A DNA stretch of 12,935 nucleotides, taken from the IMG/VR virus record IMGVR_UViG_2579779007_000003; one strand, written 5' to 3'. The notes below the pieces were generated by a model that was given only the letters and a program-made list of their open reading frames with translations, did not search any database and had not been told where the DNA came from. Source of the stretch: a virus. Lineage: Duplodnaviria; Heunggongvirae; Uroviricota; Caudoviricetes. Positions 1-12,935 of the stretch are shown here, in pieces (positions within the stretch are counted from its first letter, which is position 1; every line of letters starts with the position of its first letter). The position numbers were made by a program, and so were the translations under genes.

Positions 1-731
1 CGCTGTTACCCCGCCAGCCGTTATTGCTGTCCGGGCCACAGCCGCTGGCATTACCTGCACCACGCCCTGTACTGGCATTACCCCCACCCGGCGTACCGGT
101 AACAGCACGGCCTGCACCATTACCTTTACCCGGTAAATCCGGTCTTCTGAGCAGGCTTGCAGGCAGTGCTGCCGGGCAACTGGTTACGGGAACGGTCGGA
201 AAGCTGGCTGATGCCGGGCGTGCCGCTGGCGGGTGGTTTTCCGGTATCGGAAACAAACTTGCAGGCAGTGCGATCGGTCGGGTTGTGACAAAAGGTGCCG
301 GGGCGCTGGGCTGGATGGGAAAAGGTGCCGGTCGTGCGTTGTCACGTCTGGGTAGCCCGCTAATGGGGGCACTCCAGCTTGCCCCCGTCCTGATGGATGA
401 GCAGGCGTCAACCCATGAAAAAGCAGGCGCAATTGGCAGTACAGCCGGTGCATGGCTCGGCGGTGCCGTTGGCAGCCTTGCCGGACCGCTGGGTACGGTT
501 GCCGGTGCCACGCTGGGCAGTGTCGCCGGGGAGTATCTGGGCGGTTTTGTAACCGACCTGTATCAGAAATGGACGGCCCCGGATAAGGAGCCGCAGGAAC
601 AAAAAGTGAATGCGGAAGCCTCGTTGCGCGTCGAACTTGGCGAGGGGTTACGTCTGACCAGTTCACGCGTCACCGAGGACGGTATGGGGCTGAATATTTA
701 CGCGGGCGATAACTACATTACGGGCTGGTAA
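1..731 (+). CDS. Tail tape-measure protein, C-terminal fragment (5' end lies outside the window)
   Basis: Frame is open from the window edge (codons phased from position 3) to a stop at 729-731. Translation is Pro-rich, then Gly/Ala-rich with hydrophobic stretches, typical of tape-measure C-termini. It sits immediately upstream of the N-like gene, as in Mu. Product assignment is by position and composition only. Confidence 0.5.
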
Positions 732-735
732 AACC

Positions 736-2223
736 ATGTTTGAAGATGCTTTAAATGCCGTTAATGCTGTCCGGGATAAAACCGGTGGAGGCAAGAAAAC
801 AACCGGCAAAGGCACGTTCCGTAACGTGCCGTTTCTCGTCATCGAGGAGCAAAAACAGGCTGGCGGACGTCGCCTAGTTAAACGTGAGTACCCGTTACGT
901 GATACCGGCGGCGTCAATGACCTGGGGAAAAAGCTTCGCTCCCGTACATTCAGCGTCTGCATTCTGAACAGCAACGCAGAAACAGCCAGAGATGAAGCGG
1001 GTGCGCTGATGGATGCTCTTGATGCTCCGGGTAGCGGTGAGCTGGTACATCCTGATTTCGGCACTGTGGACGTCATGGTGGATTCATGGGAATGCCGCAC
1101 TAAAGCGGATGAACTGAATTATTACGCGTTCACCGTTACTGTTTATCCGTCGTTGCAGGATACTGCCCCGGACGCAGAGACAGACACCAGTGCAGCCGTA
1201 CCGGCACAGGCCGTTGCTGTAACCGGTTCTCTGGGAGATACACTGTCCTCTGTCTGGCAGACCGTAAAAGATGGCACTGCGGCGGCAACCGCCGTGATGG
1301 AAGCTGTAACCGGTGTCATCGATGATATCAGTGATGCGGTGGACAATCTGGGGGTTACGCAGACTGTCAGCGGTCTGATGGGATCGCTTTCTGCGATGAA
1401 AGGCTCTGTGACCAGCCTGATTAACCAGCCTGCCATGCTGGCCTCCTCGCTGATGGGGGCGCTGTCCGGCGTTTCATCGTTATGCGATACCCGGACAGCA
1501 TTTTCCACCTGGAACCGTCTGGCGCAGCGATTCGAACGTCGCCATGCCGCCACCGCAGGCAGACAGGGGACAATCACAACCTCGTACAACAGTCCGGTTG
1601 CAGAAAAAAATATTGCCACACTGAACTACGTCATGCTGGCAGCGGCGCAGACATACCGGGCAGAAGCTGCCAGCCAGGCACTGACTGCGGCACTGGATTT
1701 CAGTCGCCGGATGGATAATGCCGCCCGTGCACCTGTACTGGATGCCCCGTCCACCACAACCGGCACAGCCAGCGGGGCCAGCAGCACATCTGCTACCGTC
1801 ACACAGGGACAGTTACAGTTAACTGCCATAACCCCGGACGGCGGCTTTTCACAGGTATCCTTTTCAGACAGTGGTACAGCCACGCCCCCGGTATTTGAAA
1901 GTGTGTCCGATATCGGAAAAACAGCCGCCATGCTGGGGGCTGCACTGGATACCGTCATTCTGACGGCATCTGAGCAGGGCTTTTCGACAGACAGCGTTCA
2001 GCTTACGCAACTGCGTCTGCTGGTTGTTGCCGACCTGGAAAAACGCGGGCTGCAACTGGCGGGCAGTGAAACGCACCGCCTGCCGGAGACGATGCCTGCA
2101 ATGGTGGCCCTGTACCGTTACACAGGAAACAGCCGGAACTGGCAACGGCTGGCCCGCAGGAACGGTATCAGCAACCCGTTGTTTGTTCCCGGTGGTGTCA
2201 GTATTGAGGTGATTAATGAGTAA
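736..2223 (+). CDS. N: Mu gpN-like tail protein (DNA circularisation protein family)
   Basis: 495-aa ORF starting 4 bp after the upstream stop. Size and position (after the tape measure, before the P-like gene) match Mu N. Its 3' end overlaps the next start by 8 nt (ATG 2216, stop 2221-2223). Confidence 0.7.
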
Positions 2224-3349
2224 TACCGTCACGCTGCGAACGGATGGCAGGCTTTTTACCGGCTGGACGTCAGTCTCTGTCACCCGCTCGATTGAATCCG
2301 TAGCCGGATATTTTGAGCTGGGGGTGAACGTGCCACCGGGTACGGATTTATCCGGGCTGGCACCGGGGAAGGCGTTCACGCTGGAAATCGGGGGGCAGAT
2401 TGTCTGCACCGGTTATATCGATTCACGGCGACGCCAGATGACCGCTGACAGTATGAAAATCACTGTCGCCGGACGTGACAAAACGGCTGACCTGATTGAC
2501 TGTGCTGCCGTTTACAGTGGCGGACAGTGGAAAAACCGCACACTGGAGCAGATTGCGCGTGACCTGTGCGCCCCTTATGGCGTTACCGTTCGCTGGGAGC
2601 TTTCCGATAAGGAAAGTTCGGCAGTTTTTCCCGGCTTCACGCTGGACCATTCAGAAACCGTTTATGAGGCGCTGGTGCGTGCCTCCCGCGCACGCGGTGT
2701 ACTGATGACCAGCAATGCCGCCGGGGAGCTGGTATTCAGCCGGGCTGCCAGCACAGCCACTGATGAGCTGGTTCTCGGAGAAAATCTGCTGACACTGGAT
2801 TTTGAGGAAGACTTCCGCGACCGGTTCAGCGAATACACCGTCAAGGGGTATGCCCGCACAAATGGTGCTGAGGGTGATGATATTGATGCGAAAAGTATCG
2901 TCTCCCGGAAAGGGACCGCCACGGACAGTGATGTGACCCGTTACAGACCGATGATCATCATTGCTGACAGCAAAATTACGGCGAAGGATGCACAGGCCCG
3001 CGCCCTGCGTGAGCAGCGCCGCAGACTGGCAAAATCCATCACCTTTGAGGCAGAAATTGACGGATGGACACGCAAGGACGGGCAACTCTGGATGCCGAAC
3101 CTGCTGGTCACTATTGATGCCTCGAAATATGCCATCAAAACCACAGAATTACTGGTCAGCAAAGTCAACCTGATACTGAATGACCAGGACGGGCTGAAAA
3201 CCCGCGTCAGCCTTTCACCACGCGAAGGCTTTCTGGTGCCGGTTGAAAGTGACCGTAAAAACAAAAGTGACAATAACGGCGGTATTGATGCGCTGGTTGA
3301 AGATTATTATCGCAGACACCCGGAGAAAACGCCGCCGTGGAAAGAGTAA
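2216..3349 (+). CDS. P: Mu gpP-like tail/baseplate protein
   Basis: 377-aa ORF, translationally coupled to N by overlap. Position and size match the Mu P tail protein. Confidence 0.65.
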
Positions 3350-3930
3350 ATGATTCCGCCATGAACCGCCTGCTGATGCCGCTGATGCGTCGTGTGCGCC
3401 TGATGCTTGCGCGTGCCGTTGTTAACGTGATTAACGACGGGCGAAAGGTTCAGAACCTGCAGGTTGGTCTGCTGGATGATGAGGAATCTGATGAAGTGGA
3501 GCGCCTGCAAAATTACGGGCATTTCAGCGTTCCTCTGCCGGGCGCAGAGGCGCTGATTGCCTGTGTGGGTGCACAACGTGATCAGGGGATTGCCGTTGTG
3601 GTGGAAGACCGCCGCTACCGCCCGACAAATCTTGAACCGGGTGATGCTGGCATTTACCACCACGAGGGGCATCGTATCAGGCTGACAAAGGACGGACGCT
3701 GCATCATTACCTGTAAAACGGTTGAGGTTTACGCTGATGAAAGTATGACCGTTGACACACCCAGAACCACGTTTACCGGCGACGTTGAGATCCAGAAAGG
3801 TCTGGGCGTTAAAGGTAAAAGCCAGTTCGACAGCAATATTACTGCCCCGGATGCCATCATCAATGGCAAATCGACGGATAAGCATATCCACCGTGGCGAT
3901 AGCGGCGGAACCACGGGGCCAATGCAATGA
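3337..3930 (+). CDS. Baseplate assembly/spike protein (P2 gpV-type; Mu gp45 position)
   Basis: 197-aa ORF in the baseplate block. The start is uncertain (ATG at 3337 overlaps the upstream gene; an alternative Met lies at 3361). Assigned by size and gene order. Confidence 0.6.
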   Translation: MERVNDSAMNRLLMPLMRRVRLMLARAVVNVINDGRKVQNLQVGLLDDEESDEVERLQNYGHFSVPLPGAEALIACVGAQRDQGIAVVVEDRRYRPTNLEPGDAGIYHHEGHRIRLTKDGRCIITCKTVEVYADESMTVDTPRTTFTGDVEIQKGLGVKGKSQFDSNITAPDAIINGKSTDKHIHRGDSGGTTGPMQ

Positions 3931-4364
3931 CCGATTTAGCCATTATCTGGACGAACGGACGCGGCGATATTGCACAGGATGGCATTGATATGCTGACCGA
4001 CGACAGCCTGACAACCGATGTGACAATCTCCCTGTTTACCGACCGGCGCGCGCTGGATTCTGACACGCTGCCGGATGGTTCAGATGATCGCCGTGGATGG
4101 TGGGGTGACAGTTACCGCGACCGCCCCATCGGTTCGCGGTTGTGGCTGTTATCACGTGAAAAAGCCACACCGGATACGCTGGAACGCGCCAGAGGGTATG
4201 CCGAAGAGGCGCTGGAATGGCTGAAAACAGCGGGCCGGGTAAGTGCGATTAACGTCAGGGCGGAACAGTTACATCAGGGCTGGTTATACCTCTACATTGC
4301 ACTGACATTACCGGATGGTTCCGTTATTCCTTATGAGTTTAAAGCAGCATTTAACGGGGTTTAA
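3927..4364 (+). CDS. Baseplate protein, GP46 / T4 gp25-like (P2 gpW-type)
   Basis: 145-aa ORF whose start overlaps the upstream stop in an ATGA motif (3927-3930). Small acidic baseplate-wedge-type protein at the expected position. Confidence 0.6.
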   Translation: MTDLAIIWTNGRGDIAQDGIDMLTDDSLTTDVTISLFTDRRALDSDTLPDGSDDRRGWWGDSYRDRPIGSRLWLLSREKATPDTLERARGYAEEALEWLKTAGRVSAINVRAEQLHQGWLYLYIALTLPDGSVIPYEFKAAFNGV

Positions 4365-5447
4365 ATGGCTTATTCACCACCGACATTATCATCGCTGATT
4401 GCCCGTACAGAACAGAATATTGAACAGCGCCTGCCGGGTAGCTGGCCTCAGGCCCGTGAAAAAACGCTGAGTGCCATTGCTTATGCTCAGGCGGGCCTTG
4501 CTGCCGGTTGTCACGAGCATATTTCATGGGTTGGACGGCAGATTATCCCGTCGACAGCAGATGAAGATGAGTTGCTGGAGCACTGCCGGTTCTGGGGGGT
4601 GCGCCGCAAACAGGCGACAGCCGCCAGCGGCCCGCTGACTGTCACCACATCGGCAGCGACCACCATTCCTGCCGGTACACGCTGGCAGCGTGCTGATGGT
4701 GTGGTTTACAGCCTGGCTGATGCCATTGTGATTGACCGTGCAGGAACGACGGAAATTACCGTTACCGCACTGGCTGCCGGTGAGGCAGGAAATACCGGTG
4801 AGAATACCCTTTTAACGTTGATCACCCCGGTTGCCTGTGTTGTTTCCGATGCCATCACTGTAAAAGGGTTTTCCGGTGGAGCTGATATTGAGAGTGCAGC
4901 GGAGCTGCTGTCACGGCTGGAATATCGTGTCCAGTATCCTCCGTTCGGCGGTAATCAGTTTGATTACGTCCGCTGGGCACGTGAAGTCAGCGGCGTTACC
5001 CGTGCCTGGTGTTTTCCGACATGGAAAGGCGGTGGCACAGTCGGGGTGACGTTTGTTATGGATAACCGGAGCAATATTTTTCCACAACCGGCAGACGTGG
5101 AACGCGTGGCGGATTATATCGCCGGTCATACTGACCCGATCACCGGTCTGATTGTCGGACAGCCTGACGGTGTAAATGTCACTGTATTTGCGCCAAAGGC
5201 AAAGCCGGTAAATCCACGGATTTATATATCACCGAAGACAGCCGAACTGAAACAGGCTATTACCCACGCCATTAATACCATGTTTTTTAATGAGGTGACG
5301 CCGGGCGGCGCACTTGCCCCCTCCCGTATTATCCGTGCGGTGGCAGGTGTTACCGGTCTGGATGATTTTGAAGTGCGTTTCCCGACAGAGATCCAGCGTT
5401 CGGAGAATACGGAACTGTTAACACCGGGGACAATTGAATGGCTGTAA
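4365..5447 (+). CDS. Baseplate J-like protein (P2 gpJ-type)
   Basis: 360-aa ORF starting immediately after the upstream stop (TAA then ATG at 4365). Size and order match the Mu/P2 baseplate J family. Confidence 0.65.
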   Translation: MAYSPPTLSSLIARTEQNIEQRLPGSWPQAREKTLSAIAYAQAGLAAGCHEHISWVGRQIIPSTADEDELLEHCRFWGVRRKQATAASGPLTVTTSAATTIPAGTRWQRADGVVYSLADAIVIDRAGTTEITVTALAAGEAGNTGENTLLTLITPVACVVSDAITVKGFSGGADIESAAELLSRLEYRVQYPPFGGNQFDYVRWAREVSGVTRAWCFPTWKGGGTVGVTFVMDNRSNIFPQPADVERVADYIAGHTDPITGLIVGQPDGVNVTVFAPKAKPVNPRIYISPKTAELKQAITHAINTMFFNEVTPGGALAPSRIIRAVAGVTGLDDFEVRFPTEIQRSENTELLTPGTIEWL

Positions 5448-5980
5448 CACCCTATCAGACGGCCTTTCTGCAATTACTGCCGTCAGGGCTTGCCTGGAAT
5501 AAAAGCCCCGACAGCAAATTATCTGCGCTGGCGCAGGCCATCAGTGACGTGATTGCCACTGCGGCGGATGATGCGCGGCAAATGCTGCGGGAGCGTTTCC
5601 CGTCCACATCCCGCTGGTATCTGGGGGAGTGGGAATCATTTCTGGGGTTGCCTGACTGTACCAGCGAAAACGGCACCCTGTCCGAACGCCAGCGGGCTGC
5701 CGCGAATAAAATGCGTATGACCGGCAATCTGAGTCGGCGTTTTTATGAATGGCTGGCTGCGCAGTACGGTTTTACCGTCAGGCTGACGGATTCCACAGAA
5801 GGCCAGTGGGTTACGCAGGTCAATATTTACGGTATTAAAAATTATCGCAACGCAACGGTGCTGGATAATGTTCTGACGCCGTTACGTGTTTATGAATCGG
5901 GTGCGCTGGAATGTTTACTGGAGAAATATAAACCCGCGCATCAGATTTATAAATTTGTTTACCATGACGGAGATAACTAA
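5438..5980 (+). CDS. Tail protein, P2 gpI-like (YmfQ-like)
   Basis: 180-aa ORF overlapping the upstream gene by 10 nt and the downstream S start by 1 nt (TAATG at 5976-5982). It occupies the position just before the tail-fibre gene, as in Mu and P2. Confidence 0.6.
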   Translation: MAVTPYQTAFLQLLPSGLAWNKSPDSKLSALAQAISDVIATAADDARQMLRERFPSTSRWYLGEWESFLGLPDCTSENGTLSERQRAAANKMRMTGNLSRRFYEWLAAQYGFTVRLTDSTEGQWVTQVNIYGIKNYRNATVLDNVLTPLRVYESGALECLLEKYKPAHQIYKFVYHDGDN

Positions 5981-7197
5981 TGTTTTATATTGATAACGAC
6001 AGCGGCGTAACCGTCATGCCGCCCGTATCCGCCCAGCGTAGTGCTATCGTTCGCTGGTTTTCAGAAGGTGACGGGAATAATGTTATCACATGGCCCGGCA
6101 TGGACTGGTTTAATATTGTTCAGGCGGAGTTATTAAACACGCTGGAAGAAGCCGGTATTCAACCGGATAAAACAAAATTAAACCAGCTTGCACTGTCCAT
6201 TAAAGCCATTATGAGCAATAACGCGCTGCTGATAAAAAATAACCTCAGCGAAATTAAAATTGCCGGGGCATCAGCACAGCGTACAGCACGTGAAAATCTG
6301 GATATCTATGATGCCAGCCTGAACAAAAAAGGACTCGTTCAGCTAACCAGTGCCACTGACAGCCCCAGTGAAACGCTGGCAGCCACCGCAAAAGCGGTGA
6401 AAATTGCGATGGATAATGCCAATGCCCGTCTGGCAAAAGACCGGAACGGAGCAGATATTCCCAATAAGCCGCTATTTATCCAAAACCTCGGTTTACGAGA
6501 ACTCGGCACAAGCGGGGAGAAAATACCGTTACTCAGTACAGCGAATACCTGGACTAATCGACAAACATTCAGCGGTGGCCTTTCTGGGGAACTGTCCGGC
6601 AATGCCGCTACTGCAACAAAGCTGAAAACAGCACGAAAAATTGCTGGAGTTGGTTTTGATGGTTCTAGCGATATTTCAATTAGTGCCAAAAATGTCAATG
6701 CATTTGCACTCCGACAAACAGGTAATACTGTTAATGGTGATACATCCGTTGGATGGAATTGGGATAGTGGTGCATATAACGCCCTGATTGGTGGTGCATC
6801 TGCATTAATTCTTCACTTTAATATAAATGCTGGTAGCTGTCCTGCCGTACAATTCCGTGTGAATTATAAAAATGGTGGCATTTCCTACAGGTCGGCTCGT
6901 GATGGTTATGGGTTTGAATTAGGTTGGTCAGATTTCTATACCACGACACGAAAACCTTCAGCGGGAGATGTTGGTGCATATACTCAGGCAGAATGTAACT
7001 CAAGGTTTATTACAGGTATTCGCCTTGGCGGTCTGTCATCTGTTCAGACATGGAATGGTCCCGGCTGGTCTGACAGGTCAGGTTATGTCGTTACGGGTTC
7101 AGTTAACGGAAACCGTGATGAATTAATTGATACAACTCAGGCAAGGCCAATTCAGTATTGCATTAATGGGACGTGGTATAATGCGGGGAGTATTTAA
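5980..7197 (+). CDS. S: Tail fibre protein S (constant part Sc about 5980-6489 fused to variable part Sv 6490-7197 in the present orientation)
   Basis: 405-aa ORF. It contains the conserved tail-fibre motif KKGLVQLTSATDSPSETLAATAKAVK and ends in the INGTWYN C-terminal motif. The gix-like site at 6476-6501 lies inside it and encodes IQNLGL. Confidence 0.8.
   Translation: MFYIDNDSGVTVMPPVSAQRSAIVRWFSEGDGNNVITWPGMDWFNIVQAELLNTLEEAGIQPDKTKLNQLALSIKAIMSNNALLIKNNLSEIKIAGASAQRTARENLDIYDASLNKKGLVQLTSATDSPSETLAATAKAVKIAMDNANARLAKDRNGADIPNKPLFIQNLGLRELGTSGEKIPLLSTANTWTNRQTFSGGLSGELSGNAATATKLKTARKIAGVGFDGSSDISISAKNVNAFALRQTGNTVNGDTSVGWNWDSGAYNALIGGASALILHFNINAGSCPAVQFRVNYKNGGISYRSARDGYGFELGWSDFYTTTRKPSAGDVGAYTQAECNSRFITGIRLGGLSSVQTWNGPGWSDRSGYVVTGSVNGNRDELIDTTQARPIQYCINGTWYNAGSI
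6476..6501. other. gix-like recombination site, left (gixL)
   Basis: TTATCCAAAACCTCGGTTTACGAGAA, made of two 12-bp imperfect inverted half-sites around a 2-bp core (TC at 6488-6489). It is present in inverted orientation at 9530-9555, matching 23 of 26 positions. It resembles the Gin/Hin/Cin/Pin crossover-site family. Confidence 0.8.
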
Positions 7198-7199
7198 CG

Positions 7200-7733
7200 A
7201 TGATGCACTTAAAAAACATTACTGCTGGCAACCCTAAAACAAAAGAGCAATACCAGCTAACAAAGCAATTTAACATCAAATGGCTTTATTCAGATGATGG
7301 AAAAAACTGGTATGAGGAACAAAAGAATTTCCAGCCAGACACTTTGAAAATGGTCTATGACCATAACGGCGTTATTATTTGTATTGAAAAGGATGTTTCA
7401 GCAATTAATCCGGAAGGCGCAAGCGTCGTTGAATTACCTGATATTACAGCAAATCGCCGGGCTGATATTTCGGGTAAATGGATGTTCAAAGATGGCGTAG
7501 TGGTAAAGCGAACTTATACCGAGGAAGAGCAGAGGCAGCAGGCGGAAAATGAAAAGCAAAGCCTGCTACAGCTCGTCAGGGATAAAACCCAGCTATGGGA
7601 CTCACAGCTACGGCTGGGCATCATTTCCGACGAGAATAAACAAAAATTAACAGAGTGGATGCTCTTTGCGCAGAAAGTCGAATCTACAGACACTTCCAGC
7701 CTGCCAGTAACGTTTCCAGAACAACCAGAATGA
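7200..7733 (+). CDS. U: Tail fibre assembly protein U
   Basis: 177-aa ORF starting MMHLKNI, 2 bp after the S stop. It is paralogous to the - strand ORF at 7762-8289 over most of its length. Confidence 0.8.
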   Translation: MMHLKNITAGNPKTKEQYQLTKQFNIKWLYSDDGKNWYEEQKNFQPDTLKMVYDHNGVIICIEKDVSAINPEGASVVELPDITANRRADISGKWMFKDGVVVKRTYTEEEQRQQAENEKQSLLQLVRDKTQLWDSQLRLGIISDENKQKLTEWMLFAQKVESTDTSSLPVTFPEQPE

Positions 7734-7736
7734 AAC

Positions 7737-7766
7737 AAGGCCCGCTATCGGGCCTTAATTTTTATT
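7737..7766. terminator. Bidirectional intrinsic terminator between the convergent U and U' genes
   Basis: Hairpin AAGGCCCG-CTAT-CGGGCCTT (7737-7756) followed by AATTTTTATT, 3 bp after the U stop. On the - strand the same hairpin sits just after the U' stop (7762-7764). Confidence 0.6.
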
Positions 7767-8289
7767 CAGGCTTTTGTGGCCATTCAGGATTTGCCGTATC
7801 CACACGGCTGACCAGAACACTGTAGCGTTCCCATGACTCCAGTCGTGCGCGTTCCTCATCCGTCGCCATATTCAGCCTGACGGCGCGTTCCAGTGGCTGA
7901 ATAACGCTTTCTGCTTCGGAAAGTAACGCGGCCTTTTGTGATTCTGCCTGTTGTTGCTGTTCGTCTGCCGTATAAATCCGTTTAACCACAGCTCCATCCT
8001 TAAACATCCACTTTCCTGAATCATCAGCGCGGCGGTTGGCTGTAATATCTGGAACCTCAACGACGCTAAAACCTTCAGGGTTAAGCGTGGAGGCATCTTT
8101 AGTGATGGCGACAATAATATTATTTGCATCGTAAACAATCTTTATTGTGTCTGGCTGAAAGTTTTTCACTTCCTCATACCAGTTTTTTTCGTCCTCAGAG
8201 TAAAGCCAGATGACTCCGTGCTTCTTTGTTAACTCATACTGCTCCAGTGTTTTAGCATTACCCGCTTTTATATTCTTTAAGTGCATCAT
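7762..8289 (-). CDS. Tail fibre assembly protein U' (alternative, expressed after inversion)
   Basis: 175-aa ORF starting MMHLKNI on the - strand, paralogous to U with a divergent C-terminal half. It is located inside the invertible segment. Confidence 0.75.
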
Positions 8290-8290
8290 A

Positions 8291-9541
8291 TTAAACGCTC
8301 GCTACATTATACCAGGTGCCATTTATATACTTTTGAACGGGTCTGTAATAAACGCCAGCTATATTATCGGCAGAATTGGACCCTGTATCCTGAACATTTA
8401 TACCAGACAATACATGACCTGAAGGGCACTGGAAGTTCCATGTTTGCCAGTTGTTCACACCATAATATTGCTGTGAGCCAAGCCGAACATCTTTCACATA
8501 TCGGGAATCAATGTTACCCCAGTTGCTTGGTTGTATCTGACCGTTTACAGCAAATATCACCGAGTTATCTGTATTTCGCTGACTATAGAAATGCCAGCCT
8601 GAATCATCACCAAGCTCTGCAACAGTTGGTCTTGACGAATTTCCCCACAAGTTAAATGATGCATTACGGGCAGCGGTATTTGCACTTGAAAGTGTGAAGA
8701 ACTTACTTTCCCCAGCCTGAATACCCTTTAATGATCTTGCTGAACCATTTATAAAGCGGAATACATGCACACCATTAGCATAAGCATCCAGCACCCCATC
8801 ACCATTTTGTTTAAACCCGGTATCGTTATCTCCTAAAACTATTGAATTTCCACCCAGGGCATTAGCCGTTCCAATCCCCAGATTTCCGCTAAAAATGGCA
8901 TTAATACCGAATATTGAGTGAGAACAATAAAACCCTCGCCCATTGTTAAAATCCAGAATGGCTTGTGCGTTCGTGCTTTCTGTCGCGGGATTAGTTGCTC
9001 CCCACTTATATGTTGTTTGACCGACGGTATAATCCTGAGTTGGAACAATAACCGTTAGCCCTTCTTCAGCAGAAACCCGCACAGGAAAAGCCCTGCCTTC
9101 AACGTAAAAAACGCTGCATACATCATCTTCTTTAAGGCTTGTTACAATGGAGTGGATTGCGCGCTCATTAGTCTGATACGTCGAAAAATAACCTGCCGCA
9201 TATGAACCACGATCAGTCCAGCCACCAGGCATTACCATTCCATTGAATTCGCAGTTATTCATTTCGTAATTACCACCGGCAGATGTGGTCGTTATAATCA
9301 CTCTGGAAGCCAGCTCGCCAGTGCTGCCTGTGGAACGCTGGAAAATAACTGGATACCACTTTCCACCAACAGCATTAGACGGCGCGTTAAATACGTACTG
9401 CCGCATTCCTTTTTTCTTATCCACCTCGCCTTTGCTGTAAACATTAATGTTACTCAGGAAGCGATCCTTATCAGGAATATCCGCGCCGTTCTGGTTTTTT
9501 TGTAATGCGCCAGAAGCCTGATTTACCGTTTCCTGCAAACC
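8291..9541 (-). CDS. Alternative tail-fibre variable segment Sv' (no start of its own; becomes the 3' part of S after inversion)
   Basis: The - strand frame is open from the gixR core (9542-9543) to a stop at 8291-8293. It encodes IQNLGLQE at the gix site in the same phase as S and ends in [12 protein letters not shown]. Sc (509 nt) plus Sv' (1252 nt) gives 1761 nt, an in-frame 586-aa fusion. The six-frame ORF extending on to 9724 is antisense to gin and not coding. Confidence 0.7.
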
Positions 9542-9555
9542 GAGGTTTTGGATAA
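9530..9555. other. gix-like recombination site, right (gixR)
   Basis: TTCCTGCAAACCGAGGTTTTGGATAA, the inverted copy of the 6476-6501 site, with core GA at 9542-9543 (reverse complement TC). Confidence 0.8.
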
Positions 9556-9609
9556 TGGCTGTTTCCGGCCTGCATGGCATGATTTGCGCTTTTAAACGGG
9601 AGATCCAGA

Positions 9610-10203
9610 GTGCTGATTGGCTATATAAGGGTATCAACAAATGACCAGAATACAGACCTGCAACGAAACGCTCTTGTTTGTGCAGGATGTGAACAAATAT
9701 TTGAAGATAAATTAAGCGGGACAAAGACAGACCGACCGGGATTAAAACGCGCTTTAAAGCGCCTTCAAAAAGGTGACACGCTGGTTGTCTGGAAACTGGA
9801 TCGCCTCGGGCGAAGCATGAAACATCTGATTTCTCTCGTCGGGGAACTACGGGAGCGAGGGATTAATTTTCGCAGTCTGACCGACAGCATAGACACATCT
9901 TCTCCAATGGGGCGTTTTTTCTTCCACGTTATGGGTGCTCTGGCTGAAATGGAACGAGAACTAATTATCGAGCGAACGATGGCTGGACTTGCTGCCGCCA
10001 GAAATAAAGGCCGTATTAGTGGGCGACCACCTAAACTAACCAAAGCAGAGTGGGAGCAGGCCGGGCGTTTATTAGCACAAGGAATCCCCCGCAAGCAGGT
10101 CGCATTGATCTACGATGTGGCCCTCTCAACTCTGTATAAAAAACACCCTGCGAAACGAACGCATATAGAAAACGACGATCGAATCAATCAAATCGATCGG
10201 TAA
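9610..10203 (+). CDS. gin: Serine recombinase / DNA invertase, Gin/Hin/Cin/Pin family
   Basis: 197-aa ORF starting at GTG 9610 with GGGAG upstream. The N-terminus MLIGYIRVSTNDQNTDLQ carries the catalytic serine motif, and the C-terminus has a helix-turn-helix region. It lies immediately right of the invertible segment. The recombinational enhancer is known to lie within the 5' part of gin in this family; it was not mapped here. Confidence 0.9.
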   Translation: MLIGYIRVSTNDQNTDLQRNALVCAGCEQIFEDKLSGTKTDRPGLKRALKRLQKGDTLVVWKLDRLGRSMKHLISLVGELRERGINFRSLTDSIDTSSPMGRFFFHVMGALAEMERELIIERTMAGLAAARNKGRISGRPPKLTKAEWEQAGRLLAQGIPRKQVALIYDVALSTLYKKHPAKRTHIENDDRINQIDR

Positions 10204-10211
10204 TACAGATC
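10177..10211. promoter_or_regulatory. Cluster of three GATC (Dam) sites upstream of the com-mom promoter
   Basis: GATC at 10177-10180, 10195-10198 and 10208-10211, all within 35 bp at the 3' end of gin. This matches the known Dam-methylation-dependent control region of the Mu mom operon. Confidence 0.7.
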
Positions 10212-10285
10212 GATTATGCCCTAATAACCACACTTAACCCACGATGTTTTTTAAGATAGTGGCGAATTGATGCAAAGGAGGTGAG
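10212..10285 (+). promoter_or_regulatory. Candidate mom-operon promoter region
   Basis: Contains a TTAT-N6-ATAA dyad (10214-10227), a T6 run (10247-10252) next to -10-like hexamers (TAAGAT or GATAGT, 10252-10260), and AGGAGG (10276-10281) before the com ATG. The exact -35 and -10 elements and the transcription start are not resolved. Confidence 0.45.
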
Positions 10286-10474
10286 ATGAAATCAATTCGC
10301 TGTAAAAACTGCAACAAACTGTTATTTAAGGCGGATTCCTTTGTTCACATTGAAATCAGGTGTCCGCGTTGCAAACGTCACATCATAATGCTGAATGCCT
10401 GCGAGCATCCCACGGAGAAACATTGTGGGAAAAGAGAAGAAATCACGCATTCTGACGAAACCGTGCGTTATTGA
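10286..10474 (+). CDS. com: Com, zinc-finger translational activator of mom
   Basis: 62-aa [38 protein letters not shown] with CxxC-(17)-CxxC zinc-binding spacing and a strong RBS. It is near-identical to Mu Com as I recall it, and is followed by the overlapping mom gene. Confidence 0.9.
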
Positions 10475-11132
10475 GTATGAAGGCCAGATTGTTGGCTATG
10501 GTTCAAAGGAGCTGCGCGTTGAAACCATATCCTGCTGGCTAGCCCGCACAATTATTCAGACAAAGCACTATTCCCGCCGTTTTGTGAATAACTCTTACCT
10601 TCACCTGGGGGTATTCAGCGGACGCGATCTGGTTGGCGTTCTCCAGTGGGGATATGCCCTTAACCCCAACTCAGGTCGTCGTGTCGTGCTTGAAACGGAT
10701 AACCGGGGCTATATGGAGTTGAACCGCATGTGGCTACACGACGACATGCCCCGCAACTCTGAATCACGGGCCATTAGCTACGCGCTGAAAGTTATCAGAT
10801 TACTGTATCCGTCAGTGGAGTGGGTTCAGTCCTTTGCTGACGAACGCTGCGGACGCGCAGGCGTTGTGTATCAGGCGTCGAATTTTGATTTTATTGGCAG
10901 CCATGAAAGCACGTTCTACGAGCTGGATGGTGAGTGGTATCACGAGATAACGATGAACGCGATTAAGCGAGGTGGACAACGAGGCGTGTATTTACGGGCT
11001 AATAAAGAGCGTGCCGTGGTGCACAAATTTAATCAGTATCGCTACATCAGATTCCTGAACAAGCGAGCAAGGAAGCGGCTAAATACCAAGCTATTTAGGG
11101 TTCAGCCGTACCCTAAAAGCACTCCCGATTAG
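10395..11132 (+). CDS. mom: Mom DNA-modification protein (adenine modification, anti-restriction)
   Basis: Longest ORF in this frame (245 aa), overlapping the 3' end of com and ending at TAG 11130-11132. The true start is uncertain: in-frame candidates are ATG 10395 and GTG 10425, and there is no in-frame ATG after the com stop. Assigned from the Gin-Com-Mom order and my recollection of Mu Mom. Confidence 0.8.
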
Positions 11133-11215
11133 TATCAAATAATTTTTCGTTGTGCCGTTTTGGGTGGTATCAAAAAAAATCCAAAACGGTATCAAATGAT
11201 TTTGCGCGCTTTATG
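11133..11215. other. Element terminus / junction region between the Mu-like segment and the lambdoid stf
   Basis: 83 bp between the mom stop and the stf divergence point. It contains three direct copies of GTATCAAA (11132-11139, 11167-11174, 11189-11196) and TTTTTCGTTGTGCCGTTTTG (11143-11162). I could not recognise canonical Mu R1/R2 transposase-binding sites here. Confidence 0.4.
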
Positions 11216-12754
11216 AACTATCCCTTTCTGTGCTGTCGTTGCATCCTGTGCGGTGTATTTCCCGTTAGCCAGGTCATACGCGGCCTTAACTGCTTTTGGC
11301 GTTGCCGCCAGTGACTCGGAAGTGCTGTTAGTCGCACTGCTGAGCTGTACTATCCCCTTTTTCGTCGTGCTCGCATCCTCAAGCGCCACGGCGGATGCAA
11401 TATCCTCTGCCCGTTTTGCCGCTGTCTCAGCGCGCGTTGCTGCGGATTCTGCCGTACTTTTGCTCTGTGCTGCCGCTGCCGCACTGCCAGCTGCCTCTGT
11501 CGCCTTCGTGGATGCTGTCGTGGCGCTGCCCTTCGCTGCTGACGCCTGTCTGGTCGCCTCATCTTTTGAAGCAGACGCCGATGATGCCGATGACGCCGCC
11601 GAACTGGCGGACGATGCGGCAGCCGTTTTTGAGGATTCTGCGTTGGTTTCCGACGCTTTCGCGTTCGTTTCGGATGTCTTCGCTGCGGAAGCAGACCTCG
11701 CTGCTGCGCTGGCCTGTTCAGTGGCTTCGCCAGCCTTCGTTGTGGCTGTTGAAGCGGATGATGCGGCGCTTTCTGCCGATTTTCCGGCGGCGGTGGCACT
11801 GGCTGAGGCCTGCCCGGCACTTGTTGACGCGGCACTGGCCGACGACACAGCCGCTGTTTTTGAGCCTGCTGCTGCGGAGGCACTCTGTGCTGCTGCCGTT
11901 TCAGAGGACTTGGCGTTTGTCTCAGACGTCTTTGCCGCCTTCGCGGAATTTCCTGCCGCCGTTGCCGAGGAAGCTGCACTACTGGCGCTTGATGATGCGT
12001 TCGTTTCTGATGATTTCGCCGCCTCTTTTGAGGCCGCCGCATCCCGGGCTGAGGTGGCAGCTTCTGACGCTTTCGTGGTCGCGGTGGATGCAGAAGTGGC
12101 TGCTGATTGTTGTGACGCTGCGGCATTCGTTTCTGACGTTTTCGCGGCACTGGCACTGGTAGCTGCCGCGCTTTTTGAGGACTCTGCAGCAGCAGCACTT
12201 TTCGATGCTTCACTGGCCTTTGTTGATGCCGTTCCTGCGCTGGAAGACGCTGACTGAGCCGACGACGCGGCCTGTCCGGCTGACGTGCTGGCTGCACGTG
12301 CTGAATCTGCAGCATCAGTCGCACGGGTTGCCGCCTCACTGGCAGATGTGCTGGCATCACTGGCTGACTTCTTTGCGGCTGCCGTGTTCTGTGCCACCAC
12401 GGACGCGTTACGCGCCACCTCTTCCACCATCAGTTCAAAACGACGCAGTGCCTCCGGACGGGCATCATCCTCCGTCATGGCACCGAGAAAATCATTCAGC
12501 GTACCGGGTTGAGAATCTTCATACACGGTGATGGTCCCGGCATGTGACGGCGGGAATCCTTCCACCAACAGAATAACGCTGTACTGACCGTACTCAACGT
12601 CCATGCTGTAACGCCCGGCTTCATCCGGATTTTCTGAGGCCAGCGTGTTCACCACCACAGTGGTACTGTTACGTTTTGCTTTCAGCTGGATTGTGCAGTT
12701 CTGTACCGGTTTTCCTGTGCCGTCTTTCAGTACACCTGAAATCTTTACTGCCAT
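11192..12754 (-). CDS. stf: Lambdoid side tail fibre protein Stf, N-terminal about 520 aa, truncated at the junction
   Basis: Starts at ATG 12752-12754 (MAVKISGVLKDGTGKPVQNCTIQLKA, the lambda Stf N-terminus) with GGGGTG upstream; the six-frame track begins 2 codons earlier at GTG. It has a long Ala/Ser/Thr-rich repeat region and the conserved KGIVQLSSATNSTSESLAATPKAVK motif. After a second QKGIV copy the frame reads HKARKII then stop (TGA at 11192-11194) instead of continuing the motif. Confidence 0.85.
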   Translation of the reverse strand: MAVKISGVLKDGTGKPVQNCTIQLKAKRNSTTVVVNTLASENPDEAGRYSMDVEYGQYSVILLVEGFPPSHAGTITVYEDSQPGTLNDFLGAMTEDDARPEALRRFELMVEEVARNASVVAQNTAAAKKSASDASTSASEAATRATDAADSARAASTSAGQAASSAQSASSSAGTASTKASEASKSAAAAESSKSAAATSASAAKTSETNAAASQQSAATSASTATTKASEAATSARDAAASKEAAKSSETNASSSASSAASSATAAGNSAKAAKTSETNAKSSETAAAQSASAAAGSKTAAVSSASAASTSAGQASASATAAGKSAESAASSASTATTKAGEATEQASAAARSASAAKTSETNAKASETNAESSKTAAASSASSAASSASSASASKDEATRQASAAKGSATTASTKATEAAGSAAAAAQSKSTAESAATRAETAAKRAEDIASAVALEDASTTKKGIVQLSSATNSTSESLAATPKAVKAAYDLANGKYTAQDATTAQKGIVHKARKII

Positions 12755-12765
12755 ATTCACCCCAC

Positions 12766-12792
12766 AAAAAAGCCCGCCTGAACCGGCGGGCT
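12766..12792 (-). terminator. Intrinsic terminator downstream of lom (- strand)
   Basis: On the - strand: stem GCCCGCC, loop GGTTCA, stem GGCGGGC, followed by TTTTTT (plus-strand A-run 12766-12771). It lies between the lom stop and the stf RBS. Confidence 0.6.
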
Positions 12793-12818
12793 GTCATAAC
12801 ACTGTGTTACCTGGCTAA

Positions 12819-12935
12819 TCAGAATTTATAACCGACACCCACGATGAAACCGTCAGTGCGCCAGTCACCACTGCCGGAGCCTTCATAAGCAATATCAATG
12901 GCCACGGATTCGGTCGGGTTAAACTGCACGCCAGC
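12819..12935 (-). CDS. lom: Lom/Ail/PagC-family outer-membrane protein, C-terminal fragment (5' end lies outside the window)
   Basis: The - strand translation ends ...IAYEGSGSGDWRTDGFIVGVGYKF then stop (12819-12821). An aromatic-X-aromatic C-terminus is typical of beta-barrel outer-membrane proteins, and the position upstream of stf is as in lambda. Confidence 0.65.
   Translation of the reverse strand, partial: AGVQFNPTESVAIDIAYEGSGSGDWRTDGFIVGVGYKF

Follow-up and report, generated by a model that had tools for sequence, protein, structure and literature searches.

The Mu G segment and related switches

The Gin mechanism and the G(+)/G(-) host-range switch of phage Mu have been described (PMC3575834, PMC4406740). 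The C segment of P1 (Cin/cix), the P segment of e14 (Pin), whose inversion has also been described (PMC4272514), the Hin/hix system and the Min system of p15B all likewise combine a serine invertase with 26-bp sites, and in the phage members of the Din family it is the C-termini of the tail fibres that alternate, while Salmonella Hin flips a promoter and not a coding end. Min acts on six sites, whereas only two are present in the window analysed here, which spans the entire contig AQGO01000088.1 (12,935 nucleotides) from the draft assembly of an E. coli strain. The prophage whose right arm lies on this contig is Mu-like. Based on our results, the region between these two sites is almost certainly the G segment of a transposable E. 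coli prophage of the Mu type, invertible at gix and probably flipped by Gin. We judge this switch to be real because both orientations of the same element occur in public E. coli assemblies; it is nonetheless an ordinary one, of a kind already known from the G segment of Mu, and it adds little in principle to G inversion by Gin, which is textbook knowledge.

The Mu-like gene content of the window includes Gp45, GP46, Baseplate_J, Gp48, Com and Mom, and the order of the Mu late and tail genes is kept, with gin, com and mom coming last before the phage end. This right end, at position 11213, is identical in four genomic contexts, each with a different host flank, and its last ~100 bp differ from those of Mu and SfMu. 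Within the segment and beside it, the order Sc, gix, Sv, U, U', Sv', gix, gin, com, mom is that of Mu, protein identity reaches 99% for Sc, 98% for Gin and 92-97% for the chaperones, and the gix sites are 1-2 bases off those of Mu. Segment length is also comparable (3,080 bp, versus 3,084 bp in Mu). In comparison with the Mu reference, however, it is genes of the Mu S'/U' type that stand in the expressed position. The Sv found there falls short of Mu Sv' by 83 aa and differs from it in its N-terminal part, and the place of Mu Sv is taken by a mosaic module of 414 aa with only ~25% identity to it. Among isolated phages, the best match is SfMu, which covers 72% of window positions 5900-10300 at 93.6% identity and has the same layout, but is without most of the long Sv' module and without the N-terminal part of our Sv; its fibre genes encode a 488-aa protein and comprise a silent ORF of 966 nt. 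P1 and D6 have the U/U' DNA and that for the C-terminal part of Sv in common with the window, at 91-93% identity.

The gix sites and the two fibre-chaperone pairs

The left gix (6476-6501, plus strand; TTATCCAAAACC-TC-GGTTTACGAGAA) lies inside the S coding frame, where it encodes IQNLGLRE, and has 2 mismatches to Mu gix, while the right gix (9530-9555, minus strand; reverse complement TTATCCAAAACC-TC-GGTTTGCAGGAA) has 1 mismatch. The first-pass annotation of this DNA, made from the sequence alone, had described these as inverted copies of a 26-bp gix-like site that encode IQNLGL in the same phase, and both statements hold, as the two sites are 26 nt long and 88% complementary (23/26 matching) and IQNLGL is encoded by each in one common phase. 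Nineteen contiguous bases are identical in both arms; they take in the outer half-site and the central TC and reach 5 bases into the inner half-site. The 3 differences between the arms sit 6-9 bp from the centre. The inverted repeats of Mu, on the other hand, are perfect over 34 bp, and given the shorter and less perfect repeats found here, the rate of inversion could differ from that of Mu. Additional crossover sites, such as those of the multi-site Min system, were sought across the window, and none were found beyond the two gix sites.

The constant N-terminal part of the fibre, Sc (5980..6475, plus strand), ends at the left gix, measures 172 aa when counted through IQNLGL, and was recognized through its homology to Mu Sc (99.4% protein identity) and a Phage_fiber_2 domain at aa 113-153. 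In the PDB, 5yvq (Mu S) is matched over aa 1-188 and 8ju3 (Mu S/S') over aa 1-203. The variable C-terminus that now stands in the expressed position, Sv (6502..7197, plus strand), completes an S protein of 405 aa (5980-7197). Its C-terminal part is of the Mu S' type: bases 6699-7197 are ~89% identical to Mu Sv', reversed relative to the Mu reference, and the final 60 aa of the expressed fibre are those of Mu S', with no difference. Downstream lies U (7200..7733, plus strand), the tail-fibre assembly chaperone now predicted to be co-expressed, which carries a Caudo_TAP domain (E = 3e-36), and is of the Mu U' type, with 96.6% identity to Mu U' as against 57% to Mu U.

On the opposite strand, the silent chaperone U' (7762..8289, minus strand) also carries Caudo_TAP (E = 1e-37), the domain of tail-fibre assembly proteins, and is of the Mu U type, being 92% identical to Mu U. 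The silent alternative C-terminus, Sv' (8291..9529, minus strand), extends for 414 aa after IQNLGL and is a mosaic fibre module. Its first ~30 aa are Mu S'-like and its last ~20 aa Mu S-like, its N-terminal half resembles the side tail fibres of, among other phages, vB_EcoS_HdSG1, JenK1 and 9g, and its C-terminal half resembles the P2-type gpH of Wphi; the best full-length match among phages is 57%. When the variable parts were compared, Sv and Sv' were 19% identical. The terminal INGTWYN motif that the first-pass annotation saw in both fibres is indeed common to them, as found by comparing the end ...CINGTWYNAGSI with a second 12-residue end. Each of the two chaperone genes starts 1-2 nt past the stop codon of its own fibre end, and the pairs are convergent, with a putative bidirectional hairpin terminator between them (7736..7757) that has terminator-like sites on both strands and a GC-rich stem of 8-9 bp. 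In NCBIfam, S, U and U' were without a specific family and the recombinase matches of Gin were sub-threshold.

These comparisons bear on the orientation of the segment, described earlier as the one that expresses S and U. The gene layout behind that description stands, but the label does not, as by homology the pair in the expressed position is that of Mu S'/U', the G(-) genes. Because U is most similar to Mu U' (96.6%), the fibre tip is that of Mu S', and the silent chaperone resembles Mu U (92%), the present orientation is G(-)-like in Mu nomenclature.

Gin and the proposed inversion

The gene for the serine DNA invertase Gin (9610..10203, plus strand; 197 aa, GTG start) directly adjoins the segment and encodes a protein with a Resolvase domain (E = 1.5e-50) and HTH_7. 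Its integrity had been in question, and the ORF is in fact intact and wholly inside the window. Gin is identical to Mu Gin at 189/193 aligned residues (98%), keeps the catalytic Ser9, and has a 4-aa C-terminal extension; the exact protein was found on 94 contigs of public collections. The 345 bp beyond the right gix, on the gin side, are also close to Mu, and the first 200 nt of gin carry only 4 substitutions. The 5' part of gin (9610..9810) presumably contains the Fis-bound recombinational enhancer (sis), as it does in Mu.

Following the Mu paradigm, dimers of Gin would bind the two inverted 26-bp gix sites and, with host Fis probably acting at the enhancer in the 5' part of gin, would cut both sites with staggered double-strand breaks at the central TC; one pair of half-sites would then rotate by 180 degrees before the strands are religated, which would invert the 3,080 bp between the sites. 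Since the left gix lies inside the tail-fibre gene, the reading frame of Sc continues into either of two variable ends. As the segment now stands, Sc and Sv would yield the 405-aa fibre, followed by chaperone U, whereas in the flipped state a fibre of 586 aa made of Sc and Sv' would be followed by U', and the hairpin at 7736-7757 would end transcription of whichever pair stands downstream of Sc. Inversion performed in silico did place Sc in frame with Sv', yielding 586 aa without a stop in place of the 405-aa S, as had been predicted. By analogy with Mu, the two orientations would differ in host range, and a lysogenic population might release particles with two receptor specificities, a form of host-range bet-hedging.

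Although the same paradigm makes Gin the probable catalyst, the segment might instead be inverted by another enzyme of the Din family acting in trans, such as e14 Pin or an invertase encoded by a P2-like prophage; homologous recombination is a further candidate. Gin, Cin, Hin and Pin are known to complement one another, and near-identical cassettes with gix-like sites and recombinase genes reside on the P2-like prophages of many E. coli, all of which would favor an outside enzyme. However, with an intact gin, nearly identical to that of Mu, directly beside the segment, no outside enzyme is required, and the 19 bp of identity would be very short for a RecA-dependent exchange. We therefore regard inversion by anything other than this gin as very improbable; such a scenario would, in any case, bear on the catalyst and leave the nature of the switch untouched.

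Both isomers, and a possible module exchange with P2-like prophages

Our complete-genome searches covered 5,426 E. coli genomes, and exact-sequence look-up was performed on a larger collection, of draft assemblies. Among complete E. coli genomes, a full-length query of the inverted isomer reached at least 80% coverage in no record, while the native isomer reached at least 80% coverage in MB06231 only, at 92% identity. A junction query found Mu-type Sc joined to this Sv' in none of the 5,426 complete genomes, and the native left junction was spanned by only two distant records among complete E. coli genomes. The draft assemblies of the larger collection, where alone the fusion was found, reversed this negative picture: the exact predicted 586-aa fusion of Sc and Sv' (P0001) is present on 11 contigs of public E. 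coli assemblies, and the exact 405-aa S on 5 contigs of public collections. Two of these loci, L007, in the orientation of the window, and L012, in the inverted one, occupy one and the same chromosomal insertion site, bordered by identical host DNA. Over 13,218 bp they differ in nothing but the orientation of the 3,080 bp between the sites, which are exactly inverted, and otherwise show 100% identity. Where the alignments of the flanks and of the segment overlap, they do so over the 19-bp common core and no more, and ACGAGAA and GCAGGAA, the inner half-sites, are exchanged between the two loci, as predicted. In the inverted isomers L011 and L012, the inner half-site of the left gix now adjoins gin. 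In L004, too, the Sv-U module of the window, with its ACGAGAA half-site, is found in the silent position beside gin. The segment of the window is that of L012 reversed (3080/3080 bases identical), with no frameshift in Sv'. The natural isomers therefore bear out the first-pass annotation in its central claim, namely a Gin/gix inversion that exchanges the ends of the fibre without loss of frame and places U' under the S promoter, and its checkable claims held in all cases (6/6). Judging from these sister assemblies, switching probably also takes place within the source isolate itself.

It could still be argued that the locus is a frozen relic, with drifted sites (3 differences between the arms), no inversion, and an Sv'-U' pair that is never used. 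The imperfect match of the arms (23/26, compared to the perfect 34 bp of Mu) would agree with such a scenario, and the authors of the SfMu study raised a like possibility when they suspected that one single change beside the crossover could impair inversion. Against it, however, stand the two isomers of an identical element at one insertion site, the recovery of both the exact fusion and the exact S from public assemblies, and the fact that Sv' and U' are intact and unchanged across assemblies, which together leave this explanation with hardly any probability. Even with no more than 19 identical bases, then, a gix pair still switches in nature.

A bare inverted repeat would be unremarkable, because the window holds many repeats of like size. 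A chance repeat was nevertheless rejected, as scanning the window with the 26-mer of Mu gix, allowing for up to 3 mismatches, returned 2 matches (with 2 and 1 mismatches) compared to 0 in 200 shuffles; the AAACCNNGGTTT core occurs in the window just at the two gix sites.

Related cassettes are also found on a different backbone. In the outbreak strains 95JB1 and 95NR1, which provide an independent example, window positions 6738-9555 have a counterpart of ~95% identity on a P2-like prophage. This cassette is oppositely oriented in the two near-isogenic strains, its flanks are 100% identical, and either state leaves the fibre ORF intact (700 and 798 aa). It exemplifies the invertible H-gene cassettes that P2-like prophages carry in EHEC O111, O145 and O103, in which the long Sv', U', U and the C-terminal part of Sv adjoin a serine recombinase, but the constant part is the N-terminus of a P2-type gpH and the backbone is P2-like and not Mu-like. 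The long Sv' end is also present on fibres that measure 699-870 aa and have N-termini of the P2 type, and in other E. coli prophages homology to this Sv or Sv' starts exactly at the first base of gix. Although we hold this as a tentative reading, somewhat less probable than its opposite, gix sites might also serve as portable splice points through which entire cassettes of fibre and chaperone are swapped between backbones that are unrelated, Mu-like on one side and P2-like on the other. If prophages residing in one host have sites and invertases in common, Gin-type recombination from one to the other could also rearrange the chromosome. Our analysis thus documents a Mu-like prophage with a 586-aa mosaic alternative fibre that it shares with P2-like prophages of pathogenic E. 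coli. It also carries a warning for annotation, as silent-strand ORFs of 377-429 aa that are recorded in various assemblies as 'hypothetical protein' or short 'tail protein' are the C-terminal half of the alternative fibre.

Crossover sites, reading frames and invertase

The window is the complete contig AQGO01000088.1 (12,935 bp) in GCA_000647475.1, a draft assembly of E. coli. A Mu-like prophage is represented here by its right arm, in which the end of a tape-measure gene and a gene for a DNA-circularisation protein are followed by the baseplate genes Gp45, GP46, Baseplate_J and Gp48, and then by tail fibre S, U, U', Sv', gin, com and mom. The top isolated-phage match for 5900-10300 is Shigella phage SfMu (72% coverage, 93.6% identity), and there are partial matches to Mu, D108, P1, D6 and P2-like phages.

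The first-pass annotation had proposed an invertible tail-fibre switch in this region, and the figures on which it relied all proved correct. A repeat search of the window recovered the inverted arms at 6476-6501 and 9530-9555 (26 nt, 88% complementary); inverted repeats of such size are common in the window, and size alone is not notable. The Mu gix 26-mer, however, matches the two sites with 2 and 1 mismatches and found no match in 200 shuffles, and AAACCNNGGTTT cores occur in the window at these two sites only. The arms agree at 23 of 26 positions, including 19 contiguous identities that span TTATCCAAAACC (the outer half-site), the TC at the centre and GGTTT. IQNLGL is encoded in phase at both sites; S (5980-7197) encodes 405 aa, in-silico inversion of 6476-9555 leaves an open frame of 586 aa, and both products share the terminal motif INGTWYN. 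U and U' are Caudo_TAP chaperones. A GC-rich hairpin with a terminator score on both strands (7736-7757) lies between the two convergent gene pairs.

The gin gene, whose integrity the first-pass annotation had left to be verified, is intact and lies inside the window at 9610-10203, with a GTG start and Resolvase and HTH_7 domains. Its product is identical to Mu Gin at 189 of 193 aligned residues, has Ser9, ends in a 4-residue C-terminal extension relative to Mu Gin, and is found in exactly this form on 94 contigs. The DNA from the right gix to gin is almost as in Mu, with four substitutions within the first 200 nt of gin, a 5' region that in Mu we take to be the location of the Fis-bound enhancer. 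Gin would be the catalyst here, probably dependent on Fis and on an enhancer in that position. If inversion proceeds as described for Mu Gin (PMC3575834, PMC4406740), the two gix sites would be bound by Gin dimers, with Fis aiding synapsis, and cut at the central dinucleotide via a phosphoserine link before 180-degree rotation and religation; Sc would thereby be joined to Sv or Sv', with the matching chaperone placed downstream and a possible change in host range. What PMC3575834 confirms is limited to the parts played by Gin, gix and Fis. This kind of switch is textbook knowledge; what is new is the combination of cassettes and the degenerate, evidently active sites.

Natural isomers and their orientation

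Besides the parts and their frames, both natural isomers were established here. Public collections contain the exact predicted 586-aa fusion, listed as a tail-fibre protein of E. coli (P0001; ELH0673526.1, HDW8682732.1 and others), and likewise the exact 405-aa S, and the fetched loci comprise 5 contigs with the 405-aa form and 11 with the 586-aa form. In two E. coli loci, L007 (window orientation) and L012 (flipped), the prophage occupies one shared chromosomal site, adjoining genes for a sigma-54 activator and for a SIS/CBS-domain protein, and these loci are 100% identical across 13,218 bp save for the exact inversion of 6497-9576, with 0 mismatches. The 19-bp common core is all that the aligned flanks share with the inverted block, which places the crossover inside that core, in agreement with an exchange at the sites' central TC. 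The inner half-sites are swapped: L007 has GGTTTACGAGAA at the left site and GGTTTGCAGGAA beside gin, and L012 has GGTTTGCAGGAA at the left site and GGTTTACGAGAA beside gin. The window segment is identical to that of L012 in reverse (3080/3080), so the frameshift in Sv' that the first-pass annotation had named as a possible objection is not present.

It is very improbable that the segment is inverted in trans by another invertase of the Din family, or by homologous recombination, as an outside invertase is unnecessary with gin intact, and RecA-dependent exchange across 19 bp would be unlikely. Even less credible is a frozen relic that no longer inverts, which is contradicted by two loci identical save for an exact inversion. 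A further contig of the same prophage (L010, Logan SRR35509395) ends within Sv' at locus position 9479 (window 9458), some 70 bp from the right gix; a mixture of reads in the two orientations might explain this break, as might a related fibre gene at another place in that genome.

In one respect the initial description needs correction, as the contig had been labelled as being in the S-U expressing orientation. Window 6699-8353 aligns to Mu in reverse. Of the two chaperones, the expressed one is closer to Mu U' (96.6% identity) than to Mu U (57%), and the silent one shows 92% identity to Mu U. The expressed fibre ends in 60 residues identical to those of Mu S', and the silent fibre end resembles Mu S. 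By Mu nomenclature, these alignments place the contig in a G(-)-like state.

Mosaic fibre modules

Mu Sv' exceeds the expressed Sv by 83 aa, and the two are unrelated over an N-terminal stretch. The silent Sv' begins with about 30 aa that are Mu S'-like, continues with a region resembling the side tail fibres of vB_EcoS_HdSG1, JenK1 and 9g, among others, and resembles P2-type gpH (Wphi) in its second half, up to a tip of about 20 aa like that of Mu S. At full length its best match among isolated phages is 57%, and E. coli and Salmonella assemblies encode 586-aa proteins with 97-100% identity over the full length. The Sv' part also occurs on longer fibres (699-870 aa, many with a PF12571 domain), in which its end is joined to several differing fibre N-termini. 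In other E. coli prophages, the first base of gix (window 6476 or 9555; query position 301) is exactly where homology to Sv or Sv' sets in, and a module boundary falls at gix. Such a start fits the tentative proposal that Mu-like and P2-like prophages may exchange cassettes as modules bounded by gix sites.

The silent-strand frame at 8291-9724 (-) stays open beyond the right gix, up to 9724. Since gene callers assign Sv' a start codon of its own, the called products measure 377, 388 or 429 aa depending on the assembly; these ORFs are truncated annotations of the alternative fibre end, not separate genes.

Related elements add to the evidence for inversion. Two strains from an O111 outbreak, 95JB1 and 95NR1, have a P2-like prophage whose cassette shares about 95% identity with window 6738-9555 and is inverted between the two strains within flanks that are 100% identical; the fibre ORF measures 700 aa in one state and 798 aa in the other. 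The Sv-U module of the window also occurs in isolate 30602_1#64 of E. coli (L004, NZ_OZ040490.1), where it occupies the silent position beside gin and is accompanied by its ACGAGAA half-site.

Prophage ends and host insertion

The prophage has its right end at position 11213 (...GGTATCAAATGATTTTGCGCGCTTTA). The final ~100 bp (11117-11213) have no homology to the right end of Mu or SfMu, and the terminal bases are TTTA rather than the CA of Mu. The same right end adjoins different host DNA in the window and in the E. coli loci L008, L011 and L013, and a fourth flank is seen in L007 and L012, whose homology to the window stops at 11213; transposition of the element follows from these differing flanks. 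Strain FDAARGOS_1059 has a complete copy of the prophage (L013 1721-1750 and 38690-38960), in which the left end reads TAAATTATTTGATAC and which is flanked by GAGGT, a possible 5-bp duplication. Repeats of the ATTTGATAC type are found at both prophage ends.

In the window, the Mu-like prophage sits within the side-tail-fibre gene of a lambdoid prophage (11192-12760 (-) and 12819-12935 (-)). A 522-aa ORF bearing PF08400 (the 'Prophage tail fibre N-terminal' domain) extends into the Mu end, lom adjoins it, and homology to the intact gene, which is common in E. coli in uninterrupted form, begins at 11214-11219. Degenerate 21/42-nt periodic repeats at 11597-12187 (families D1-D3, 5-7 copies, 60-77% identity) presumably represent a repeated fibre-shaft motif of the interrupted gene.

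Follow-up and report, generated by a model that had tools for sequence, protein, structure and literature searches.

Judged by its sequence, the cassette is almost certainly a com-mom late operon, carried by a Mu-like (Muvirus) prophage and equipped with the complete control circuit of phage Mu. The right-hand part of this prophage makes up about 11.2 kb of the window, the whole stretch of viral DNA analysed here (12,935 nucleotides). In a nucleotide comparison, positions 9600-11116 were 97.3% identical to phage Mu, which bears out the alignment to Mu com-mom proposed in an earlier, sequence-only reading. The com-mom region shows about 96-98% identity to D108, SfMu and Yersinia Mu-like phages, and the 361 bp of 10140-10500 are 100% identical to prophages of E. 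coli SE11 and TUM9757, Com D20V included. The promoter, the two RBSs, com and the start of mom, as annotated in Mu, map base-for-base onto the window. The Mu com-mom operon (AF083977 / NC_000929, Mu_52, Mu_53, Pmom) has the same gin-com-mom order at its right end, and its -35, spacer length, T6 run, -10, both Shine-Dalgarno (SD) sequences, Com target, translation-inhibition structure (TIS) hairpin and GTG start are identical to those of the window. The differences from Mu comprise six base changes in 10177-10480 (10189, 10222, 10235, 10242, 10344 and 10439), D20V and K52E in Com, a Mom that is 4 residues longer (..PYPKSTPD), and a right end of another type, Mu homology stopping at 11116. Judged from sequence, the gene pair with its control region is an ordinary textbook case that is already known; being nearly base-for-base Mu, it represents a correct but ordinary annotation and no discovery. 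The worth of the window therefore lies in annotation: the right end of a Mu-like prophage is identified, and a toxic DNA-modification gene is found intact with a complete set of safety controls.

Along the window, the genes are arranged as tail and baseplate genes, invertible-segment ORFs, gin, com, mom and the prophage/host junction at 11213/11214, an arrangement that places com-mom downstream of gin and the G segment, where a Mu-like transposable phage has its right end. The genes and all promoter and RNA elements described below lie on the plus strand; the Dam/OxyR region, the activator site and the prophage right end are given without strand. The G-segment invertase gene gin (9610-10203) carries Pfam Resolvase and HTH_7 domains and is annotated as gin in Mu and D108. 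Position 10189 is C (T in Mu), by which the Mu gin stop is lost and a D108-like Gin of 197 aa results. Both D108 and vB_YpM_Tongde have a longer Gin and a longer Mom, as in the window, whereas D108 carries an extra gene 56 after mom. The prophage right end (11133-11213) bounds the cassette and lies outside it. It is common to the Yersinia phages Tongde, vB_YpM_5 and vB_YpM_6, whose match to the window runs to 11213/11214 (in Tongde the right end is shared up to 11213), and host homologues without interruption align from 11214 on.

These surroundings bear on whether the cassette could be an intact but silent relic in a defective prophage, for example one without C or functional ends, in which the circuit never operates. 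The window reaches neither the C gene nor the left end, the right end is unlike that of Mu and terminates in TA, not CA, and the element is inserted within the tail-fibre gene of another prophage. However, every ORF of the Mu-like part is open and 95-98% identical to ORFs of complete prophages, com and mom are without frameshifts, and the same right end is present in Yersinia phages isolated as virions. SE11 also carries an identical cassette, in a Mu-like prophage that is complete and encodes transposase A/B and two activators of the Mor/C family. This prophage is unlike that of the window in its insertion site and in the 3' end of mom. A silent relic is considered unlikely, and the reading as a com-mom operon with the full Mu circuit is preferred.

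The predicted Dam/OxyR control region (10165-10211) is identical to Mu except at 10189. It consists of ATAG (10165-10168) followed by three GATC sites at 10177-10180, 10195-10198 and 10208-10211, or about -87, -69 and -56 from the probable transcription start; the three sites within 35 bp described in the sequence-only reading are thus present, upstream of the C site and at the same places as in Mu. Two CGATCG (PvuI) sites stand 18 bp apart, in accordance with the 18-bp PvuI fragment that Pmom yields (PMC3378877). The first two GATC sites are overlapped by the 3' end of gin, and since two of the three fall within the last gin codons, the cluster might be a by-product of gin coding or of chance, and no Dam/OxyR operator. 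The statistics by themselves make the cluster modestly improbable only: with the 19 GATC sites of the window placed at random, three within 35 bp occurred in 1.6% of trials, and a plain base-composition shuffle produced such a cluster in 19% of trials, the latter figure being high because the shuffle restores the depleted GATC count. Nor was GATC or GANTC enrichment found upstream of com in non-enterobacterial loci. The window as a whole, however, is 2.6-fold depleted in GATC (19 sites versus about 50 expected from base composition), and the weight of the cluster comes from its identity with Mu and its conservation in other loci. The Dam/OxyR role of the same sites in Mu is experimental (PMC3378877 and references therein). 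All three GATC are retained in every Mu-type relative, and three GATC upstream of com recur in divergent Enterobacterales loci (L052, L054, L055, L066, L086) whose surrounding sequence differs, as it also does in L045 and L047; the divergent Symbiopectobacterium locus L054 even retains the 18/13 spacing. An accidental cluster is accordingly extremely unlikely, and a Dam/OxyR operator is the reading retained here. In E. coli agn43 (flu), three GATC lie within the OxyR binding site and their methylation blocks the repressor. The logic of that Dam/OxyR switch is shared with the upstream layer of Pmom, but agn43 is a host gene with heritable phase variation, and it has no activator C and no Com/TIS layer.

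Next to the GATC cluster, a binding site for the late activator C is predicted at 10213-10228 from its match to Mu. It is a 16-bp imperfect dyad, ATTATGCCCTAATAAC, with its centre between 10220 and 10221, equivalent to -43.5; the C site of Mu is likewise a 16-bp dyad centred at -43.5 and overlapping the -35 (PMC2582627). The sole difference from Mu is T for C at 10222, in the non-symmetric centre, where D108 differs from both Mu and the window (GTCTC), and both half-sites are identical to those of Mu. This change, like Com D20V and K52E, recurs in other prophages. The proposed Pmom consists of exact matches at the right spacing: the -35 hexamer ACCACA (10227-10232), a 19-bp spacer with a T6 run (10247-10252), and the abutting -10 hexamer TAAGAT (10252-10257). 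ACCACA with 19-bp spacing (PMC2582627) and the T stretch (PMC3378877, PMC4461284) have been described for Pmom. The T6 run had been reported beside a candidate -10, and its final T is indeed the first base of TAAGAT, a hexamer that occurs once in the window; the run is invariant among Mu-type relatives. With positions relative to +1 taken from the distances in PMC2582627, transcription would start at about 10264, where two published distances agree (dyad centre at -43.5, -10 hexamer at -12 to -7). The 'late promoter' feature of the Mu record maps to 10211-10277. A sigma-70 consensus scan of 10100-11300 gave no match and hence no independent support for Pmom, as expected for an activator-dependent promoter.

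A second E. coli com-mom class (STEC346 L005; IMG/VR L020, L027 and others) provides a further comparison. As in the window, com overlaps mom, the start is GUG, the operator and TIS stems are identical, and two CGATCG lie 18 bp apart with TATAG before them. In contrast, com is only about 79% identical, and this class has neither the third GATC nor a C-box dyad, T6 run or TAAGAT. Another promoter or activator is therefore presumably used.

The first gene of the operon, com (10286-10474), encodes a 62-aa zinc-ribbon translational activator. The strong ribosome-binding site reported for it is the SD sequence AGGAGG (10276-10281), 4 nt before ATG 10286, onto which the Mu RBS annotation maps at 10276-10280. 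Com was recognized by Pfam PF10122 (31.4 bits, cutoff 22.9) and by 60/62 residues identical to Mu Com. The N-terminal cysteines of the zinc ribbon (Cys6, Cys9, Cys26, Cys29) are present. A PDB sequence search with Com returned nothing below E 0.4.

By homology, mom (10425-11132) encodes a GNAT-fold DNA adenine modification enzyme of 235 aa with a GTG start. Its frame begins inside com, as had been claimed: it opens directly after TGA 10392-10394, contains ATG 10395 and GTG 10425, and stops at 11130-11132. Disruption of this frame had been named as a reason to doubt the cassette, and the frame is intact. Mom is identical to Mu Mom at 230/231 residues, matches PF25680 in full length (1-202 of 202, 253 bits), and aligns with PDB 8BV8 (232 aa) at E 6e-158. 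All invariant residues of the family are present, with H48, Y49, R101, S114, D139 and Y149 in invariant columns. The further claim that no in-frame ATG follows the com stop is literally incorrect, as ATGs are found at 10713, 10728, 10746 and 10953. All four encode internal Met residues, 239 nt or more beyond the com stop, and starts there would cost at least 96 N-terminal residues including the invariant H48/Y49, so the practical point stands.

The sequence-only reading rightly listed GTG 10425 among the candidate mom starts but left the choice undecided, whereas homology can fix it. The predicted start is settled at GTG 10425, 50 nt before the com stop and 7 nt downstream of GGAG, since four lines agree: the Mu GenBank annotation, in which the mom CDS start maps to 10425; the hairpin model, which places the GUG in the TIS stem (PMC6483171); 8BV8, whose residue 2 aligns to Mom residue 1; and the called N-termini of Mom homologues, which cluster at this codon. 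The longest ORF, of 245 aa, would instead be translated from ATG 10395, which is in frame straight after the frame-opening TGA. D108, RefSeq records and the PGAP annotation of many E. coli prophages take this codon as the start, and 47 of 48 close relatives have ATG or GTG there, the exception (L049) being a misaligned row. On the other hand, the 17 nt upstream hold no SD-like sequence (score 0), and the AUG is itself taken up by the Com operator stem (AUGC/GCAU), as its 5' arm. None of the sequences that distant loci show at the homologous position (ACGC, GCGC, AGGC) is a start codon, and homologue N-termini do not reach 10 residues upstream. The curated Mu annotation, the TIS model (PMC6483171) and the crystallised 232-aa Mom all use GTG. 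Loss of 10 N-terminal residues is moreover tolerated (PMC13219725), which indicates that extra residues are unnecessary for activity. Translation from ATG 10395 was rejected as very unlikely, and the start is fixed at GTG 10425 where many automated annotations take ATG 10395.

The mRNA around this start contains two hairpins. The 25-nt Com target, GAAUGCCUGCGAGCAUCCCACGGAG (10393-10417), is an exact match to the sequence in PMC6483171, and its operator hairpin has stems 10395-10398 and 10405-10408 with the loop CUGCGA. This hairpin lies directly 5' of the TIS and has the loop motif CC-N(2-3)-GAG; binding by the Com of the window is predicted. The second hairpin, the TIS (10408-10430), is based on folding, conservation and the model of PMC6483171. 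In its stem, UCCCACGG (10408-10415) pairs with UUGUGGGA (10423-10430). The mom start, within the 3' end of com, would thus be sequestered with its SD: the GUG is inside the 3' arm with P(paired) = 1.0, and GGAG (10414-10417) runs from the last bases of the 5' arm into the first bases of the loop. The hairpin is drawn in both the minimum-energy and centroid folds, and the stem-loop that the sequence-only reading proposed to seek by RNA folding, and whose absence it would have held against the cassette, is therefore present and conserved. Compared with shuffles, fold stability gave z = -1.2 and -1.6, so that thermodynamics alone is not significant and the structural case depends on conservation and published work. 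In the RNAfold minimum-energy fold, U10408 belongs to the TIS stem, and for this reason the 4-bp operator hairpin of the literature is not drawn. Across 11 sequence types of close relatives, all 11 TIS pairs hold, with stems that are invariant or show wobble-only changes and substitutions that fall in loops. No compensatory changes were found among these relatives because the stems are invariant, and distant loci were therefore needed. The hairpin region is doubly coding, and double coding by itself constrains sequence.

The multilayer control of Mu mom that the sequence-only reading described can be followed along the window, where the Dam/OxyR sites, the C-dependent weak promoter and the Com-dependent, overlapping mom all map to identical or near-identical Mu elements studied experimentally (PMC3378877, PMC2582627, PMC6483171). 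From this near-identity we infer how the prophage may be controlled. Transcription would begin near 10264 from a deliberately poor promoter, at which RNA polymerase would need the phage late activator C, bound as a dimer at 10213-10228. Just upstream, OxyR would repress by binding over the three GATC sites (10177-10211) unless it is kept away by their Dam methylation, and Fis may add further repression. The transcript would give Com first, via its strong SD. Translation of mom from GUG 10425, 50 nt within com, would be blocked because the GUG and part of the GGAG SD are paired in the 10408-10430 hairpin, until Com binds the small hairpin directly 5' of it (10395-10408, loop CUGCGA) and the start site is opened. 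Mom would then turn adenines of the phage DNA into N6-carbamoylmethyl-adenine, using glycyl-tRNA(Gly), and this modification would shield the phage DNA against the restriction enzymes of the host. Host dam and oxyR, the left end of the prophage and the C gene, which is expected upstream, lie beyond the window limits.

Comparison with 80 distant Mom loci separates the widely conserved layers from the local ones. Compensatory changes accompany the operator hairpin where it recurs among these loci, and their mom start codons are preferentially base-paired, whereas the three-GATC cluster is limited to Enterobacterales. GANTC (CcrM) clusters were considered as a replacement for GATC in Alphaproteobacteria and rejected, with 0.29 vs 0.37 per 150 nt and no enrichment. 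The mom start codon has a mean P(paired) of 0.79 over 43 com-mom loci of several bacterial orders, compared to 0.52 for the com start and 0.59 for shuffled flanks (p about 1e-4). Of these loci, 40 contain the operator hairpin motif, whose expected frequency is about 0.13 per 120 nt. A covariation count on loci selected by pairing is circular because the pattern demands pairing; the test used instead was anchored solely on the core GCC-N(2-4)-GAGC, with pairing not demanded, and the two outer pairs were complementary in 41/49 cases versus 14% expected. No Rfam family covers the operator/TIS element, and the sole match, to IS102 RNA, was sub-threshold (22.7 bits vs 46, E 0.41) and was discarded as chance. 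The conserved RNA element appears, on comparative evidence, to span com-mom systems of Enterobacterales, Desulfovibrionales, Rhodospirillales, Rhizobiales and Pseudomonas. It is somewhat probable that the operator and start-sequestering hairpins form a conserved cis-regulatory RNA to which the Dam/OxyR and C/T-run layers are Enterobacterales- or Mu-specific add-ons. The comparison accordingly suggests that Com and the hairpins are ancestral, and that the Dam/OxyR sites, C box and T run are lineage-specific. Covariation at the sequence level also backs the 1991 two-hairpin model of Com action, which gives the result a modest wider value. The operator motif sits within com in either of two reading frames, and in 15 of the 43 loci the operator hairpin is duplicated 21-25 nt upstream.

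The com-mom system has been under study since the 1980s, and the cassette in the window, as a further copy of it, is an example of an already known system. By BLAST of 9600-11400 against phage genomes, the identity to phage Mu is 97.3% over 9600-11116, and D108, SfMu, PhiR68_1 and a group of Yersinia Mu-like phages show 96-98%. Mu-like prophages of many E. coli genomes match the entire window, with tape measure, DNA circularization, baseplate and tail fibre genes followed by invertase, Com and Mom. Three genes lie at the right end: gin (9610-10203; Pfam Resolvase and HTH_7), com (10286-10474; PF10122) and mom (stop 11130-11132; full-length match to PF25680). The prophage ends at 11213 and a lambdoid 'prophage tail fibre N-terminal' gene (PF08400; minus strand, beside a lom-like gene) lies from 11214; the cassette is therefore situated in the final 1 kb of a Muvirus prophage. 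The annotation as a complete com-mom cassette was correct, and the ORFs, including the mom frame for which a disruption had been considered, are intact.

The insertion site is the tail-fibre gene of a lambdoid prophage (11192-12935, minus strand). Other E. coli genomes have the gene uninterrupted, and these copies begin to align at 11214. The interrupted ORF runs into the Mu end, with its stop at 11192. Homology to Mu ends at 11116, within the 3' end of mom. The 81 bp past mom (11133-11213) differ from the 115-bp attR of Mu and from the right end of D108, where the extra gene 56 is present, and are shared with Yersinia phages vB_YpM_Tongde, vB_YpM_5 and vB_YpM_6. They finish ...GCGCGCTTTA, so the terminal dinucleotide is TA, compared to CA in Mu, and three TTTGATAC(C/T) repeats occur on the minus strand. 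In E. coli SE11 an identical cassette belongs to a Mu-like prophage that is complete and has two Mor/C-family genes; this makes a functional context for the window cassette plausible. The C gene of the prophage represented here is located outside the window.

In the accepted Mu circuit, transcription from Pmom is controlled by Dam and OxyR with additional repression by Fis, dependence on C arises from poor -35/-10 spacing and a T stretch, and translation requires Com (PMC3378877). The corresponding elements can be seen in the window. The T6 run (10247-10252) stands beside the -10 as described previously, leading into the only TAAGAT of the window (10252-10257), and ACCACA (10227-10232) lies exactly 19 bp upstream of TAAGAT, as in the Pmom -35 and spacer of Jiang and Howe (PMC2582627). 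The same authors placed the C target, a 16-bp imperfect dyad, at -43.5; in the window, ATTATGCCCTAATAAC (10213-10228) has its centre at 10220.5. Both published distances concur on a +1 at 10264, a position inferred from that paper rather than measured. The Mu late promoter feature of the curated record AF083977, which annotates the late promoter, two RBSs, com and a mom start at 35907, maps to 10211-10277 (window = locus + 9299). A sigma-70 consensus scan found no promoter in the Pmom region, as expected for an activator-dependent promoter. The three GATC sites within 35 bp were also confirmed, starting at 10177, 10195 and 10208, or about -87, -69 and -56 from the inferred +1; sites 1 and 2 of this mom operator fall in the final codons of gin. 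With 19 GATC in the window against about 50 expected from composition, three within 35 bp occurred in 1.6% of random placements and in 19% of plain shuffles with the GATC count restored, so that the cluster by itself is only mildly improbable. The 18 bp between the CGATCG sites (10176 and 10194) agree with the 18-bp PvuI fragment of Pmom (Karambelkar et al., PMC3378877).

The com SD AGGAGG (10276-10281; RBS 10276-10280 mapped from AF083977) is located 4 nt ahead of ATG 10286, bearing out the strong RBS proposed for com. A four-codon mini-ORF (ATG CAA AGG AGG TGA, 10270-10284) overlaps it, is the same in Mu and is probably meaningless. Compared to Mu, C for T at 10189 removes the gin stop codon and adds 4 codons, giving a Gin of 197 aa as in D108 (stop region 10201-10203). 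T for C at 10222 lies in the C-box centre, also divergent in D108, and the spacer changes at 10235 and 10242 are common to Tongde. T for A at 10344 (GAT to GTT; Com D20V) abolishes a GATC within com that Mu, D108 and Tongde have; the allele also occurs in E. coli SE11, TUM9757 and the IMG/VR locus L035. G for A at 10439 changes Com K52E and is silent in mom. Mom is identical to Mu Mom at 230/231 residues, with a tail (..PYPKSTPD) 4 residues longer.

A second E. coli class (L005 2340-2730 from E. coli STEC346, L006, the IMG/VR loci L020, L021 and L027, and others) has a Mom that is 95-97% identical and a com of only about 79% identity. D20V falls between the zinc knuckles, in a stretch that is strongly divergent in this class, and the change is thus probably neutral. 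The class retains TATAG and two CGATCG 18 bp apart, thus two of three GATC, but has neither the third GATC nor a C box, T run or TAAGAT; its operator and TIS (translation-inhibition structure) stems are the same as in the window. It is likewise found at a prophage end, the prophage having integrated into a host gene. A plasmid copy, L006, is a pseudogene in which GUG has become GUA.

TGA 10392-10394 marks the upstream limit of the mom frame, which offers ATG 10395 and GTG 10425. The earlier statement that no in-frame ATG follows the com stop is literally wrong, as ATGs exist at 10713, 10728, 10746 and 10953; these are internal Met codons far downstream. The start itself, previously held not to be fixable from sequence alone, can now be assigned to GTG 10425 on four concurring lines of comparison. 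The Mu annotation places it there (AF083977, which also gives a mom RBS, GGAG, at 10414-10417); the published hairpin model uses a GUG start (PMC6483171); the alignment with the crystal structure of Mom, 8BV8 (232 aa; E 6e-158), pairs its residue 2 with the first residue of the protein read from the GTG; and among 20 aligned homologues (52-93% identity) called N-termini lie at or within a few residues of it (MGK.., MAQK.., MYKN..), with the 10 extra residues of an ATG-10395 start found in 0/20. The annotation of ATG 10395 as the start in D108 and in many PGAP records seems to reflect a preference for the longest ORF. This ATG is without an SD, makes up the 5' side of the Com operator stem, and corresponds in distant loci to ACGC, GCGC or AGGC, none of them a start codon.

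The TIS hairpin UCCCACGG/UUGUGGGA (10408-10415 with 10423-10430), holding GUG within its 3' arm, was both the minimum-energy and the centroid structure in folds of 10380-10480 and 10390-10435, although z-scores against shuffles were weak (-1.2 and -1.6). The published 4-bp operator hairpin (AUGC 10395-98 with GCAU 10405-08) is absent from the RNAfold output; U10408 is able to join either helix. At 10393-10417 the window carries an exact copy of the 25-nt Com target given in PMC6483171. Across 48 close relatives (44 IMG/VR loci, Mu, D108, Tongde and the window), 11 usable sequence types were obtained for this stretch, a misaligned twelfth row (L049) being left out, and all 11 pairs are intact in all 11 types. 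Stem changes are only A-U to G-U and C-G to U-G, with remaining substitutions confined to the two loops. This pattern, in a doubly coding stretch and with no compensatory changes, is consistent with the hairpin model.

Since the cassette is nearly identical to that of Mu, the same circuit may be assigned to the window strain, for which identity, intact ORFs and structure conservation were established directly. Without methylation of the three GATC sites OxyR would repress, and Dam would lift this repression; C would bring RNA polymerase to the out-of-phase promoter. Com would be translated first and, bound to the operator hairpin, would release GUG and its SD from the inhibition hairpin. Mom would then make N6-carbamoylmethyl-adenine with glycyl-tRNA(Gly) (PMC13219725; earlier work PMC7261163).

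A profile search of a genome collection with Mom homologues gave 80 distant loci (45-83% aa identity). In 43 of them there is a Com-like CxxC...CxxC ORF whose end falls in the mom start or shortly after it. In about 37, including Yersinia, Serratia and Sphingomonas (L061-L065, L113, L114, L118-L121, L125, L127, L130 and others), this pattern detected none upstream of mom; com could be missing there or have diverged too far, or mom could be under different control. The three GATC sites, dyad half-sites, T6 run and TAAGAT are kept in all Mu-type relatives, and L045 and L047 have three GATC although their upstream sequence is otherwise unrelated. Among the distant loci, three GATC in the 150 nt upstream of com are confined to Enterobacterales (L052, L054, L055, L066, L086; 18/13 spacing retained in L054), and those of Desulfovibrio, Alphaproteobacteria and Pseudomonas are not enriched in GATC or GANTC there. 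The Dam/OxyR layer therefore appears to be lineage-specific, added onto a Com/hairpin core of greater age.

Of the 43 loci, 40 carry a hairpin of 4-bp stem and C-N(2-4)-GA loop no more than 110 nt upstream of the mom start, against a background of 0.13 per 120 nt. As this search presupposes pairing, it was repeated with only the core GCC-N(2-4)-GAGC as anchor. The two outer positions were complementary in 41/49 distinct cases, compared to 14% expected (binomial p ~1e-27), with more than 10 different pair combinations (second pair CG:11, GC:7, UA:7, GU:2, AU:1). The first hairpin base occupies com codon position 2 in loci of the Mu type and codon position 3 in another 21, which indicates that the constraint acts on RNA, not peptide. 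Mean pairing probability of the best SD-preceded in-frame mom start was 0.79, compared to 0.52 for the com start and 0.59 with shuffled flanks (Wilcoxon p 9e-5 and 2e-5), and is 1.0 in the window. Conserved hairpins are thus present in close and distant loci, where their absence at every candidate start had been considered. Rfam has no family for the operator/TIS element, and the RNA comparison adds modestly to what is known. Mu-type loci have a single operator hairpin. A second like hairpin (e.g. GGGC-CNNGA-GCCC) occurs 21-25 nt upstream of it, 60-90 nt upstream of mom, in 15/43 distant com-mom loci (L076, L080, L081, L083, L087, L090, L093, L100, L105, L108, L109, L112, L117, L124, L126), and this duplication suggests two Com sites.

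Follow-up and report, generated by a model that had tools for sequence, protein, structure and literature searches.

A Mu-type prophage end joined to a broken lambdoid side-tail-fibre gene, and an atypical end module in the lineage to which it belongs

The stretch of DNA analysed here (12,935 nucleotides, hereafter the window) contains, in its first 11.2 kb, the right-hand part of a Mu-type (Muvirus) prophage, which was recognised by nucleotide identity and Pfam matches at positions 1-11213 on the (+) strand, and a truncated lambdoid side-tail-fibre gene (stf) that converges on it from the (-) strand. The gene order of the element runs from the C-terminus of the tape-measure protein through N (DNA circularisation), the baseplate genes, S/U and the invertible G segment to gin, com, mom and the right end, and 395-11213 is 98.75% identical to the prophage L010 and 97-99.7% identical to prophages in RM8082, WS1933D and A21. 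Pfam matches within the window include DNA_circ_N, Phage_fiber_2, Caudo_TAP, Resolvase, Zn_ribbon_Com and Mom; Rfam and tRNA scans of the window gave no matches. The last three genes are gin, the G-segment invertase (9610-10203, (+); Resolvase and HTH_7 domains, 96-97% identity to the gin genes of Mu and D108), com, the translational activator of mom (10286-10474, (+); Zn_ribbon_Com), and mom, which specifies adenine modification (10395-11132, (+); PF25680 Mom, E = 3e-75). The mom ORF encodes 245 aa when read from the upstream ATG and stops at a TAG at 11130-11132; Mom of Mu ends in …QPYPK, whereas the protein in the window ends in …QPYPKSTPD. A Mu-like late region whose gin, com and mom genes adjoin the terminus is characteristic of Mu-type prophages, and the element has it.

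With the mom stop ending at 11132, the element extends 81 bp beyond mom, within 2 bp of the 83 bp that a reading made from the sequence alone (the sequence-only reading) had given for the distance from mom to the junction. This right end (attR, 11133-11213, (+)) is lineage-specific: it carries three direct GTATCAAA motifs, finishes in TA and is common to 17 other junctions (16 distinct). Among phage genomes, Mu matches 9501-11116 at 96.8% identity, and the match to D108 reaches 11146 at 96.4%; there is no match to Mu beyond 11116 or to D108 beyond 11146, and the final stretch matches only vB_YpM_5, vB_YpM_6 and Tongde. The GTATCAAA motif occurs only three times in the 12.9-kb window, always within 11132-11196 (0.48 expected by chance), and the three copies are candidate transposase-binding sites. 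Candidate R1 (11189-11196, (+)) reads TTGATAC inward and starts at base 19 from the terminus, R2 lies at 11167-11174 (+), and R3 (11132-11139, (+)) is the weakest of the three because it lies in a stretch that is partly common with D108, which reads GTATCATA there. In seven relatives TTGATAC likewise starts at base 19 from the left terminus, and the direct motifs sit at distances of 19, 41 and 76 nt from the right terminus and of 19, 123 and 165 nt from the left one. In the inward direction the right end has the sequence TAAAGCGCGCAAAATCATTTGATAC…; relatives have TAT(A/G/T)…(A/T)TTTGATAC… at their left ends.

On the other side of the junction, the truncated stf gene (11192-12754, (-)) was identified from its PF08400 phage_tail_N domain (E = 3e-72), its translation and an intact homologue; it encodes 520 aa from an ATG start, and a GTG start would extend it to 11192-12760. 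Its product consists of the PF08400 'Prophage tail fibre N-terminal' domain followed by an Ala/Ser-rich shaft and the C-terminus …TTKKGIVQLSSATNSTSESLAATPKAVKAAYDLANGKYTAQDATTAQKGIVHKARKII. The sequence-only reading had described a motif that is present once and then begun a second time, and the translation agrees: KKGIVQLSSATNS occurs once, at approximately 11321-11356 (the first KGIVQLSSATNS repeat), and TTAQKGIV at 11216-11239 is followed by HKARKII and a stop at 11192-11194, the protein ending after repeat 1 and the initial residues of repeat 2. The intact Stf of strain 2014C-4587 (NZ_CP027342) is 971 aa long, has three repeats and encodes …TAQKGIVQLSSATNS… at the break point; it runs …TAQKGIV-QLSSATNS… where the truncated protein runs …TAQKGIV-HKARKII and stops. 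Pfam finds three Phage_fiber_2 repeats and then a Collar domain in the intact homologue, with Caudo_TAP in the downstream gene, and in this strain the intact gene lies between tfa and the lom and gpJ genes. The window from 11214 to 12935 aligns with the stf-lom region of an intact prophage at 96.2% identity, gapless and collinear over 1722 bp, and this alignment takes in the 3' end of a lom/ail-family outer-membrane protein gene (12819-12935, (-); 96.2%, collinear with L001, whose annotation gives an Ail/Lom family protein for the matching stretch and then gpJ). Phage lambda likewise has lom upstream of stf and the PF08400 N-terminal domain in Stf. The gene in the window thus has the N-terminal domain of an Stf and the expected position downstream of lom and J; the full set of C-terminal repeats, the collar and the distal domain, with tfa after them, is missing from the 520-aa window protein. 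The loss of the receptor-binding C-terminal half, as originally proposed, is borne out by the difference between 520 aa and the 971 aa of the intact protein. No recorded protein is identical to the truncated Stf.

Megablast and alignment place the junction at 11213/11214, where the element finishes on an A and stf DNA begins with a T. A megablast query comprising window positions 10900-11500 (601 nt) was run against 5,426 complete E. coli genomes and divides at base 314/315, that is, at window 11213/11214: 10900-11213 matches Mu-type prophages, adjoining mom (annotated 'protein mom'), and 11214-11500 matches genes annotated 'prophage tail fiber N-terminal domain-containing protein' at identities of up to 99.3%. 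In a four-way alignment the window is Mu-type up to …GCGCGCTTTA and is stf from TGAACTATCCC… onward, and no repeat is common to both sides of the switch. The H codon spans the joint, with its C and A drawn from stf and its T from the element; this third base, the KARKII codons and the stop occupy 11192-11213, in the end of the element. These results confirm the switch at 11213-11215 to HKARKII and a stop, and the change of homology at 11213/11214 supports the tail-to-tail arrangement of a Mu-like element ending after mom and a truncated lambdoid stf, both of which had been noticed from the letters of the window. No match spans the junction among the 5,426 complete E. coli genomes (megablast), phages or plasmids, the junction 31-mer has zero matches in GTDB species representatives, IMG/VR and JGI metagenomes, and identical Mom proteins mark 10 other insertion sites, none in stf, among the 24 matches on the longest contigs out of 69. 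A terminator and promoter scan around the junction yielded nothing informative.

Other copies of the element were gathered from complete genomes, contigs with identical Mom, a Yersinia phage record and IMG/VR. The 81 bp that follow mom show little or no variation among the 17 other junctions (16 distinct), all of which diverge immediately after …GCGCGCTTTA into unrelated flanks (mscM, pyrF-yciH, an epimerase gene, glpT, ydcO, ydcV-patD, motA, a Dpd island/cluster, a P2-like prophage and IMG/VR contigs), the first flanking base being A, C, G or T. A fixed terminal nucleotide in independent insertions with unrelated flanks is what a Mu-type element produces. The right-end type occurs in 11 of the 5,426 complete E. 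coli genomes, in which the canonical Mu right end occurs in 40; a 26-mer of the lineage right end is absent from GTDB species representatives and present in four IMG/VR contigs, every one with a non-stf flank. The lineage has also inserted independently in a P2-like prophage (L009). This L009 copy interrupts a small ORF beside the gpO scaffold gene, and the ORF ends in …LALKARKII, so the …KARKII tail is read from the end of the element and is not part of stf.

Since 17 other junctions stop at the same nucleotide and an unrelated ORF carries the same …KARKII tail, the joint is a canonical transposon terminus and neither a natural stf ending nor a random recombination joint. A natural stf allele ending in HKARKII is refuted by the intact stf gene together with the L009 ORF; intact stf reads QLSSATNS where such an allele would have to read HKARKII, and 11133-11213, which might have proved contiguous with stf, adjoins mom in Mu-type prophages. 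The breakpoint is exact: on one side lies the canonical terminus of the element and on the other stf, the gene that was broken, since the intact gene reads through the site and the 1722 bp from stf to lom are collinear with an intact prophage. Coincidence of the break with a terminal nucleotide common to 17 other junctions (16 distinct) also places it far beyond chance. The sequence-only reading had left room for an illegitimate recombination joint of two prophages and for an stf allele that is naturally short and ends in …QKGIVHKARKII, and its caution is all that speaks for either; the break lies exactly at the terminus of 17 other junctions, the tail codons are the element's own end and recur on an unrelated ORF, intact stf reads through, and the junction is found in no other stf among the 5,426 complete E. 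coli genomes, all of which leaves this explanation exceedingly improbable. Of the two mechanisms first entertained, transposition into a resident prophage is accordingly favoured over illegitimate recombination, because the element side is exactly the canonical terminus and only stf is broken.

The termini of the lineage depart from those of Mu. The right end is …TTTA and the left ends of relatives begin TAT…, giving TA at both ends. Both flanks were compared in six complete prophages (A21, RM8082, JCKP02, WS1933D, 1290 and S6, with TD225-C4 left out), and the target duplication is 4 bp in these six relatives, a 5-bp duplication being ruled out in five of the six. In A21 the left junction reads …GAGTA followed by TATTGAG… and the right junction …CTTTA followed by AGTAGACC, with a duplication of AGTA; when one AGTA is removed, the full 400 nt of the resulting empty site aligns in 5,422 genomes at 95% identity or more, the top matches being 100%, so the duplication is 4 bp and 5 bp is excluded. 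Alternative element boundaries, in which either the T and A are dropped or the target duplication is TA, do not fit the A21 empty site. The reading frames interrupted in RM8082 (CGAA) and JCKP02 (TAAG) are restored only by removal of 4 bp, and the duplications are AGCC in WS1933D, GTGA in strain 1290 and TTAA in S6, the last being the only one that fits 5 bp as well as 4. The control was E. coli W, whose canonical Mu-type prophage has TG…CA ends and a 5-bp duplication, GCCGC. The terminal CA is regarded as near-universal, and of the features of a Mu-type element the lineage thus lacks the terminal 5'-TG…CA-3' and the 5-bp duplication (4 bp in the six complete relatives, 5 bp in the control). 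Literature values for the duplication are 5 bp for Mu and 6 bp for B3, and a literature survey of incomplete coverage, which a prior description may have escaped, found no 4-bp duplication for any Mu-like phage. The sequence-only reading had expected a 5-bp duplication at this insertion; given the 4-bp duplications of the six complete prophages, the one expected is instead TGAA, a predicted target-site duplication at 11214-11217 (unstranded).

We consider it highly probable that DDE transposition carried a Mu-type phage into the stf gene of a resident lambdoid prophage, leaving the distal part of stf and a copy of TGAA at the left end of the element. The window holds the right junction, and the left end of the element lies about 26 kb to the left of it. 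In such an event the 3'-terminal A of the element (11213) would have been joined to stf where the second 'KGIVQLSSATNS' repeat begins, and translation of stf would run seven codons into the terminal transposase-binding region before stopping. The Stf product would retain the N-terminal tail-attachment domain, the Ala/Ser-rich shaft and one repeat, and would be without approximately 458 residues comprising two repeats, the collar domain and the distal receptor-binding part; the insert of about 37 kb would also part stf from its chaperone gene tfa. At the left end of the element, the distal half of stf and its copy of TGAA are predicted to read …GCTGAGCTGAA followed by TAT…. The element belongs to a rare Muvirus lineage with Mu-like late genes and, in its relatives, MuB, combined with ends, a repressor and most of a transposase from a different Mu-family module, one that has TA termini and, judging from six relatives, would make a 4-bp staggered target cut.

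Two further explanations accept or imitate this joint. The joint could have been made by transposition and later rearranged, by a Mu-mediated or a homologous event, with the proximal part of stf kept at the right end and the distal half elsewhere or lost; candidates are intramolecular replicative transposition (adjacent deletion or inversion) and recombination between two element copies. Mu-type elements are known to produce such events, and at least one genome, that of strain 12A, has two places that match the lineage right end; however, all six of the six complete lineage prophages are simple insertions with matching duplications, and the window shows no sign of a second element copy, so that we regard a rearranged joint as unlikely. 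Still less likely is an artefact of assembly or packaging, whether a consensus of virion DNA that includes host flank or a chimeric contig of two prophages. Mu-type virion genomes carry 0.5-3 kb of host DNA at their right end, the 1722 bp beyond the right end fall within this size range, and the GenBank record of vB_YpM_5 includes an artefact of this kind, 79 bp that are not phage DNA placed between the right and left ends; against this, a chimera would need a shared repeat, whereas the homology switches within one base, a chance chimera at the exact terminal nucleotide has a probability of about 1 in 10^4-10^5, and a packaged flank would still record a real transposition into stf in some cell.

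If transposition into the resident prophage is taken as the origin of the joint, the insertion itself is an ordinary event in which one prophage serves as the target of a transposable phage. What was not expected is the end module of the element, which combines TA termini, a 4-bp duplication and a hybrid transposase. Complete relatives carry a Mu-family DDE transposase and a MuB ATPase at the left end, as Mu-type phages do, and their MuB is 99% identical to that of Mu. The lineage transposase is only 25% identical to MuA, yet its last 29 residues (DDEYETERDEYLNHSLDILEQNRRKKAI) are identical; in Mu, the C-terminal part of MuA contacts MuB and ClpX. By Pfam the lineage transposase matches Mu-transpos_C and, weakly, HTH_Tnp_Mu_1, and there is no Pfam match to the DDE_2 and Iγ models found in Mu. 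Its nearest phage counterparts are the transposases of a Klebsiella Mu-like phage (43%) and of D3112-like Pseudomonas phages (approximately 30% over 96% of the length), and the lineage repressor is of the CI/XRE type. Since Mu-like late genes and a 99% identical MuB stand against foreign ends, a CI/XRE repressor and a 25% identical transposase, the ends, the immunity region and the body of the transposase appear to have been replaced together, as a functional unit, in a phage whose backbone is that of Mu, and DDE transposition of such a TA-ended element would follow from its family membership. We hypothesize, with a modest balance of probability in favour, that this is a functional enterobacterial Muvirus lineage whose ends, repressor and transposase form a distant Mu-family module that retains the C-terminal peptide of MuA, cuts at TA termini and uses a 4-bp stagger. 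The lineage is mobile and viable, having entered many different sites and sharing its ends with plaque-forming Yersinia phages.

Compared with Mu and D108, the element shares gene order, approximately 97% nucleotide identity through gin, com and mom and, in its relatives, a 99% identical MuB, and like Mu it inserts quasi-randomly into many genes. Mu has the end layout L1…L2-L3 on the left and R1-R2-R3 on the right, and the three direct repeats at each end of the lineage have a spacing that resembles it. Unlike Mu and D108, however, the element differs in its last 70-95 bp or so, to which the right end of Mu is unrelated in sequence; Mu has TG…CA and 5 bp where the lineage has TA…TA and 4 bp (six relatives), and the lineage has a CI/XRE-type repressor and a transposase that is 25% identical to MuA save for its C-terminal 29 aa. 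Such a hybrid makes it testable how tightly the conserved CA and the 5-bp stagger are bound to the architecture of the Mu transpososome, and which part of MuA suffices for coupling to MuB and ClpX. For annotators delimiting such prophages the practical consequence is to seek TA…TA and 4 bp rather than TG…CA and 5 bp.

The junction itself is of minor significance, being a clean natural case of one prophage inactivating another; it also illustrates that a truncated gene can take a short 'foreign' C-terminal tail from a transposon end. The stf of laboratory lambda (lambda PaPa) is frameshifted, and the stf of the window is disrupted instead by the insertion of a transposable phage of about 37 kb; a disrupted stf, as in lambda PaPa, should leave the phage relying on J alone. 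The lambdoid prophage would lose its side fibres and, at approximately 48 + 37 kb, its genome would very probably exceed the lambda packaging limit, so that the host prophage would be effectively disabled unless the insert were lost.

The Yersinia phages vB_YpM_5, vB_YpM_6 and vB_YpM_Tongde have the same right and left ends and a 99% identical transposase and, judged by these sequences, belong to the same lineage as the window element. They are plaque-forming Muvirus phages isolated on Y. pestis, described in a report that does not discuss their termini or target duplication (PMC10434027); they are free phages, whereas the window element sits as a prophage inside a lambdoid one. Among well-studied phages, D3112-like Pseudomonas phages such as Ab30 have the transposases closest to that of the lineage (approximately 30% identity over 96% of the length), but Ab30 insertions show a 5-bp offset, and the morphogenesis genes of these phages are unrelated to those of the element. 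In the incompletely covered literature on TA ends or 4-bp duplications in enterobacterial Mu-like phages, the only paper found concerns the transposable TA-TA prophages of Leptospira, in which the duplication is 6 bp long and the transposase is of the B3/Tn552 family (Olo Ndela et al. 2021, PMC8705779); its authors left open whether TA-TA prophages occur in other bacteria (PMC8705779). If our reading of the lineage is true, TA-TA transposable phages would be recorded for the first time beyond Leptospira, and a 4-bp duplication for the first time in any transposable phage. The likeness to the Leptospira prophages lies in the TA at both ends in place of TG…CA; of the features of the Leptospira type, the lineage has both TA ends and lacks the 6-bp duplication, showing 4 bp in its relatives, and the phage transposases nearest to its own are those of the Klebsiella Mu-like and D3112-like phages.

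Homology between Mu and the Mu-type element stops 14 nt upstream of the mom stop codon (window 11119-11132), and because of this break the Mom encoded in the window ends in ...QPYPKSTPD* rather than in the ...QPYPK* of Mu, a longer type of ending that it shares with D108. Within the right end, a perfect 9-nt inverted repeat (CCGTTTTGG at 11155-11163 and CCAAAACGG at 11181-11189, with a 17-nt spacer) flanks the second GTATCAAA motif, a candidate transposase-binding site, on both sides, and could be either a mom terminator or part of the transposase site. Further inside the element, two copies of a 26-nt inverted repeat (6476-6501 and 9530-9555; 88% complementary) bound an invertible G segment of ~3.05 kb. 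S (5980-7197) and U (7200-7733) are the pair oriented for expression, and their alternatives, U' (7762-8289) and S', are encoded on the minus strand; the variable parts of S and S' are not alike between relatives.

On the host side of the junction, Pfam detects only the N-terminal domain of the truncated Stf (11195-12754, minus strand), despite the presence of one whole Phage_fiber_2-type repeat, whereas three repeats are scored in an intact Stf homologue. The missed repeat is likely a bias or threshold effect in an Ala/Ser-rich protein. The lineage has also inserted into a P2-like prophage, adjoining the gpO scaffold gene (L009:10798-10956, GCA_031626895.1), where the 52-aa ORF that it breaks acquires the same element-encoded ...KARKII* tail as the truncated Stf. 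The closest copy to the window element (98.75%; L010:10776-20738, GCA_053340385.1) directly adjoins a Dpd gene cluster (DpdD/DpdG, 7-deazaguanine DNA modification). The right end was also found internally in a 70.7-kb IMG/VR 'viral' contig (L033, IMGVR_UViG_2778261638_000005), in which the element may be nested in, or adjoin, a second prophage.

The lineage transposase, as encoded by the relative RM8082, shares 25% identity with MuA (L018:3234-5324), yet its final 29 residues are identical to the MuA C-terminus, and the neighbouring MuB (L018:5366-6301) matches that of Mu at 99% identity. Taken together, these sequence comparisons suggest a module swap in which the MuB/ClpX-interacting tail was kept.

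The termini of the lineage both read TA (window 11212-11213 at the right end), and six complete prophages are flanked by 4-bp target duplications (termini and duplications in relatives: L018:2037, L006:2636, L017 and L022, both reverse-complemented, L020:1385 and L024). In the record of Yersinia phage vB_YpM_5 (MT374853.1), whose genome was deposited as 'circular', 79 bp of non-phage DNA (L004:4214-4292) separates the right terminus (...CTTTA) from the left (TATGAAGAGG...); this insert is presumably packaged host flank retained in the assembly. Our literature search found no description of TA termini with a 4-bp duplication in enterobacterial Mu-like phages. A canonical Mu-type prophage in E. 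coli W, in contrast to this lineage, has TG...CA termini and a 5-bp duplication.

Follow-up and report, generated by a model that had tools for sequence, protein, structure and literature searches.

The right end of a Mu-like prophage carries putative Sp18-type transposase-binding sites

Positions 11130-11213 of the window, by which we mean the whole 12,935-bp stretch of DNA that was analysed, are very probably the functional attR of a transposable Mu-like prophage in which one transposition module has been exchanged for another and whose right end carries putative Sp18-type sites. The evidence lies in the position of the terminus, the mobility of the end and its 4-bp target duplications, the array at the left end, the replacement of both ends together with the transposase, and the conservation of the cores in a distant relative. 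Mu serves as the reference for replicative transposition, and this right end is a variant of that well-understood type of system, not a new kind of element.

Results

Three repeats follow mom

The mom gene (10395-11132, + strand), which was identified from the ORF list, has a D108-type C-terminus and is annotated as mom in relatives, is followed by 81 bp of prophage DNA. Across the whole window, GTATCAAA occurs exactly three times, always on the + strand (11132-11139, 11167-11174 and 11189-11196), with start-to-start spacings of 35 and 22 bp, as the initial annotation had reported. By chance, 0.48 copies would be expected in the window; at least three copies arose in 4/200 dinucleotide shuffles, and a Poisson estimate puts the chance of three copies inside 65 bp at about 5e-9. 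The annotation had given the segment as 83 bp at 11133-11215, which has the right location and is off by 1-2 bp, considering that the first copy starts at 11132 and the prophage terminates at 11213.

Each repeat forms the core of a putative transposase-binding site on the - strand: the terminus-proximal R1 (11187-11208, core at inward positions 18-25), R2 (11165-11186, core at inward positions 40-47) and the innermost R3 (11130-11151, core at inward positions 75-82), whose cores are 11189-11196, 11167-11174 and 11132-11139. The repeat unit is longer than 8 bp, as R3 and R1 are 71% identical across 35 nt. On the terminus side of the core, CG(A/C)AAAA is found in R1, R3 and the left-end site L3, and the consensus of nine sites is roughly AaattaTTTGATACtA. 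The R2 core lies 22 bp from the R1 core, which is the R1-R2 spacing of Mu (cores at 21 and 43), and the distance from the R1 core to the terminus equals that of L1 in related prophages (core at 18).

R3 required additional consideration. The mom stop codon, TAG, occupies 11130-11132, its G being the first base of the R3 core, and GTATCA, part of this core, also comes after mom in D108 without being an end site there, so R3 could be partly fortuitous. We nonetheless consider R3 a real site, as it equals site L1 from the left end of the JCKP02 prophage at 15/15 positions (AAATTATTTGATACT) and its position is kept in the Sp18-like phage Mu_JNE122137.

The prophage ends at position 11213, inside a tail-fibre gene

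The right terminus of the prophage, CTTTA-3', is located at 11209-11213 (+ strand). The window, 10 retrieved E. coli prophages, 3 Yersinia phages and 4 IMG/VR contigs all share the junction base, and the DNA that flanks it differs from one to the next; the conserved end always closes with …GCGCGCTTTA, and the DNA beyond it is unrelated. Among complete E. coli genomes, matches to the mom side halt at window 11213-11217, and matches to the tail-fibre side begin at 11214. Since the conserved sequence has the same end point in every case, we place the terminus at 11213. The terminal dinucleotide is TA, versus CA in Mu.

The adjoining TGAA (11214-11217, + strand) is the predicted right copy of a 4-bp target-site duplication, judging by the duplications in 9/9 intact related insertions (see below); the left junction, like the left end, falls beyond the window. 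From 11214 to 12760 (- strand), the target DNA is the N-terminal part of the side-tail-fibre gene of a lambdoid prophage, split by the Mu-like insertion: window 11214-11500 is 99% identical to uninterrupted copies elsewhere, which bear the annotation 'prophage tail fiber N-terminal domain-containing protein'. The open reading frame at 11192-12760 extends 22 nt into the Mu-like end before reaching a stop. The Mu-like prophage lies inside a gene of a lambdoid prophage and is a prophage within a prophage; Mu-like insertions in other prophages have been reported in STEC CC119 (PMC10132054).

The same end recurs at scattered sites with 4-bp target duplications

The last 94 nt of the prophage end were found in 12/5426 complete E. 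coli genomes at 94-100% identity, beside a different host gene each time, and the matching left end is present in the same 12 genomes. The window-type right end is also carried by the Yersinia phages vB_YpM_5, vB_YpM_6 and Tongde and by the 4 IMG/VR contigs. Nine E. coli insertions were treated as intact, meaning that their two flanks come from one locus. All nine have termini of the form 5'-TA…TA-3', and in all nine a 4-bp direct repeat surrounds 5'-TAT…TTA-3' (TAAG, AGTA, CGAA, GTGA, CGCG, TTAA, GATA, AGCC and TGTT). Predicted empty sites were built by fusing both flanks with one 4-bp copy, and those for mscM and ydcO were found in thousands of other genomes as a single ungapped match at 116/116 bases. 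A 5-bp duplication in which one base had changed was ruled out, as every insertion has the same first T and last A regardless of the target base.

The end is more conserved than mom: between strain TD225-C4 and the window, the last 94 nt are 97.9% identical and the last 314 nt are 91.7% identical. The Yersinia phages with this end were isolated as infectious particles (PMC10434027). In the vB_YpM_5 record, about 80 bp of unrelated DNA separate the right and left ends, an arrangement that would fit Mu-style packaging of host flanks.

There were some individual genomes that departed from this pattern. In E. coli FDAARGOS_1059, one flank comes from a gene for an SDR oxidoreductase and the other from a gene for an ABC-transporter permease, and they share no duplication, which suggests a prophage-mediated rearrangement. 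In E. coli WS1933D, the L1 core of the left end (L008, ~220) reads TTTGATGC, with one mismatch, in an insertion that is otherwise intact and is flanked by AGCC. The prophage of E. coli FDAARGOS_943 has the same ends, mom and a likewise annotated transposase of similar length on a different structural backbone, without gin and with head and tail genes that are differently annotated; from this genome, the end/transposase module seems to move between Mu-like backbones.

A matching array lies at the left end

Read inward from the terminus, the core TTTGATAC is found at 18, 40 and 75 in the right end of the window and, inverted, at 18, 122 and 164 in the left end of the JCKP02 prophage; in the A21 left end it is found at 18, 124 and 165. 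The left and right arrays each comprise three sites and are inverted to each other with Mu-like spacing. Elsewhere in the 36.9 kb of the JCKP02 prophage the core is found just once, at a position where Mu also has a copy. For comparison, the left end of Mu has RCGAAAR cores at 21, 126 and 166, and its right end has them at 21 and 43, plus an inverted one at 56. L1, L2, L3, R1 and R2 are offset from their Mu counterparts by only 2-4 bp; R3 has a different position and the opposite orientation.

A21 and Tongde carry the window-type right end at 100% and 97% identity together with a left end that is ~77% identical to the JCKP02 type, and all core positions are retained in both. In JCKP02, left-end positions ~28-80 (L001 2165-2215), between the foreign L1 and L2, are homologous to nt ~28-75 of the Mu left end and read CCGGGAGG…GATGGGAT; the segment is absent from the Sp18-like phage. 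The packaging signal of Mu maps to this stretch of its left end, so the segment may have been retained to match packaging genes of the Mu type.

Both ends and the transposase were replaced together

Between Mu nt 3227 (A codon ~634) and nt 36598, where mom ends, aligned segments of the JCKP02 prophage are 88-99% identical to Mu, the largest being 26.8 kb at 97.3%; short stretches of the early region do not align. The first 3.2 kb and the last ~97 bp show no alignment between the two. Besides the left end, the replaced left part contains an XRE-type repressor, ner and most of the transposase gene. The transposase and both ends were thus exchanged as a set, which would be expected if the ends are the binding sites of that transposase.

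The JCKP02 transposase (697 aa) is 25% identical to MuA, and its final 29 residues are identical. Its gene (L001 3339-5432) is chimeric: the product is of the Sp18 type up to residue ~665, and Mu sequence makes up the last 29 residues and all that lies downstream. The breakpoint is at A codon ~634, and the MuA tail and the downstream B gene are in a segment 99% identical to Mu. In MuA, this tail is part of domain IIIβ and contacts MuB and ClpX.

Both this transposase and MuA match PHROG 310 over their full length. In Pfam, the JCKP02 transposase has a Mu-transpos_C domain and a weak match to Mu Iα, with no DDE_2 or Iγ match; its core scores with rve/retroviral integrases, not with the DDE_2 of Mu. 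A Pfam scan of residues ~64-296 alone gave no match even at E=10, leaving Iβ/Iγ-like end-binding domains unsupported at the sequence level, and the matches in a PDB sequence search with the transposase were confined to the Iα domain of MuA and the cores of retroviral integrases, the MuA core being unmatched. Its closest relatives are those of vB_YpM_5 and vB_YpM_6 (99% identical) and of Mu-like phages inserted in Stx phages (80%), and further relatives are found in Tongde (58%), Kp4866-3 (56%), VW-6B (49%), SuMu and Mannheimia phage 3927AP2 (43%) and D3112-like phages (31%). The window stops short of the early region; every full-length relative examined encodes a MuA-family transposase and a Mu-type B.

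Core positions are conserved in an Sp18-like phage

The prophage Mu_JNE122137 (LC727895, L031 594-39930), which has been called Sp18-like (PMC10132054), encodes one of the transposases that are 80% identical (78% for the DNA of the gene). In the rest of its genome, the aligned parts are ~64-81% identical to the present lineage; against Mu the figure is ~63-75%, and homology to mom was not detected. It carries cores at 18/40/75 in the right end and at 18/113/165 in the left. When its right end is compared with the window-type end without gaps, 24/24 core positions are identical and 36/66 positions outside the cores are (~55%). As the right end is almost invariant in the close lineage, the comparative support comes mainly from this one distant relative. 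The depositors of LC727895 annotate a 4-bp 'duplication due to insertion' (AGAG), and this GenBank feature is the sole record of a 4-bp duplication that we found.

The Sp18-like prophages of Shiga-toxin-producing E. coli, as represented by Mu_JNE122137, share with the present lineage the core positions, the 4-bp duplication and the TA at the right end. They differ in the sequence outside the cores, in a left-end spacer without the Mu-like CCGGGAGG segment and in a left end that starts with TG instead of TA. TG on the left and TA on the right suggest that both CA and TA are acceptable to this clade of transposases. The Sp18-type right end was found in 215/5426 E. coli genomes, O157:H7 strains included. 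Taking an Sp18-type module to be defined by cores at 18/40/75, a 4-bp duplication and a transposase of at least ~58-80% identity, we found all of these features for the window-type end, the transposase being that of its relatives.

A transposase scan of a species-representative genome collection returned two loci only, with a third end type that has TTCAAGATAA repeats. In Shigella flexneri SFBU1023 and E. coli ECMA0423 (L021 and L022, ~1236-1420), the transposase is 81% identical and the left end (TATGACTAGG…) repeats TTCAAGATAA, not TTTGATAC, which suggests that recognition sequences turn over quickly in this transposase clade.

Comparison with Mu and other transposable phages

Like the attR of Mu and D108, the end described here is at the extreme right, just after mom, and has three repeated sites of which R1 and R2 are 22 bp apart. 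As in Mu, R1 is about 20 bp from the terminus, and the left end mirrors the arrangement with L1, a gap, L2 and L3. The likeness in sequence is limited to the last ~12 bp (window TGCGCGCTTTA versus Mu TGCGCCGCTTCA), and we found no support for the loose resemblance to the terminal 20 bp of Mu that had been proposed for 11143-11162. In the window, homology reaches as far as 11116 for Mu and 11146 for D108. Alignment to the Mu end (AF083977) bore out the earlier statement that the R1 and R2 of Mu are absent after mom, the Mu end reading as the annotation had given it, and the misfit to the MuA-site consensus (YMyNwRAARYRCGAAAR) was likewise borne out, the right end having a single RCGAAAR, at inward position 64, beside R3.

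The differences from Mu concern the core (TTTGATAC here versus RCGAAAR), R3 (direct at 75 versus inverted at 56), the termini (TA…TA versus TG…CA), the target duplication (4 bp versus 5 bp) and the cognate transposase, with its low identity to MuA. The end therefore lacks what defines canonical Mu/D108 (Muvirus mu), namely the consensus sites, the TG…CA termini and the 5-bp duplication. It does have the structural hallmarks of a Mu-type attachment end: a junction with varying flanks, a short duplication and paired inverted arrays.

The Yersinia phages vB_YpM_5, vB_YpM_6 and vB_YpM_Tongde (Muvirus; MT374853, MT374854 and MT591577) belong to the same lineage and show no real difference, with right ends 97-98% identical over mom and the terminus. 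Tongde combines its more distant transposase with an A21-type left end and the same right end. The initial annotation had held that its version of the Mu end or consensus would prove wrong for this lineage if the segment aligned cleanly with the right end of some known transposable phage. Such an alignment was found (97.8% with vB_YpM_5/6), and it means that this lineage has a different end, not that the Mu end was misstated. The paper on the Yersinia phages has nothing on the ends or on a transposase swap, and in the literature we found no description of these ends or of a 4-bp duplication in transposable phages.

SuMu and 3927AP2, whose transposases belong to the same branch, also have a short repeated motif near their ends; unlike here, the motif reads TTTTGCATAG, and TGTGGGG opens the left end. 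Transposable prophages of Leptospira have a TA dinucleotide at each end and make a 6-bp duplication, as phage B3 also does (PMC8705779); the Leptospira prophages differ in the length of this duplication and in their unrelated host phylum, and they are set beside the present lineage by description, not by sequence. A 5'-TGT is regarded as conserved in Mu-like phages, in work on Pseudomonas Mu-likes (PMC4378225).

Discussion

In the mechanism that we propose, the three GTATCAAA repeats would be the cores of three ~22-bp binding sites, R1, R2 and R3, for an Sp18-type transposase of the MuA family that is distantly related to MuA itself. By analogy with Mu, transposase subunits on R1-R3 and on the three inverted cores of the left end would pair the two ends, each end would be cut at the 3' A of its terminal TA, and both would be joined to the target with a 4-bp stagger.

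The other readings of this segment were weighed against the same evidence. It is improbable that the repeats bind another protein, or act as an RNA or DNA structure (in mom regulation or termination, or as a packaging signal), with their terminal position incidental. The overlap of the R3 core with the mom stop codon speaks for such a role, as does a perfect 9-bp inverted repeat (CCGTTTTGG at 11155-11163 and CCAAAACGG at 11181-11189) that brackets R2; however, a scan of 11133-11213 found no terminator-like or promoter-like site, the core recurs three times, inverted, at the far left end with just one more copy in the JCKP02 prophage, and its positions track the transposase sites of Mu and are kept in a phage without detectable mom homology. 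A decayed or rearranged Mu right end that is no longer functional, which the initial annotation had offered as an explanation, is rejected as still less probable. The unmatched R1 and R2 of Mu and a terminal TA in place of CA would agree with decay, but the same end is found at 12 independent E. coli insertion sites, with clean and intact 4-bp duplications, and in three viable phages, and it has been better conserved than mom.

The annotation had also raised a non-transposing phage with a Mu-type tail and mom module, to which a Mu-type gin can be added; the lack of a transposase gene in the window itself would favour this reading. We reject it as the least probable of all, given that the full-length relatives encode both a MuA-family transposase and B (the latter in the segment nearly identical to Mu), occupy scattered sites with target duplications and have a matching left end. 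The evidence instead supports the remaining proposal of the annotation, a Mu relative with divergent transposase-binding ends, the binding itself being a prediction from the arrangement of the sites.

Beyond the identity of this end as an attR, the lineage is probably a natural chimera of Mu, although we hold this with less confidence: an Sp18-type transposase and both of its ends would have replaced the MuA system, with Mu B and the 29-residue tail kept, so that a transposase of only 25% identity would be plugged, via this tail, into the target-capture and disassembly machinery of Mu. If so, the transpososome would cut TA-3' ends and join them with a 4-bp stagger, implying a different active-site spacing within a Mu-like L1-L3 / R1-R2 scaffold.

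The lineage offers a natural, viable swap of a transposase and both ends on a near-Mu backbone. It shows which parts must move as a set, namely the two ends, the repressor, ner and most of gene A, and which are able to stay Mu (B, the last 29 residues of A and the Mu-like segment in the left end). It also provides what would be a second recognition code, TTTGATAC, with TA termini and a 4-bp stagger, for comparison with the biochemistry of MuA. Prophage-boundary finders that seek TG…CA ends and 5-bp repeats would misplace ends of this kind.

Away from the right end, the G segment of the window is inverted relative to the Mu reference (region ~6497-9457): window 6699-8353 corresponds to Mu 34565-32910, inverted, at 89% identity, and ~1.1 kb beside gin in the same region is without any alignment to Mu.
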